From the NCBI GenBank assembly GCA_021792635.1, contig JAJYUH010000002.1, positions 234,313 to 298,312 on the forward strand: a stretch of 64,000 bases of DNA, written 5' to 3'. The notes under the pieces were generated by a model, which worked only from the letters and a program-made list of their open reading frames with translations, had not been told where the DNA came from and searched no databases. This document shows, one piece after another, positions 1-64,000 of the stretch (positions are counted from its first letter, which is position 1; the number at the start of each line of letters is the position of its first letter). This stretch comes from Natronospirales bacterium. Its GTDB lineage: Bacteria > Pseudomonadota > Gammaproteobacteria > Natronospirales > REEB76. Made by a program: the position numbers and the translations under genes.

Positions 1-2
1 CC

Positions 3-1787
3 GGCAATGTCATAGACATCTGTCCGGTGGGCGCACTCAACTCCAGGCCGTTCAAGATGCACGGCCGCGGCTGGGAGATGACCCGGCATGAGACGGTATC
101 CCCCCACGATTGTGTGGGTTCCAACCTCTATGGCCACGTGCTGCGCGGAAAACTGATGCGCACCGTGCCCAGACCCAATGAGGCGGTGAATGAGACCTGG
201 ATTGCCGATCGGGATCGCTTCAGCTATGCCGGCGTCTACAGCGCGGATCGCCTGGAACGCCCGATGCTGAAACAAAACGGCGGCTGGCACGAGGTTGACT
301 GGGAGACGGCGCTCGCGGCAGCGGCGAAAATTCTGCGCAGCGTAAACGGTGATGCCGGTATGCTGGCTTCGCCCGGTTCCACCACGGAAGAGCTCTACCT
401 GCTGCAGAAGCTGGCGCGGGGTCTTGGCATCCACAGCATTGATACGCGTCTGCGCCAGGCGGACTTCCGCGATGACGAGTTTGAGCCGCTGTTCCCGTGG
501 CTGGGCCAGTCCATCGAAGACCTGGAGAGGCTGGATACCGCTTTCATCATAGGTTCCAACCTGCGCAAGGAAGTACCGCTGCTCGCGCATCGCATCCGCA
601 AGGCCGCCCTGCGCGGTGCGGCGGTGATGTTCCTCAATCCGCGCCGCTATGAGTTCCTGTTTCCGCTGACCGCTTATCGCAGTGCGGATGCCTATACTTT
701 GCCGGCGGAACTCGCGGCGGTATTGAAGGCCGCGGCGAACACGGCCGGAAAACCATTGCCCGTCCACCTCAAGGATTTCGTGCAGGCCCAGGCGTCGCAA
801 GCGGAGCACGAAAAAATCGCCGCACAACTGCTGCAGGGCAAGTGCCAGGGGATTCTGCTTGGTCGTCTGGCCCTGTCCCATCCCGCCTATGCCGACTTGC
901 GCATGCTGGCGGCGGCGCTCGCCGATGTCACCGGCGCCAAGCTGGGGTATATCTCCGAAGGCGCCAACAGCTCGGGCGCCTGGCTCGCGGGCGCCGTACC
1001 GCACCGCGTCAGCGGCGGCAGGAAAGCCGCCCTCAAGGGTCTCGATGCCCGTGCCATGTTCACGGAGGCGCGCAAGGCCTATGTGCTGATGGGCGTGGAA
1101 CCGGAACTGGATTGCTGGGATGGAGCAGCCGCGCTCGACGCGCTGCAGAAGGCCTCTGTGGTAGCCGTCACTCCGTTTGTGACGGACACCATGAAACGCT
1201 ATGCCGCGGTGCTGTTGCCCGTGTGCAGCTTTGGCGAGACCTCCGGCACCTATGTGAATGCGGAAGGCCGCTGGCAGAGTTTCGCCGGTATGGCCAAGCC
1301 CGTGGGCGAGGCGCGGCCGGGGTGGAAGATTCTGCGGGTACTGGGCAACTTGTGTGAGCTGGAGGGTTTTGAATTCGTGTCTTCGGAGGAAGTGCGCGCC
1401 GAGCTGAAGCAGACTTTGGCTGATATAGCACCGGACAACCGGTTCAAAGGCACGCGCATCCTCAGTGCGGAGCCGCCGGCAAGGGGCTTCAAGCGCGTGG
1501 CCGAGATCCCGCTGTATTCGGTGGACATGCTGGTACGACGCTCCGCACCCCTGCAGGCGACGCACGACGCCGATGCCGCCTGGGTGCTGCTGTCGCCGGT
1601 AGATGCCGGAAAGCTGGGTATCACGGAAAACGCGCGCGTGGCGCTGCAGCATGCGGGTGCGCGCATCACGCTGCCGGCAAAGCTGGATGACAGTGTGCAA
1701 TCTGGCAACGTATTCCTGCCGGCAGGCATTGCGGCCACCGCAGGCTTCGCACCGCTGTATGCCGGTGTGGAACTGGAGCGAGCCTGA
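3..1787 (+). CDS. nuoG: NADH-quinone oxidoreductase subunit G (5' truncated by window edge)
   Basis: Frame open from nt 3 ([12 protein letters not shown]); [11 protein letters not shown] motif; precedes nuoH. Confidence 0.95.
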
Positions 1788-2884
1788 TGTCAGAACTGTT
1801 GACCCAATTGCATGCATTCTGGAGCGCGCTGACAACCTACTGGGTGTCACTGCCGTTCGGCTGGCAACTGACGCTGAAATCCCTTGCCGGCATCGTCGCG
1901 ATCATGCTGCCGCTTATCCTGACGGTGGCTTACCTGACTTTGGCCGAGCGGCGCATTATCGGTTTTATGCAGGTGCGCATGGGGCCGAATCGAGTCGGTC
2001 CCTGGGGCTTGCTGCAGCCATTCGCGGATGTGCTGAAACTCGTATTCAAGGAGGTAATTCTTCCCACCAATGCCAACCGCTTCCTGTTTATCATTGCACC
2101 GGTCATTTCCATCTCCACGGCTTTTGCCGCCTGGGCGGTGGTCCCCTTCAGCAATGGCGTGTTGCTGTCCAATGCCAATGCCGGTCTTTTATATATTCTG
2201 GCACTCACATCATTCGGCGTGTACGGCATCATTCTGTCCGGCTGGGCCTCCAATTCCAAATACGCCTTCCTGGGCGCGATGCGCTCGGCGGCACAGATGG
2301 TGTCCTACGAGATCGCCATGGGTTTCGCCCTGGTGGGTGTGCTCATGGCCAGCCAGAGCCTCAATCTCAATGACATTGTGCTGGCTCAGAATGGCGGATT
2401 CTCACACTGGTTCTGGCTGCCGCTGCTGCCGCTGTTTGTCATTTACTTTGTTTCCGGTGTGGCGGAAACCAACCGTGCCCCGTTCGACGTGGCGGAGGGC
2501 GAATCGGAAATCGTCGCGGGGTTCCATGTGGAATACTCCGGCACGGCATTCGCTGCGTTTTTCCTTGCGGAATACGCCAATATGATCCTGATTTCCGCCC
2601 TGGCCGCCACCTTGTTCTGGGGTGGCTGGCTGTCGCCGGTACAGGGCTGGCACTTTCTGGAAGGCACGTCTCTGGCCTTCCTGATGCACACAAGCTTTAT
2701 ATGGTTTGCCGTCAAAACCTGTGTCTTTCTTTATGCCTTCCTGTGGTTCCGCGCGACCTTTCCGCGCTATCGCTATGACCAGATCATGCGCCTCGGCTGG
2801 AAGGTATTCATTCCCATCACCATCCTGTGGCTGGTGCTGGAGGGCGCGGCCATTGTGCTGAAGATTCCACCCTGGTTCGCGTGA
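1787..2884 (+). CDS. nuoH: NADH-quinone oxidoreductase subunit H
   Basis: [34 protein letters not shown] motifs. Confidence 0.97.
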
Positions 2885-2891
2885 GAGCACC

Positions 2892-3380
2892 ATGAACGCA
2901 GTGCGCAGTTGGATCAGGAGCCTGTTGCTGGTGGAACTGTTCCAGGGCCTGGGGCTCACGGGAAAGCTGTTTTTCGCCCGCAAGGTGACCATCCGTTATC
3001 CGGAAGAGAAAACACCCAAATCGCCGCGCTATCGCGGTCTGCACGCCCAGCGCCGCTATGCCAACGGCGAGGAGCGCTGCATCGCCTGCAAGTTGTGTGA
3101 GGCGGTGTGTCCGGCGCTGGCCATCACCATTGACTCGGAGCAGCGCGAGGACGGCACGCGCCGCACCACGCGCTACGACATTGACCTGTTCAAGTGCATT
3201 TACTGCGGTTTTTGCGAGGAAGCCTGCCCGGTGGATGCCATCGTGGAAACCGGCATTACCGAATTCCATTTTGAAAAGCGCGGTGAGCAGATCATGACCA
3301 AGGAAAAACTGCTGGCCATCGGCGACAGATATGAGGCGCAGATCGCCGCCGAACGCGCGGCCGATGCGCCGTACCGCTGA
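2892..3380 (+). CDS. nuoI: NADH-quinone oxidoreductase subunit I
   Basis: Two CxxCxxCxxxCP 4Fe-4S motifs. Confidence 0.97.
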
Positions 3381-3391
3381 GGACCGGGAAT

Positions 3392-4009
3392 ATGGTACAG
3401 ACCGTTGTTTTCATCGTGCTGGCGGCGATCCTGGTCGGCTCCGCTCTCGGCGTCATCAGCGCGCGCAACCCGGTGCATTCAGCCTTGTTCCTGGTGCTGG
3501 CTTTTGTCACCAGCGCCGGCCTGTGGATTCTGCTGGAAGCGGAATTTCTCGCGCTGGTGCTGGTGCTGGTGTACGTGGGTGCGGTCATGGTGCTGTTCCT
3601 GTTCGTGGTGATGATGCTGGATATAGACACCGACACCCTGCGTCAGGGGTTTGTGCGCTATGCGCCGCTTGGCGTGGTGGTGGCGGCCGTGGTGGTGGTG
3701 GAAATCGGTTACGTGGTGTGGACGCGGAAACTCGGGGTGACGCTCGGTACGCCGGTACCCCATGCCGCGAATTACAGTAATACCCGTGCACTGGGCGACG
3801 TGATCTATACAACCTATGCCTATCCCTTTGAACTGGCGGCGGTGATTCTGCTGGTAGGCATCGTGGCGGCCATCGCGCTGACCCTGCGTCGTCGCCCGGG
3901 TACCCGCAGTCAGAACCCCGCAAAACAGGTGCGCGTCAGCGCCAAGCGCGGCCGCATCCGGCTGGTCAAGATGCCATCGGGTCACGGCCGGGGAGGAGAA
4001 GCACCATGA
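3392..4009 (+). CDS. nuoJ: NADH-quinone oxidoreductase subunit J
   Basis: [24 protein letters not shown] motifs. Confidence 0.96.
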
Positions 4010-4314
4010 CCGTCACCCTGTTTGATTTCCTGGCCCTGAGCGGCGTGCTGTTTGCCATCGGCATGGCGGGCGTGTTCCTGAACCGCAAGAACCTGATTCT
4101 GCTGCTCATGTGCATTGAACTGATGCTGCTGGCGGCAAATTTCAATTTCATCGCTTTTTCGCGTTACCTCAACGACCCCGCAGGACAGGTATTCGTATTC
4201 TTCATTCTCACAGTGGCCGCAGCCGAGGCTGCCATCGGTCTTGCCATCCTGGTGGTGCTGTTCCGCAACCGCCAAAGTATCAATGTTGAAGAACTGGACA
4301 GTATGAAGGGCTGA
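4006..4314 (+). CDS. nuoK: NADH-quinone oxidoreductase subunit K
   Basis: [18 protein letters not shown] motifs. Confidence 0.97.
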
Positions 4315-4315
4315 T

Positions 4316-6346
4316 ATGAATCCGGCGATGCCAACCATTTTCCTCATCATCGTGCTGGCGCCGCTGGCGGCGGCAATTATCGCCGGCATTTTCATGCGCT
4401 TTATCCCGCGCCCTGTTTCACATTGGGTGACCACCCTGGGTGTGGCCTTATCGTTTGTGTTGTCGGTGTATGTGCTCTGGCAGATGTTGTACAAGGGCAT
4501 GGGCAACCTCAACGTCACCGTATACAACTGGGGCGTGGTGGACAACGTGCAATTTCAGGTGGGCTTTCTGATGGACCGCCTGACAGCGCTTATGATCACC
4601 GTGGTGAGTTTTGTCTCGCTGATGGTGCATGTCTATACCATCGGCTACATGGCGGATGACCCGGGTTACAAGCGCTTTTTCAGTTACATTGCCCTGTTCA
4701 CCTTTTCCATGCTCATGCTGGTGATGGCAAACAATTTCCTGCAGTTGTTCTTCGGCTGGGAAGCGGTGGGGCTGGTGTCCTACCTGCTCATCGGTTTCTG
4801 GTACACCCGGCCCACGGCCATCTATGCCGGCCTCAAGGCCTTCCTGGTGAATCGCGTGGGAGATTTCGGCTTCCTGCTGGGCATCGCCCTGGTGCTCACC
4901 TATACCGGCAGCGTGAATTACGCCGCGGTGTTTGCCTATGCGCCGCAGCTCGCCGGCCAGCACATCCAGCTCTTCCCGGGCCTGGCCTGGTCGGTACCCA
5001 CGGTTATCTGCATCCTGCTGTTCGTGGGCGCCATGGGCAAGTCCGCACAGGTGCCGCTGCACGTGTGGCTGCCGGATTCCATGGAAGGCCCGACACCCAT
5101 CTCGGCGCTGATACACGCCGCCACCATGGTGACCGCCGGCATCTTCATGGTGGCGCGCATGTCGCCGCTGTTTGAACTCTCGGATACGGCGCTGTCGGTG
5201 GTGATGATCATCGGCGCCATCACCGCCTTCTTCATGGGTCTGGTGGGTATCGTGCAGAACGACATCAAGCGCGTGATCGCCTATTCGACGCTTTCACAAC
5301 TGGGTTACATGGCAGTCGCCCTGGGCGCCTCCGCCTATGCAGCCGGTATCTTCCATTTGATGACGCACGCCTTCTTCAAGGCATTGCTGTTTTTGGCGGC
5401 GGGCTCGGTGATCATCGCCATGCACCACGAACAGGATATGCGCCGCATGGGCGGTCTGCGCAAGTACATGCCCATCACCTATGTCACATTCCTGATAGGC
5501 TCGCTCGCGCTGATCGCTTTCCCAGGATTCGCCGGGTTTTTTTCCAAGGACACCATCATTGCGGCGGTACATGACTCACGGCGCGCGGGCGCCGGTTTTG
5601 CGTACTGGTGCGTGCTGTTGGGGGTATTCGTAACCGCGCTGTACACCTTCCGCATGTTTTTCATGACATTCCACGGCAAAGAGCGTTTCGTGGTGGAACC
5701 GGGCGGCAAGCATGATCACGGGCATGAAGATCACGCAAGTGAGGAACATCTTGCACCCGGCCATCTGGTCCATCCGCCGAAGGAATCCCCCTGGGTGGTC
5801 ACCGTGCCGTTGATCTTGTTGGCCATCCCATCGCTGTTCATCGGCTGGTTGACAATACAACCGGTGCTGTACGGCGGTTTCTTCGGCTCGTCCATTTATG
5901 TGGCACCCAGTCATCACGTCATGCAGAGGCTCACCGGTGAATTCCATGGTGCCGCCAGCATGGTGAAGGAAAGCGTGACTTCACCCGCGCTCTACCTGGC
6001 ACTGGCCGGAGTTTTCGTGGCCTGGTTTTTCTACCTGTATGCGCCGCGGTTGCCGGCCCTGCTGGCGCAGAAACTCAGCACCTTCTATCAATTGCTGTTC
6101 CACAAGTTCTATTTCGACGAGATCTACGCGTTTTTCATTGCCGGTGGCACGCGCGGCCTGGGCAACGCGCTGTGGAAGGGCGGAGATGGTGCCGTCATTG
6201 ACGGCGTGCTGGTGAACGGTTCGGCGCGGGCAGTGGGCTGGTTATCCGGTATTCTGCGCCGCGGCCAGTCCGGATACCTGTACCACTATGCCTTTGCCAT
6301 GATCGTGGGCCTGTGCCTGTTGCTGGGCTGGCTGCTGTTGCGGTAG
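4316..6346 (+). CDS. nuoL: NADH-quinone oxidoreductase subunit L
   Basis: GKSAQVPLHVWLPDSMEGPTPISALIHAATMV. Confidence 0.97.
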   Translation: MNPAMPTIFLIIVLAPLAAAIIAGIFMRFIPRPVSHWVTTLGVALSFVLSVYVLWQMLYKGMGNLNVTVYNWGVVDNVQFQVGFLMDRLTALMITVVSFVSLMVHVYTIGYMADDPGYKRFFSYIALFTFSMLMLVMANNFLQLFFGWEAVGLVSYLLIGFWYTRPTAIYAGLKAFLVNRVGDFGFLLGIALVLTYTGSVNYAAVFAYAPQLAGQHIQLFPGLAWSVPTVICILLFVGAMGKSAQVPLHVWLPDSMEGPTPISALIHAATMVTAGIFMVARMSPLFELSDTALSVVMIIGAITAFFMGLVGIVQNDIKRVIAYSTLSQLGYMAVALGASAYAAGIFHLMTHAFFKALLFLAAGSVIIAMHHEQDMRRMGGLRKYMPITYVTFLIGSLALIAFPGFAGFFSKDTIIAAVHDSRRAGAGFAYWCVLLGVFVTALYTFRMFFMTFHGKERFVVEPGGKHDHGHEDHASEEHLAPGHLVHPPKESPWVVTVPLILLAIPSLFIGWLTIQPVLYGGFFGSSIYVAPSHHVMQRLTGEFHGAASMVKESVTSPALYLALAGVFVAWFFYLYAPRLPALLAQKLSTFYQLLFHKFYFDEIYAFFIAGGTRGLGNALWKGGDGAVIDGVLVNGSARAVGWLSGILRRGQSGYLYHYAFAMIVGLCLLLGWLLLR

Positions 6347-6358
6347 CGGAAACACATC

Positions 6359-7873
6359 ATGACCACACACTTCCCCATCCTGAGCGTGTTGCTGTGGCTG
6401 CCCATCGCCGGCGGCGTCATTGTGCTTCTGGCGGGGCGGGTGGCACCCAGGTGGGTACGCTGGCTGGCATTGTTTTTCTCCGTCCTGGTGTTTGCCATCA
6501 GTGTGCCTCTGTGGACCCAGTTCAACACCGGTACCGCGGCCATGCAGTTCGTGGAGAACCTGCCCTGGATCCGGACTTTCCACGTTCATTATCATCTGGG
6601 TGTGGACGGCATCTCCATGCCGCTGATTCTGCTCACCACCTTCATGACCGTGCTGGTGGTAATCGCCGGCTGGGAAGTGGTGCACTACAAGCTCGCCCAA
6701 TACATGGCGGCTTTCCTCATCATGGAAGGGCTCATGAACGGCGTGTTCTCGGCCCTGGACGGCCTGCTGTTTTACGTGCTGTGGGAAGCCATGCTGATCC
6801 CGATGTTTCTGATCATCGGTATCTGGGGCGGTCCGCGACGCGTATATGCCAGCATCAAGTTTTTTTTGTACACCTTCCTGGGTTCGGTGCTCATGCTGGT
6901 GGCCATCATCTACATGTACGTGAAATCCGGCAGCTACGACATCCTGACCTTTCAGCAAATGCCGCTTGGCATGACTGCCCAGGTGCTCATTTTTCTGGCT
7001 TTCCTGGCGGCGTTTGCCGTGAAGGTTCCCATGTGGCCGGTGCATACTTGGCTGCCGGACGCCCATGTGGAAGCGCCCACCGGCGGCTCGGTGATTCTCG
7101 CGGCCATCCTGCTCAAAATGGGTGCCTACGGTTTCCTGCGTTTCAGCCTGCCCATTGCCCCGGATGCGAGCCACGCGCTCATGTGGGTCATCATCGCACT
7201 GTCGCTGATCGCCATCATCTATATCGGTTTCGTGGCCGTCGTACAGACGGATATGAAGAAGCTGGTGGCCTATTCCTCCGTTGCGCACATGGGTTTCGTC
7301 ACCCTGGGTTTCTTCATCCTGTTCGTCATTTTTGCGAAGACCGCGAGCACCAGCGGTACGGTCATGGGCGTGGAGGGCGGCCTGGTGCAGATGATCTCCC
7401 ACGGTTTTGTTTCCGGTGCACTGTTTCTGTGCGTGGGCGTGCTGTATGACCGGTTGCACACCCGTGAGATCAATGCCTACGGCGGCGTCATCAACATGAT
7501 GCCGGCATTCGCATTTTTCATGGTGTTGTTCGCCATGGCCAATGTCGGTCTGCCGGGCACTTCCGGTTTCGTGGGCGAGTGGATGGTGATCCTCACCAGC
7601 ATGAAGGCCGGTTTCTGGATCGCTTTCGGTGCCGCATTCACCCTGTTCCTGGGCGCAGCCTATACATTGTGGCTGGTGAAGCGCGTGCTTTACGGCCCGG
7701 TGGGCAATGATCGCGTTGCCGCGATGCGGGACATCAGCAAGCGCGAATTCATCGTCCTCGGTCTGTGCGCCGTTCCGGTGATCGTGATCGGGATCTGGCC
7801 GGCGCCGCTGCTCGATGTGATGCACGCTTCGGTGGTGAATCTGGTGCACCAGGCGGTGCAGTCAAAACTCTAA
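6359..7873 (+). CDS. nuoM: NADH-quinone oxidoreductase subunit M
   Basis: KVPMWPVHTWLPDAHVEAPT, AYSSVAHMG. Confidence 0.97.
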   Translation: MTTHFPILSVLLWLPIAGGVIVLLAGRVAPRWVRWLALFFSVLVFAISVPLWTQFNTGTAAMQFVENLPWIRTFHVHYHLGVDGISMPLILLTTFMTVLVVIAGWEVVHYKLAQYMAAFLIMEGLMNGVFSALDGLLFYVLWEAMLIPMFLIIGIWGGPRRVYASIKFFLYTFLGSVLMLVAIIYMYVKSGSYDILTFQQMPLGMTAQVLIFLAFLAAFAVKVPMWPVHTWLPDAHVEAPTGGSVILAAILLKMGAYGFLRFSLPIAPDASHALMWVIIALSLIAIIYIGFVAVVQTDMKKLVAYSSVAHMGFVTLGFFILFVIFAKTASTSGTVMGVEGGLVQMISHGFVSGALFLCVGVLYDRLHTREINAYGGVINMMPAFAFFMVLFAMANVGLPGTSGFVGEWMVILTSMKAGFWIAFGAAFTLFLGAAYTLWLVKRVLYGPVGNDRVAAMRDISKREFIVLGLCAVPVIVIGIWPAPLLDVMHASVVNLVHQAVQSKL

Positions 7874-7895
7874 GTACTGATTTTTGAGGGAGCCC

Positions 7896-9338
7896 ATGAC
7901 TTTTACGCTGCCAGCTTTCACTCCGGCAATCCCCGAGATGTTCGTGCTCGGGATGGGCTGTTTTATCCTGTTGGTGGACGTGTTCCTCAGTGACCGCCAC
8001 CGCCTGGTGACATATTGGCTGTCCCTGGCCACCGTTGCCGCCACCGCCTGGCTGACGGTGACCATCGCCGAGAACGCCGGGCTGCTCACCTTCGGCGACA
8101 TGTTCGTCAATGACAGCATGGGCAATGTGCTCAAGCTGTTTACCTATCTGACGGTGGCGCTGACCTTTCTGTATTCGCGCGATTACCTCACCGACCGCAA
8201 TCTGTTCAAGGGCGAGTTCTATGTGTTGGGCCTGTTCGGCATGCTCGGCATGATGGTAATGATCTCGGCACATAACTTCATCACCATCTATCTCGGTCTC
8301 GAACTTTTATCCCTGTCGTTGTACGCCATGGTGGCGCTGGATCGCGATTCCCCGGCGGCTTCCGAGGCTGCCATGAAATACTTCGTGTTGGGCGCCATCG
8401 CCTCCGGTATATTGCTTTACGGCATGTCGCTGCTCTACGGTGCAACCGGTACGCTGGATATCACGAAGCTGGGGGTGCATATCGCCGAAGCACCGGAAAT
8501 CGGCATCGGTGTGACCTTCGCCCTGGGCTTCATCATCGTGGGTCTGTGCTTCAAACTTGGCGCCGTGCCGTTCCATATGTGGCTGCCCGATGTGTATGAA
8601 GGTGCGAACACGCCCGTGACGCTCTACGTGGGTTCGGCGCCCAAGATCGCCGCTTTCGCGCTGTTCATGCGTCTGCTGGTGGAAGGACTCGGCGGATTGC
8701 GTGCCGAATGGCGCACGATGCTCATCGTGCTGTCCATCCTGTCCATGGCCATCGGCAGTATCGTGGCCATCGTACAAACCAACCTGAAACGCCTGCTGGC
8801 CTATTCCACCATTTCCCATGTGGGATACATCCTCATGGGCATTCTCGTCGGCACCACTGCCGGTTATCAAGCCGCCATGTTCTATGTCATCACCTATGTG
8901 ATTATGGCCGCCGCGGCTTTCGGCATCATCATCCTGCTGGCACGCAAAGGTTTTGAATCCGACCGTCTGGAAGACTTCAAAGGGCTTAACGATCGCAGTC
9001 CCTGGTTTGCTGCCATGATGCTGATCGTGATGTTCGGCATGGCCGGCGTGCCCCCATTCGTGGGCTTCTTTGGCAAACTCTATGTGTTGCGCGCGGTCAT
9101 TGACGCCGGCATGACTTGGCTTGCGGTAGTCGGCGTGATTTTCGCCATTATCAGCGCCTTCTACTATTTGAAAGTGGTGAAGCTCATGTATTTCGATCGT
9201 GCCCCCGAGGGCGCGAAGCCGGTTGCGGCGAGCCTTGACATGTGCTGGGTGCTGTCCGGTAACGGTCTTGCCATTCTGCTGCTGGGTGTGCTGCCGGGTC
9301 CGCTGATGGCGCTGTGCGCCAGGGTCATCAACTTCTGA
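7896..9338 (+). CDS. nuoN: NADH-quinone oxidoreductase subunit N
   Basis: EAAMKYF, FKLGAVPFHMWLPDVYEGA; ATG 7896 after GAGGGAG. Confidence 0.96.
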   Translation: MTFTLPAFTPAIPEMFVLGMGCFILLVDVFLSDRHRLVTYWLSLATVAATAWLTVTIAENAGLLTFGDMFVNDSMGNVLKLFTYLTVALTFLYSRDYLTDRNLFKGEFYVLGLFGMLGMMVMISAHNFITIYLGLELLSLSLYAMVALDRDSPAASEAAMKYFVLGAIASGILLYGMSLLYGATGTLDITKLGVHIAEAPEIGIGVTFALGFIIVGLCFKLGAVPFHMWLPDVYEGANTPVTLYVGSAPKIAAFALFMRLLVEGLGGLRAEWRTMLIVLSILSMAIGSIVAIVQTNLKRLLAYSTISHVGYILMGILVGTTAGYQAAMFYVITYVIMAAAAFGIIILLARKGFESDRLEDFKGLNDRSPWFAAMMLIVMFGMAGVPPFVGFFGKLYVLRAVIDAGMTWLAVVGVIFAIISAFYYLKVVKLMYFDRAPEGAKPVAASLDMCWVLSGNGLAILLLGVLPGPLMALCARVINF

Positions 9339-9383
9339 CAAGGCTCGGGCGGTGCAACCGGGTGCATGGCGCGCGCGGTTGCC

Positions 9384-9412
9384 TTGAAAAACACCTCTCC
9401 CTCCTATATAGT
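9384..9412 (+). promoter_or_regulatory. Sigma70-type promoter of tRNA-Met
   Basis: TTGAAA-17 nt-TATAGT followed by GC-rich discriminator. Confidence 0.7.
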
Positions 9413-9426
9413 CCGCGGCTGCCGAG

Positions 9427-9503
9427 TGCGGGGTGGAGCAGTCTGGCAGCTCGTCGGGCTCATAACCCGAAGGTCGCAGGTTCAAATCCTGCCCCCGCTA
9501 CCA
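9427..9503 (+). tRNA. Initiator tRNA-fMet (CAT)
   Basis: 77-nt cloverleaf, GGG/CCC anticodon stem around CTCATAA, GTTCAAATC T-loop, 1:72 mismatch (U x U), encoded CCA. Confidence 0.97.
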
Positions 9504-9659
9504 TCATTTCCCGTCCTCCATCCGTCTTGGGGGAGGTCTTCCGCGCCAGCAGCGGCCCGACCGGTGTTCTGGCTGTGAATTTCCGGCAGCCTCTGCTCCA
9601 CGCCGCCTGCAACGTAATCCCGCCAAACCTGGTTTATGCCTGCGCGGCCGTGAGTGCGC

Positions 9660-10874
9660 TCAGGCGCGGCAGCGCTGGAATATCAGCGTGGCGTTGGTGC
9701 CGCCAAAACCGAAGCTGTTGGACATGACGCGCTGCAGTTCCGCCTTCCGTACCTCGCACACGATGGTCAGCCCCGCGGCCTGCGCATCCAATGTCTCGAT
9801 ATTGATGGAAGGAGCGATGAAACCGCCTGCCAGCATCAGCAGGCAGTAAATGGCCTCCTGCACGCCGGCGGCGCCGAGGGAATGACCGGACATGGATTTG
9901 GTGGATGAGATGGGAGGGGCAGCGCCACCGAACACTTCACGGATGGCGCCGAGTTCAGCCGCATCACCGGCCGGGGTGGAGGTGCCGTGGGCATTGAGGT
10001 AATCAATGGGCCCCCTCACGGTATCGAGCGCCATCTGCATGCAGCGTATCGCGCCTTCTCCGGAGGGCGTCACCATGTCGTAGCCGTCGGAGTTGGCGCC
10101 GTATCCCGCCAACTCGGCGTAAATCCTGGCGCCACGCCCTGTGGCGTGTTCCAGCTTTTCCAGTACCACGATGCCGGCTCCGCCGGCAATGACGAAGCCG
10201 TCGCGGTCGGTGTCAAAGGGCCGGGATGCCTGTGCCGGCGTGTCGTTATAGCGCGAGGACAGGGCGCCCATGGCATCAAACATGCCGGTCATGCCCCAGT
10301 GCAGTTCTTCGGCGCCGCCGGCAAAGACGACATCCTGTTTGCCCAACTGGATCTGCTCCATGGCGGTACCGATGCAATGTGCCGAAGTGGCGCATGCCGA
10401 GGAAATGGAATAGTTGAGGCCCTTGATCCGGAACGGCGTGGCAAGACCGGCGGAAACGGTTGAGCACATGGTTCTTGGAACCATGTAAGGCCCCACCCGG
10501 CGCACCCCCCGGCTGCGCAAAGTGTCGGCCATGTCTATCTGGTTGGCAACCGAGCCACCACCCGAACCGACAATGAGACCGGTGCGCGGGTTGGATACCT
10601 GTCCGGCCTTGAGCCCCGCATCGGCGATGGCATCCTGCATGGCGACATAAGCATAAGCGGCCGCATCACCCATGAAACGTTTGATCTTGCGGTCAACCCG
10701 CGCTTCAAGATCAATTTCAGGAACGCCGGCTACCCGGCTGCGCAAACCGAGATCCGCGTATTCCTGCACATAGCGGATGCCGGAGTGCCCCTCACGCAGG
10801 GAGGCAGTGACACTCGCTTTGTCGTTGCCCAGACAGGATACGATTCCAAGTCCGGTAACCACCACGCGTGTCAT
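9660..10874 (-). CDS. fabB: Beta-ketoacyl-ACP synthase I
   Basis: [38 protein letters not shown]. Confidence 0.95.
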
Positions 10875-10883
10875 GACAGCGCC

Positions 10884-11396
10884 TTAAAAAGCATCCGTAG
10901 ATGTGAACAAACCGACGCGCAGACTGCTGGCGGTATAAATTTCGCGGTTGTCCGCCAATACACGGCCGTTACCGATGCCCATTACAAGTTTGCGCTCGAT
11001 GACGCGCTTCATGTCTATCTCGTAGCGGACCGTGTTAGCGCTCGGCAGCACCTGGCCAAAGAATTTCACTTCCCCCACACCCAGAGCCCGGCCACGGCCG
11101 GGATTGCCTTTCCAGGAAAGGAAGAATCCCACCAGTTGCCACAGGGCATCGAGTCCGAGACAGCCGGGCATGACCGGATCCCCCTGAAAATGGCAGGCGA
11201 AAAACCACAGATCCGGACGGATATCCAATTCCGCTTCCACCCGTCCCTTGCCGAAGGTGCCGCCGCCGGTGCTGATGAAGGTGATACGGTCAAACATCAG
11301 CATATCGGGAAGCGGCAAGCGCGCGTTCCCGGGGCCGAACATCTCACCACGGCCACAGGCCAGCAGTTCATCGCGGGTAAAGCAGGATTGATTCAT
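10884..11396 (-). CDS. fabA: 3-hydroxyacyl-ACP dehydratase/isomerase
   Basis: [21 protein letters not shown]; start chosen for ~170 aa (alternative 11408). Confidence 0.95.
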
Positions 11397-11761
11397 CGGG
11401 GGACTCATGTAGCGTGGTGGCGATTGGGCCGGATCCGCGGGGGAAATCTTATTTATGCAGGTGCGACGTGCGGCATTGCCCATGCCGCATGCGATACCCG
11501 CAGCGCGATCTCCACTGCGGCTGCGGTCAAGTCGAAAATCAGACTCAGAAAATATCACCGTCACCCACTTGGTCAGTCAGCGGCCCGATATACCGGCAAG
11601 GAGTTGTCTCAAGCATGCACAGGATGCAACCGCGTACCGTTTCCTATTGAACCGCAAGCGACCGGACCTTGTCCAGTACCCGGGTTTCACGCGGGGCATG
11701 TGCGGGAAAACCCTTGCCGCCGTTTCCCGCATATCCGCCGCGCGTTTGGCCGGCACGGTTG

Positions 11762-12163
11762 TCAGATTGTGCCCGTGTGCGCGACTTTGCGGGTCTTTTC
11801 GCGGGTTTCCTGGCAGGGGCGGCAGCGTTTGGCCGTCGGATAGACATGCAGGCGCGCCAGAGAAATCAGCTTGCCGCAGTCGGTGCAGACGCCATAAGTA
11901 CCCGCCTGCATGCGCTGCAGCGCCGCTTCGATATCACGTACTTCCTGGACATCCCGGGCGATGCCGGCAAGCCGCACATCCGCGAGCAGATCGGCTAGCG
12001 ATTCCTCCCCGAGATCATGCACGTGCCCGGCGAGGGTTGCATTTTCCGCGTCGCCGGAGCTCCGCAGCGCGGCACTGATTTCATCCCGCAGTTGTTCGCG
12101 TCTGCTTACGAGCCTGTTGCGCAGTTCGGGATTTTCACTGGGTCCGAATGGCATTGCGTTCAT
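11762..12163 (-). CDS. TraR/DksA C4 zinc-finger family protein (DksA paralogue)
   Basis: Coiled coil plus YGVCTDCG...CRPCQ; GGAGG 7 nt before ATG 12163. Confidence 0.88.
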   Translation of the reverse strand: MNAMPFGPSENPELRNRLVSRREQLRDEISAALRSSGDAENATLAGHVHDLGEESLADLLADVRLAGIARDVQEVRDIEAALQRMQAGTYGVCTDCGKLISLARLHVYPTAKRCRPCQETREKTRKVAHTGTI

Positions 12164-12498
12164 GGGCATTCCTCCAGAAAAGCCACAGGGGCCGGGTATG
12201 GATCCCGCCCGGCAATACGCTAGATGCAAGCCGGCCCCCCGGCCTTGACCTGGATCAGTTTTGCCGCTGATGCCGGGTAACTGCCGCCGGCAATGCACCG
12301 CGCCGGCCTTCTCGGCTGTGCCGGCCTGGCGGGGAGTGCGGCATGGCGGCGGGGCGGACGTCGGCCAGGGCCATCCTGCCGGAAGAATTCCCGGCGATGA
12401 GTGCGGTTCCGGGTTTGCCGCAGCCGCCACGCCGCCTCCGGCCTGCTGCCTATCCCTGAAATACCGGCCCTTTTCCATATCAGGTCAGTCGTTACTCA

Positions 12499-12527
12499 TT
12501 GCTCTAAGTACCGAAAATGCCTATACT
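12499..12527 (+). promoter_or_regulatory. Putative promoter of rimP-nusA-infB operon
   Basis: TTGCTC-17 nt-TATACT. Confidence 0.55.
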
Positions 12528-12577
12528 TTGTAGCGGTGACGGGAATGCGGACAGGGGCTGTCGGATTTTGCATCCAG

Positions 12578-12592
12578 CCTGCCCCCGCTACC
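12578..12592 (+). repeat. 15-bp direct repeat of tRNA-Met 3' end (attR-like)
   Basis: CCTGCCCCCGCTACC identical to 9488-9502. Confidence 0.7.
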
Positions 12593-12726
12593 TACAGTTC
12601 TTGTAGACCGGGCCCCGCGCAGGGGCTTTTTAGTGTCTGGCAGCGGTGCGCACCGCCGTCTTGAGAACCCCGGCCAGGCCGGGGTTTGTCGTCATTGGCA
12701 GCCCCGCGGGACCGCGGGGCACGCGG

Positions 12727-12750
12727 AATGGGCCTGGGGCCCATTTTTTA
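12727..12750 (+). promoter_or_regulatory. rimP leader hairpin (terminator-like)
   Basis: AATGGGCC-TGG-GGCCCATT followed by T run just upstream of rimP. Confidence 0.7.
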
Positions 12751-12769
12751 TTTGTATCGGGCGGAAACG

Positions 12770-13204
12770 ATGCGCGAGGCGCTGCTGAACATACTGGAGC
12801 CGGCCATTGAGGCCCTGGGCTATGAGGTGGTGGAGCTGGAATTCCACAGCGGCATTGTGCGGGTGTTCATAGACCGGCCGGAAGGGGTGACCCTGGACGA
12901 CTGCGAACGTGTCAGCCACCAGGTGAGCGGTTTGCTGGACGTGGAGGATCCGATTCCGGGCGCGTACACGCTGGAGGTATCTTCTCCCGGTCTCGACCGG
13001 CCGCTGCGCAAAACGGCTGATTTCGGGCGTTTCGCCGGTCAGCGTGCGCGCATCGAGCTCTCGCTGCCGCTCAACGGCCGGCGCCGTTTCTCCGGCACCC
13101 TGCGCGGTGTGGAGAGGGATGAGGTATTGATTGAAGTGGATGGCGCGCTGTTTCACCTGCCGCTTGCACAGATCGGCAAGGCACGCCTGGTGCCGGAACT
13201 CTGA
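12770..13204 (+). CDS. rimP: Ribosome maturation factor RimP
   Basis: YTLEVSSPGLDRPL. Confidence 0.95.
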   Translation: MREALLNILEPAIEALGYEVVELEFHSGIVRVFIDRPEGVTLDDCERVSHQVSGLLDVEDPIPGAYTLEVSSPGLDRPLRKTADFGRFAGQRARIELSLPLNGRRRFSGTLRGVERDEVLIEVDGALFHLPLAQIGKARLVPEL

Positions 13205-13231
13205 ATTGCATACGCATTGGACGGTAAGGTC

Positions 13232-14737
13232 ATGAACAAAGAGATATTGCTGGTGGTGGACGCCGTTTCCAACGAGAAAGGCGTGGACAAGAATGTGATT
13301 TTCGAGGCGCTGGAAGCGGCACTGGCCTCCGCCACGCGCAAGAAGCACGGCGGCGAGATAGACGCGCGCGTGGCGATTGACCGCCTGACCGGGGATTATC
13401 AGACCTTCCGCCGCTGGCTGGTGAAAGCAGATGATGAGGTGCTGGAATCGCCGGAGCGCGAAATCCGCCTCATGGACGCACTGGATGTGAAGCCGGATTC
13501 GCAGGTGGGCGACTATATCGAGGAGCCGATGGAGTCGGTGGCCTTCGGCCGCATCGCCGCACAGACCGCCAAGCAGGTCATCGTGCAGAAGGTGCGCGAG
13601 GCGGAGCGCGCACAGGTGGTGGAAGCCTACAAGGACCGCATCGGCGAACTGGTGACCGGCGTGGTGAAGCGGGTCGAGCGCGGCAACGTCTATATTGATC
13701 TCGGCAACAATGCCGAAGCCTATGTCGCCCGCGAGGAGATGATCCCGCGCGAGGCGGTGCGCACGGGCGACCGGATTCGCGGCTATCTGCGGGAAGTGCA
13801 CGCTGAGTTGCGCGGTCCGCAGTTGTTCGTCACCCGCACCGCACCGCAGTTCCTGGTTGAATTATTCAAGCTGGAAGTGCCGGAAGTGGGCCAGGGGCTC
13901 ATTGAGATCAAGGGTGCCGCCCGGGATCCGGGTGCGCGCGCCAAGGTCGCGGTGAAAAGCAATGATTCGCGCATTGACCCGGTGGGCGCCTGCGTCGGCA
14001 TGCGCGGCTCGCGCGTGCAGGCGGTATCCAACGAGCTCGCCGGCGAGCGCGTGGATATCGTGCCCTGGAATGATAATCCGGCGCAGTTCGTCATCAATGC
14101 CATGTCACCGGCGGAAGTGCAGTCCATCGTCATGGATGAGGAGTCCCACAGCATGGATATTGCCGTGAACGAGGACAACCTTTCCAAAGCCATCGGCCGC
14201 GGCGGCCAGAATGTGCGCCTCGCCAGTCAGTTGTCCGGCTGGGAACTGAATGTCATGACTGAAGCCCAGGCAACACAGAAAAGCGAGGCTGAGATGCAGA
14301 CTCTGCAGAAACAGTTCATGGAGCAGTTGGACGTGGATGCGGATGTGGCCCAAATTCTGGTGCAGGAAGGTTTTTCCAGCATCGAGGAAATCGCTTATGT
14401 GCCGGCCTCGGAACTGCTGTCCATCGAGGAATTCGATGAAGGCATCGTGGAAGAACTGCGCGGACGCGCCCGCGATGTATTGCTTACCCAGGCCATTGCC
14501 AGCGAGGAACAGTTCGGCGATACGGAACCCGCGCAGGACTTGCTGAGCATGACCGGCATGGACAAAGCGGTGGCCTACCGGCTGGCGAACCGCGGCATTA
14601 TCACCATGGAGGACCTGGCCGAACAGGCGGTGGACGACATCAAGGACATTGAGGGACTGGATGATGCCAAGGCCGCCGAACTCATCATGGCCGCGCGCGC
14701 GCCGTGGTTCGCGGGTGAAGAGGCGCAGCAGAAGTAA
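13232..14737 (+). CDS. nusA: Transcription factor NusA
   Basis: MNKEIL start, [24 protein letters not shown]. Confidence 0.97.
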
Positions 14738-14756
14738 ACATTCGAGGAAGGCTGAC

Positions 14757-17273
14757 ATGGCGGAAGTCACTGTTAGACAGTTTGCCGAAGTGGTGGGTAC
14801 ACCGGTAGAACGCCTGCTCGCGCAGTTGGCGGAAGCCGGCATTGAGATCACTGATCCGGATATCGCCATTAGCGACGATCAGAAAATGCAACTGCTTACC
14901 CACCTGCGCCACAGTCATGGCGAAGGTGGCGCGGGCGAAACGCGCAAGATCACTCTCACACGCCGCACCGTCTCGGAAATAAAGCTGACCGGTGTGCAGG
15001 GCCGTGCCAAAACCGTGAGCATAGAGGTACGCAAGAAGCGCACCTATGTGAAACGCAGCGCGGTGATGGAAGAAGAGGCCAAACGCCGTGCCGAAGAAGA
15101 CGCGGTACTGCAGGCGGAACTGGAGCAGCAACGCGCCGAGGAAGAACGCCGTTCGGCGGATCGCGCGCAGAAGGAGGCGGCGGAGGAACAGGAACGCCGC
15201 CGTAAACAGGAAGAGGACGCACGCCGCAAGCAGGAGGAGGATGCTCATGCCCGCGCCGAGGCGGAACGCCGCCGCGCGGAAGCGGAAGCGCGCCGCCTGA
15301 CGGAAGAGGAAGACCGGCGCATGCGCGCCGCGTTACCGCGCGGCAAGGCGGTACCGGGCGCTGCGGCGGGCATGGATGACAAGCATACGCGCTACGGCCG
15401 CGCCGAATTGCATGTCGGCCATGAACTGTCCAGCAAGCGCAAGAAGAAGCCGGCCAAGACCAGAGGCGCTGTCAGCGTCCAGGTCGAAGCCAAGCACGGT
15501 TTCGAGAAGCCGGTGGCACCCCAGATACGCGAAGTGCCCATCCCCGAGACCATTACCGTAGGAGAACTGGCTCAACGCATGGCTGTGAAAGCCACCGAAG
15601 TGATCAAGGTGATGATGAACATGGGCGCCATGGCCACCATCAATCAGGTCATAGACCAGGAAACGGCCGCCATCGTGGTGGACGAGATGGGCCACACGGC
15701 GAAATTCCTCAAAGAAAACGACTTGGAAGAGCAGGTGATGCAGGTAGCCCACGAAGGCGAGGAAATTCCACGCCCTCCGGTGGTCACCATCGTAGGCCAT
15801 GTGGATCATGGCAAGACTTCACTGCTGGACTACATCCGCAGTACCCGCGTGGCGGCGCGTGAAGCCGGCGGCATTACCCAGCATATCGGCGCGTATCGCG
15901 TGGAAACCAAGAAAGGCGTCATCACTTTCCTGGATACCCCGGGCCATGCGGCTTTCACCGCCATGCGCGCCCGCGGCGCCAACGTGGCGGACATCGTGGT
16001 ACTGGTGGTGGCGGCGGATGACGGCGTGATGCCGCAGACACTGGAAGCCATCCAGCATGCACGCGCTGCGGAAGTTCCCATCGTGGTGGCGATCACCAAG
16101 ATTGACAAGCCGGAAGCGGACGTGGAACGGGTACGCAGCGGACTTTCACAACACGAAATCATTTCCGAGGAATGGGGCGGTACGAATATCTTCGTGCAGG
16201 TGTCCTCCAAGACCGGCCAGGGCGTGGATGTGCTGCTGGATTCCATTCTGGTACAGGCGGAGGTGCTGGAACTCAAGGCCGTGGCCAGCGGCGCGGCGGC
16301 GGGTTATGTGCTGGAATCCAGCCTGGAGAGGGGCCGCGGCCCGGTGGCCACCGTGCTGGTGCAGCGCGGCTTGCTCAAGGCCGGCGACATATTGTTGGCG
16401 GGCCAGGAGTTCGGACGTGTGCGTGCCATGTTCGACGAGGACGGCAATCGCATCGAGGAAGCCGGCCCCTCCATGCCGGCGATGGTGCTGGGACTTTCCA
16501 GCACCCCCAATGCCGGCGATGAAGTAATCGTGGTGCCTGACGAACGCAGGGCACGCGAAGTGGCGCTGTATCGCCAGGGCAAGTTCCGTGACGTGAAGCT
16601 GGCGCGCACCCAGGCCACCAAGCTGGACGATGTCTTCCAGCAACTGCAGGAAGACGAACAAAAAGGCATCAATCTGCTCATCAAGTCCGACGTGCAGGGC
16701 AGCGCCGAGGCGTTGCGCGATGCGCTGACCGGCCTGTCCACGGACGAAGTGAAGGTGAAGGCCATCGGCAGCAGCGTCGGCGGCATCACCGAGTCCGACG
16801 TCAATCTGGCGCTGGCATCCAAAGCGGTCATCATCGGCTTCAATGTGCGCGCCGACAGCGGTGCGCGCCGCATGATCAGCGAGTCCGGCCTGGATGTGCG
16901 CTACTACGGCATTATCTACGAAGCCATTGATGACGTGAAGAAGGCCATCGGCGGCATGCTCAAACCGGAGCTGCGCGAAACGATCGTCGGCCTGGCCGAG
17001 GTGCGCGATGTATTCCGCTCCTCGAAGCTCGGCGCCATCGCCGGTTGTCTGGTGGTGGACGGTTACGTCAAGCGCAATCTGCCTATCCGCGTGCTGCGCA
17101 ATAACGTGGTGATCTTCGAGGGTGCACTCGAATCCCTGCGGCGCTTCAAGGATGACGTCAATGAAGTGCGCGCCGGCACCGAATGTGGCATCGGTGTGAA
17201 GGACTATAATGACGTGCAGCCCGGTGACCAGATCGAGTGCTACGAACGTGTCGAAGTAGCGCGGACCCTGTGA
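14757..17273 (+). CDS. infB: Translation initiation factor IF-2
   Basis: [28 protein letters not shown]. Confidence 0.98.
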
Positions 17274-17285
17274 GGCGTAACGTCC

Positions 17286-17663
17286 GTGCCGCGTGAATAC
17301 GAACGCTCCAGCCGCATTGCCGGGCAATTGCAGCGCGAACTGTCGGAGCTGATCCGCAGGCAGGTGAAAGACCCGCGCGTACACGGGGTTACCGTCACCC
17401 GCGTGGAAGTGTCGCACGACCTGTCTCATGCCAAGGTTCTGGTGTCGGTTCTGGGAGCGGATGCGCCCCAGCCGGAGGTAACCGCAGCACTGAATCATGC
17501 CGCGGGTTTTCTGCGCCATGCTTTGGGCCGCATGCTGAAACTGCGCGGCGTTCCCGAGCTGCGTTTTCAGTATGACGAAACCCTGGACCGGGCCGCGCAC
17601 CTCAGCGCTTTAATCGCCAAGGCCAACGTCCCCACGCATGACGACGGGGACCCATCCGCGTGA
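17286..17663 (+). CDS. rbfA: Ribosome-binding factor A
   Basis: KDPRV...[10 protein letters not shown]...PELRFQYD; synteny. Confidence 0.95.
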
Positions 17664-18640
17664 TGCCGGCGCCGGTTCCGGGTAACCCTGCGGCCCCGGC
17701 ATCCGCGCCGGGCAAGGTCAGGATTCCGCGCCGCGACGTGCATGGCGTGCTATTGTTGGACAAGCCTGTAGGCATGACTTCCAACCAGGCGCTGCAGGCG
17801 GTCAAACGCCTGTTCCAGGCCCGCAAAGCAGGTCACACCGGCAGCCTGGATCCCCTGGCCAGCGGCTTATTGCCGCTGTGTTTCGGCGAGGCCACCAAGA
17901 TGTCGGCGTTCCTGCTGGACGCGGACAAGGAATACGCGGTCACCTGCCGTCTCGGCGTGCGCACACGGACAGCGGATGCGGAAGGCGAGGTCATCGAGAT
18001 CCGGCCGGTACCCGCACTCACCGCCGCGCGCATCGAGGCGGCGCTTGCGGGTTTCCGCGGCGGAATTCAGCAGATACCGCCCATGTATTCCGCACTGAAG
18101 CATCGCGGACAGCGGCTGTATGACCTGGCGCGCGATGGTATCGAAGTGCCGCGCGCAGCGCGGCCGGTCACGATTCACGAATTAAAGCTCGTGGCGATGA
18201 CGCCGGACGCTTTGGAACTCCAGGTGCGCTGTTCCAAGGGCACCTACGTGCGCACGCTGGTGGAGGACATTGCCGCGGCACTTGGCAGCGTCGCTCATGT
18301 ACGGGCCCTGCGGCGCCTGGCGGTGGGTCCGTACGGGACCGATCTGCCGATGCACGCACTGGATGCCCTGTGCGCGCAAGCGGATGCTGGCACGCCGCTG
18401 GACGGACTGCTGCTGCCGGTGGACAGCGCGGTGGCCCACTGGGCGGCGGTGAGCCTGGGCACGGATGCCGCCTGGTATTTCCTCAAGGGCCAGGCGGTCA
18501 TGGTGTCCGGCGCACCCACGGCCGGCTGGGTCCGGACTTATGCGGAAGGGCGCTTCCTGGGCCTTGCGGAAGTGCTCGACGACGGTCGCGTAACCCCGAG
18601 ACGTCTGGTCAATCTGGGCGGGAAATCCGTTGGATACTGA
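17663..18640 (+). CDS. truB: tRNA pseudouridine-55 synthase
   Basis: [26 protein letters not shown]. Confidence 0.96.
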
Positions 18641-18734
18641 TTTTATTGGCTTTTTACTTGTTCAGACCCGGCTGCGCGGCTAGAATACGCGGCTGATTTC
18701 ACAGACATCGGAAAACATCTGGAGCTGAGTGCAT

Positions 18735-19004
18735 ATGGCTTTTACCGCCGAGAAGAAACAGGAAATTATCACCGCCTACCGACGCGATCCCAAGGATACC
18801 GGCTCACCGGAAGTGCAGGTGGCGCTGCTCTCCGCCCGCATCGAGGGTCTGGGCGGGCATTTCACCCAACATACACAGGACCACCATTCCCGTCGCGGGC
18901 TGCTCAAGATGGTAAACCAGCGCCGCAAGCTGCTGGATTACCTCAAGAACACGGACCAGGCGCGCTATGAGGCTCTGATTGAACGTCTCGGCTTGCGCCG
19001 CTGA
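18735..19004 (+). CDS. rpsO: 30S ribosomal protein S15
   Basis: [20 protein letters not shown]; 89 aa. Confidence 0.98.
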
Positions 19005-19060
19005 TAATCCCCACATTCCGGTTCTTACATCTTCAGAACGCAGCACACGAAGGGCTTAAC

Positions 19061-21148
19061 GTGACAGTATCCAAGAAAAGTTTTCAGTACGGTGAACACC
19101 GCGTCACGCTGGAGACGGGCGAGATCGCCCGCCAGGCGGACGGCGCGGTATTGGTGAACATGGCGGATACGGTGGTGCTGGTGACCGCCGTGGGCGCGAA
19201 GACGGCGGCGGAGGGCAGAGATTTCTTCCCGCTCACCGTCAATTACCAGGAGAAGACCTACGCCGCGGGCAAAATTCCCGGCGGCTTCTTCAAGCGGGAG
19301 GGGCGTCCCAGCGAAAAAGAAACCCTCACTTCCCGCCTTATTGACCGCCCCCTGCGTCCGCTCTTTCCCAAAGGTTTTTACAACGAAGTCCAGGTCGTCG
19401 CCACGGTGATTTCCGTGAACCCCGACGTGGATCCGGATGTGCCTTCCCTCATCGGCGCCTCCGCGGCGCTGGCCCTCTCGGGCATGCCGTTCATGGGCCC
19501 CATCGGCGCCGCGCGCGTGGGCTATCTCAACGGTCAGTATCTGCTGAACCCCACCAAGACGCAGCTCGACAGTTCCGCGCTGGATCTGGTGGTGGCAGGC
19601 ACCGAGAAAGCCGTGCTCATGGTGGAATCCGAAGCGGATTGCCTGCCGGAAGAGGTGATGCTGGGCGCCGTGATGTTCGGCCACGAACAGTTGCAAACCG
19701 CCATCCAGGTCATCAGGGAATTCGCCCGGGAAGCCGGCAAGCCGGCTTGGGACTGGAAGCCGGCGGAAAAGGACCAGGATCTGGCCGACGCAGTTGCGGC
19801 GGAAGCCGAGAAGGCATTGCGCGAGGCTTACCAGATCGCCGAGAAGCAGGCCCGCGTCAATCGCATCGAGGAGATTCATGCCGCGCTGCTGGCGAAACTC
19901 TCCGGTGGCGAGCAACCGCAATGGTCCGAACATCAGGCGGGTAACGCGTTCATGGACCTGGAGAAGAAGATCGTGCGCGGCCGCATCACCGAGGGCAAGC
20001 CGCGCATAGACGGCCGCGACACCAGGAGCGTACGCCCCATCACCGTCAAGGTGGGTGTGCTGCCGCGCACCCACGGCTCGGCGCTGTTCACCCGCGGTGA
20101 AACCCAGGCACTGGTAGTCACCACACTGGGTACCGGCCGGGACGCGCAGATCATTGACGCCATCGAAGGCGAGCGCAAGGAACCGTTCATGCTGCATTAC
20201 AACTTCCCGCCGTACTCGGTGGGCGAGGTGGGCATGATGGGCTCACCCAAGCGACGCGAAATCGGTCACGGCCGCCTCGCCAAGCGCGGCATCCAGGCGG
20301 TGATGCCCGACATGGCCGCCTACCCCTACGTGATCCGTGTGGTCTCCGAGATCACCGAATCCAACGGCTCCAGCTCCATGGCTTCGGTGTGCGGCACCAG
20401 CCTGTCGCTCATGGACGCCGGCGTGCCCCTGAAGGCGCCGGTGGCGGGCGTGGCCATGGGCCTCATCAAGGAAGGCGACAAATTCGCCGTGCTCACGGAC
20501 ATCCTCGGCGATGAGGATCACCTGGGCGACATGGACTTCAAGGTGGCCGGCACCGCTCAGGGCATTACCGCGCTGCAGATGGACATCAAGATTGACGGCA
20601 TTACCCGCGAGATCATGCAGGCAGCCCTGGCCCAGGCCCATGACGGCCGGCTGCACATTCTCGACAAGATGAACGCGGTCATCGCCAAGCCGCGCGCGGA
20701 AATGTCCGAATGGGCGCCGCGCATCATCACCATGAAGATCAATCCGGAGAAGATCCGCGACGTGATCGGCAAGGGCGGTTCGGTCATCCGCGCCCTCACC
20801 GAGGAAACCGGTACCTCCATTGACATCGAGGACGACGGCACCGTGAAGATCGCCTCGGTGGACAAGAGCGCCGGTGAAGCCGCGCGCAAACGCATAGAGG
20901 ACATCACCGCCGACGTGGAAGTGGGCCGTATTTATGAAGGCAAGGTCGTTAAACTTATGGACTTCGGTGCCTTCGTTGCCATCCTGCCGGGTCGTGACGG
21001 CCTGGTGCATATCTCCCAGATCTCCGATGAGCGCGTCGAAAAGGTAAGTGACAAGCTCACCGAGGGCGATATGATACGGGTCAAGGTGCTGGAAGTGGAC
21101 AAGCAAGGCCGTATCCGGCTGAGCATGAAGGCGGTGGACGCCGCCTGA
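19061..21148 (+). CDS. pnp: Polyribonucleotide nucleotidyltransferase
   Basis: [37 protein letters not shown] and S1 domains. Confidence 0.98.
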
Positions 21149-21175
21149 TGATCGTCCGGGGTGAAGAATAACAAG

Positions 21176-21196
21176 AGAGGGCCGCAAGGCCCTCTT
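21176..21196 (+). terminator. pnp terminator hairpin lacking a U-tract
   Basis: AGAGGGCC-GCAA-GGCCCTCT, running directly into the HTH remnant. Confidence 0.65.
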
Positions 21197-21467
21197 CGCG
21201 GATACCGGCGAGCGAAAGCTGCGCGTGCAACTGGCGATGCGGCTCATTGATCTGGTCAGGAAACGCGGTTTGACGCAGGCGCAGGCGGCAGAAGTTTTCG
21301 TGATTTCACAGCCGCACGTTTCCGAGCTGGCGCATTTCAAACTCAACCGCTTTTCATCCGAACGGCTGCTCAAATTCCTGACGCTGTTCGACCGCGATGT
21401 GGAAATCGTCATTCGCCCGAAGGCCAAGGGTCGTCATGTCGGTCTGGTCTCGGTGACGGGTACATAA
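21195..21467 (+). pseudogene. 5'-truncated XRE/HTH antitoxin, near-duplicate of 24093-24365
   Basis: FADTGERKLRVQLAMRL...LVSVTGT colinear over 273 bp with the intact copy; first 20 codons missing. Confidence 0.85.
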
Positions 21468-21827
21468 GCGACCGGAAACTGGTTCGCAAGGAGCGGTGGG
21501 TTCCACCGCGATGCTTTAGGATTCAAGATCACGACCTGCGAGGATCGCTCCACAAGTAAAACATCCCGTAGAAGCGGCCGGCCCGGGCGCGATGATCTTT
21601 GGATTCTGGATCGCGACCTGGAGGATTGCTGCTACAAATAGGCGGGATGCCGGGACCAGCCCGGCCGCGATCACTTCGCGGCGGGTATCGCCGCTCACAC
21701 AAGGAGGATGTTGTGGGAGTGACGTTCTGCACCGTGATTCTCCGCCCTCGTGGGACCGGCCACTCGACGACAGCCCTGCATCTATCCATAATCGGGTTGG
21801 CAACCATCGTCATAGAGGGGGTGTGAT

Positions 21828-22619
21828 ATGTGGAAGCTGTTCGTCTTGGGTGCAATCAGCTGTGCAGTGCTCGCGGGTTGCGCCGCCGTCACGCCCATCC
21901 AGCAGGACCAGCCGCTCCTGCTCCCGGCCGGCGATGGGGTTGCCGCGGTGCAATTCAATGCGCTGGATCACCTTACCCAGGTCCAGATCGTATCCGCGCA
22001 ATCCGGCGGCGAGACCCTGGAAATTCCCAGCGTCCCGGTGGGGAAAAGCACCTTCCTGTTCGAGGTTCCGGCGGGCCGCTATTGCCTGCAACGTTTCTAT
22101 GTCGGTCGCGTGTTCATCTACCGCAAATTCCAGTTTGGGGACTGCTTCGTGGTGCCGGCCGGGGCGCTGGGCTTCAGCGGCATCTACTCCCCGCGCGCGA
22201 AGCACGGACAGATTGTCACCGGCCAGGATCTGGACGTGGCCAAGGAAAGTGTGGAACTGAAGCGGGACTATCCGCGCATTGCGGCGCAGTTCCTGCAGCC
22301 GGCACCTGCGCCCGTGGCTGCGGAAGCGCCAACGCCAATGACGCCGCCACCCGCCGGCAACGGCCAGGTGTCCACCTGGATCCAGCACCATAAGAACCCG
22401 CTGGAAGATTCCGTGTACGTGCGCAATAACACCCGGTGGCCGCTGGTGATCTATCTGTTCGATCTGTACGATTGCGCCAACATCAAGCCGGCGTGCACGA
22501 TCACCCATCCCGATTTCAAACTCGCGCCCCATCAGACCCGGATGATCATGCAAATCGCGCCGGCGGATCCGCAGGGTGCGTATGCTTTTTACTACCGGTT
22601 CTCCTACCGATTCCAGTGA
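21828..22619 (+). CDS. Hypothetical two-domain lipoprotein
   Basis: Signal peptide with LAGC lipobox, Pro-rich linker, AGAGGGG RBS. Confidence 0.8.
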   Translation: MWKLFVLGAISCAVLAGCAAVTPIQQDQPLLLPAGDGVAAVQFNALDHLTQVQIVSAQSGGETLEIPSVPVGKSTFLFEVPAGRYCLQRFYVGRVFIYRKFQFGDCFVVPAGALGFSGIYSPRAKHGQIVTGQDLDVAKESVELKRDYPRIAAQFLQPAPAPVAAEAPTPMTPPPAGNGQVSTWIQHHKNPLEDSVYVRNNTRWPLVIYLFDLYDCANIKPACTITHPDFKLAPHQTRMIMQIAPADPQGAYAFYYRFSYRFQ

Positions 22620-22646
22620 GCCGTCACCCTTTAGCCGGCTGATCCA

Positions 22647-22810
22647 CCGCCAGCGGGGATGGAACCGGTTTTTCATGGGCGTATTATGACCATTGCCACC
22701 AGGGACCGGGGGCCAAGAAATTCTGGCCATGAAAACAAAGGGCTGCCGTGGTCCCAGCCAATCCCGAAGCCGAAGCGCGTGAATCCATTGACCGGCTGCT
22801 TAAATCGGCG
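22647..22810 (+). repeat. hsdR leader/start repeat, copy A
   Basis: Colinear with 24473-24636; GTG 22748 gives VVPANPEAEARESIDRLLKSA. Confidence 0.85.
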
Positions 22811-22925
22811 GACCGCTACGTGGAACCGAATGTCGGCCCGCCGGCGGCAATGCCGGCAAGCGCCCGCCGGTCGCATACGCTCCATGTATTGACAATGTAA
22901 ATACTGACAGGGATACTGAGCCTGC

Positions 22926-23219
22926 ATGGACGTGCACCACCACATCGGCGGCAACGACTTCGTGTGGGATGCCGCCAAGGCGGCCGGCACCTGGCGCCGG
23001 CGCGGCATCCGTTTCGAGGACGCGGCCACGGTATTCATGGATCCGCTGCTGGTGCTCACCGATGCCTCGCGCCACGACGAAGCGCGTGATGCGGTGATTG
23101 GTTTCGACCGGTTGGGCCGCTTGCTGTACGTGGTGCATGTTGAGTTCGAGGACCACTACATACGCATCATTTCGGCGCGTCCCGCCGAACCTCACGAGGA
23201 GGCCTTGTATGCTCAATGA
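22926..23219 (+). CDS. BrnT-family toxin
   Basis: FVWDAAKA...GIRFEDAATVF...IRIISARPA; TTGACA-17-GATACT upstream. Confidence 0.85.
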   Translation: MDVHHHIGGNDFVWDAAKAAGTWRRRGIRFEDAATVFMDPLLVLTDASRHDEARDAVIGFDRLGRLLYVVHVEFEDHYIRIISARPAEPHEEALYAQ

Positions 23220-23490
23220 AACCTTGAAGAAACGTCTCAGCCGCGACCGGCCGGTCACCAGCATCACCTTGCGCATTCCGGTGGACGTGGTGGACAGCCT
23301 GAAGGCGATTGCTCCGCACAAGGGGCTCAGCGGTTACCAGACGCTGCTGAAGTCCTATATCAGTGAAGGCTTGCGCCGCGACCAGGCAAGGTACAGCGCG
23401 GACGCGGTTGAGCGGCTGACGCGCGCGCTCAAAAAGCGGGGCGTTTCCGACAAAGTGCTGGGCGCGGCTCTGCGCGAGGCCGGGGATTGA
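23209..23490 (+). CDS. BrnA/CopG-like RHH antitoxin
   Basis: SITLRIPVDVVDSLKAIA...GYQTLLKSYI; overlaps toxin. Confidence 0.8.
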   Translation: MLNETLKKRLSRDRPVTSITLRIPVDVVDSLKAIAPHKGLSGYQTLLKSYISEGLRRDQARYSADAVERLTRALKKRGVSDKVLGAALREAGD

Positions 23491-23667
23491 AGCCATGCTG
23501 AGTGGCAAGAAATACAGCTATATCCCGGACAAATCTTGCCACTGGGAAACCCGGACCGCGTCCAAGGGCAAGGACGGCAAGCCCGACCACGATGCAGCCA
23601 TGACCGGCATGATTGATGTGCGCGGCGGAGCCGCCCGCGCCAACATCCCGAATACGGTATAATCGCC

Positions 23668-24049
23668 ATGGCCCGGACCGATGCGCCGCGCGAAAAGCCG
23701 TTGCACTGGGTAGTGCGCGGCAAAGAAGGATTTGCTGGCGTTTCCGGAGGCGGTGGTGGACGATTTCGGTTATGCGCTCGGTGTGGTGCAACAGGGCGGG
23801 AAGCCGCCATCCGCCAAGCCTTGGAAAGGCGAAGGACCGGGTGTTTTCGAGCTGGTGGAGGATGCGCGTGGCGACACGTATCGGGTGGTCTATACGGTGC
23901 GTTACGAGAAGGTGGTTTATGTATTGCATTGCTTTCAGAAGAAGTCTCCCTCCGGGGTGCGGACGGCGCGAAGTGATGTCGAATTGATTCGCGAACGCCT
24001 GAAGGCAGCGCGGACGGATTACAAGGTGCGCTATGCGAAAAAAACCTGA
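23668..24049 (+). pseudogene. RelE/Gp49-like toxin, frameshifted near 23713
   Basis: MARTDAPREKPLHWV in one frame continues as AAKKDLLAFPEAV...YVLHCFQKKS in the +1 frame. Confidence 0.82.
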
Positions 24050-24365
24050 GAAGCTTGAGGCCAGCAGCGGCGATGTATTTGTTGATCTCGGCTTTGCGGA
24101 TGCCGGCGAGAGAAAGCTGCGCGTGCAACTGGCGATGCGTCTCAATAATCTGGTCAAGAAACGTGGCTTGGCGCAGGTGCAAGTAGCGGAAATTTTCGCA
24201 ATTTCCCAGCCGCACGTTTCCGAGCTGGCGAATTTCAAACTAAGCCGTTTTTCATCCGAACGGCTGCTCAAATTCCTGACGCTCCTCGACCGCGATGTGG
24301 AGATCGTCATCCGCCCGAAGGCGAAAGGCCGTCATTCCGGCCTGGTCTCGGTGACGGGGGCGTAA
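24033..24365 (+). CDS. XRE/HTH antitoxin
   Basis: SSGDVFVDLGF...ISQPHVSEL...FSSERL. Confidence 0.88.
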   Translation: MRKKPEKLEASSGDVFVDLGFADAGERKLRVQLAMRLNNLVKKRGLAQVQVAEIFAISQPHVSELANFKLSRFSSERLLKFLTLLDRDVEIVIRPKAKGRHSGLVSVTGA

Positions 24366-24472
24366 GCTTCCACCAACCGATCGCAAGGAAGAGGGGAATC
24401 AGCGGCCGCGCCTGGGGAAACTTTATCTGGCCAAGCCCATTTGGGCGGTGATGGACGCGAGCGAGTGAGGGG

Positions 24473-24690
24473 CCGCCAGCGGGGATGGAACCGGTTTTTC
24501 ATGGGCGTAGTATGTTGATTGCCGCCAGGGACCGGGGGCCAAGAAATTCTGGCCATCAGAACAAAGGGTTGCCGTGTCCCCATCCAATCCCGAAGCCCAA
24601 GCGCGAGAAATCATTGATCGGCTGCTGAAGGTGGCCGGCTGGCATGTCGTTGACCGCGATCAGATCAATATTCACGCGGCGCACGGTGTG
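24473..24690 (+). pseudogene. hsdR leader repeat copy B plus N-terminal remnant of a type I restriction R subunit (from GTG 24574)
   Basis: PEAQAREIIDRLLKVAGWHVVDRDQINIHAAHGV, then similarity ends abruptly. Confidence 0.78.
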
Positions 24691-24836
24691 CGTGTCATCG
24701 CGCCCGATGTCTCGCAAAGTACCACCCAGATCCCAAGGCCAAGAACCACTTTGTTATTGTCGACGCCGTGGGCGTCTGCAAAAAACGCAGGGGCAAAAAA
24801 AGAGATCGCTAGCGCGATATCTGAAAGGATCTGCGC

Positions 24837-25649
24837 ATGAACGGCAACCCCGTGATTCCTGAAATCAAGCTCGCAAACGTCGTTCCTGGCGTCGCGCCTG
24901 TAAATTCTAGCGAAAAGGGCGTCAATGAGACGTTCGTGGGCCTTATTCAAACATCGTCTGATGAGCTCCGCGCTTACATTAAGGTGTTGGATGCCAGGCA
25001 ACTCGTCAATGAGTTAATCTGCTCAACCCTTGGTCGCTCAGTGGGCTTTCCAGTCCCGGAAGGGTTTCTAGTCAGGGCAAGTACGAGCGATCTGCCCGAA
25101 TCTGGCATACTTGCCAAGCTTGGCGGCGAGGCACTGATATTTGCCTCTGCGGACGTTGGTAGGCCCAGCCTGAAGCGCCGTCTGACCGAAGACGGCGCGC
25201 AGTTTTTGGCCAGTCTTTTTACTACGTGGAAGCAGTGGGACGTGGCATCAATATTCGACGAATGGATCGCGAACTCCGACAGGCATCCCGGCAATCTTCT
25301 GATCGAGAATCCAGACAAAGTGTGGTTAATTGATCACAGCCATGCTTTAACCGGTCCCGGCTGGACGGCTGAGGACCTTGTTCCGGGGCGGGCAGTAGGT
25401 AATCAAATTGCCGATAATTGCTTTCCACGCCTGACGCTCCCTGAGCGGATGGCGGTGCGGGCCAAGGCGGTTCAACTGTCGAGCGTGTTTGGACTCGTTC
25501 CGCCCGAATCAGCATTGGCGGCTTGCCACGCCGCTCAATTACTCGGCCCGAGCGATCTTGGAGCGGTTCGAACTTTCGTGGGTGAACGTGTCGGTAAACT
25601 CTTTGATCTAGTCTCGGCGAGACTGGGAATACCCAACATGGGGGTGTGA
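24837..25649 (+). CDS. HipA-like (PI3K/PI4K-fold) kinase
   Basis: AYIK, LVNELI, DEWIANSDRHPGNLLI, LIDH catalytic motifs. Confidence 0.85.
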   Translation: MNGNPVIPEIKLANVVPGVAPVNSSEKGVNETFVGLIQTSSDELRAYIKVLDARQLVNELICSTLGRSVGFPVPEGFLVRASTSDLPESGILAKLGGEALIFASADVGRPSLKRRLTEDGAQFLASLFTTWKQWDVASIFDEWIANSDRHPGNLLIENPDKVWLIDHSHALTGPGWTAEDLVPGRAVGNQIADNCFPRLTLPERMAVRAKAVQLSSVFGLVPPESALAACHAAQLLGPSDLGAVRTFVGERVGKLFDLVSARLGIPNMGV

Positions 25650-25650
25650 C

Positions 25651-26559
25651 ATGGCGCAAATCGCAAAACCAAACAACCAACTCGTATTTCCTCCGCGTAG
25701 AGACAATGTACGCGGTAGATGGGTGCCACTCTATATTGAACCGATGGTTGGTTCGGGCGAACGCATCACTATCGGGGTCGCGGTTGCCAACAGCGGGAAT
25801 TTTCTGGTTGTGGCAGTTCCTGCGCTGGAGAGGCTGAGTTGCATTTACGGAAACGAAAATGAAGCTCTGTTGTTTGCCGCCAGATCAGCGCTCGACAGCA
25901 TGGAAGGAGTGTTGGCAAAGTCTGGCTCTGACGGCTTGAACTCGTGGTCAAGCCCTTTCGATGGCGTCTTCAAGGGTTCTGTTCGTGCGGGTGCGGGAAA
26001 CAGCTTGGAGGAAATAGCTCGATCCGCCCTCTCGCTATGCGCATCACTCGTAGAAAAGCTTGCTGATACCGAAGAGCTGGATGAGCCACGGGCCGCAATC
26101 TCGGAATCGCGACTGGAAAAACTCATCAAGGAGAGAGTGGTCGCTGCGCGCCCCGGGTTGGAGCAAGCCTTTGGCCGTTCTTTTCAGGCGCATTCCAAGG
26201 CGCGCGCAGCGAAAGTAGGCTTTGTCGGCCAGCGCATTGCTGCCAACTTCGGTCTCTTGGCGCCGCCGTATGTTTCCCGTCAAGTCAAAGACGCCAAGGC
26301 CAAGTTGTGGGACCTCGCCCAGGTGCAAGAGTATCTCCATGCAAAGGAATTCAACTTGAGCCCGAACATTAATAGGTTCGAATTGTTGATTCATCGCGTT
26401 CGTGACGATGCCCCCCAATATAGCGAACGGCAGATCCTTCAGGTTCAGGAAGCAGTTTATGAGCTTGAGGCGGAGGCGGACAAGAAAATGATTCGTTGCA
26501 GACCGTTGCGATCACCGGACGAGATCGCCGGAATTATCGTCGAAGCAGAAGCTGCGTAG
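25651..26559 (+). CDS. DUF3037-like protein, probable kinase partner
   Basis: N-terminal PLYIEPMVGSGERITIGV resembles DUF3037; starts 1 nt after the kinase stop. Confidence 0.62.
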   Translation: MAQIAKPNNQLVFPPRRDNVRGRWVPLYIEPMVGSGERITIGVAVANSGNFLVVAVPALERLSCIYGNENEALLFAARSALDSMEGVLAKSGSDGLNSWSSPFDGVFKGSVRAGAGNSLEEIARSALSLCASLVEKLADTEELDEPRAAISESRLEKLIKERVVAARPGLEQAFGRSFQAHSKARAAKVGFVGQRIAANFGLLAPPYVSRQVKDAKAKLWDLAQVQEYLHAKEFNLSPNINRFELLIHRVRDDAPQYSERQILQVQEAVYELEAEADKKMIRCRPLRSPDEIAGIIVEAEAA

Positions 26560-26580
26560 CCTAAAGAGAGACGCGTCGCA

Positions 26581-27510
26581 ATGCCATCCAAGAAAACTAT
26601 AGACTTTTTGCTCCAAAGATTTGGCGGGGCGACACCGGAAATGCTTGATAGAGTGCTCTCGCCATATCGTTTGCGGGTCATCTCGATACAGAAGCAACAC
26701 GGACTACGTGGAAAGACAATGGTGACTTTTCGAGCCAAAGTGCCAAAAGACGCGTGGACAACTTTTGAAGAAGGAACGACGGGTAAGGTTGTGCCAAAAG
26801 ACTACGTTGAGGCCGATGGCTCATGGCGTGAGATCATCAAAGGACGTATTCGTAAGTCTTTTGCTGATCACGTGGAGGGCGAATTGTATTTCAACGCGGC
26901 TCGCTATGCGAAAGCGCTCAGCGAGGTCAGGGAAGGAGATTACCTGGAAATTGACCCGTTTGGAGTGACGTCAAAGATTGAATCAGCGCTTACGGAGGCG
27001 GCATTTTTTCTTCAAGCGCAGCAATGTGGCTTTAACGTTACGCGGATGCCAGAGAATGTTGCTAAGCATATCGGTACTCAAAATTACTATGACTTCAAAC
27101 TCGAAAAGGATGGCAAGACATATCGAGTAGAACTCAAGTCGCTATGGGGAACAGATACAACAAAGGCGCGCCTTATTCATACGGTGTCTCGTGACGGCGG
27201 TGGGAAAAATAGCATACGGAAAGATAGACAGGTCTGGAGTACGAGTTCTTGCCGCTTTAAAGATCAGGATATCTTTGCCGTGGCAATGTGGCTACGGACA
27301 GGCAAGATTACTGAGTTTGCCTTTGCGTTGTCCGCTTCAAACCACGAATCTCCAAATTGGGGTTTGCCCAGGGTTCCAAAACATCCAGCCCATGTGACAC
27401 AAAATCCGCCTATCCCTGATCCACCAAGTGGTCCTTGGACGACCGATCTATTGGAGGTATGCCAACGTGTCAATAAATGGAATAAGCGTAGACGCAAATC
27501 GAAGGCTTAA
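26581..27510 (+). CDS. Putative PD-(D/E)XK restriction-like endonuclease
   Basis: YDF(x10)VELKS motif; convergent with the methyltransferase. Confidence 0.6.
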   Translation: MPSKKTIDFLLQRFGGATPEMLDRVLSPYRLRVISIQKQHGLRGKTMVTFRAKVPKDAWTTFEEGTTGKVVPKDYVEADGSWREIIKGRIRKSFADHVEGELYFNAARYAKALSEVREGDYLEIDPFGVTSKIESALTEAAFFLQAQQCGFNVTRMPENVAKHIGTQNYYDFKLEKDGKTYRVELKSLWGTDTTKARLIHTVSRDGGGKNSIRKDRQVWSTSSCRFKDQDIFAVAMWLRTGKITEFAFALSASNHESPNWGLPRVPKHPAHVTQNPPIPDPPSGPWTTDLLEVCQRVNKWNKRRRKSKA

Positions 27511-29549
27511 GTTCTTTTTCGGTGTTTGGCAGATTTCTTTCGTTTAGTACGGTACTGTGCGCGCTCTTCCTTGACTCCACTCGTGGTAACTAGGTCATCT
27601 TGTGACGATGTGTTACCCACATGTTCGTTCATTAGGCTTATTGCGCTATCGATCTGCTGATAGGCCTGTTCCATCATTTTTAGTGCGGAGCTAATTAGAT
27701 CGGAGATCTTGTCCTCAACGTGCTTCGGAGGTGTCGGAAACGGCATCGAGAGCACGTCCTTATCGCTAACGGTTGGGTACATAGACGCGGTGGCGTGGCG
27801 CGACAAAAGTCTTTTGAACGCATCTGTCTTGCAGTATGTGAAGAGCACTTCAGGCCGTACGGACTGTGCTCGAAGTACACAAAAGCCATTCGATGCTACT
27901 CTGGGTGCGCTCGCATCGCCTGTGACGATTGCGACAACATTGCGTTCTGGCCGTACGGTGCTGACTAGCACATCGCCAGACTCTACAAGGTAAGACGCCC
28001 GACTTGGCGCATCATTAGCCGGCATTGTTTCCGGGAAGGCCAGTCCGCTCTTATTATCTACAGACGAAATGTCGAGATAAACAATTTCGCTATATTGCTG
28101 TCTCCGAAAACGCTCGACGCGAGGTGAAACTAGATTAGCAATCCGGCTCTCTCCACCCGTATTTAGAGCGCGCATCAATTTTCTTGCACTAGGTTCGTAA
28201 TGCTCTGCATCAAGCCGATCCGCACGAACTACTTCATCAAGCGGCACTTCAGAGCTCACGGTGTCAGGAACCGGTTCACGATGCGCATCAGCCCACGCGA
28301 ACCCTTGGGAGGTCAGGAATCTACTGAATGTTCCAGCGATAGCTTCATAGTCTGATTGCCCAGTAATTCTCCCGCGGTTATCTCTGCCAGGATTGCGGCT
28401 TACAGCAAAAAATATTTTGTAACTAGTTGGTAGTGCTTCGTCATCTCTCGGTCTTGTTAGAAAAAGCACAGATGTCTTGACTGCTGTATACGGTAGAAAC
28501 GTAAAGTGGTGTAATCCAATTACGCCAAACACACGGTAGTTACGGAATAGCCAATCGCGTAGATATGAGGCTGAAGGATTTGCGAGCAAACCTTGTGGAA
28601 GAACGATTGCAAGCCTACCACCCGGTCTCAGTAGACGTACTGCGCGTTGGAGGAAAAGATGTTCCCGGCTCGTAACGCGCCGTGCGGCGTTGTCTCCATG
28701 AGCTTCGTATGCATCAAGTATATCTGCCTCATCTATATCACCCGCGAATGGAGGATTGGTGAACAACAATGAGCATCCAAGCCTATTCCATGGTCCCCAA
28801 GAGCGAGCTCGTGGCGTATTTAAACCAGCATCCTTGCTGAGAAATGGCTTCCATTCGGATGGCATTTCTGATGAGTATTCGCGACCGTCAAGGCTATTTG
28901 CTCTTGAGATGGAAATCTTTGCGCGAGGCGTTGCTGCGGCTAGCAACGCAGCGACCTTGACAGCCTTTGCAGAATAATCAATGCCTAGGCAGACAGGCGC
29001 TTTATCGCCGTGTGATGCTGCATGGCGAGATGCTTCAAAGAGAAAGCCACTGGACCCACACGCAGGATCAATGATGTGATCTTTCGACGACGGATTCAGG
29101 ATGTTTACGCAGAGGCGAATTACGTCACGTGGAGTGAAATATTGGCCAAGTTCACCTTTTGATCCCCTGGACACAAGCCGCTCAAGTGTGGCGTCTAGGT
29201 ATGAAAGGTCAGAATCGAGCAATCTCCATCCAACTAACGGCCGCATCGCACGAACAAGATGCGGAGGTGAAATGCCGAGTTCAGCGTCGTTTCCGTTTAT
29301 GCGGGGCCATCGTTGGATAGCCTTTCGATATAGTGACTCAACTACTTTCAGGGTTTGAGTTGGAGATGGGTGTATCTTGAACTTTGATTGTTGAGTGGAC
29401 GTAGTTTCGGCTTCGTCGACGAGCTTGGCGGAAAGCAGTTTAATTGCCGATTCAAATGGGTCTTCGCCGGAGTTTGATACAAGAAGCTGTTCGAATTCTG
29501 CTATGGCCGACTTAGGATCTGTGTTGGTTAAGGGAAGTGGCGATTGCAT
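27507..29549 (-). CDS. N6-adenine DNA methyltransferase fused to one HsdS-like target recognition domain
   Basis: GQYFTPR, DPACGSSGFL, NPPF; C-terminal APSRASYLVESGDVLVSTVRP...SNGFCVLR; GGGGAG before ATG 29549. Confidence 0.88.
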   Translation of the reverse strand: MQSPLPLTNTDPKSAIAEFEQLLVSNSGEDPFESAIKLLSAKLVDEAETTSTQQSKFKIHPSPTQTLKVVESLYRKAIQRWPRINGNDAELGISPPHLVRAMRPLVGWRLLDSDLSYLDATLERLVSRGSKGELGQYFTPRDVIRLCVNILNPSSKDHIIDPACGSSGFLFEASRHAASHGDKAPVCLGIDYSAKAVKVAALLAAATPRAKISISRANSLDGREYSSEMPSEWKPFLSKDAGLNTPRARSWGPWNRLGCSLLFTNPPFAGDIDEADILDAYEAHGDNAARRVTSREHLFLQRAVRLLRPGGRLAIVLPQGLLANPSASYLRDWLFRNYRVFGVIGLHHFTFLPYTAVKTSVLFLTRPRDDEALPTSYKIFFAVSRNPGRDNRGRITGQSDYEAIAGTFSRFLTSQGFAWADAHREPVPDTVSSEVPLDEVVRADRLDAEHYEPSARKLMRALNTGGESRIANLVSPRVERFRRQQYSEIVYLDISSVDNKSGLAFPETMPANDAPSRASYLVESGDVLVSTVRPERNVVAIVTGDASAPRVASNGFCVLRAQSVRPEVLFTYCKTDAFKRLLSRHATASMYPTVSDKDVLSMPFPTPPKHVEDKISDLISSALKMMEQAYQQIDSAISLMNEHVGNTSSQDDLVTTSGVKEERAQYRTKRKKSAKHRKRT

Positions 29550-29630
29550 GGGCTCCCCTGCGAGTTTTATTGGTTGGCATCGAACATACACAAGTGTGTC
29601 ATAACACAGGAGTGTAAGCAACTCCTTGGC

Positions 29631-29702
29631 ATGCCTAAACTGTGGCGGCTGGTGGTCGATCTCATCGACAAGGAAGAATGGGTGTCGATGAGCGCCGAAG
29701 TA
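29631..29702 (+). pseudogene. Internal remnant of a type I methyltransferase (HsdM)
   Basis: PKLWRLVVDLIDKEEWVSMSAEV resembles the HsdM segment preceding KGDAYEGLL. Confidence 0.6.
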
Positions 29703-30035
29703 CGAGCGTTAAGGGTGCGTTAAGGGGTCACCCATAAGTCGTCCGTGGTCAAGGGGGCGATAAAAAACCAAGTGCAGCCACCCTAAAAATGTTACTGGGT
29801 CGGTGAGCGTGTCATGCGTCCGATTTTATGTCTTGAGCTACTTCGAAAGGAAGTGCTTCAGTCACCCACCCGGATCAAGGTCATTCGCGTCGCCGTGTGG
29901 CGGGTGGGCAATGACCCCTAGCCGCGTTGCGGCCCCATTAAATAATCGGTACCCCAGTTTTTCAGCGCCCGCCTATCGGGTTGCTGCCGATCCATGCGGT
30001 ATTGCGATGCCTTACATTGTAGGTATACTGTAGAT

Positions 30036-30329
30036 ATGAGCGACCAGCGCTTCGAATGGGATGAAGGCAAGAGCGTATCAACCTGAAGAAACATGGCGTC
30101 ATCGTTCGATGAAGCCAGAACGGCGTTTCTCGATGAAAATGCCCGGGTGATGCCTGATCCGGACCACACCGCGGACGAAGATCGGTTCATTTTGTTGGGT
30201 TTGAGTATTCGTTTGCGTGTGGTGGTGGTTTGCCACTGTTACCGAGAGAACCAAGATGTGATCCGGATCATATCGGCGCGCAAGGCGACAGCGGCTGAAC
30301 GTAATGAATATATGAGGTGGATGGCATGA
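30036..30329 (+). pseudogene. BrnT-family toxin with premature stop
   Basis: MSDQRFEWDEGKS then TGA 30084 between -1 and +1 indels; rest SFDEARTAF...IRIISARKAT. Confidence 0.82.
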
Positions 30330-30535
30330 GAAAACAGTATGACTTTTCCAAATCAGTGAAGAACCCATATCTGCGCAAGCCCAAAAAGCAGGTCACAATC
30401 CGGCTCGATGAGGAAACCATTGCCTACTTCAAAGCCTTGTCGAAGCAGAACGGCATACCGTACCAGAATCTGATCAATCTCTATCTGCGTGAGTGTGCCC
30501 AAGCAGGCAAGAAAGTGGCGATTAATTGGGCTTGA
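30326..30535 (+). CDS. BrnA-like antitoxin
   Basis: MRKQYDFS...KQVTIRLDEETIAYFK...PYQNLINLYLR. Confidence 0.88.
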   Translation: MRKQYDFSKSVKNPYLRKPKKQVTIRLDEETIAYFKALSKQNGIPYQNLINLYLRECAQAGKKVAINWA

Positions 30536-30608
30536 CCGTGATTCGAGTCCTGATAAGCGAACAGGTCCGGTACCCTTATTTATCCTAGCGAGTACAATCG
30601 GGACGTAT

Positions 30609-30669
30609 GGAAGGCAGGGTCTGACTCGACATCTTAAATCTGTACATCAATCGTCCGGTATCGCTTCAC
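30609..30669 (+). repeat. Degenerate R-family repeat head
   Basis: GGAAG..GGGTCTGACTCGACA and CGGTATCGCTTCAC match the copy at 34447. Confidence 0.55.
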
Positions 30670-30742
30670 TGGAATCTCCAACAAACGCATCAAGAATCAA
30701 AACCGTGACCGCAGGGCTCTGCAAGGAGCAGGGGGTTACAAA

Positions 30743-31672
30743 ATGGGTATTTGGAATGGCTGGGATATTTTTGTCGCAACCCTGAAAACCTTCAGCAAAT
30801 ATCCGGCCTTCAATGTGCCATTGCTGATTTGCTGGCTGGTATATGCCCCCACGGCGATTTATCTGAAATACTTTCTGCCCTATGGGGCTTTAAGTGGCTG
30901 GCAAATTGCCGGCATCATCGTCCTGGTTTTTGTCGGCTTCTCTCTGATCATCTCGCTGACATGCCTGCTCTTGCTGGAGTTCATCGAGCAGATTGAAACA
31001 ACGGGCCGGGTGCGGGTGGCGAGTGCCATCGGCCGCGTCATCTGGAACGATTTCCTGCCATCGGTGCCCGTTGCTGACATTTGGGCGGCCATCTGGCTGG
31101 GGCTGACGCTGATCGAAGTGGCGATCAGTAGCGTGACCCGAAACAGCGGCCGGAGACAGTCATTCTCAATGGAGGGCGCTGCCAAAACTCTGTCGGGCTA
31201 TCAGTTGGTTTCCCTGAGTGCCGCGTTCTTCGAGGCCCTGAATCGCGGCGTGCGCATGCTGGCATTCCTGATTTTCCCGGCCATCGCCTGGGAGCATGAC
31301 AACACCATCAAGGCCCTAAAGCGCGGCCTAAGCATCGCCGAAGCCCACAAAGGTGAACTGGGTGCCGGTGTCCTGTTGATCACGGCTGCCGCCGGACTTG
31401 TGTTCTTGCCACCCTTCATTCTGTTTTATGTCACGGACAAAACCCATACCACGCTTCCGGACAGCGTGTGGCTGGGCGTGATCATCTACTGCGGGTTTGC
31501 CTGGAGTTTCACCATACTGATGGAGCAACTATTTACAGCCACGCTGTATCGCTGGCACCTGGATTGGGAGCAGCGCTGCCGCGATGCCAGCCGCCATGGT
31601 CTGCTGGAACCCAGGCTGAACGAGGTGCCGTGCCCGGCCATCATGGATCATGCCGCCGAGTTTTTTCATTGA
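30743..31672 (+). CDS. Hypothetical polytopic membrane protein
   Basis: About six hydrophobic segments; purine-rich RBS-like sequence upstream. Confidence 0.78.
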   Translation: MGIWNGWDIFVATLKTFSKYPAFNVPLLICWLVYAPTAIYLKYFLPYGALSGWQIAGIIVLVFVGFSLIISLTCLLLLEFIEQIETTGRVRVASAIGRVIWNDFLPSVPVADIWAAIWLGLTLIEVAISSVTRNSGRRQSFSMEGAAKTLSGYQLVSLSAAFFEALNRGVRMLAFLIFPAIAWEHDNTIKALKRGLSIAEAHKGELGAGVLLITAAAGLVFLPPFILFYVTDKTHTTLPDSVWLGVIIYCGFAWSFTILMEQLFTATLYRWHLDWEQRCRDASRHGLLEPRLNEVPCPAIMDHAAEFFH

Positions 31673-31782
31673 ACGGTGCGGGATTTGACGGCGAAGTCCC
31701 GGTCGGATAATTACACATGATGAAAATTTCACTTGTAACTCGGGCTATTGCCTATACCAATAAGGGAACTATCATTCCTAAA

Positions 31783-31944
31783 ATGGGAACGAAGAAAAAA
31801 ACGGGTCTGGCAGCGGCGCTGTTTACCAAGACCCAGCGCCGGGTGCTCGGGTTGCTGTTCGGCAATCCGAACCGCAGCTACTATGCCAATGAAATCGTGC
31901 GCTTCGCCGGTGCCGGTATCGGGGCGGTGCAACGAAGCGTTTAA
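31783..31944 (+). pseudogene. N-terminal remnant of an HTH-nucleotidyltransferase (MNT-type) antitoxin
   Basis: LAAALFTKTQRRVLGLLFGNPNRSYYANEIVRFAGAGIGAVQR, cut at the S repeat. Confidence 0.78.
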
Positions 31945-32027
31945 GGGTCAGAGCCATTAAACGCATGGCAGTCGCACCGGAGTGATGCGACATAAGCACT
32001 GGATTCCGGCTCGACGGCCGGAATGAC
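31937..32027 (+). repeat. S-family repeat copy 1 (two hairpins)
   Basis: GCGTTTAA-12-TTAAACGC and ATTCCGGCTCGACGGCCGGAAT; colinear with 33456-33544. Confidence 0.85.
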
Positions 32028-32361
32028 GGAGCAGGGAAGCGCTCTGGGATCCTGAAATATCAGTATCCGCACTGATCACGGCTGACACCGTGGAAATCTC
32101 AAATACGAAACTCAAGTCGTCCATAAGCCATCGCTGCTCCCGGCATCTGACCGCCAGAGACGGTGGAAATGCAGATTGTGCAGGAGCAAAATCTGCCATG
32201 CCTCCCGCAGCATTTGTACTTCCCTGTACATCATCGCTGGGGTGAAATACACCGAGAAGTCCCACGTCTGGGATTTTCAAGGGTCGAGTTGCGCCGGGAT
32301 GTTCGAGAAACAGGAGCTGGTATAGTATTGCCACTGTGATTTGTACCTCGGGAGATGCCCC

Positions 32362-32568
32362 ATGGAATTCAAGATAGAACATGAGCAGGAAGCGGACGGA
32401 CGCTGGCTGGCTGAAGTACCGGAACTCCCAGGCGTGCTGGCGTACGGGAGCAGTCCCGATGAGGCCATGTCCAAAGCGGAAATTCTCGCGTTGCGAGTCT
32501 TGGCGGACCGGCTGGAACACGGCGAGAACGGCCCGCAATCGATACGGATTTCCGTCGCCGCGGCATGA
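32362..32568 (+). CDS. HicB-family antitoxin (short)
   Basis: EQEADGRWLAEVPELPGVLAYG. Confidence 0.88.
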   Translation: MEFKIEHEQEADGRWLAEVPELPGVLAYGSSPDEAMSKAEILALRVLADRLEHGENGPQSIRISVAAA

Positions 32569-32777
32569 GCCAGTGGCCGGCGATCAAGGCCAAGCGCCTA
32601 TTGGCTGCCTTGTTGCGTCTCGGGTGGCGAGTAAAACGGGAAACCGGATCTCACAAGGTGCTGACGCGGCCAGGCTGGCCGGACTTCGTGTTTGCCTTTC
32701 ACAACAGCGAAGAGATCGGCCCGCGCATGTTGGCGCGCATTGCCCGACATACGGGCCTTACACCAGATGACATTTAG
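32565..32777 (+). CDS. HicA-family toxin
   Basis: GWRVKRETGSHKVL; ATGA overlap with hicB. Confidence 0.88.
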   Translation: MSQWPAIKAKRLLAALLRLGWRVKRETGSHKVLTRPGWPDFVFAFHNSEEIGPRMLARIARHTGLTPDDI

Positions 32778-32789
32778 ATTCCGTAGAGC

Positions 32790-32865
32790 AAGGATCAAAC
32801 TCTACACATCACGGAATCGCTTCACAAACCATCTGCCGGCATCGGAGGTGCTTGTCCGGGGAATC
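32790..32865 (+). repeat. R-family repeat (partial) with start of the HsdM tail
   Basis: CACATCACGGAATCGCTTCACAAACCATCTGCCGGCA closely matches 34447 and 35053 copies. Confidence 0.75.
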
Positions 32866-32908
32866 TGCGCGCATTACGCGGCTACGCCCCGTACACCTGA
32901 ATAGTGGA

Positions 32909-33150
32909 CGATAGCGTCGCATCGCTCGTGATGGCCGGTACGGTCCCGGCGTCCCGGCCACTCGCTCCAGCGACGGCCCATTCCTTTGCTGCGGCACGCC
33001 CGGCGTTCGGAAACCGTTACTTCGCACGGTTTCCTCCACCCTGGCTTTACGCCCCGGCGCGGCCTTCGCACCACGCGGACGCTGTGCTACGGCCGCTGGG
33101 GCTACCGCAGGCTCTTCGCCTCGGCGCTTCGCGCCTTCCCTGGCTCATCG
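32909..33150. mobile_element. 242-bp non-autonomous hairpin-rich element, copy 1
   Basis: Identical to 57607-57848; ends CGATAGC...GCTCATCG; flanked by A and T. Confidence 0.9.
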
Positions 33151-33151
33151 T

Positions 33152-33261
33152 TGGACGGACAGGACTATTTCGCTACGGTACAGGCGGGGCTGGACAAGAA
33201 CTATGCCCCAATGGAGCAGCTATTCGCTGAGATTATCGAGCGGAGCCTTGCGTCGTCGTGA
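33152..33261 (+). pseudogene. C-terminal remnant of a Fic-family protein
   Basis: QDYFATVQAGLDKNYAPMEQLFAEIIERSL resembles Fic C-termini. Confidence 0.55.
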
Positions 33262-33423
33262 ATGGCTTTGTTGCTTCGCCTTCTTCCAGCATGCGCACGA
33301 TCGAGGCGATCGGGGCCCGGTCTCAATGGCGGTGGAGCTGGCAACGCTCGCAATCAGCGCCTTGCGGAATTTCTCCGGGTCGCGCAGATACGGGTTGGTC
33401 TCGACAAGTGGCCTTCTTTCCAT
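33220..33423 (-). CDS. Small protein, possible Fic antitoxin
   Basis: PLVETNPYLRDP...SVASSTAIETG (SxxxE-G-like inhibitory motif); TATAAT 7 nt before ATG. Confidence 0.6.
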   Translation of the reverse strand: MERRPLVETNPYLRDPEKFRKALIASVASSTAIETGPRSPRSCACWKKAKQQSHSRRRKAPLDNLSE

Positions 33424-33455
33424 GATGGGGATTATAGCAGGCCGCAGTGTTACAA

Positions 33456-33544
33456 CGTTTAAGGATCAGAGCTATTAAACGCCTGGCAGTCGCACCGGCG
33501 TGGCGGACATAAGGACTGGATTCCGGCTCGACGGCCGGAATAAC
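33456..33544 (+). repeat. S-family repeat copy 2
   Basis: Colinear with 31937-32027. Confidence 0.85.
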
Positions 33545-33726
33545 TCCTCCGGGGCAGACCACATTTTCCCGATTGACAGTATTAGTCTCCGTCGTTTCCC
33601 CGGCCTGAGCGAGTGGCGGGCCGCCCGCGCTTGCCTGGCGCGACCCGGCGTTGGAGCATGCGGGCGATTGCATCCTGGAACCAAACATTGCCCGGCACAT
33701 AATTGCAGTGGGTGGTGCGCTGGATG

Positions 33727-34014
33727 TTATGCAGCCCGCCGCACCCGCAGATCCACTCGCAGGCCGGCCAGGCTTGCCAGGTTCACCAGGGCATCCAGGC
33801 TGAATCTATCGATGCGGCCGCGCAGCAGGTCGTTGAGCCGCGGCTGGGTGATGCCCAGCTGTTCGGCTTTCTCGCCCTGGGTGCCGGTTTGATGTTGCAC
33901 GCGCTCCTGGAGTGCGATCATGATCTCCGCGCGCACCTTCATGTTGGCCGCCGCGCCTCGGGTCTTTTCCAGGGCATCCCACACGCTGTTGAATTTCTTT
34001 ACTGGCATATTCAT
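33727..34014 (-). CDS. XRE/HTH (HigA-like) antitoxin
   Basis: FNSVWDAL...LGITQPRLNDLLRGRIDRFSLDAL. Confidence 0.88.
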   Translation of the reverse strand: MNMPVKKFNSVWDALEKTRGAAANMKVRAEIMIALQERVQHQTGTQGEKAEQLGITQPRLNDLLRGRIDRFSLDALVNLASLAGLRVDLRVRRAA

Positions 34015-34336
34015 CTCCTCAATAATTCTGCTAATCGCCGTTTAGCAATTTCAATGTCTGTTTTAGTTGTACGCGGTGTCTTTTTCTTGAAGGCATGCAA
34101 TACATACACGGCGTCTTCGAGTTTGGCGATATAATATAGATGACCCGATAGGCGCCGCCTGCATCTCTGACGCGTATTTCCTGGACTCCAGTGCCTACGG
34201 TGGATAGCGGCTTGAAGTCGTCCGGCATCAGGCCGCGCTGAACCCTGTTCAGCTAAAAACCGGCCTGGTGGCGGGCTACATCCGGAAACGCCCGTAACTC
34301 GTCCAATGAGTTGCCCAGGAAGGCGATGGGTTTCAT
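34011..34336 (-). pseudogene. RelE/Gp49-like toxin with in-frame TAG and 5-nt duplication
   Basis: MKPIAFLGNSLDELRAFP...AGF, TAG at 34253-34255, extra TATAT near 34130, then YVLHAFKKKT. Confidence 0.85.
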
Positions 34337-34446
34337 GTCGGCAAGTATATCAAAAATGATATAAATATCCAGTTGCCAATGCGCAGGGCCGGTTTCGCAC
34401 AAGGCATAGAGCACTCAGCCGTGTGCGCAGGAACTCGCACCCCATG

Positions 34447-34594
34447 GCACTGGGAAGTCGGGTCAGACTCGACAAATCACGGTATCGCTTCACAAACAAT
34501 CTGCCGGCACCAGGCGTGATTGCCCGGAAATCGTTGCCGGCCTGGAAGCGGCGCTGGAACCGTTCCGCGAGCTTGCGAATGATCTCGACGGCGG
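34447..34594 (+). repeat. R-family repeat, full copy (non-coding head plus HsdM C-terminal remnant)
   Basis: Colinear with 35053-35203; tail LPAPGVIAR/IVAGLEAALEPFRELANDL with one frameshift. Confidence 0.85.
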
Positions 34595-34786
34595 CGCCGC
34601 CAACCCACAGCCTGAATGAGTCCCAATGGGCAGGAGCGGCAATGCACACCGCGGCTGCGAGCGCAGACACTGCTTTGGTGCCACCCGACGTTTGGATATG
34701 CCGGTCCCATACGGTTTGAACAACAGATGGGATTAGCTTAGGGTGGTGCCTAAAAACCGGCGGCAGTCGAATCGGCAGAATATGCC

Positions 34787-35047
34787 ATGAAAAAACTCAG
34801 GCACGAGACCGAACTGGTCCATGAAGCGATCCTGGCGGGAGTGAAATACGCCGAGAAACGCGGTGCCGCCATCTTCGAGCCCACGGATTCCGCCGCCGAC
34901 AAGATTCTTTATATTTACCGTTTATTGGTTCACGACAAGATTATCCAGCCACTGCCGGAGGACCAGGTCTCGCAACAGTCCATGCGCCACAAGCTGGCCA
35001 TCTGGTATAGCAAGCAACTCCCAAAAGACCATCCCTTGTTGAATTAA
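34787..35047 (+). CDS. DUF5062-like protein
   Basis: MKKL.HE.ELV...YAEKRG...YIYRLLVHDK...HKLAIW. Confidence 0.75.
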   Translation: MKKLRHETELVHEAILAGVKYAEKRGAAIFEPTDSAADKILYIYRLLVHDKIIQPLPEDQVSQQSMRHKLAIWYSKQLPKDHPLLN

Positions 35048-35052
35048 GGCCA

Positions 35053-35203
35053 GCACTTTGGGAAGTCGGGTCAGACTCGACACATCACGGAATCGCTCCA
35101 CATACCACCTGCCGGAACCGGGCGTGATTGCCCGGGAAATCGTGACCGGCCTGGAAGCGGTACTGGAGCAGTTCCGCGAGCCTGCGAATGATCTCGGCGG
35201 CGG
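35053..35203 (+). repeat. R-family repeat, full copy
   Basis: Tail LPEPGVIAREIVTGLEAVLEQFREPANDL. Confidence 0.85.
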
Positions 35204-35392
35204 GTGCGGATGGTGGTTGGGATAGGGCGGGCGCGGATACACCGGCGGCGGATGCGTCTGCAACTCCTGCAGCAGCACCTCCACCGCTTTTTCCAGCTGC
35301 GGATCGTGGCCTTCGCGCACCAGCTTGGGATCCTGCCAGACTTTGATGTCCGGGGCGATGCCGTGGTTCTCCACTTCCCAGTGGCCGTGCAG
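35196..35392 (-). pseudogene. C-terminal remnant of tricorn (S41) protease, copy 1
   Basis: HWEVENHGIAPDIKVWQDPKLVREGHDPQLEKAV...PPYPNHH. Confidence 0.75.
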
Positions 35393-35411
35393 TCTGCAGA
35401 TGGCCCAGCGC

Positions 35412-35440
35412 TTGACCGATGAGAGGTGTCACCTTACACT
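35412..35440 (+). promoter_or_regulatory. higBA promoter with palindromic operator
   Basis: TTGACC-17-TACACT enclosing AGGTG-T-CACCT; ATG 6 nt downstream. Confidence 0.65.
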
Positions 35441-35446
35441 ACCCAC

Positions 35447-35725
35447 ATGATCCGTAGCTTCCGGCATAAGGGACTGAAGCGACTCTACCGGAACGATGAC
35501 GGGTCGAGGGTCCAATCCGCGCACGTCGAACGGCTGAAGGACATCCTCGTGCGCCTGGACGCGGCGACCAAGGCTCAGGACATGAATCTGCCGGGTCTCA
35601 GGTTGCATCCGCTCAAGGGCAAACGGAAAGGGATCTGGGCAGTGTCCGTCGACGCGAATACTCGCGTGACGTTCGGATTCGATGGTGAGGATGTGGTGGA
35701 CGCAGACTACGAGGACTATCACTAG
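35447..35725 (+). CDS. HigB-family toxin
   Basis: MIRSFRHKGLKRLY...LHPLKG...DYEDYH. Confidence 0.92.
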   Translation: MIRSFRHKGLKRLYRNDDGSRVQSAHVERLKDILVRLDAATKAQDMNLPGLRLHPLKGKRKGIWAVSVDANTRVTFGFDGEDVVDADYEDYH

Positions 35726-35776
35726 TCCCTGTCCGGTTGGCAGGAGTGGAGCGCATATGTGTATTGGAGGTGTGTC

Positions 35777-36073
35777 ATGGCCATGAAGAACCCGCCGCAT
35801 CCTGGTGGAGTGATCCGGCGTCTGTGTATCGAGCCCTTGGGTTTGACCGTGCGGGAAGTCGCCGACGGACTCGGGGTATCCCGGAAGCAGCTGTCGGATC
35901 TGCTGAACGGGCATGCGAGCATTTCGCTCGAAATGGCATACCGGCTATCTGTCGCATTCGGCGGGTCGCCGGAGTCCTGGATGCGCCAGCAGCTCAATTA
36001 TGATTTGGCGCACGGTGACCGGGAAATCCTCCCGCGGATCGAAGAAGAGGTCGAGAGGCTCAAAGTGGCGTAA
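35777..36073 (+). CDS. HigA-family antitoxin
   Basis: MKNPPHPG...[14 protein letters not shown]...SPESW. Confidence 0.92.
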
Positions 36074-36130
36074 GAATGCACCCCCCGCTTGTGGGCGCCA
36101 AGAACCTTAAGGCGCAAATCGGATGCGTCT

Positions 36131-36161
36131 AAAAAAGGCCGCTCTTTAAGAGCGGCCTTTT
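36131..36161. terminator. Bidirectional intrinsic terminator
   Basis: AAAAGGCCGCTCT-TTA-AGAGCGGCCTTTT. Confidence 0.8.
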
Positions 36162-36181
36162 GATTTACCGGCATTGCGACG

Positions 36182-36352
36182 TCAATGGATCGGCGGCAAG
36201 TACGGATGGTGGTTGGGATACGGCGGGCGCGGGAACACCGGCGCAGGATGCGTTTTCAGTTCCCGCATCAGCACCTGCACGGTTTTTCCCAGTTGCGGAT
36301 CGTGACCTTCGTGCGTGAGCTTCGGGTCCTGCCACACCTGGATGTTGGGCGC
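36182..36352 (-). pseudogene. C-terminal remnant of tricorn protease, copy 2
   Basis: APNIQVWQDPKLTHEGHDPQLGKTV...PPYPNHHPYLPPIH-stop. Confidence 0.75.
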
Positions 36353-36370
36353 GAGTAGTCGGGACGCCGG

Positions 36371-36457
36371 CCTGCCTGTGCGTCGCACGCAGACAGGTAG
36401 CGCGCAAGCAGGCACGCAGACAGGGATCATACCGGCCGCCTGCCTGCCGCAGGCAGG
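36371..36457. repeat. Cluster of short CCTG...CAGG palindromes
   Basis: CCTGCCTGTGCGTCGCACGCAGACAGG, half copy GCACGCAGACAGG, CCTGCCTGCCGCAGGCAGG. Confidence 0.7.
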
Positions 36458-36483
36458 TCACGGGCGACGCGACGCAATCGATC

Positions 36484-36603
36484 TATCACGGCAATGTGTG
36501 GAACGCGGCGGAACCAATGCGCTCATTGGGGCTGAGCGAGCCGACGGTGAGGCGCTATCTGGATTTGCTGACCGGCCTTTTTATGGTGCGACAGCTTCAG
36601 CCG
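36484..36603 (+). pseudogene. Internal remnant of an AAA+/DUF4143-type ATPase
   Basis: YHGNVWNAAE...LGLSEPTVRRYLDLLTGLFMVRQLQP. Confidence 0.68.
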
Positions 36604-36640
36604 GGGAGAATCCATGTATGCCGAGCGCATGGTGCCGGTT

Positions 36641-37624
36641 TCAGCTCCGGTTTTCTGAAGTTCCGGCGGCGAACTGTTCCCGCAAGTGCAAGCTGATGCG
36701 CCCCGCCAGCCACAGGTTCGGGTGCAGGAGCGAGCCGTTCACGAAACCCACGTGACCGCCTTTTTGGCTGAGTTCCAGCGTGACGGCGGGAGACAGTTCC
36801 TCCTCGCGCGGCACGGAAGCGGTGCTCATGAAGGGATCGTCGGCAGCATGCAGAATCAGGGTGGGCACGCGGATGTTCTTGAGAAAGAAGCGGCTGCTGC
36901 AGCGCGTGTAGTAATCGTCCGCATCCCGGTAGCCGTGCAGCGGGGCGGTGAGTTTGTCGTCGAATTCCCGGAAGGTGCGGATTTTGCCGATGTCGGGCAA
37001 GGGGAAGGGCGCCTGGACCTGCCTGAATTTCCGGATGGAGGAGCGGCGCATGCGTCCCAGCAAGGACCATTTATAGATCCGTGACATGCCTTGCTCAATG
37101 GCTCGTGAGGCATCCGCCAGATCGAAGGGCACAGACACCGCCACCGCCGTCGCCAGGCGGCCGGCATGGTGGCTCTCGCCCAGCCACTTGAGCAATACAT
37201 TGCCGCCCAGGGAATACCCCACGGCCGCCAGGGGGGTATCGGGTTCCTGCTGCTTCAGCAGCCCGGTGACATATTCCAGGTCCTGGGTGAAGCCGGAGTG
37301 GTAGCCGATGGACAGACGGTTGGGTTCGCCGCTGCAGCCGCGGAAATGGGGCAGGGCGCCGCGGTAACCCATGTCGTGGAGGCGTTGCAGAATCCGGGAG
37401 GCATAACGGGACTTTATTGAGCCTTCAAGACCGTGCAGCACGATGACGATGGGTCCGGCGCCGCCCAGGGTCCAGTCCACATCAATGAAATCCCCGTCCG
37501 GCAGTTCCAGGCGTTCACGACGGACTTTGACGCGCGGCGGTGGATAGAAAACATTGGGAAAGACCGTCTGCAGGTGGGGGTTGCTCAGCAACCGGCTGGG
37601 TTTGAAGTCGCTGTTGACGATCAT
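36641..37624 (-). CDS. yheT: YheT-family alpha/beta hydrolase
   Basis: NPHLQT, LHGLEGS, GYSLGGN, DDPF, GGHVGF. Confidence 0.9.
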   Translation of the reverse strand: MIVNSDFKPSRLLSNPHLQTVFPNVFYPPPRVKVRRERLELPDGDFIDVDWTLGGAGPIVIVLHGLEGSIKSRYASRILQRLHDMGYRGALPHFRGCSGEPNRLSIGYHSGFTQDLEYVTGLLKQQEPDTPLAAVGYSLGGNVLLKWLGESHHAGRLATAVAVSVPFDLADASRAIEQGMSRIYKWSLLGRMRRSSIRKFRQVQAPFPLPDIGKIRTFREFDDKLTAPLHGYRDADDYYTRCSSRFFLKNIRVPTLILHAADDPFMSTASVPREEELSPAVTLELSQKGGHVGFVNGSLLHPNLWLAGRISLHLREQFAAGTSENRS

Positions 37625-37939
37625 GCTGGTCTCTTTCTCGATCCCGTGTTGATCACCTGGCGCTCATTGATGGCTGAAGCGATCCGGTCCGCCTGGCAGA
37701 AGGCCGTCTTGGCGCAATTTTGCGATTATCACGGCTGCCGGCCGTTACCGCAAAACGGCAGGGCCGTACCGTGCCATCCTGGAGCACCGCATTACCCGAT
37801 AACACGCATTCATTTTGTTGCGCTGCGAGAGGATGCGCGCGCGGCAGCCCGAATGCTGGCTCCATCCGCAAGATAAAATCATCGAAAATCATAAAATAAT
37901 ATCTATTTTTATCATATAGATATGAATAATTCCTAATAT

Positions 37940-38857
37940 TTATTCTAGTACGATTTTCTGCGTCTGCGACCCCGACATTCGCATGGGCCGCCAGTGACTT
38001 ACGCCCCAGTGGAGCAGTTCCGTGACCGTGGATCCGCAAAGCTCGGGTGGCGGCTCCTGGCGCAGGAATGCAAGGACCTGAAACAGGAGTACGGGTGCGC
38101 GCGCGTCGTTTACCGCTGCGGCATGGGTTTGTTTGCTCAATTTTTCGCCCGCCGCGTTGACCGCCGCCGGCAGGTGCATATAAATGAGTGGGGGCAGATG
38201 CAGCAGTCGCTGTAAATAAAGCTGGCGCGGCGTGGATAGCAGCAGATCGGCGCCGCGCACCACGTGGGTGATGCCCTGGAAGGCGTCGTCCAGCACCACG
38301 GCCAGTTGATAGGCGAAGCCGCCGTCGGCACGGCGGATGACGAAATCTCCGACTTCTTTTGCCAGGTGCTGCCGGACCGGACCCTGTATGGCATCGTCGA
38401 AGGAGAGCATTTCGCCCTCGGCCGCATGCAAGCGGATCGTCCGGGCCGGCCTGCCCGGTGGCAGACCGTGACGGCAGGTGCCCGGATACACGGGCCCTTC
38501 CAAACCCCGCAAGCCACTGTCGGCGATCTCGGTGCGGCTGCAGGCGCAGGGAAAGGTCAGTCCCGCGGCCAGGAGCCGTTCGACGGCGGCCTGGTAGGCA
38601 TCGAGGCGGGTGTGCTGGTAAAGCACCGCGCCGTCCCAGTGGAGACCGAAGGTGTCGAGGCTGCGCAGGATGGCGGCGGCTGCGCCCGGCGGCTCCCGCG
38701 GCGGGTCCAGATCTTCCATGCGCAACAGCCATTGGCCGCAGTGGGCGCGGGCATCGAGGAAGCTGCCCACCGCCGTCGCCAGGGAGCCAAAATGCAAAGG
38801 CCCGGTGGGCGAGGGCGCGAACCGGCCTCTATAAGAAGGTGAGGGGGTGGCAAGCAA
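37940..38857 (-). CDS. gluQ: Glutamyl-Q tRNA(Asp) synthetase (start uncertain)
   Basis: YRGRFAPSPTGPLHFGSL, KLSKQ; next to dksA. Confidence 0.92.
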   Translation of the reverse strand: MLATPSPSYRGRFAPSPTGPLHFGSLATAVGSFLDARAHCGQWLLRMEDLDPPREPPGAAAAILRSLDTFGLHWDGAVLYQHTRLDAYQAAVERLLAAGLTFPCACSRTEIADSGLRGLEGPVYPGTCRHGLPPGRPARTIRLHAAEGEMLSFDDAIQGPVRQHLAKEVGDFVIRRADGGFAYQLAVVLDDAFQGITHVVRGADLLLSTPRQLYLQRLLHLPPLIYMHLPAAVNAAGEKLSKQTHAAAVNDARAPVLLFQVLAFLRQEPPPELCGSTVTELLHWGVSHWRPMRMSGSQTQKIVLE

Positions 38858-39011
38858 GAGATGAGGCGTTGGAAATCCAGGGGGAGGTGCGGGCCGCGGT
38901 ATCAGCAATCGAGGTGTGGAAGGGAGCTCGAAGAAAGAGCGGGTGATTGGAAAGCTGCGGGTACCCTTTAGAAGCCTCACCCCCACTCATTTTCTCAGGC
39001 CTCACCTCTTT

Positions 39012-39581
39012 TCAGCCGGTCATCTGTTTCTCGCGGATCTCGTCCAGCGTCTTGCAGTCAATGCATTGGGTGGCCGTGGGCCGGGCCTCGAGGCGGCGGA
39101 TGCCGATTTCCACGCCGCAGGAATCACAGTAACCATACTCACCGGCTTCCAGGCTCATGATGGCTTCATCTATTTTCTTGATGAGCTTGCGTTCCCGGTC
39201 GCGGGTGCGCAGTTCCAGGCTGAACTCGGATTCCTGGGTGGCACGGTCGTTCGGGTCCGGGAAGTTGGCGGCTTCGTCCTGCATGTGATGTACGGTACGG
39301 TCCACTTCTTCCATGAGTTCCTTCTTCCAGCCCAGCAGGATGTTGCGGAAATGCGCCCGTTGGCGCTCGTTCATATAGGGTTCGCCCTTGCGCAGCGGAT
39401 AGGGTGTGAATCCCTTGAATACGTCGTTGGAAGAGGGCCGACTCCGGGGCCGGCGGATGCCGGCTGCCGGCTTGGCGGCGGGTTTTCTGGCGGCGGACGC
39501 TTTGGGTATGGCTTTGACGGCGGGCCTGCGTGCGGCCTTGGCGGATTTCGCGGCAACCGCCGCCTTTTTCTTAACCGTCAT
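39012..39581 (-). CDS. dksA: RNA polymerase-binding protein DksA
   Basis: DPNDRATQESEF, CDSC...CIDC. Confidence 0.96.
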   Translation of the reverse strand: MTVKKKAAVAAKSAKAARRPAVKAIPKASAARKPAAKPAAGIRRPRSRPSSNDVFKGFTPYPLRKGEPYMNERQRAHFRNILLGWKKELMEEVDRTVHHMQDEAANFPDPNDRATQESEFSLELRTRDRERKLIKKIDEAIMSLEAGEYGYCDSCGVEIGIRRLEARPTATQCIDCKTLDEIREKQMTG

Positions 39582-39696
39582 CGAAAACTCCTGGCATGCC
39601 CGGGAATAAAGCGGGGCAGTTTATACCGGATTGCTTTCCCTGGCGCAAGTTGCGTCGCGGCGGAATTAGGGTGCGTAGAGTGAGGCAGCAAAGGAT

Positions 39697-40411
39697 TCAG
39701 GGGTCCCGCGCGCGTGCTTCCACCCACAGCAGCGTGGCGCCGGCCACGGCGGCGGGCATGATGATGAAATTCACCAGTGGAATGAGGGTACACAGGGCAG
39801 CGGCGGTGCCGAAGCCGAACAGCCGGGCGCGTTGCTGCTTCAGCAGCGGGCGCTGTGCCGCAAAATCCACGCGGTGATTACTTAACGGATAGTCGGAATA
39901 CTGGGTGGCCAGCATCCAGGCGGTAAATGCGAACCACAGCAGCGGCGTGAGCATATCGAACAGCGGCACGAACAGCAGCAGCAGGCCCAGCAGGCCGATC
40001 AGGATGGCGCGCCACAGGATATAAAGGATGCGCCGCAGCTCGTCCCGGACTGCGGCCGCTCTCCGGCCGCCGGCCGGTGAGCAGCGCCTCCACCCGGGCC
40101 GAGAGGAAGCTGTTGAAAGGCGCAGCGATGAGATTCGCCACCAGCGTAAAGGTATAAAAGAACGCGAGCGCGGCGACCAGAGCGAATACCAGCCACAGCA
40201 GCGGAGCGAGCCAGGCAAGCCACCTGGGTAAGCTGGCCGTCCAGCGGTGCAGCCAGCTCCAGAAGCGGTGCGCCGCCATGGCCAGGGCGCAGGCGAACAC
40301 CACGACGTTGATCAGCAGGGGGATGATTACATGGCGCTTGACGCCCGGGCGCGTGAGGAAGCCGAAGCCGCGCAACAGGCAGTGGGCACCTGCGGCAAAT
40401 TCCCTGAACAC
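39697..40411 (-). pseudogene. cysZ: Sulfate transporter CysZ (EI24 domain), frameshifted near 40050
   Basis: N-half (PLLIN, ANLIAAPFN) and C-half (QYSDYP, IPLVNFIIMPAAVAGAT) lie in different frames. Confidence 0.82.
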
Positions 40412-40423
40412 GTCGGGGCTGCT

Positions 40424-40813
40424 TCAGGGCAGGGTAACGGGGGCGGGACTCTGCCAGCCAGGCTGGCGGTGTTCCGCAACCAGCGTGGTGTAGATGCCGC
40501 CGCGCACGTTGAATTCGGCGGTAAGCCGCATGAACTTGGGGTGGATGGCGGCGACGATGTCATCGAGAATCTTGTTGGTCACGTCCTCGTGGAAGGCGCC
40601 CTGATCACGGTAACTCCATATATATAACTTGAGCGCCTTCAGTTCCACACACAACCGTTCCGGTACGTATTCCAGCCGCATCTCGGCGAAGTCCGGCTGA
40701 CCGGTCTTCGGACACAGGCAGGTAAACTCGGGGATATGGATACGGATGGTATAATCCCGTCCCGCGCGCGGGTTGGGAAACGTTTCCAGGGCTTTGCCGG
40801 GCCGGGTGGACAT
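40424..40813 (-). CDS. queF: 7-cyano-7-deazaguanine reductase
   Basis: [27 protein letters not shown]. Confidence 0.96.
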
Positions 40814-40900
40814 GCTCCCCTCGGTGATGCGTTTTCGGGCGCCGATACTTTACACTAGGTGGCCAGGACCGGCCAACTTTTCGCCACCAAAATCCAGCAC

Positions 40901-43900
40901 ATGCGACTCAGTAAAATAAAAATGTCGGGATTCAAATCCTTCGTGGATCCCATCACCATCCATTTGCCCAGCAATCTCGTCGGTATCGTCGGCCCCAACG
41001 GCTGCGGCAAGTCCAACATCATTGACGCGGTGCGCTGGGTGATGGGCGAAAGCTCCGCCAAACAGTTGCGCGGCGACTCCATGGCGGATGTGATATTCAA
41101 CGGTTCCAGCGCCCGCAAGCCGGTCAGCACCGCGTCCATCGAATTGGTATTCGACAATTCGGATGGCGCCATCGGCGGCGAACTCGCCAATTACGCGGAA
41201 ATCTCCGTGAAACGCGAAGTGGTGCGCGACGGCACCTCCAATTATTTCCTCAATAACACCCGTTGCCGCCGTCGCGACGTCACCGATCTGTTCCTGGGTA
41301 CCGGCCTCGGGCCGCGCAGTTACGCCATTATTGAACAAGGCACCATCGCGCGCCTGGTGGAATCGAAACCGGAGGAATTGCGCATCTTTCTTGAGGAAGC
41401 CGCCGGTATCTCCCGGTACAAGGAACGGCGCCGCGAAACGGAAAGCCGTATCCACCACACCCGCGAAAACATCGAGCGCCTGAATGATCTGCTTGAGGAG
41501 GTGACCAAGCAGCTCCAGCATCTGCATCGTCAGGCGCGTGCCGCGGAACGGTATAAGGACCTGAATGAGGAAAAGCGGCGCGTGGAGGCCGAACTGAAGG
41601 CGCTGCACTGGCGCGAACTCGACACCCAGGTCGGCGGACAGGATCGTGTCATCCGTGAGCATGAGAATCTGCATGAGGCTGCAGTGGCGGAACAGCGTGC
41701 CATAGAAAGCGGGCTGGAAAAAATCCGGCAACATCACGATGAGGCCGGTGATGGCCTGAATGCGGTGCAGGGCCGTTACTATGAACTGGGTACCGCTATC
41801 GCGCGTCTGGAGCAATCCCTGCAGCACATGCGGGAATCGCGCAACCGGCAACAGAAGGATCTGGAGGAACTGGAGCAAAACCGCCGCGAGACCGAGGAGC
41901 ATCTCAATCGTGACCAGAGTCAGATCGCGCAGGCCAGCGACATGCTGGCGGAACTGGAACCCGCCCACGCACGCGCGGGCGAGGCGCAGCGGCATTCCGC
42001 CGCAGATCTCGCCGCAGCCGAGCATGCCATGCAGGTCTGGCAGGAACAATGGGAGACATTCAACGAAGAGGCGGGCGAAAAAACCCGCGTCTCGGAAGTG
42101 GGGCGGACGCACATCGAGCATCTGGAACGGCAGTTGCACCAGTTGCTGCAGCGCCGCAACAAGCTGCAGCAGGAACACGGCGGTTTGTCGGCGGGTAGCC
42201 TGCAAGGTGAAGTGGATGAGATCGGCCATGCACTGCAGCAATCCGCCGCGACGCAGAAGCAATTGCAGGTCGAACTTGCGGAGTCAGTCCGCGAGCTTGA
42301 GGCGCGCCGGGATGACGACCAGCGGCTGGTGAAAGAATTACACGCCCTGCGCAGCAGTCTGGAAGATCATCGCGGCCGGGTTGCTTCCCTGGACGCCCTG
42401 CAGCAGGCGGCCCTGGGCAAGAGCCGCACTCAGGTTACGCAGTGGCTCAAGAGCAAACATCTGGCCGATAACCCGCGACTGGCGGAACTCGTCAGTGTGG
42501 CGCCCGGCTGGGAGCGGGCGGTGGAAACCGTGCTCGGTTATCACCTGGAAGCGGTGTGCGTGGAGGAATTCAGTGAACGGGCGGCGGAGTTTTCCAGCCT
42601 GACGGGCGGCTCTCTTTCCTTTGTGGAGAAATCCGCACAGCCGCCCGCTGCGCCCGCGGGCAGCCTGCTGGGCAAGATTACCTCTCCGGTACCGCTGGAC
42701 GGGCTTCTCGGGCAGGTGCGGGTGGCGGAGAGCCTGGACGCGGCGCTGGCCATGCGTTCACGGCTTGCCGCAACCGAATCCGTTATCACAGGTGATGGTA
42801 TATGGCTGGGGCGGCACTGGGCGCGGGTGATTCGTGATCAGGACGAACGCGCCGGCGTGCTTGCACGGGAGCAGGAGCTCAAGCAGCGCAAGGCGGCGTT
42901 GGCGGACACTGAGCGCAGCGTGGAAACCCAGGGCCGGCAGCAGGAAACGGTGCGCCGGCAGCTCCGGGAGCTGGAAGCGCGCCGCGAGGAACTGCAGGCC
43001 GATGTGAACCGCGCTCACCGTCTGCATGCGGATACCCTGGCGCGACTCAAGACCGCCCAGGGACAACTGGAACAGATGTCCCAACGCAGGGAACGTCTGC
43101 TTGCCGAGACTGCCGAAGTGGATACACAGATTGCCTCCACAGAGGCGGAACTCAAGACGGCGCGCGGGCAATTGGAGATGACGCTCGACGCCATGCACGG
43201 GATGGAGACCCGCCGTGCCACCCTGCAGGAGGAGCGTGAAAGGCTGCGTACCTGCGTCGAGGAAGCGCGGGATCGGGCCCGCCTGGACGGTGAGGCCATG
43301 CACGAGATCGCCCTCAAGCTGGAGTCGCGACGCTCCTTGAAGGAATCCACCCGCGAGAATCTGTCGCGCATGCAAACTCAGTTGGCGCAGATGCAGGCGC
43401 GTTACGCCGGCCTGGTGCAGGCCATGCAGGACGCGGTGGAGCCGATGCGCCTGCAGGAAATGGAACTCAATAAATTATTGGGCAAGCGCGCCACCATGGA
43501 CACCGAGCTCGCCGGAGCGCGTCAGAAAGTGGAAAGCCTGGCGGATCAGGTGCGCGAATTCGAACAGAAACGGCATGCGTGCGAGCGCAAGGCTGAGGAG
43601 CTGCGCGATCAGGTGCAGCAACTGCGGCTCGGTACCCAGGAAGCACGCGTGCGGCGTGAAACCCTGGTAGAGCAACTGCAGCATGACGGCTATGATCTGC
43701 AGGAGGTGCTGGGCGCCATGCCGGAGAATGCCGATCTGCAGGCATGGTCGGAGAAGCTCGGCAGCGCCCAGCAGCGCATAGACCGCCTGGGCCCCATCAA
43801 TCTGGCGGCGATCCAGGAATATGCGGAGCAATCCGAACGCAAGCAGTACCTGGATTCCCAACTGGCTGACCTGAACGAGGCGCTTGCGACCCTGGGGGAT

Positions 43901-44401
43901 GCTATCCGCAAGATTGACCGCGAGACGCGCACGCGTTTCAAGGAAACCTTCGACAAAGTGAATACCGGGCTGCAGACCAGCTTTCCGAAATTGTTCGGCG
44001 GCGGTCACGCCTATCTGGAACTGACCGGCGAGGAACTGCTGGATGCCGGCGTGACCATCATGGCGCGGCCACCCGGCAAGCGCAACAGCACCATTCACCT
44101 GCTGTCCGGCGGCGAAAAGGCGCTGACGGCCGTGGCGCTGGTATTCGCCATTTTCGAGCTCAACCCGGCGCCTTTCTGCCTGCTGGATGAGGTGGACGCA
44201 CCCATGGACGAAGCCAACATCGGGCGCTTCTGTGATCTGGTGCGCGGCATGTCGAATCGCGTACAGTTTGCTTTCATCACTCACAGCAAGTCCACTATGG
44301 AGATGGCGAACCAGTTGGTCGGCGTCACCATGAACGAACCGGGCGTTTCCCGGCTGGTGGCTGTGGACGTGGATGAGGCGATACGTATCGCGGCCATGTG
44401 A
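40901..44401 (+). CDS. smc: Chromosome segregation protein SMC
   Basis: GPNGCGKSN, LSGGE, LLDEVDA; long coiled coils. Confidence 0.97.
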   Translation: MRLSKIKMSGFKSFVDPITIHLPSNLVGIVGPNGCGKSNIIDAVRWVMGESSAKQLRGDSMADVIFNGSSARKPVSTASIELVFDNSDGAIGGELANYAEISVKREVVRDGTSNYFLNNTRCRRRDVTDLFLGTGLGPRSYAIIEQGTIARLVESKPEELRIFLEEAAGISRYKERRRETESRIHHTRENIERLNDLLEEVTKQLQHLHRQARAAERYKDLNEEKRRVEAELKALHWRELDTQVGGQDRVIREHENLHEAAVAEQRAIESGLEKIRQHHDEAGDGLNAVQGRYYELGTAIARLEQSLQHMRESRNRQQKDLEELEQNRRETEEHLNRDQSQIAQASDMLAELEPAHARAGEAQRHSAADLAAAEHAMQVWQEQWETFNEEAGEKTRVSEVGRTHIEHLERQLHQLLQRRNKLQQEHGGLSAGSLQGEVDEIGHALQQSAATQKQLQVELAESVRELEARRDDDQRLVKELHALRSSLEDHRGRVASLDALQQAALGKSRTQVTQWLKSKHLADNPRLAELVSVAPGWERAVETVLGYHLEAVCVEEFSERAAEFSSLTGGSLSFVEKSAQPPAAPAGSLLGKITSPVPLDGLLGQVRVAESLDAALAMRSRLAATESVITGDGIWLGRHWARVIRDQDERAGVLAREQELKQRKAALADTERSVETQGRQQETVRRQLRELEARREELQADVNRAHRLHADTLARLKTAQGQLEQMSQRRERLLAETAEVDTQIASTEAELKTARGQLEMTLDAMHGMETRRATLQEERERLRTCVEEARDRARLDGEAMHEIALKLESRRSLKESTRENLSRMQTQLAQMQARYAGLVQAMQDAVEPMRLQEMELNKLLGKRATMDTELAGARQKVESLADQVREFEQKRHACERKAEELRDQVQQLRLGTQEARVRRETLVEQLQHDGYDLQEVLGAMPENADLQAWSEKLGSAQQRIDRLGPINLAAIQEYAEQSERKQYLDSQLADLNEALATLGDAIRKIDRETRTRFKETFDKVNTGLQTSFPKLFGGGHAYLELTGEELLDAGVTIMARPPGKRNSTIHLLSGGEKALTAVALVFAIFELNPAPFCLLDEVDAPMDEANIGRFCDLVRGMSNRVQFAFITHSKSTMEMANQLVGVTMNEPGVSRLVAVDVDEAIRIAAM

Positions 44402-44403
44402 CA

Positions 44404-47153
<2,750 letters not shown>

Positions 47154-47224
47154 TGCCCGAGGTACGCAGTTTGGATATAAAATATCCTCCCGCCGCCAGC
47201 GGGAAGATTAGCGGGAGATCGAGT

Positions 47225-47716
47225 GTGAGATACGCCGGGATAATTATGATGTTGATGCCGCTGATTGTCAGTGCCTGCAGCACCATCCTGACCCCGACCT
47301 TCGGTGTACGCCAGGGACAGTTGACGCCTTGCCCCCCGCGGCGTGATTGCATTTCCAGCCAGGAGGCGAATCCCAGCCGCCATATCGCGCCGCTGACATA
47401 CTCCAGCACGCGCCAGCAGGCGCGCAGCGACTTGCTGATTGCCATCAACGCGGCCGGTCATGCGCGTATTGTTTCCAGCCACCTCAACTATATCCGCGTC
47501 CAGTATCCGATCACCATAAAAACGAATCGTTCTTCGGAGTATTACTATCAGCCGGAAAATGCGGTGGATGAGGTGGAGTTCTATCTGGAGCCGGGTGAGC
47601 ACGTGATCGAAATGCGTTCCATCGCCCGCCTGGGGCTGCTGGATATCGGTGCAAACCGCGCGCGGCTTGAAAAGATCAGTACGGCATTCGACAGCCTGCA
47701 GCAGCGGCATGAGTAA
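47225..47716 (+). CDS. DUF1499-like lipoprotein (start uncertain)
   Basis: VSAC lipobox, LTPCP..CISSQ, VDEVEF, DIGANRAR. Confidence 0.72.
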   Translation: MRYAGIIMMLMPLIVSACSTILTPTFGVRQGQLTPCPPRRDCISSQEANPSRHIAPLTYSSTRQQARSDLLIAINAAGHARIVSSHLNYIRVQYPITIKTNRSSEYYYQPENAVDEVEFYLEPGEHVIEMRSIARLGLLDIGANRARLEKISTAFDSLQQRHE

Positions 47717-47820
47717 ACGGCGATCCGCCGTTTCCAGGTGCCGCGGAGATTGTGGAAAATATCGTAACTGCACACGCAGCGGGAATGGCCGTGCAAAATT
47801 CGCAGTGCAATCCGTCCGCT

Positions 47821-47860
47821 GAAATGAAAACGGCCAGCGCGAGGCTGGCCGTTTGATTTC
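47821..47860. terminator. Bidirectional terminator
   Basis: AAACGGCCAGC-GCGAG-GCTGGCCGTTT between convergent genes. Confidence 0.75.
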
Positions 47861-47877
47861 ATGTCCTTGCGGTTTAC

Positions 47878-48753
47878 TTACGGCTTTGGCGCAGCTTGCG
47901 TTGCGGCGGCCGGAGCGGCGGTCTGCGCAGTAGTGGCGCCGGACGTATTTATGCTCACCTTGGCGTCATGGCGCAACTGGTTGACGTAAGTTTCCACTTC
48001 CTTGCCTTCCAGGGAATTCATGAGCTGACTGCGCACCGAATCCAGGCTCGGCGGCGGCGTGGCGCGTTCGTCCTCCAGTTGAATGATATGCCAGCCGAAT
48101 TGGGTATGTACCGGCTGTTTGGTGTATTGACCTTTTTTGAGCTGTTCCACCGCCTGGGAGAAGGCCGGCACCATCTGGTCAGGGCTGAACCAGCCCAGTT
48201 CGCCGCCCTGATTCTTGGAACCATCAATGGAGTATTTTTTGGCCAGCATGGCGAAATTCGCACCATGGTTAAGCTGGTTGATAATGTCCTTGGCCTGTTG
48301 CTCGCTGGCCACGAGAATATGACGCGCGCGGTATTCCATGCTGGGCATGGTCTTGATGCGGGCCTGATATTCGGCCTTAATCTGGTCTTCCGTGATCGGG
48401 TGCCGGGTGAGGTACTGCCGCACCAACTGATTGGCCAGCAGGCCCGTCCGCTGGATTTTCAGATCCGCCGCCACTTTGGGGTCTTTTCCCAGGCCGGTCT
48501 TTTTGGCCTGTTGGGCCAGTACTTCCATATCCACGAGCCGGTCAAGCACGAGTTTGCGCTTCTGCGCGTCCAGTTGCGGCTCCTGGCCGCCAGCGAGACT
48601 GCGCACGTAGGCGCGGAACATGTCGTTGGTGATGGGTACACCATTTACCGTTGCCAGCACACTGGAGGTGTTGACGGCATTTTGTTTGCCTGAGCAGGCA
48701 GCCAGTGCGGCTACCGCGAGCATGAACAGGATGTAGCGAAGTGCGATACGCAT
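47878..48753 (-). CDS. PpiC/parvulin-type peptidyl-prolyl isomerase lipoprotein
   Basis: LAAC lipobox, ARHILV, GGELGW, TQFGWHII. Confidence 0.92.
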   Translation of the reverse strand: MRIALRYILFMLAVAALAACSGKQNAVNTSSVLATVNGVPITNDMFRAYVRSLAGGQEPQLDAQKRKLVLDRLVDMEVLAQQAKKTGLGKDPKVAADLKIQRTGLLANQLVRQYLTRHPITEDQIKAEYQARIKTMPSMEYRARHILVASEQQAKDIINQLNHGANFAMLAKKYSIDGSKNQGGELGWFSPDQMVPAFSQAVEQLKKGQYTKQPVHTQFGWHIIQLEDERATPPPSLDSVRSQLMNSLEGKEVETYVNQLRHDAKVSINTSGATTAQTAAPAAATQAAPKP

Positions 48754-48777
48754 GGAAGTTCCTCGTGGGGTGAAAAG

Positions 48778-49044
48778 CTAGGGGGATTCTCCGGGAGCCA
48801 GAGCCTTGATGCTCAGGGCATGGATCTCGGTCTGCAGCAGCTTGCCCAGCGCTGCGTAAATCATGCGATGCCGTTGCAACGGCGGTTGGGCCGCAAACGC
48901 GGGCGCGACGATGCGCACGGAATAATGGCCGCCACCTTCATGGGCATGACCGGCATGCCGGGTGCCGTCGTCGCGTATTTCCAACTGCAGCGGATGGAAT
49001 GCGGTTTCCAGCCGCTGGCGCAGTTGTTCGACGGGCGTATTCAT
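48778..49044 (-). CDS. bolA: BolA family protein
   Basis: HAGH, RHRMIY, IHALSI. Confidence 0.92.
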
Positions 49045-49340
49045 GGCAGCACCTTGCGGAAAGGTTTTACGCTGACGCGCGCGTACACGCCCGCCGCCAC
49101 GTAGGGATCCGCATCCGCCCAGCTTCCGGCCTCAGCCAGGGAAGCGAATTCCGCCACCACCAGGCTGCCGCTGAATCCCGCCGGACCGGGGTCTTCGGCG
49201 TCAATGGCGGGATGCGGTCCGGCCAGCAGCAGCCGGCCCTGACGCCGAAGGTCCTCCAGCCGCTTAAGGTGGGCGGGACGCGCGGCAGCGCGTTTTGTCA
49301 GGCTGTCCGGCACATCCTCTGCGATGATGGCGTACCACAT
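49041..49340 (-). CDS. yciI: YciI family protein
   Basis: RPAHL, LLLAGP, ADPYV. Confidence 0.92.
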
Positions 49341-49342
49341 GT

Positions 49343-49879
49343 TCAGGATGCACGTTCCGCTTCGATATGCCGGCTCATGTAGAGCGCCTGCAGTACCACG
49401 AACGCCAGCATGGCTCCGGTGGACCACCACACCTTGAATTTCACCCACCCGGCGGTATCGAAGTGATACAGCACATAGACGTTCACGCTGCCCAGCAGCA
49501 GGAAGAAGCCGGCCCACATCAGGTTGAGCCGTTTCCAGACAACTGCGGGAAGTTTGATCTGCGCACCCAGCATGCGCTGTATGAGCGGACGCTGCATGAA
49601 GTGGGTGGCCAGGAACACCGCTCCGAACAGCCACTCGACGATGGAGAACTTCCACTTGATGAATACCGCATCGTGCAACAGCAGTGTCACGCCGCCCAGC
49701 ACCAGTGCCAGGAGGGTCACCGTCAGGGGCAACGGTTCGAGCTTGCGGGTGCGCCAGAAGGATACTGCCAGCAGCAGCACGCTGCCGGCCATGAGCACGC
49801 CGGTGGCGAAGAAGATGCCTTTCCAGAGATAGCTTGCAAAAAAGGCGGCGAGCAGCAGGAATTCCAGGGCGGCGGACAT
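49343..49879 (-). CDS. yciB: Inner-membrane septation protein YciB/IspZ
   Basis: GGVTL..HD..FIKWK, WVKFKV. Confidence 0.9.
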
Positions 49880-49970
49880 GGACGGCTAGGGCGGCGGAAA
49901 AGAACGTTATCATAGCGTATTCGCCCGGTTCCCGGCGGACCCCCGTGGGGATTTTTCGGCCAATCAGCCC

Positions 49971-50597
49971 ATGAGCCAGTTTTTCAGCATCCACCCGCTG
50001 AACCCGCAAATACGGCTGGTGCGCCGCAGTGTGGATATTCTGCGGGCCGGAGGGGTGGTGGTGTACCCCACCGATTCCTGTTACGCCCTGGGCTGCCTGG
50101 TGGGCGACAAGGCAGCCATGCAACGCATCCGTGCCATCCGCGGAGCGGGACCCAGGCATAACTTCACCCTGGTGTGCCGCGACCTGTCCGAGATCGCCGT
50201 CTATGCGCGGCTGGACAACCCCACCTTCCGGCTGCTCAAGGCCCACACGCCGGGACCCTATACCTTTATCCTGCGCGCCACCCACGAAGTGCCGCGGCGG
50301 TTGCAGCACCCCAAACGCAAAACCATCGGCATTCGCGTACCGCAGCACCCTGTTCCCCATGCCATCCTCACGGAACTGGGTGAACCCATCATGAGCTCGA
50401 CGCTGATACTGTCGGGTGAGGATGTGCCGCTCACCGACCCGGAAGCGATGCGCGCGCGCCTCGAACATGCGGTGGAACTGGTGATTGACGGCGGCCCCTG
50501 CGGTTTCGAGCCCACCACCGTGGTGGACCTGACGGGCGACGTGCCGCTGATTATGCGTCTGGGGCGCGGTGATCCGGCGCCTTTTCAGACCAGCTGA
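49971..50597 (+). CDS. yciO: YciO (Sua5/YrdC family)
   Basis: [24 protein letters not shown]. Confidence 0.9.
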
Positions 50598-50626
50598 AGA
50601 GACCGGCGGCCCTGTATAATGGGCCG

Positions 50627-51271
50627 ATGGCTCATTTCAACCTCGTCCAACTCATCATCATCTGGGGTCCGCCGGTACTGTTTGCCATCACGCTGCACGA
50701 AGTGGCGCACGGCTGGGTCGCGCGCCGGCTGGGGGATCCCACCGCGCAGATGCTCGGCCGCCTCACGGTCAATCCGCTGAAGCACATTGATCCCATCGGC
50801 ACCATCATTGTGCCGGCGTTGCTGCTGCTGTTTCATACCGGTTTCCTGTTCGGCTGGGCCAAGCCGGTGCCCATTTCGCCGCGCAATTTCAAGAACCCGC
50901 GCCGCGACATGGCCATCGTGGCAGCGGCCGGACCGGTGTCAAATCTGGGCATGGGCATCCTCTGGGCGCTTATCATGCGCGTCGCGCTGCTGCTGAAGCC
51001 GGTGTTCCCGTGGACAGCCCCGCTGATCTACATGGGGCTCGCCGGCGTGCTCATCAATATGGCCCTGATGATTTTCAATCTCATTCCCCTGCCGCCCCTG
51101 GACGGCGGGCGGGTGCTGGTGGGCCTGCTGCCACGTAACGCCGCTAATGTCGTGGATCGGATTGAACCCTACGGGTTTTTGATTCTTATCCTGTTGATGA
51201 TGGTAGGCGCATTCAATTTTGTGCTGGGGCCACCGGTGGACTGGCTGTCACACCTGCTGTTGGGCGGTTAA
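50627..51271 (+). CDS. Site-2 protease (M50)
   Basis: [15 protein letters not shown]. Confidence 0.92.
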
Positions 51272-51290
51272 CTGTCATGGAGACCATCTG

Positions 51291-52508
51291 GTGAGTGCCA
51301 TGACCTCCGAGAATCAGCGCGTGCTGTCCGGCATACGTCCCACCGGGCGTATGCACCTCGGCCATCTGCACGGCGTGCTCAAGAACTGGCTGCGCCTGCA
51401 ACATGAGTATGACTGTTTCTTCTTTGCGGCCGACTGGCACGCGCTGACCACCCACTACGAACAGTCGCGGGATATCGAGGCCAGCATGTGGGACATGCTG
51501 GTGGATTGGCTGGCGGTGGGCGTGGATCCCGGCAAGGCGAAGCTGTTCATTCAGTCGCATATTCCGGAGCACGCGGAACTGCATCTGCTGCTGTCCATGG
51601 TGACGCCGCTGGGATGGCTGGAACGGGTACCCACTTACAAGGAACAGCAGGAACAGATCAAGGACCGCGATCTGTCCACTTACGGGTTCCTGGGTTATCC
51701 GGTGCTGATGAGCTCGGATATTCTGGTATACCGCGCCGGTTGGGTGCCGGTAGGCGAGGATCAGGTACCGCACGTGGAACTCACGCGTGAAATCGCGCGC
51801 CGCTTCAATCATGTATTCGGCCGCGAGCCGGATTTTGAAAGCCGGGCGGAGAGCGCCATCAAGAAACTGGGCAAGAAGAACGGCAAGCTGTATCAGGAGC
51901 TGCGCAAACGTTATCAGGAGCAGGGTGATGAACAGGCGCTGCAGACCGCGCAGGCGTTGCTGGCCGACAACCATAACCTGACTCTGGGCGATCGCGACCG
52001 GTTGACGGGGTATCTGGAAGGCGGTGGCCGGACGATTCTGCTGGAACCCCAGCCGCTGCTGACAGCAGCAGCGCGCACGCCGGGACTGGACGGCCGCAAG
52101 ATGTCGAAATCCTACGGCAATACCATCGGCCTGCGGGAAGACCCCGGGGAGGTGGAGGAAAAGCTGCGCACCATGCCCACGGACCCGGCGCGCGTGCGCC
52201 GCAGTGATCCCGGCAATCCGGAAAAATGCCCGGTGTGGGATTTTCACAAGATCTATTCCGACCAGAGCACCCGTGACTGGGCATGGAAAGGCTGCACCAC
52301 AGCCGGTATCGGCTGTCTCGAATGCAAGCAACCGGTGATTGAGGCGGTGCTCAGGGAACTCAAGCCCATACGCGAGCGCGCCCTGGAAATCGAGGCCAAT
52401 CCGGAGATGGTACGCAGCGTGATCAACCAGGGCTGCGAAGCGGCCCGCGAAGTGGCCCGCGACACCATGGATGGCGTACGCCAGGCCATGGGCCTGAATT
52501 ACCGGTGA
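51291..52508 (+). CDS. trpS: Tryptophan--tRNA ligase
   Basis: SGIRPTGRMHLGH, VPVGEDQ, KMSKS. Confidence 0.97.
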   Translation: MSAMTSENQRVLSGIRPTGRMHLGHLHGVLKNWLRLQHEYDCFFFAADWHALTTHYEQSRDIEASMWDMLVDWLAVGVDPGKAKLFIQSHIPEHAELHLLLSMVTPLGWLERVPTYKEQQEQIKDRDLSTYGFLGYPVLMSSDILVYRAGWVPVGEDQVPHVELTREIARRFNHVFGREPDFESRAESAIKKLGKKNGKLYQELRKRYQEQGDEQALQTAQALLADNHNLTLGDRDRLTGYLEGGGRTILLEPQPLLTAAARTPGLDGRKMSKSYGNTIGLREDPGEVEEKLRTMPTDPARVRRSDPGNPEKCPVWDFHKIYSDQSTRDWAWKGCTTAGIGCLECKQPVIEAVLRELKPIRERALEIEANPEMVRSVINQGCEAAREVARDTMDGVRQAMGLNYR

Positions 52509-53419
52509 CCGGCGGCATGCAGCAGCAACCAGGCGGGAATCCAGCGGCAGCGGCGGGCACGCCGGCGGCGACCGCGCCGCCGGCGGAGCATCCGCAGCAG
52601 GCGGAGATGCCGTTTGCCATTGTGCAGGGTGAGCCGGTTACCAGCCTGCCGCGGGATCTTTACATTCCCCCGGATGCGCTGGAAGTGTTTCTCGAGGCCT
52701 TCGAGGGGCCGCTGGACCTGCTGCTGTACCTCATCCGCCGCCAGAACCTTAACGTTCTCGACATTCCCATTGCGGAAATCACCCGCCAGTACATGGCGTA
52801 CATCGAACTCATGCAGGAGATGCGGCTGGAACTGGCCGCAGAATACCTGGTCATGGCGGCCATGCTGGCCGAGATCAAGTCACGCATGCTGTTGCCGCGG
52901 CTTCCCCCGGAGGATAGTGAAGAAGAGGATCCGCGTGCCGAACTGATACGCCGTCTGCAGGAGTACGAACGCTACAAGAGCGCGGCGGAGGATGTCGATG
53001 CACTGCCACGGGTCGGCCGGGATGTGTTCACTGCCGCTGCGGAGATGGGTGAGCGCAAGGTGATACGGCTGGTGCCGGAAGTGACCATGAGGGAACTGCT
53101 GATCGCCTTCAAGGACGTACTGCATCGCGCGGAAATGTTTTCCCATCATCATGTGCAGATGGAACAGTTGTCGGTGCGGCAGCGCATGGCGGATGTGCTG
53201 GCCAGCCTGCAGGAACGCGAGTTCCGCGAGTTCAGCAGCCTGTTCACGCCGGAAGAGGGCCGGCGTGGCGTGGTGGTGACATTTCTGGCGCTGCTGGAAC
53301 TGCTCAAGCAGACACTGATTGAACTGGTGCAGGCGGAGCCATTCGGCCCCGTACATGTGAAGGCCGCCGGTGCCACCGATGTGGATCTGTCATTGGTCAG
53401 GATTGAAGGAGAGGATTGA
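52505..53419 (+). CDS. scpA: Segregation/condensation protein A
   Basis: FEGPLDLLLYLI, TFLALLEL. Confidence 0.95.
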   Translation: MTGGMQQQPGGNPAAAAGTPAATAPPAEHPQQAEMPFAIVQGEPVTSLPRDLYIPPDALEVFLEAFEGPLDLLLYLIRRQNLNVLDIPIAEITRQYMAYIELMQEMRLELAAEYLVMAAMLAEIKSRMLLPRLPPEDSEEEDPRAELIRRLQEYERYKSAAEDVDALPRVGRDVFTAAAEMGERKVIRLVPEVTMRELLIAFKDVLHRAEMFSHHHVQMEQLSVRQRMADVLASLQEREFREFSSLFTPEEGRRGVVVTFLALLELLKQTLIELVQAEPFGPVHVKAAGATDVDLSLVRIEGED

Positions 53420-54135
53420 TGGCGGTGAAGACGATGCAGCTCAGGAACATCATCGAGGCCGCATTACTGGCGGCCGGGCGTCCCCTGAGCATTGATGAAC
53501 TTATGGCACTGTTCAGCGACGCGGAACGGCCGGAACGCGCCCGGGTGCGGGAGGCATTGGATGCACTGCAAAAGGAATTTTCGGAGCGGGGCATCGGACT
53601 CAAGGAAGTGGCCAGCGGCTTCCGTATCCAGGTGAAGCAGGAACTGGCACCGTGGATTGCCCGCCTGTGGGAGGAACGGCCGGCACGCTATTCGCGCGCG
53701 TTGCTGGAAACACTCGCACTGATTGCTTATCGGCAGCCCATCACCCGCGGCGAGATCGAGGATGTGCGCGGCGTCACCGTGAATCCGCATATCATGCGGA
53801 CGCTGCAGGAACGCGGCTGGATCCGCATGCTGGGTCATCGGGATGTACCGGGGCATCCCGAGATGTTCGGTACCACCAGGGAATTTCTCGATTACTTCAG
53901 TCTCCAGAGCCTGGACGAGCTGCCGACGCTGGCGGCGCTCAAGGACATTGACAGTCTCAATGTGGAACTGGACTTTGAAGATGAGGGCGTGCCGCGGCCG
54001 GTGGTGGCCGATGACGGCGGCGATTCCGCCACGGCGGAGGCACTTGGTGCTGATGCGGATGACGGCATCCTGCGGGCGGCAACCGATGCGCATGCTCCCG
54101 TGTCGGAACCCGCCCCCGACCCGGCGGAGCGGTGA
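53419..54135 (+). CDS. scpB: Segregation/condensation protein B
   Basis: ETLALIAYRQPITRGEIEDVRGV. Confidence 0.95.
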   Translation: MAVKTMQLRNIIEAALLAAGRPLSIDELMALFSDAERPERARVREALDALQKEFSERGIGLKEVASGFRIQVKQELAPWIARLWEERPARYSRALLETLALIAYRQPITRGEIEDVRGVTVNPHIMRTLQERGWIRMLGHRDVPGHPEMFGTTREFLDYFSLQSLDELPTLAALKDIDSLNVELDFEDEGVPRPVVADDGGDSATAEALGADADDGILRAATDAHAPVSEPAPDPAER

Positions 54136-54141
54136 GCCACT

Positions 54142-54990
54142 ATTAAACCGCAATACGCCAGGGTACACGCCGGTGCGCCGGAGCGCATCCAGAAATTCCT
54201 GGCGGCGGCCGGCCTGGGCTCACGGCGCGGGATTGAAGGCTGGATCCGCGCCGGGCGGCTGACGGTCAACGGCCGCCCCGCGCAGCTCGGTGACAGGATT
54301 ACCAACGCGGACCGCATCACGTTGGATGGCCGTCTGCTCAAGATGCTGGTGCATGCCACGCCGGATGAACGGCGTGTCCTCCTCTATCACAAGCCGGAAG
54401 GCGAACTCACCACCCGCAGGGATCCGGAAGGCCGACCCACGGTATTCGAGGCGCTGCCGCGTCTGCGCCGCAGCCGCTGGGTAGCGGTGGGCCGTCTCGA
54501 TACCAATACCTCGGGCCTGCTGCTGTTCACCACCGACGGTGAACTGGCCCACCGCCTCATGCACCCCGCACAGGAGATCGAGCGCGAATACGCGGTGCGG
54601 GTGCTGGGAAAAATAACCGATGAACAACTGGCTGCGCTTGTCGCGGGCGTGCGCCTGGAAGACGGCATGGCTAAATTCGACGCCATCCATGCGGCGGGCG
54701 GCGAGGGCGCCAATCACTGGTATCACGTCACTCTCAGGGAAGGCCGCAATCGTGAAGTGCGCCGCCTGTGGGAAGCCGTGGGCGTAACCGTGAGTCGCTT
54801 GATCCGCATCCGCTACGGCGCCGTCAGCCTGCCGCGCCAATTACCGCGCGGCGGCTGGCGCGATGCCACGGAGGGAGAACTGGCGGCGCTGCTTGCAGCC
54901 GCCGGCTTGCCTGTCGAAACGAAAGCCACTGTCCCCGCGCACACTGCCCGACGACCGCGCGTCCGGGGAAAAGTACGCAGAGCGGAATAG
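54142..54990 (+). CDS. rluB: 23S rRNA pseudouridine synthase RluB (no canonical start before the S4 domain)
   Basis: [17 protein letters not shown]4 domain, [22 protein letters not shown]; frame open from 54136. Confidence 0.85.
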
Positions 54991-55114
54991 CGCAGCGTAT
55001 TCCGCCGTCTAAAGCGAGGCGCAGCCTCGTATGCACTTTGCAGGATTCCGCTGTTACCCGCCCAGTCGAATCCATTTTGATATATTTTCTGTGCGCGGCA
55101 CGCAGCACACCCCC

Positions 55115-55867
55115 TTACTGCGCATCAAACTGCTGTCCGGTTATACCCTTGCTGTCAGGCCCCAATAGATAGAGATAAGCCGGCAGAATGTCTTCCGGGG
55201 TTTTCAATGTACTGAGGTCTTCGGCAGGAAATGCCTGACGGCGCATGGCGGTGCGCACCGCTCCGGGATTGAGGGAGTTCACCCGCAGGGTGCCGCGGAA
55301 TTCGACTTCGTCCGCCAGCGTCAGCGACAGGGCTTCGATGCCGTACTTGGAGACGGCGTAGGCACCCCAATAGGCACGGGCCTTGCGGCCCACACCGCTG
55401 GCGGTGAACACCACCGAGGCATCTAACGATTTGTACAGCAGCTCCAGACAGGCCCGGGTGAGCAGGAAGGGCGCGGTGAGATTTACCTGCAACACCTGCT
55501 GCCAGATATGAATCTCGTGATGTTCGATGGGCGCGCGCTCACCCAGGATGCCGGCGTTGTGCAACAGGCCGTCCAACCGGCCGTATTCCTTGTCCAGCGC
55601 GCCCACCATCTGCTCATAGTCCGTATATTTGGCGCCCATCAGGTCCATGGGATAGATGCCCGGCAGGGGGCCGCCGGCTGCCAGGATTTCGTCGTACACG
55701 TTTTCCAGCTTGTTGACGGTCTTGCCCAGCAGGATCACCGTGGCGCCGTGGGCGCCGAGACTTTTGGCGACCGCGCGGCCGATGCCGGCGCCGGCGCCGG
55801 TGACCAGAATGACGCGATCCTTGAGCAAATTCTTCGCTGGCGTGTAATCACCTGGACAACGGGTCAT
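55115..55867 (-). CDS. yciK: YciK-like short-chain dehydrogenase
   Basis: TGAGAGIG, LHNAG, WGAYAVSK. Confidence 0.88.
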   Translation of the reverse strand: MTRCPGDYTPAKNLLKDRVILVTGAGAGIGRAVAKSLGAHGATVILLGKTVNKLENVYDEILAAGGPLPGIYPMDLMGAKYTDYEQMVGALDKEYGRLDGLLHNAGILGERAPIEHHEIHIWQQVLQVNLTAPFLLTRACLELLYKSLDASVVFTASGVGRKARAYWGAYAVSKYGIEALSLTLADEVEFRGTLRVNSLNPGAVRTAMRRQAFPAEDLSTLKTPEDILPAYLYLLGPDSKGITGQQFDAQ

Positions 55868-55893
55868 GATGTGCTGGAATCCCCGGAGAGTGG

Positions 55894-56739
55894 TTAACGG
55901 GCTGCGGCGCGGGCACTGCGCCAGGCCGTGATGAGGGCCGCGAGCGGCCGCAATTCTACCGGCGCACCGCCGGGTTTGTAATCAGGACGGGTAATTTTTT
56001 TCAGGCGCGCCTCCGCCAGGCCGTTCAGTATCCAGCCGCTGCAGAGCATGTCGCATTCCGCCGTTATGTCAGCCTTGGCCGTATCCCGCAGCGTGCGCGC
56101 ACGCTGCGCATAATCGGCCAACAGCTTCTTGAGTCCGGTATCGGTGTGGGCATCACCGACGATATGCCGGTCCACCCCGTGTTTGCGCAAGTCATCGGCG
56201 GCGAAATACACCCGGCCGTGTTCGGCGTAAACCGCACCCTGCGTGACGATATCCGCCAACTGCCAGGCGGCGCCCAAGCGGCGCGCCGCAGCCAGAGTGG
56301 TTTGTTGTTGTGCGCCCCGGAGCAGCGCCGCGAGTTCCACCAGGGTGCCGCCGCGGCACTGGCAGTAGTGTTCCACGTCCGCGAAATGCGGAAACGGCGG
56401 CGCGGCGATATCCGCGCGCACGCTCTCGATGATGCCCAGAAATGGCTGGACCGGCAGCCCCCGTTTTTTGCTGGCCGCCAACAGGTTCAGGGATAGGGGA
56501 TGGCGCGGCTTGTGCTCCCCGAGCAGGCCGATTTCTTCCCGCCACCAGGCGAGTTTGGCCTGGGCTACGCCTGCATCGCTGCATTCACGCAGGATTTCGC
56601 GGATTTCCACATAGATGGCGAACAACGCCGTAAGCGCCTCACGCTGCCCGCGCGGCGTGAACAGCACGGCAAAACGCAGGTCTGCGGGCGCGGCGGCAAG
56701 CTTGCGCCGCGCCTGCTCGGCGTCATGTTCCGGAGTCAT
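55894..56739 (-). CDS. Squalene/phytoene synthase-fold protein with degenerate active site
   Basis: AQAKLAWWREEI, HP, GRVYF; Asp-rich motifs absent. Confidence 0.75.
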   Translation of the reverse strand: MTPEHDAEQARRKLAAAPADLRFAVLFTPRGQREALTALFAIYVEIREILRECSDAGVAQAKLAWWREEIGLLGEHKPRHPLSLNLLAASKKRGLPVQPFLGIIESVRADIAAPPFPHFADVEHYCQCRGGTLVELAALLRGAQQQTTLAAARRLGAAWQLADIVTQGAVYAEHGRVYFAADDLRKHGVDRHIVGDAHTDTGLKKLLADYAQRARTLRDTAKADITAECDMLCSGWILNGLAEARLKKITRPDYKPGGAPVELRPLAALITAWRSARAAAR

Positions 56740-58206
56740 CCGGGCTGTCGTCGCCGGCGCTGCGCGGCGTCACGTCCAGCTGCTCCAGTTCCGGTAACGG
56801 CTTTTTTTCCCGTATGCCCATCTCCGGGAAGCGCCGCGCGCTGGGCAACACCTGATGTTCCCAGGAACCCAATGCCTTGTTGTAGTGTTCCACGCTTTGC
56901 CCGAGGGCGCGACCGATACGGCCCAGGTGTTCATTGAAGGTGGCGATACGTTTGAAGAGTTCCTCGCCCAGTTCGCGGATCTGTTCCGCATTTTCCGCCA
57001 CCGCCTGTTGACGCCAGCCGAATGCCACCGCGCGCAACAGAGCGATCAGGCTGGTGGGCGTGGCGAGTACCACCTTGTTAGTAAAGGCGTCTTCCATGAG
57101 TTTGGGATCTTCGTCCAGAGCCGCGCTCAGAAACTGTTCTCCGGGTACGAACATCACCACGAAATCCGGGGAATCCCGGTACTGAGTCCAGTAAGCCTTG
57201 CTGGCCAGTTCACGCATGCGCTCGCGTACCTTGCGCGCATGTTGCTGCAGGAACTGGCGGCGTTCCTCCTCGGTCCTGGCGCCGACCGCGCTCAAGTAGG
57301 CATCGAGCGGCGTCTTGGCGTCCACCACCAGTTCGCGCTTGTCCGGCATGCGCACGACCATGTCCGGGCGCAGCCGGCCGCTATCCGTATCCCGGCTGTC
57401 CTGCTCGGTGAAATCGCAGTATCTCACCATGCCGGCCAGTTCGGCGAGGCGCCGCAACGTCATCTCACCCCATTGGCCGCGCACTTCCGGCCGACGCAAC
57501 GCCTGCACCAGGTTGCGCGTTTCCGCCTGCAACTGGGCCTGGGTCTCATGCATGTCGGTGAGATAGCGGGTGATATTGCCGTAGGCTTCCTTGCGTTCCT
57601 TTTCCACGATAGCGTCGCATCGCTCGTGATGGCCGGTACGGTCCCGGCGTCCCGGCCACTCGCTCCAGCGACGGCCCATTCCTTTGCTGCGGCACGCCCG
57701 GCGTTCGGAAACCGTTACTTCGCACGGTTTCCTCCACCCTGGCTTTACGCCCCGGCGCGGCCTTCGCACCACGCGGACGCTGTGCTACGGCCGCTGGGGC
57801 TACCGCAGGCTCTTCGCCTCGGCGCTTCGCGCCTTCCCTGGCTCATCGTCTGATGGATTTGTTCCTCGGTTTTCTTCAAGGTTTCGCCGATGGGTTTCAC
57901 CAGGTCCGCGAAGGCCTTTTCCTTTTTTTCCAGTTCGCCTTGGGCCGCCACCTGGAATTTACCCAGGTTCTGGGTCGCGAGCTCCAGAAAGGACTGGTTA
58001 TTGTTCCTCAGCACATCGCCCGCCAGGGCCTTGAAGGTCTTTTCCAGTTCCTCACGGGTAGTGTTCACGGCCTCGGCTTTGGCCCTGAGCGTGGCCAGCT
58101 CGATTCCCAGTTCACTGATATGTCGGCGCTCACGCATCACGGCGACTGCGTAGCCGGCAATGAGTCCGATCACCAGGGCGACAACTGTGAATACGATGGT
58201 CATCAT
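56723..58206 (-). pseudogene. rmuC: DNA recombination protein RmuC interrupted by the 242-bp element
   Basis: RGQWGE, RPD, VDAK, FVPGE motifs; removing 57607-57848 gives one 413-aa ORF (EQIHQ-M-EKER). Confidence 0.92.
57607..57848. mobile_element. 242-bp element, copy 2 (inside rmuC)
   Basis: Identical to 32909-33150; flanked by A and T; no target duplication. Confidence 0.92.
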
Positions 58207-58889
58207 CCAGTCTCTCGCACGGCGGCGGTTGCATGGGCATGATGGTCCAGCCACGCCAGCAGGTCGGTGGGCTTTTCCAGCAGACCGTCCGCCTGCCAGT
58301 CAGCCGGCCGTTCGCCGGCATCAATATAACCATACAGGGCCACAAGCGTCTGCATGCCGGCGGCGCGACCTGCTTCCACATCACGCTGCGCGTCACCCAC
58401 ATAGATACTGTCGGCCGGGCTGCAGCCGGTAAGTTTGCAGGCGTGCAGCAACTGGTCCGGATGCGGTTTGCGGCGTGGCGTAGTGTCACCGCTGACCACG
58501 CAGACAGCGCGTTGGGCGAGATGGAATATCCTGAGCAGCGGTTCCGTCAATGCCCCCGGCTTGTTGGTGACAACGCCCCAGCGCAGGGTGCGCCGCTCCA
58601 GTTCCTGCAGCACCGTTTCGATTCCCGGGAAAAAGCGCGTTTCACAACTGAGACAACCGCCATAAATGGCAAGCAGACGTGCGCGCATGCCGGCATAGCG
58701 TGAATCATTCTGCTCGATGCCGAAACCCAGTTTCAGCAATGCCGGCGAGCCATGGGAGACCACCGGCCGGATCACTTCCTGCGGCAATGGCGGCAGGTTG
58801 TGTTCGGCGCGCTGGGTGTTGAGCGCCGTGCCCAGGTCAGGCGCCGTATCCAGCAGTGTGCCGTCGAGATCAAAAAGCACCAATTGCAT
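58203..58889 (-). CDS. gph: Phosphoglycolate phosphatase (HAD)
   Basis: FDLDGTLLD, VTNK, KPHP, VGD. Confidence 0.88.
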   Translation of the reverse strand: MQLVLFDLDGTLLDTAPDLGTALNTQRAEHNLPPLPQEVIRPVVSHGSPALLKLGFGIEQNDSRYAGMRARLLAIYGGCLSCETRFFPGIETVLQELERRTLRWGVVTNKPGALTEPLLRIFHLAQRAVCVVSGDTTPRRKPHPDQLLHACKLTGCSPADSIYVGDAQRDVEAGRAAGMQTLVALYGYIDAGERPADWQADGLLEKPTDLLAWLDHHAHATAAVRETG

Positions 58890-58895
58890 CAATGC

Positions 58896-59606
58896 TCAAT
58901 CCTGCCGCGTGAAGTGCATGAAATAGTTCACGTCCACATCACCGCCCAAACGGTAGCGACGTGTCAGTGGCTGATAATGCAGTCCGGTGCTGTTCCGCAG
59001 CACGAGACCCCCATCTCGCGCCCAGCGGTCGAGTTCGGACGGGCGGATGAACCTGACATATTCGTGGGTGCCTCGGGGGATGAGTCGCAGTACATATTCA
59101 CCGGCGACAATGGCCAACAGGAAGGATTTCAAATTGCGGTTGAGCGTGGAGAAAAATACATGGCCCCCGGGACACACAAGCGCAGCGCACGCACGCACGA
59201 CGGAATCGGGTTGCGGCACATGCTCGAGCATTTCCATGCAGGTCACCGCATGGAAGCGGGCCGGCATTTCCACCGCCAGCGCTTCTGCGGTTATCCGGCG
59301 ATAGTCAACCTTGAGTCCCGATTCCTTGAGATGCAGGCGCGCCACCGCGAGCGGCGCTTCCGCCATGTCAATGCCGGTGACCTCGGCGCCACGTTGAACC
59401 ATGGCTTCCGCCAGCAAGCCGCCACCACAGCCGATATCCAGGACACGCTTACCTTTGAGACCTGCGCGCTTATCAATGTAATCGAGACGCAGGGGATTGA
59501 TGGCATGCAGCGGGCGGAATTCCCCCGTGGCATCCCACCAGCGGGACGCCAGGGCCTCGAATCGGGATATTTCTCGGCTGTCGACGTTGGCATGCGAGGT
59601 GTTCAT
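58896..59606 (-). CDS. ubiG: Ubiquinone biosynthesis O-methyltransferase
   Basis: [23 protein letters not shown]. Confidence 0.96.
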
Positions 59607-60940
59607 GCAGAGGTAACCTCAGCTGTACCCCGGGCCATGCGCCGCCCCCAGCGATGTGCGCGTTGCAGGGTGCTGTGCAGATCAAGACAAGTCAGTTCCC
59701 CCTGGCGCAATAAATGCCGGCCGGCCACCCATACATCCGTCACCTGATCGCGGCCGGCCGCATACACCAGTTGTGAGAGAGGATGGTACAGGGGCTGGCA
59801 TTCGGTATCACTGAGGTCCACGGCGGTCATATCCGCCCACTTGCCCGGAACCAGCGAGCCGATGTCTTGGTCGAGGCCGAGCGCGCGTGCGCCATTGAGC
59901 GTGGCCATGCGCAAGGCCGCGGCGGCAGGCAGCGCAGCGGCATCCCCGGCTACGCCCTTGGCCAGCAGCGCGGCAGTGTGCATCTCACCCAGCATATCCA
60001 GATCGTTATTGCTGGCGGCACCATCAGTGCCAAGCGCCACATTCACGCCGGCGGCAAGCAGTCTTGCCACCGGACAGAATCCACTGGCGAGTTTCAGATT
60101 GGATTCCGCACAATGGACCACATGTACGCCGCAACGCGCGATTTCACTGATTTCATCCTGTGCGAGCTGGGTCATGTGTACCGCCATGAGGTTCGGCGTG
60201 AGCAATCCCAGTTCCGCAAGTCGGGCCAATGGCCGTTGGCCGTGTTGCCGCAGACTTTGTTCCATTTCCTGGACGGTTTCGTGCAGGTGCGTATGTATGG
60301 GCACCTCCAGCTCATCGGCGAGCGTGCGTATTTCCTGCAGCCAGACGTCCGCCACGGTGTAAGGCGCGTGTGGGGCAAACGCAAAGCTGAGCAGCGGATC
60401 TTCTTTATACTGGTCGCGCAATGCCGTGCCCTTGGCGAGGTAATCACGCGGGCCGCTGCCCCAGGCGGAGGGAAAGTCCAGCACGATCATGCCGATGCAG
60501 GCACGCATGCCGCAACGGCGCGCCGTATCGGCGGTGACTCCCGGGAAGAAGTACATGTCGTTGAAGCAGGTGGTGCCGCTGCGCAGCATCCCGGCAATGG
60601 CGAGCTCGCTGCCGTCACGTACAAATTCCGCGTTCACCCAGCGGGCTTCTGCCGGCCAGATATGTTCCCGCAACCACGGCATCAACGGCAAATCATCGGC
60701 CAAACCGCGCAGCAGTGTCATGGCGGCATGGGTGTGGGCATTGATGAAACCGGGAATAAGCGCATGTTCAGGGAGTTCCACCACATCCGGGGAGTGGAAT
60801 TGGGTGCGTGCCTCGTTGCCGGGCAGGATGGCGAGGATGCGCCCGCCGCGTATGGCTATCGCGTGCTGTTCATATATTACTTCCGGTTCCACCGGCAGGA
60901 TCCAGCGGGCATGCACTACGAGATCGGCAAAGGTTGTCAT
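59603..60940 (-). CDS. TRZ/ATZ amidohydrolase (MTA/SAH deaminase-like)
   Basis: [24 protein letters not shown]. Confidence 0.9.
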
Positions 60941-61017
60941 TTATCTGATCGGGATCCGCTCAAGGGTGGAACAGGCAGGAGCATGCGGGAACACGGCATC
61001 GGCACCGGTGCGGGGTG

Positions 61018-61809
61018 TCAGTCCGCGGGCGCGCGTACCACCGCCTCGATATCCACGTAGCGGTTGTCCGCGGCCGTACGGGCGTGCAAACGCGGTTCGC
61101 TGCTGCCCACACCACGCACGCTTACGCTGCGCGGGTTTACGCCGAGCGATAGCAGCCACAGTTGCGCGGATCTGGCGCGCATCTCCGAGAGCCATTGATT
61201 AAAGCGTACCGGACCGCTTTTGTCCGTGTGCCCGGTAATGCGAATGTGCTCGACACCGCGGTATTGTTCCAGTGAATCCACAAAGGCGGTCAGCGCCATA
61301 CGGTTATTGCGCGACAAGCCGGCACGGTTGAGCCTGAAGGGACTGGGGGTGGCGAAATGTATCGCTTTCGTGATGAAGTGCGGCGTGCTGACAGGCGCAC
61401 GAGATGCGGGTCCGGCAAGTATGCCCGATGGTGCGGCTGTGAGGAGCGGTATAACAGGTGGCGGCGGGGCAATGAGCGCCGGCAGAGCAATGTGCGCCGC
61501 TAGCAGATGAGGTTTGGGTTTCAGGGGCGGAAACAGGTAACCGAATTCGTCCAGCGGCAGGGGTTCGATATGCTGATTGAGATCCAGTTGCGCCAGCTGG
61601 TAGCAATCACTGTTTCTGTCGGCGGGGGTGAGGGGCCCGATTTGCACGCACGCACCTTGCGCGTTTCTTACCGGCCGGCCGGTGTTATCCAGCAGATAAC
61701 CGCTTTGCGGGCGATGTGTGGCACAGCCCGCGCTTGCTGCGAGCAGTGCGAGAGCGATTCCCCGGCGGAATAATACCCCCGGATTTTCTGCGCTTGTTGG
61801 GTTGGCCAT
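61018..61809 (-). CDS. OmpA-family lipoprotein
   Basis: SAGC lipobox, GHTD...N..LSEMRA, NRYVDI. Confidence 0.85.
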   Translation of the reverse strand: MANPTSAENPGVLFRRGIALALLAASAGCATHRPQSGYLLDNTGRPVRNAQGACVQIGPLTPADRNSDCYQLAQLDLNQHIEPLPLDEFGYLFPPLKPKPHLLAAHIALPALIAPPPPVIPLLTAAPSGILAGPASRAPVSTPHFITKAIHFATPSPFRLNRAGLSRNNRMALTAFVDSLEQYRGVEHIRITGHTDKSGPVRFNQWLSEMRARSAQLWLLSLGVNPRSVSVRGVGSSEPRLHARTAADNRYVDIEAVVRAPAD

Positions 61810-62056
61810 GAACTGCACAGGCATGCCGTGGAGCGGTCTCACTATAGCAGACTTGCGGTGCCTGTGGCGGAGCGGGCAGGTACCGACTGGGGTCCGTACA
61901 GGGAAGCAGCGGTGTTTGCGATCGGCACAAAACCCGATTGAAAGCGAGGGAACCGGAAGTCGTACTATCCGGTTTTCCGGTTGAATGGGTCATAAACAGC
62001 CTTTCCCGGCACCTTGCTAGAATAGCCAAGCTGCAACGGCAATCCGGGAATATTCC

Positions 62057-63106
62057 ATGCCTAATCCGCGCCGCGGTATCCAGCCCCTGTATTGGCAACG
62101 GGGTGCTCTGCACGTGCTCGATCAGTGCGCGCTGCCGGCACGGGAAAACTGGCTGCGTATCGACAATGCCGCGGGTGTGGCTGACGCCATCCGCAGCATG
62201 ATGATACGCGGCGCACCGGCTATCGGCATTGCCGCAGCCTACGGGGTGGTGCTGAGCGGCCGTATGCATGCCGACAAGCCGGTATCCGCGCAACAGCAGG
62301 CCATCGCCGCGGATATGCGCCTGCTTGCTGCCGCACGCCCCACGGCAGTCAACCTTTTCTGGGCATTGGCGCGCATGCGCCGGGTGCTGGAAAAACAGTC
62401 GCCGCAACTGGTTGAAGTGCTGCTGCAGGAGGCCCAGGCGATCCATCAGCAGGACCTGGAGCAGAATCGGCGCATGGCGGAGCTGGGCAGCAGCCTGATT
62501 TTATCCGGCAGCGCGGTGCTGACCCACTGCAATACCGGCAGCCTTGCCACCGGGGGGTACGGTACGGCGCTGGGTGTGATTCGCAGTGCCTTTCGGGCGG
62601 GACACCTGCGCGGCATCTTCGCCACCGAGACGCGGCCCTGGTTGCAGGGGGCACGCCTTACCGTTTGGGAGCTCAGCCGCAACGATATTCCAGTGACCCT
62701 GATTACCGACTCCGCGGCAGCGGCCGTCATGCGACGGGAGCACATCAACTGGGTAATCGTGGGCGCGGACCGCATCGCCGCCAACGGCGATGTCGCCAAC
62801 AAGATCGGCACCTACGCGCTGGCGCTGGCGGCGCGCCATCACGGAGCCTGTTTCATGGTGGTGGCGCCCTTCAATACGGTGGACATGCAGCTTGCCAGCG
62901 GTGCGGATCTCCCCATTGAGTACCGCAGCGGCGAGGAACTGTGGAAAACCGCCGGTTTTGAGCAGCCGCCCGCGGGGGTAGAGATACTGAATCCGGTTTT
63001 TGACGTGACCCCGGCTGCGCTCGTGGATGTGCTGGTGACGGAACGCGGCGTGATACCCAAACCGGAGCTGCGCAAAATGATGGAAGCATGTGCAAATACC
63101 CGTTGA
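62057..63106 (+). CDS. mtnA: Methylthioribose-1-phosphate isomerase
   Basis: RGAPAIG, THCNTG, ETRP, NKIGTY. Confidence 0.95.
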   Translation: MPNPRRGIQPLYWQRGALHVLDQCALPARENWLRIDNAAGVADAIRSMMIRGAPAIGIAAAYGVVLSGRMHADKPVSAQQQAIAADMRLLAAARPTAVNLFWALARMRRVLEKQSPQLVEVLLQEAQAIHQQDLEQNRRMAELGSSLILSGSAVLTHCNTGSLATGGYGTALGVIRSAFRAGHLRGIFATETRPWLQGARLTVWELSRNDIPVTLITDSAAAAVMRREHINWVIVGADRIAANGDVANKIGTYALALAARHHGACFMVVAPFNTVDMQLASGADLPIEYRSGEELWKTAGFEQPPAGVEILNPVFDVTPAALVDVLVTERGVIPKPELRKMMEACANTR

Positions 63107-63187
63107 ATTGCCCGTCTGTGGTAAAATTCACGCTTTGAATTTTCCGCCTTCAGCGGCCCCATAAAGCACCATAAGCCCAGTCCCCGC

Positions 63188-64000
63188 ATGGCCGAATTTG
63201 CCCGCGAGCTTACGCTCGTCAGCCTCGAAGAGGAGATGAAGCAGTCCTACCTTGATTACGCCATGAGCGTGATCGTGGGGCGGGCGCTGCCGGACGTGCG
63301 CGACGGTCTCAAACCCGTGCACCGGCGCGTGCTCTACGCCATGAAAGAACTGGGCAACGACTATAACAAGCCCTACAAGAAATCCGCCCGTGTGGTGGGT
63401 GATGTCATCGGCAAATACCACCCCCACGGCGACACCGCGGTGTACGACACCATGGTGCGCATGGCGCAGTTGTTTTCCATGCGGTACGTCCTGGTGGATG
63501 GTCAGGGCAATTTCGGCTCCGTGGACGGCGATGCACCGGCGGCCATGCGGTACACCGAGGTACGCATGGCGAAACTTGCTCATGAGATGCTTGCCGATAT
63601 TGACAAGGAAACGGTGGACTTTGCTTCCAATTACGACGAATCCGAGAGCGAGCCGTCGGTGCTGCCGACACGGCTGCCGAACCTGCTGGTCAATGGTTCT
63701 TCCGGCATCGCGGTGGGTATGGCCACCAACATCCCGCCGCACAATCTCAAGGAAGTCATCAGCGCATGCGTGGCGCTCATAGACGACTCTTCTCTCACTA
63801 TTCACAATTTGATGAAGCACCTGCCGGGACCGGATTTCCCCACCGGCGGCATCATCAACGGTGCGCGCGGCATCCATGAGGCCTATTTCACCGGCCGTGG
63901 CCGCATCTTTGTGCGAGCGAAAAGCCACGTGGAAGGAGGGGAAAGCGGCAAGCAGTCCATCATCGTGACGGAACTGCCATACATGGTGAACAAGGCACGG
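63188..64000 (+). CDS. gyrA: DNA gyrase subunit A (3' truncated by window edge)
   Basis: [37 protein letters not shown]. Confidence 0.97.

Follow-up and report, generated by a model that had tools for sequence, protein, structure and literature searches.

The genome of an uncultured Natronospirales bacterium contains a 242-nt element that is mobile, recently active and non-autonomous and that has no credible open reading frame (ORF). The element inserts exactly, without duplication and without loss of target, its fold is kept through compensatory base changes, and its sites obey a target rule in which a single base is recognised at a distance from the point of insertion. By the tests made here, this spaced single-base rule is a new and unexplained feature that fits no described transposon family. 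The element itself belongs to no described family by the same tests; judged by analogy, it appears to work most like a miniature of the IS200/IS605 type.

The source genome (G000) comes from a mine-drainage lineage and comprises 2.71 Mb in 30 contigs, with a completeness of 94%. The window, which is the whole 64-kb stretch of DNA that was analysed, corresponds to positions 234313-298312 of its contig C19. An original prediction for this DNA, read from the letters by eye, stated that positions 32908-33151 equal 57606-57849 over 244 nt with unrelated flanks, and took the outer A and T to be target bases. Alignment gives 100% identity over these 244 nt, with a spacing of 24,698 nt and unrelated flanks. 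The outer A and T do belong to the flanks, since the eight copies found outside the window have just the inner 242 nt in common with the window pair. The mobile unit is the inner 242 nt, CGATAGCG...GGCTCATCG (32909-33150 and 57607-57848). The copies in the window are as follows:

32909-33150, plus strand: element copy 1, 100% identical to copy 2
57607-57848, plus strand: element copy 2, inside rmuC and antisense to the gene
36356-36480, minus strand: degenerate partial copy with the 5' hairpin domain only (coordinates by eye)

Two identical copies had been predicted. Their identity stands, while the number does not: a search of the genome gave ten full copies, each with no more than one base changed relative to the first window copy (four identical, five with A13G and one with G191A), together with additional decayed or split copies. 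Ten copies so nearly identical also bear out the view that the element is recently active. The family is the top repeat family of the assembly with 11 members, the runner-up having 6, and the contig depth of the element in the probable source run is 8,343 against roughly 800-1,000 for the flanks (~10x). Two of the copies form a tandem pair on contig 13, separated by an 18-nt spacer. Copy 1 lies at the extreme start of a small ORF, amid unannotatable small ORFs and repeats, and the ORFs neighbouring it match no Pfam family. In the degenerate copy at 36356-36480, which was compared with fragments on contigs C29 and C27, small hairpins of the CCTGCCTGC..GCAGGCAGG type are nested. The ends of the element match only as CGAT-AGC/GCT-C-ATCG, the short imperfect inverted repeat already described in the original prediction, and there is no real terminal inverted repeat. 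A search of positions 32700-33400 against Rfam in E-value mode returned nothing on the element; the sole match was a chance snoRNA hit outside it.

The exactness of the insertion can be seen in the genes that the element interrupts. Excision in silico of exactly 242 nt reopens long frames in at least five sites. The rmuC gene is the clearest of these for the window, where it is found in two parts:

56726-57604, minus strand: part of rmuC downstream of the insertion, 293 codons; Pfam RmuC with an E-value of 9e-95, covering profile positions 26-290 of 291
57850-58299, minus strand: part of rmuC upstream of the insertion, 150 codons, no Pfam domain

Removal of the 242 nt was predicted to restore the rmuC frame, and it does so: the result is an open frame of 444 codons, in which the split codon is made of 57605-57606 and 57849, and the Pfam match confirms the identity of the gene. 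In the interrupted MFS transporter gene the Pfam Sugar_tr profile continues from position 90 to 91 over the break, and further interrupted genes encode a TPR protein and an MscS-type channel. Relative to the gene, the element runs antisense in rmuC and the MscS-type gene and sense in the genes of the MFS transporter and the TPR protein. The occurrence of both orientations within genes excludes RNA splicing, and so the element is not an intron; a self-splicing group I or group II intron was considered and rejected on the antisense copies in rmuC and the MscS-type gene and on the lack of an Rfam match. As a side observation, the element breaks assemblies and inactivates genes (those of RmuC, the transporter and the channel).

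Empty sites lead to the same description of the insertion. The sister genome G016, 83-97% identical near the sites, is empty at all four loci tested, and there the flanks are contiguous exactly over the 242 nt with no base duplicated and none missing. For rmuC the empty site is likewise found in G020, G015, G012 and G019, that is, in five relatives with G016. A 16,225-nt DNA contig from another study, ~99% identical, skips exactly 57607-57848, and so does a contig from an RNA library; among the contigs of the source run no empty allele was seen. No target duplication was found at any of the ten copies or at any of the four orthologous empty sites, so that the absence of duplication claimed from the window holds at these four sites and at the empty allele of the other study. 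A MITE of the DDE type was rejected on these grounds (no duplication at ten copies or four empty sites, no real terminal repeat). The flank table together with the empty sites led us to reject three further ideas: microhomology between ends and flanks, a core of 2 nt such as CG, and a concealed duplication of 3 nt.

Relatives of the element at 72-93% identity were found by BLAST in 10 of the 20 other genomes of the genus. In a neighbouring genus one of five genomes has a relative, and in a further genus only a 26-nt trace was seen. Pattern scans added at least 21 stretches in species-representative genomes, titled Gammaproteobacteria or Proteobacteria MAGs, and at least 32 stretches in metagenomes. 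Numerous matches lie at contig ends, as is expected of a recent repeat. Distant blastn searches of plasmid and phage collections gave no match, and a scan of viral contigs gave one, an ordinary copy at the same site as locus L099. The subfamilies are distinguished by their central hairpin and by their terminal bases (…CTCATCG versus …CTCGTCA). Truncated copies exist for both ends, with no systematic 5' truncation and no 3' tail.

Comparison of the flanks resulted in a target rule that the window pair could not reveal. The original prediction had placed the insertion between A and T, as in Helitrons, had held that the flanks share no short target and had expected further copies to show A^T and no duplication. 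A^T flanks are present in two of the ten copies of the genome, the two window copies alone, and over 34 distinct sites A stands at -1 in 11 and T at +1 in 9, which is the level of chance. The eight further copies accordingly agree with the expected lack of duplication and not with A^T. The flanks do have a short target in common, namely G at +4 with A or C at +5, a pattern that is invisible from two copies. At the window copies it reads:

33151-33155, plus strand: target signature TTGGA on the right flank of copy 1; G at +4 is position 33154 and the +5 base is A
57849-57853, plus strand: target signature TCTGA on the right flank of copy 2; G at +4 is position 57852 and the +5 base is A

On the right flank G occupies +4 in 32 of the 34 distinct full copies. 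Addition of partial copies that retain the 3' end raises the sample to 65 distinct right flanks, with G at +4 in 58. Nine of these sites were set aside as non-canonical, being old copies or variants that seemingly carry an extra 3' module; three of the nine have common sequence beyond the supposed end of the element. For the canonical-end sites the count is 54/56, and for the two main subfamilies 25/25 and 28/28 (53/53). The two exceptions, both with T at +4 (L038/L158), represent one old, probably orthologous site whose end is uncertain. Eight of the 56 sites are from unpublished genomes (L024, L028, L037, L047 and L147-L150) and all have G at +4; when they are omitted the count is 46/48. Unpublished genomes (G001, G006, G008, G010 and G017) also enter the tallies for the genus, and the split copies reported below for G008 come from one of them.

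The +5 base in the 56 canonical-end sites is A in 31, C in 16, T in 8 and G in one, and there are milder preferences for T or G at +3 and for A or T at +2. The left flank of the 34 distinct full copies is uninformative, as are the positions that adjoin either end. Written for the minus strand, the rule is 5'-(T/G)C(A/C)(A/T)N^ followed by the element 5'-CGATGAG, and none of the positions -1 to -3 on that strand is conserved. The invariant G at +4 is already present in empty sites and is thus part of the target; TCTGA is retained in the empty rmuC sites of the five relatives. As for a guide-target match across the subfamilies, the four bases next to the 3' hairpin are almost invariant.

The second conserved feature of the element is its fold. 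A consensus structure from 20 non-redundant members has 49 pairs in 10 helices, with 95.7% of cells paired. Covariation had been proposed in the original prediction as a check, and the alignment shows it: 14 pairs are changed on both sides, where shuffles give 4.9 ± 1.1 (0/500 reach 14) and slid controls give 1-5. With RNA parameters, both strands fold better than their shuffles, at z-scores of -2.8 (plus strand) and -3.1 (minus strand). In the first window copy the fold is arranged in three parts:

32916-32975 (element positions 8-67), plus strand: 5' hairpin domain, helices 1-4, the most conserved part, loop included
32988-33111, plus strand: central multi-branch domain, helices 5-8, with 7 pairs changed on both sides
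33123-33135, plus strand: 3' hairpin GGCGC-TTC-GCGCC, helix 10, with one pair at which 8 sequences carry changes on both sides

Within the family there is hardly any variation in the first 67 nt, and the 5' domain is also found as truncated solo copies. The central domain is closed by a long-range helix, GCTGCGG/CCGCAGG (element positions 80-86 with 197-203), and its inner hairpins differ by subfamily with compensatory changes. The hairpins and the four CTTCGC motifs named in the original prediction are all present, the motifs being at positions 112, 156, 206 and 219 of the element. CTTCGC appears 2-4 times per copy on the plus strand in all 20 members, and its complement GCGAAG is absent from that strand in 19 of the 20. 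Mononucleotide shuffles of the first window copy contain 0.19 CTTCGC on average, and none of 2,000 reaches the observed four. Read on the minus strand, the 3' hairpin becomes a GCGAAGC mini-hairpin motif located 15 nt from the 5' end of that strand. GCGNAGC is reported to be an extraordinarily stable DNA mini-hairpin (PMC13037366). The plus-strand loops are three-base TTC loops and not the C(UUCG)G RNA tetraloop. The CTTCGC/GCGAAG motif thereby marks one strand and suits DNA better than RNA. Counts of G-T wobbles and A-C mismatches do not discriminate which strand folds, and one conserved G-T/U pair of the plus strand (18/20) corresponds to a C-A mismatch on the minus strand.

The element also serves as a target for other mobile DNA. 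One otherwise complete copy is interrupted at position 66-68, which is the foot of the 5' hairpin domain, by a 1.39-kb IS1111-like element (DEDD_Tnp_IS110 and Transposase_20 domains) that has its own subterminal inverted repeats. Another copy, divided between contig 10 and contig 1, carries a second IS1111-like element near position 130, and similarly split copies occur in G008. The third case, in a relative, is a copy cut short near position 62-77 with an IS1111-like end directly beside it. The 242-nt element has thus served as the target of two or three IS1111-like elements, which means that it is not a deletion derivative of such an IS.

Which enzyme could mobilise the element was approached through the gene content of the genome. 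Matches to Y1_Tnp fall in five loci, two IS200-like and three RAYT-like, one locus being a 99% duplicate; next to an IS5-like insertion lies a sixth Y1 fragment, which is a pseudogene. The inverted repeats that flank the three RAYT-like genes are unrelated to the element. The flanks of the four distinct Y1 places of this genome gave no significant match to the element by blastn, and those of seven Y1 loci in relatives gave none by nhmmer. Contig 15 carries an IS200-like element from which four miniatures of ~170 nt derive, all starting with TTTAT; trans-mobilisation by a Y1 enzyme does therefore happen in this genome, and the shared TTTAT start is canonical behaviour that contrasts with the 242-nt element. 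Y1 genes are found in 9 of the 11 element-bearing genomes and in 5 of the 10 without the element, a loose association that is confounded by kinship. Genes of the IS110 family number four to six in this genome, and there is one reverse transcriptase of a group II intron (RVT_1 and GIIM). TnpB is absent from it, and so is the Resolvase domain of serine recombinases, for which the same search was positive in 12 of 14 control genomes. The Y2 profile PF04986 has no match in this genome and none in the 14 control genomes, so that this result is uninformative. The topA gene is present once per genome in 21/21 genomes of the genus, including the ten without the element, with no extra paralogue; in the source genome it lies at C16:87009-88292.

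A gene-bearing parent of the element was also sought. Scans of sequence collections by the end sequences yielded no gene-bearing element with the same ends among the matches listed, and no inverted pair of the 5' module around a gene occurs in 21 genomes. The copy pairs at L073 and L091 were rejected as parents because they merely flank or interrupt ordinary genes (a glycosyltransferase and a large protein), and the copy that encloses a gene was rejected as an autonomous parent because its content is the independent IS1111-like element. Assembled contigs, which cannot show rare forms, contain no head-to-tail circle junction, and their sole end-to-start joint is the tandem pair with the 18-nt spacer.

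Exact insertion without homology, duplication or loss, combined with a one-sided rule, is what would be expected of cutting and joining a single strand. We propose that the element is mobilised in trans and moves as a folded single strand by an HUH/Y1 transposase of the IS200/IS605-RAYT kind, a reading that we rank first and consider quite possible though short of probable. The minus strand 5'-CGATGAGCC...GCTATCG-3', with its GCGAAG loops, would be the transposing folded strand and would be pasted into a single-stranded target directly after 5'-(T/G)C-N-N-N. The enzyme would cut and rejoin one strand through a 5'-phosphotyrosine link, and replication would then fill in the second strand, with the result that nothing is duplicated or lost. 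A folded single-stranded intermediate had already been suggested in the original prediction; the strand-specific GCGAAG agrees with it, and the intermediate itself, like the active strand and the enzyme class, is what we infer. That interpretation is partly supported: it described the kind of element correctly, as recent, non-autonomous, seamless and probably single-stranded, and gave the wrong target rule.

Three independent hints that the minus strand is the working strand come from the mini-hairpin motif, from the target rule lying 5' of its 5' end and from its placement on the G-rich strand. By the usual reading the G-rich strand is the lagging-strand template. The minus strand lies on it in 13 of 18 places in the source genome (7 of the 10 intact copies) and, at other loci with |GC skew| >= 0.02, in 9 of 14, or 9 of 17 without the cut-off; the total of 22/32 is a modest bias, taken over copies that are partly non-independent. 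In the family the minus strand always ends in …CTATCG, while it begins with either CGATGAG or TGACGAG; this pattern would follow if the right-end cut site alone were part of the element.

Several properties are common to the element and to IS200/IS605 elements and PATEs, which depend on Y1 HUH TnpA. As in those systems, insertion is seamless, with no duplication or loss. Likeness to IS200/IS605 extends to asymmetric ends with a hairpin near each on one strand and no terminal inverted repeat, to a conserved target that is one-sided and lies 5' of one end on one strand, to the proposed mobilisation in trans and perhaps to some orientation bias relative to replication. In IS608, the top strand leaves as a circle and is inserted 3' of TTAC with no gain or loss; on the active strand the conserved target precedes the left end on its 5' side, and the cuts fall 19 nt upstream of one subterminal hairpin and 10 nt downstream of the other (PMC3201880). 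In the minus strand of the element the corresponding distances are 15 nt, from the 5' end to the hairpin near it, and 6-7 nt, from the other hairpin to the 3' end. The differences are equally clear. Unlike in IS200/IS605, where the tetra- or pentanucleotide target adjoins the insertion point, three free bases separate the target base from it; no TnpA gene with these ends was found among the Y1 loci compared, and the whole 242 nt is structurally constrained.

The REP/BIME/REPIN sequences and their RAYTs provide the other close comparison. The element has GC-rich hairpin modules like theirs, RAYT-like genes are present in the genome and, by eye, GTAG adjoins the helices on the proposed active strand as in REPs. 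IS110-family elements insert into REPs, as they do into the element. In contrast to REPs, which are short, extragenic and usually highly repeated, the element is 242 nt long with defined ends and a composite fold, its copies lie inside coding genes (RmuC, the MFS transporter, the MscS-type channel and the TPR protein), and the RAYT-like genes are flanked by other repeats. For TnpA-REP, as little as a dinucleotide is described as sufficient to choose the cleavage site (PMC8266576).

Some observations do count against a Y1 enzyme. The recognised bases adjoin the cut in the characterised Y1 systems compared here, and C-N-N-N^ is without precedent among these. A fold over the whole length, including a long-range helix, is more than the known need of HUH enzymes and would suit RNA, and the conserved G-T/U pair of the plus strand becomes a C-A mismatch on the proposed active strand. 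To this can be added the lack of a gene-bearing element with these ends among the matches listed, the weak replication-strand bias and the loose co-occurrence with Y1 genes.

Another option, which is bolder and which we regard as unlikely, is that host topoisomerase I (type IA) nicks a single-stranded target at C-N-N-N^, holds the ends and reseals the insertion. Joining could take place by strand transfer to the enzyme-linked 5' phosphate or by synthesis primed from the nick, and the folded mini-hairpin strand would be the form accepted as a foreign strand. Bacterial and archaeal topoisomerase I and reverse gyrase prefer a cytosine four bases 5' of the scissile phosphate; G at -4 prevents the cutting of an oligonucleotide and T allows it only weakly, the selectivity being set by a pocket four bases away, with R169 in E. 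coli numbering (PMC3467081). The minus strand has C at exactly this distance from the break, at -4, in 54 of the 56 canonical-end sites and in all 53 of the main subfamilies, and the polarity agrees, with the 3'-OH on the C-N-N-N side and the enzyme on the 5' phosphate. One topA gene exists in each of the 21 genomes, and a host enzyme would account for the absent cognate transposase. What is matched here is, however, the preference of an enzyme and not a family of mobile elements. C at -4 is found at only one of the four junction cuts and the element termini carry A or G there, so that another activity must free the element. Since topA is equally present in the ten genomes without the element, it is not the limiting factor. 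A ruler-like HUH enzyme could yield an identical logo, and the part of the literature that was searched contains no transposable element dependent on a type IA topoisomerase, which is not proof of absence. Spread by target-primed reverse transcription, with the element as an RNA gene whose plus-strand RNA is copied from its 3' end onto a nicked target, for instance by the group II enzyme, would explain the conserved fold over the whole length with its long-range closing helix and 14 compensatory pairs, the conserved G-U pair of the plus strand and two sharply defined ends. The reverse transcriptase (RVT_1 and GIIM) is in the genome, and an RNA-library contig over the first 67 nt has a high depth, although this is known from contigs only and DNA carry-over is possible. 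We nevertheless find this improbable: the element has no Rfam match, no 3' tail and no systematic 5' truncation, and its TTC loops are not the stable RNA tetraloop, C(UUCG)G, while their complement is a stable DNA motif. Moreover, group II mobility needs base pairing between intron and target, which the variable flanks cannot supply.

Families that insert without duplication have to be weighed as well. IS110/IS1111 elements do so and have no long terminal repeats, and with four to six such genes in the source genome and one of them enclosed by a copy, the element could be imagined as a miniature derivative moved by the recombinase of that family. This is very improbable, as the enclosed gene belongs to the 1.39-kb IS that has its own subterminal repeats and sits inside an otherwise complete copy. 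IS110-family insertion is sequence-specific, and the 65 different flanks have essentially one base in common. Least credible of all is the rolling-circle reading, in which the element would resemble Helitrons or IS91 and enter between A and T. The absence of duplication, the asymmetric ends, the presumed single-strand mechanism and the hairpin near one end are all in its favour, along with A^T at both window copies. Against it, the A^T flanks are limited to those two of the ten copies and stand at 11/34 and 9/34 for the single sides, and no GTTC/CTTG target adjoins the element. Helitrons have the termini TC...CTRR, unlike the CG...CG or CG...CA ends seen here; the lack of a Y2 match in the genome is uninformative, as that search was positive in no control genome. 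IS607 was rejected too: its insertions have GG at the junction, a rule not followed here, and the 94% complete genome has no Resolvase domain. A literature search for an element such as this one found none in the material covered, which again is not proof of absence.

To our knowledge, seamless transposition in bacteria is known for few mechanisms (HUH single-strand, rolling-circle, IS110-type and serine-type), and a target rule is part of the definition of each. Behind the rule found for this element stands either an HUH enzyme that measures its cut in a new way or a host topoisomerase that leaves its mark on the site, and either outcome would widen what is known of single-strand DNA transposition. 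If the topoisomerase reading is true, this would be the first mobile element to borrow a type IA topoisomerase in order to open and reseal its target, and the invariant C at -4, the seamless join and the missing cognate transposase would all be explained. The element is at the same time a landing pad for IS1111-like elements. With ten near-identical copies, datable insertions in genes, empty sister alleles and covarying subfamilies, it offers a clean natural system for the study of such transposition.

IS1111-like elements, which carry the DEDD_Tnp_IS110 and Transposase_20 domains and have subterminal repeats of the TATGGAC/TCCCC type, apparently insert by preference into the 242-nt gene-less element. 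They were located in or beside three of its copies, two in the Natronospirales genome (G000; C, contig) and one among the stretches from other genomes or metagenomes that carry relatives of the element (L):

G000:C19:66284-67678, outside the window; IS1111-like insertion at element position 66-68
G000:C10:1-335 and C1:1-262; insertion near element position 130 of a split copy
L044:1502-1800; IS1111-like end adjoining a relative's copy, which is truncated near position 62-77

Several copies of the 242-nt element also hold a hairpin-forming insert of 26-27 nt, of the GGACGACCC..GTCCCAGACGT type, that is found in both orientations and at differing positions and looks like a tiny separate unit, mobile or copied:

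L091:3799-4083, L093, L095 and L098; insert at columns 145-171 of the alignment of element copies (A1)
L030; insert inverted and at a different position in the element
G000, C10 and C1; insert in the element copies on these contigs

The decayed or truncated copies consist chiefly of the 5' hairpin domain. Short palindromes of the CCTGCCTGC..GCAGGCAGG and CTGTCTGCGTGC types are enclosed in them, and GCAGGCAGG is counted 97 times in the genome.

Window 36356-36480, minus strand; decayed or truncated copy
G000:C29:34545-34706; decayed or truncated copy
G000:C27:94814-94919 and 244466-244711; decayed or truncated copies

Tandem copies exist as well; at G000:C13:147199-147700 two identical copies lie in the same orientation with a spacing of 18 nt, and a contig from a second sample has the same arrangement.

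The rmuC codon that is broken by copy 2 (window 57605-57606 together with 57849) is ATG (Met), whereas the empty site reads ATA, ATC or ATT (Ile) in all five relatives that lack the insertion, so the base at -2 is unlike that of every empty site. Either ordinary sequence divergence accounts for this difference, or it was left behind by the insertion event.

An RNA-library contig of sequencing run X4, which carries another subfamily of the element, has a depth of 448 on the first 67 nt (equivalent to window 57607-57673) against 6-30 in the flanks, with zero coverage over the remainder of the element; these depths come from contigs only and carry neither the strand nor the true RNA level.

Copy 1 lies within a run of small ORFs (window about 31900-36500) interspersed with the repeat families D3, D5, D7 and D8. 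No Pfam family was found in the 10 of these ORFs that were tested, apart from one weak DUF6159 match. The D5 repeats share GGGTCAGACTCGA with the inverted repeats around a RAYT-like Y1 gene on the same contig:

Window 32783-32862, 34451-34530 and 35059-35138; D5 repeats, 80 nt
G000:C19:362440-362470 and 363200-363235; inverted repeats flanking the RAYT-like gene

Another RAYT-like gene, with different inverted flanks, is duplicated on contig 18 as a 765-nt unit (99% identical). A large Y1-type gene is interrupted by one copy of an IS5-like DDE element, several copies of which break the assembly:

G000:C3:653-1557, C8:10722-11627, C10:56523-56914 and the ends of C1, C27 and C4; IS5-like copies
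G000:C20:6-230, C8:10536-10724 and C1:18957-19046; fragments of the Y1-type gene

A second hairpin-rich repeat family, of ~270 nt and likewise with GCGAAGC motifs, has one copy that directly adjoins the right end of an IS200-like element. Four derivatives of the latter, ~170 nt each, keep both parental ends:

G000:C15:31020-31300 and C13:63974-64206; ~270-nt repeats, 85% identical, with fragments elsewhere
G000:C15:about 31294-31841; IS200-like element encoding a 143-aa Y1 transposase
G000:C13:124352-124523, C27:102142-102318, C7:67155-67324 and C27:122321-122486; miniatures

All four miniatures start with TTTAT; such behaviour is canonical for IS200/IS605 elements, and the genome that shows it also holds the 242-nt element.
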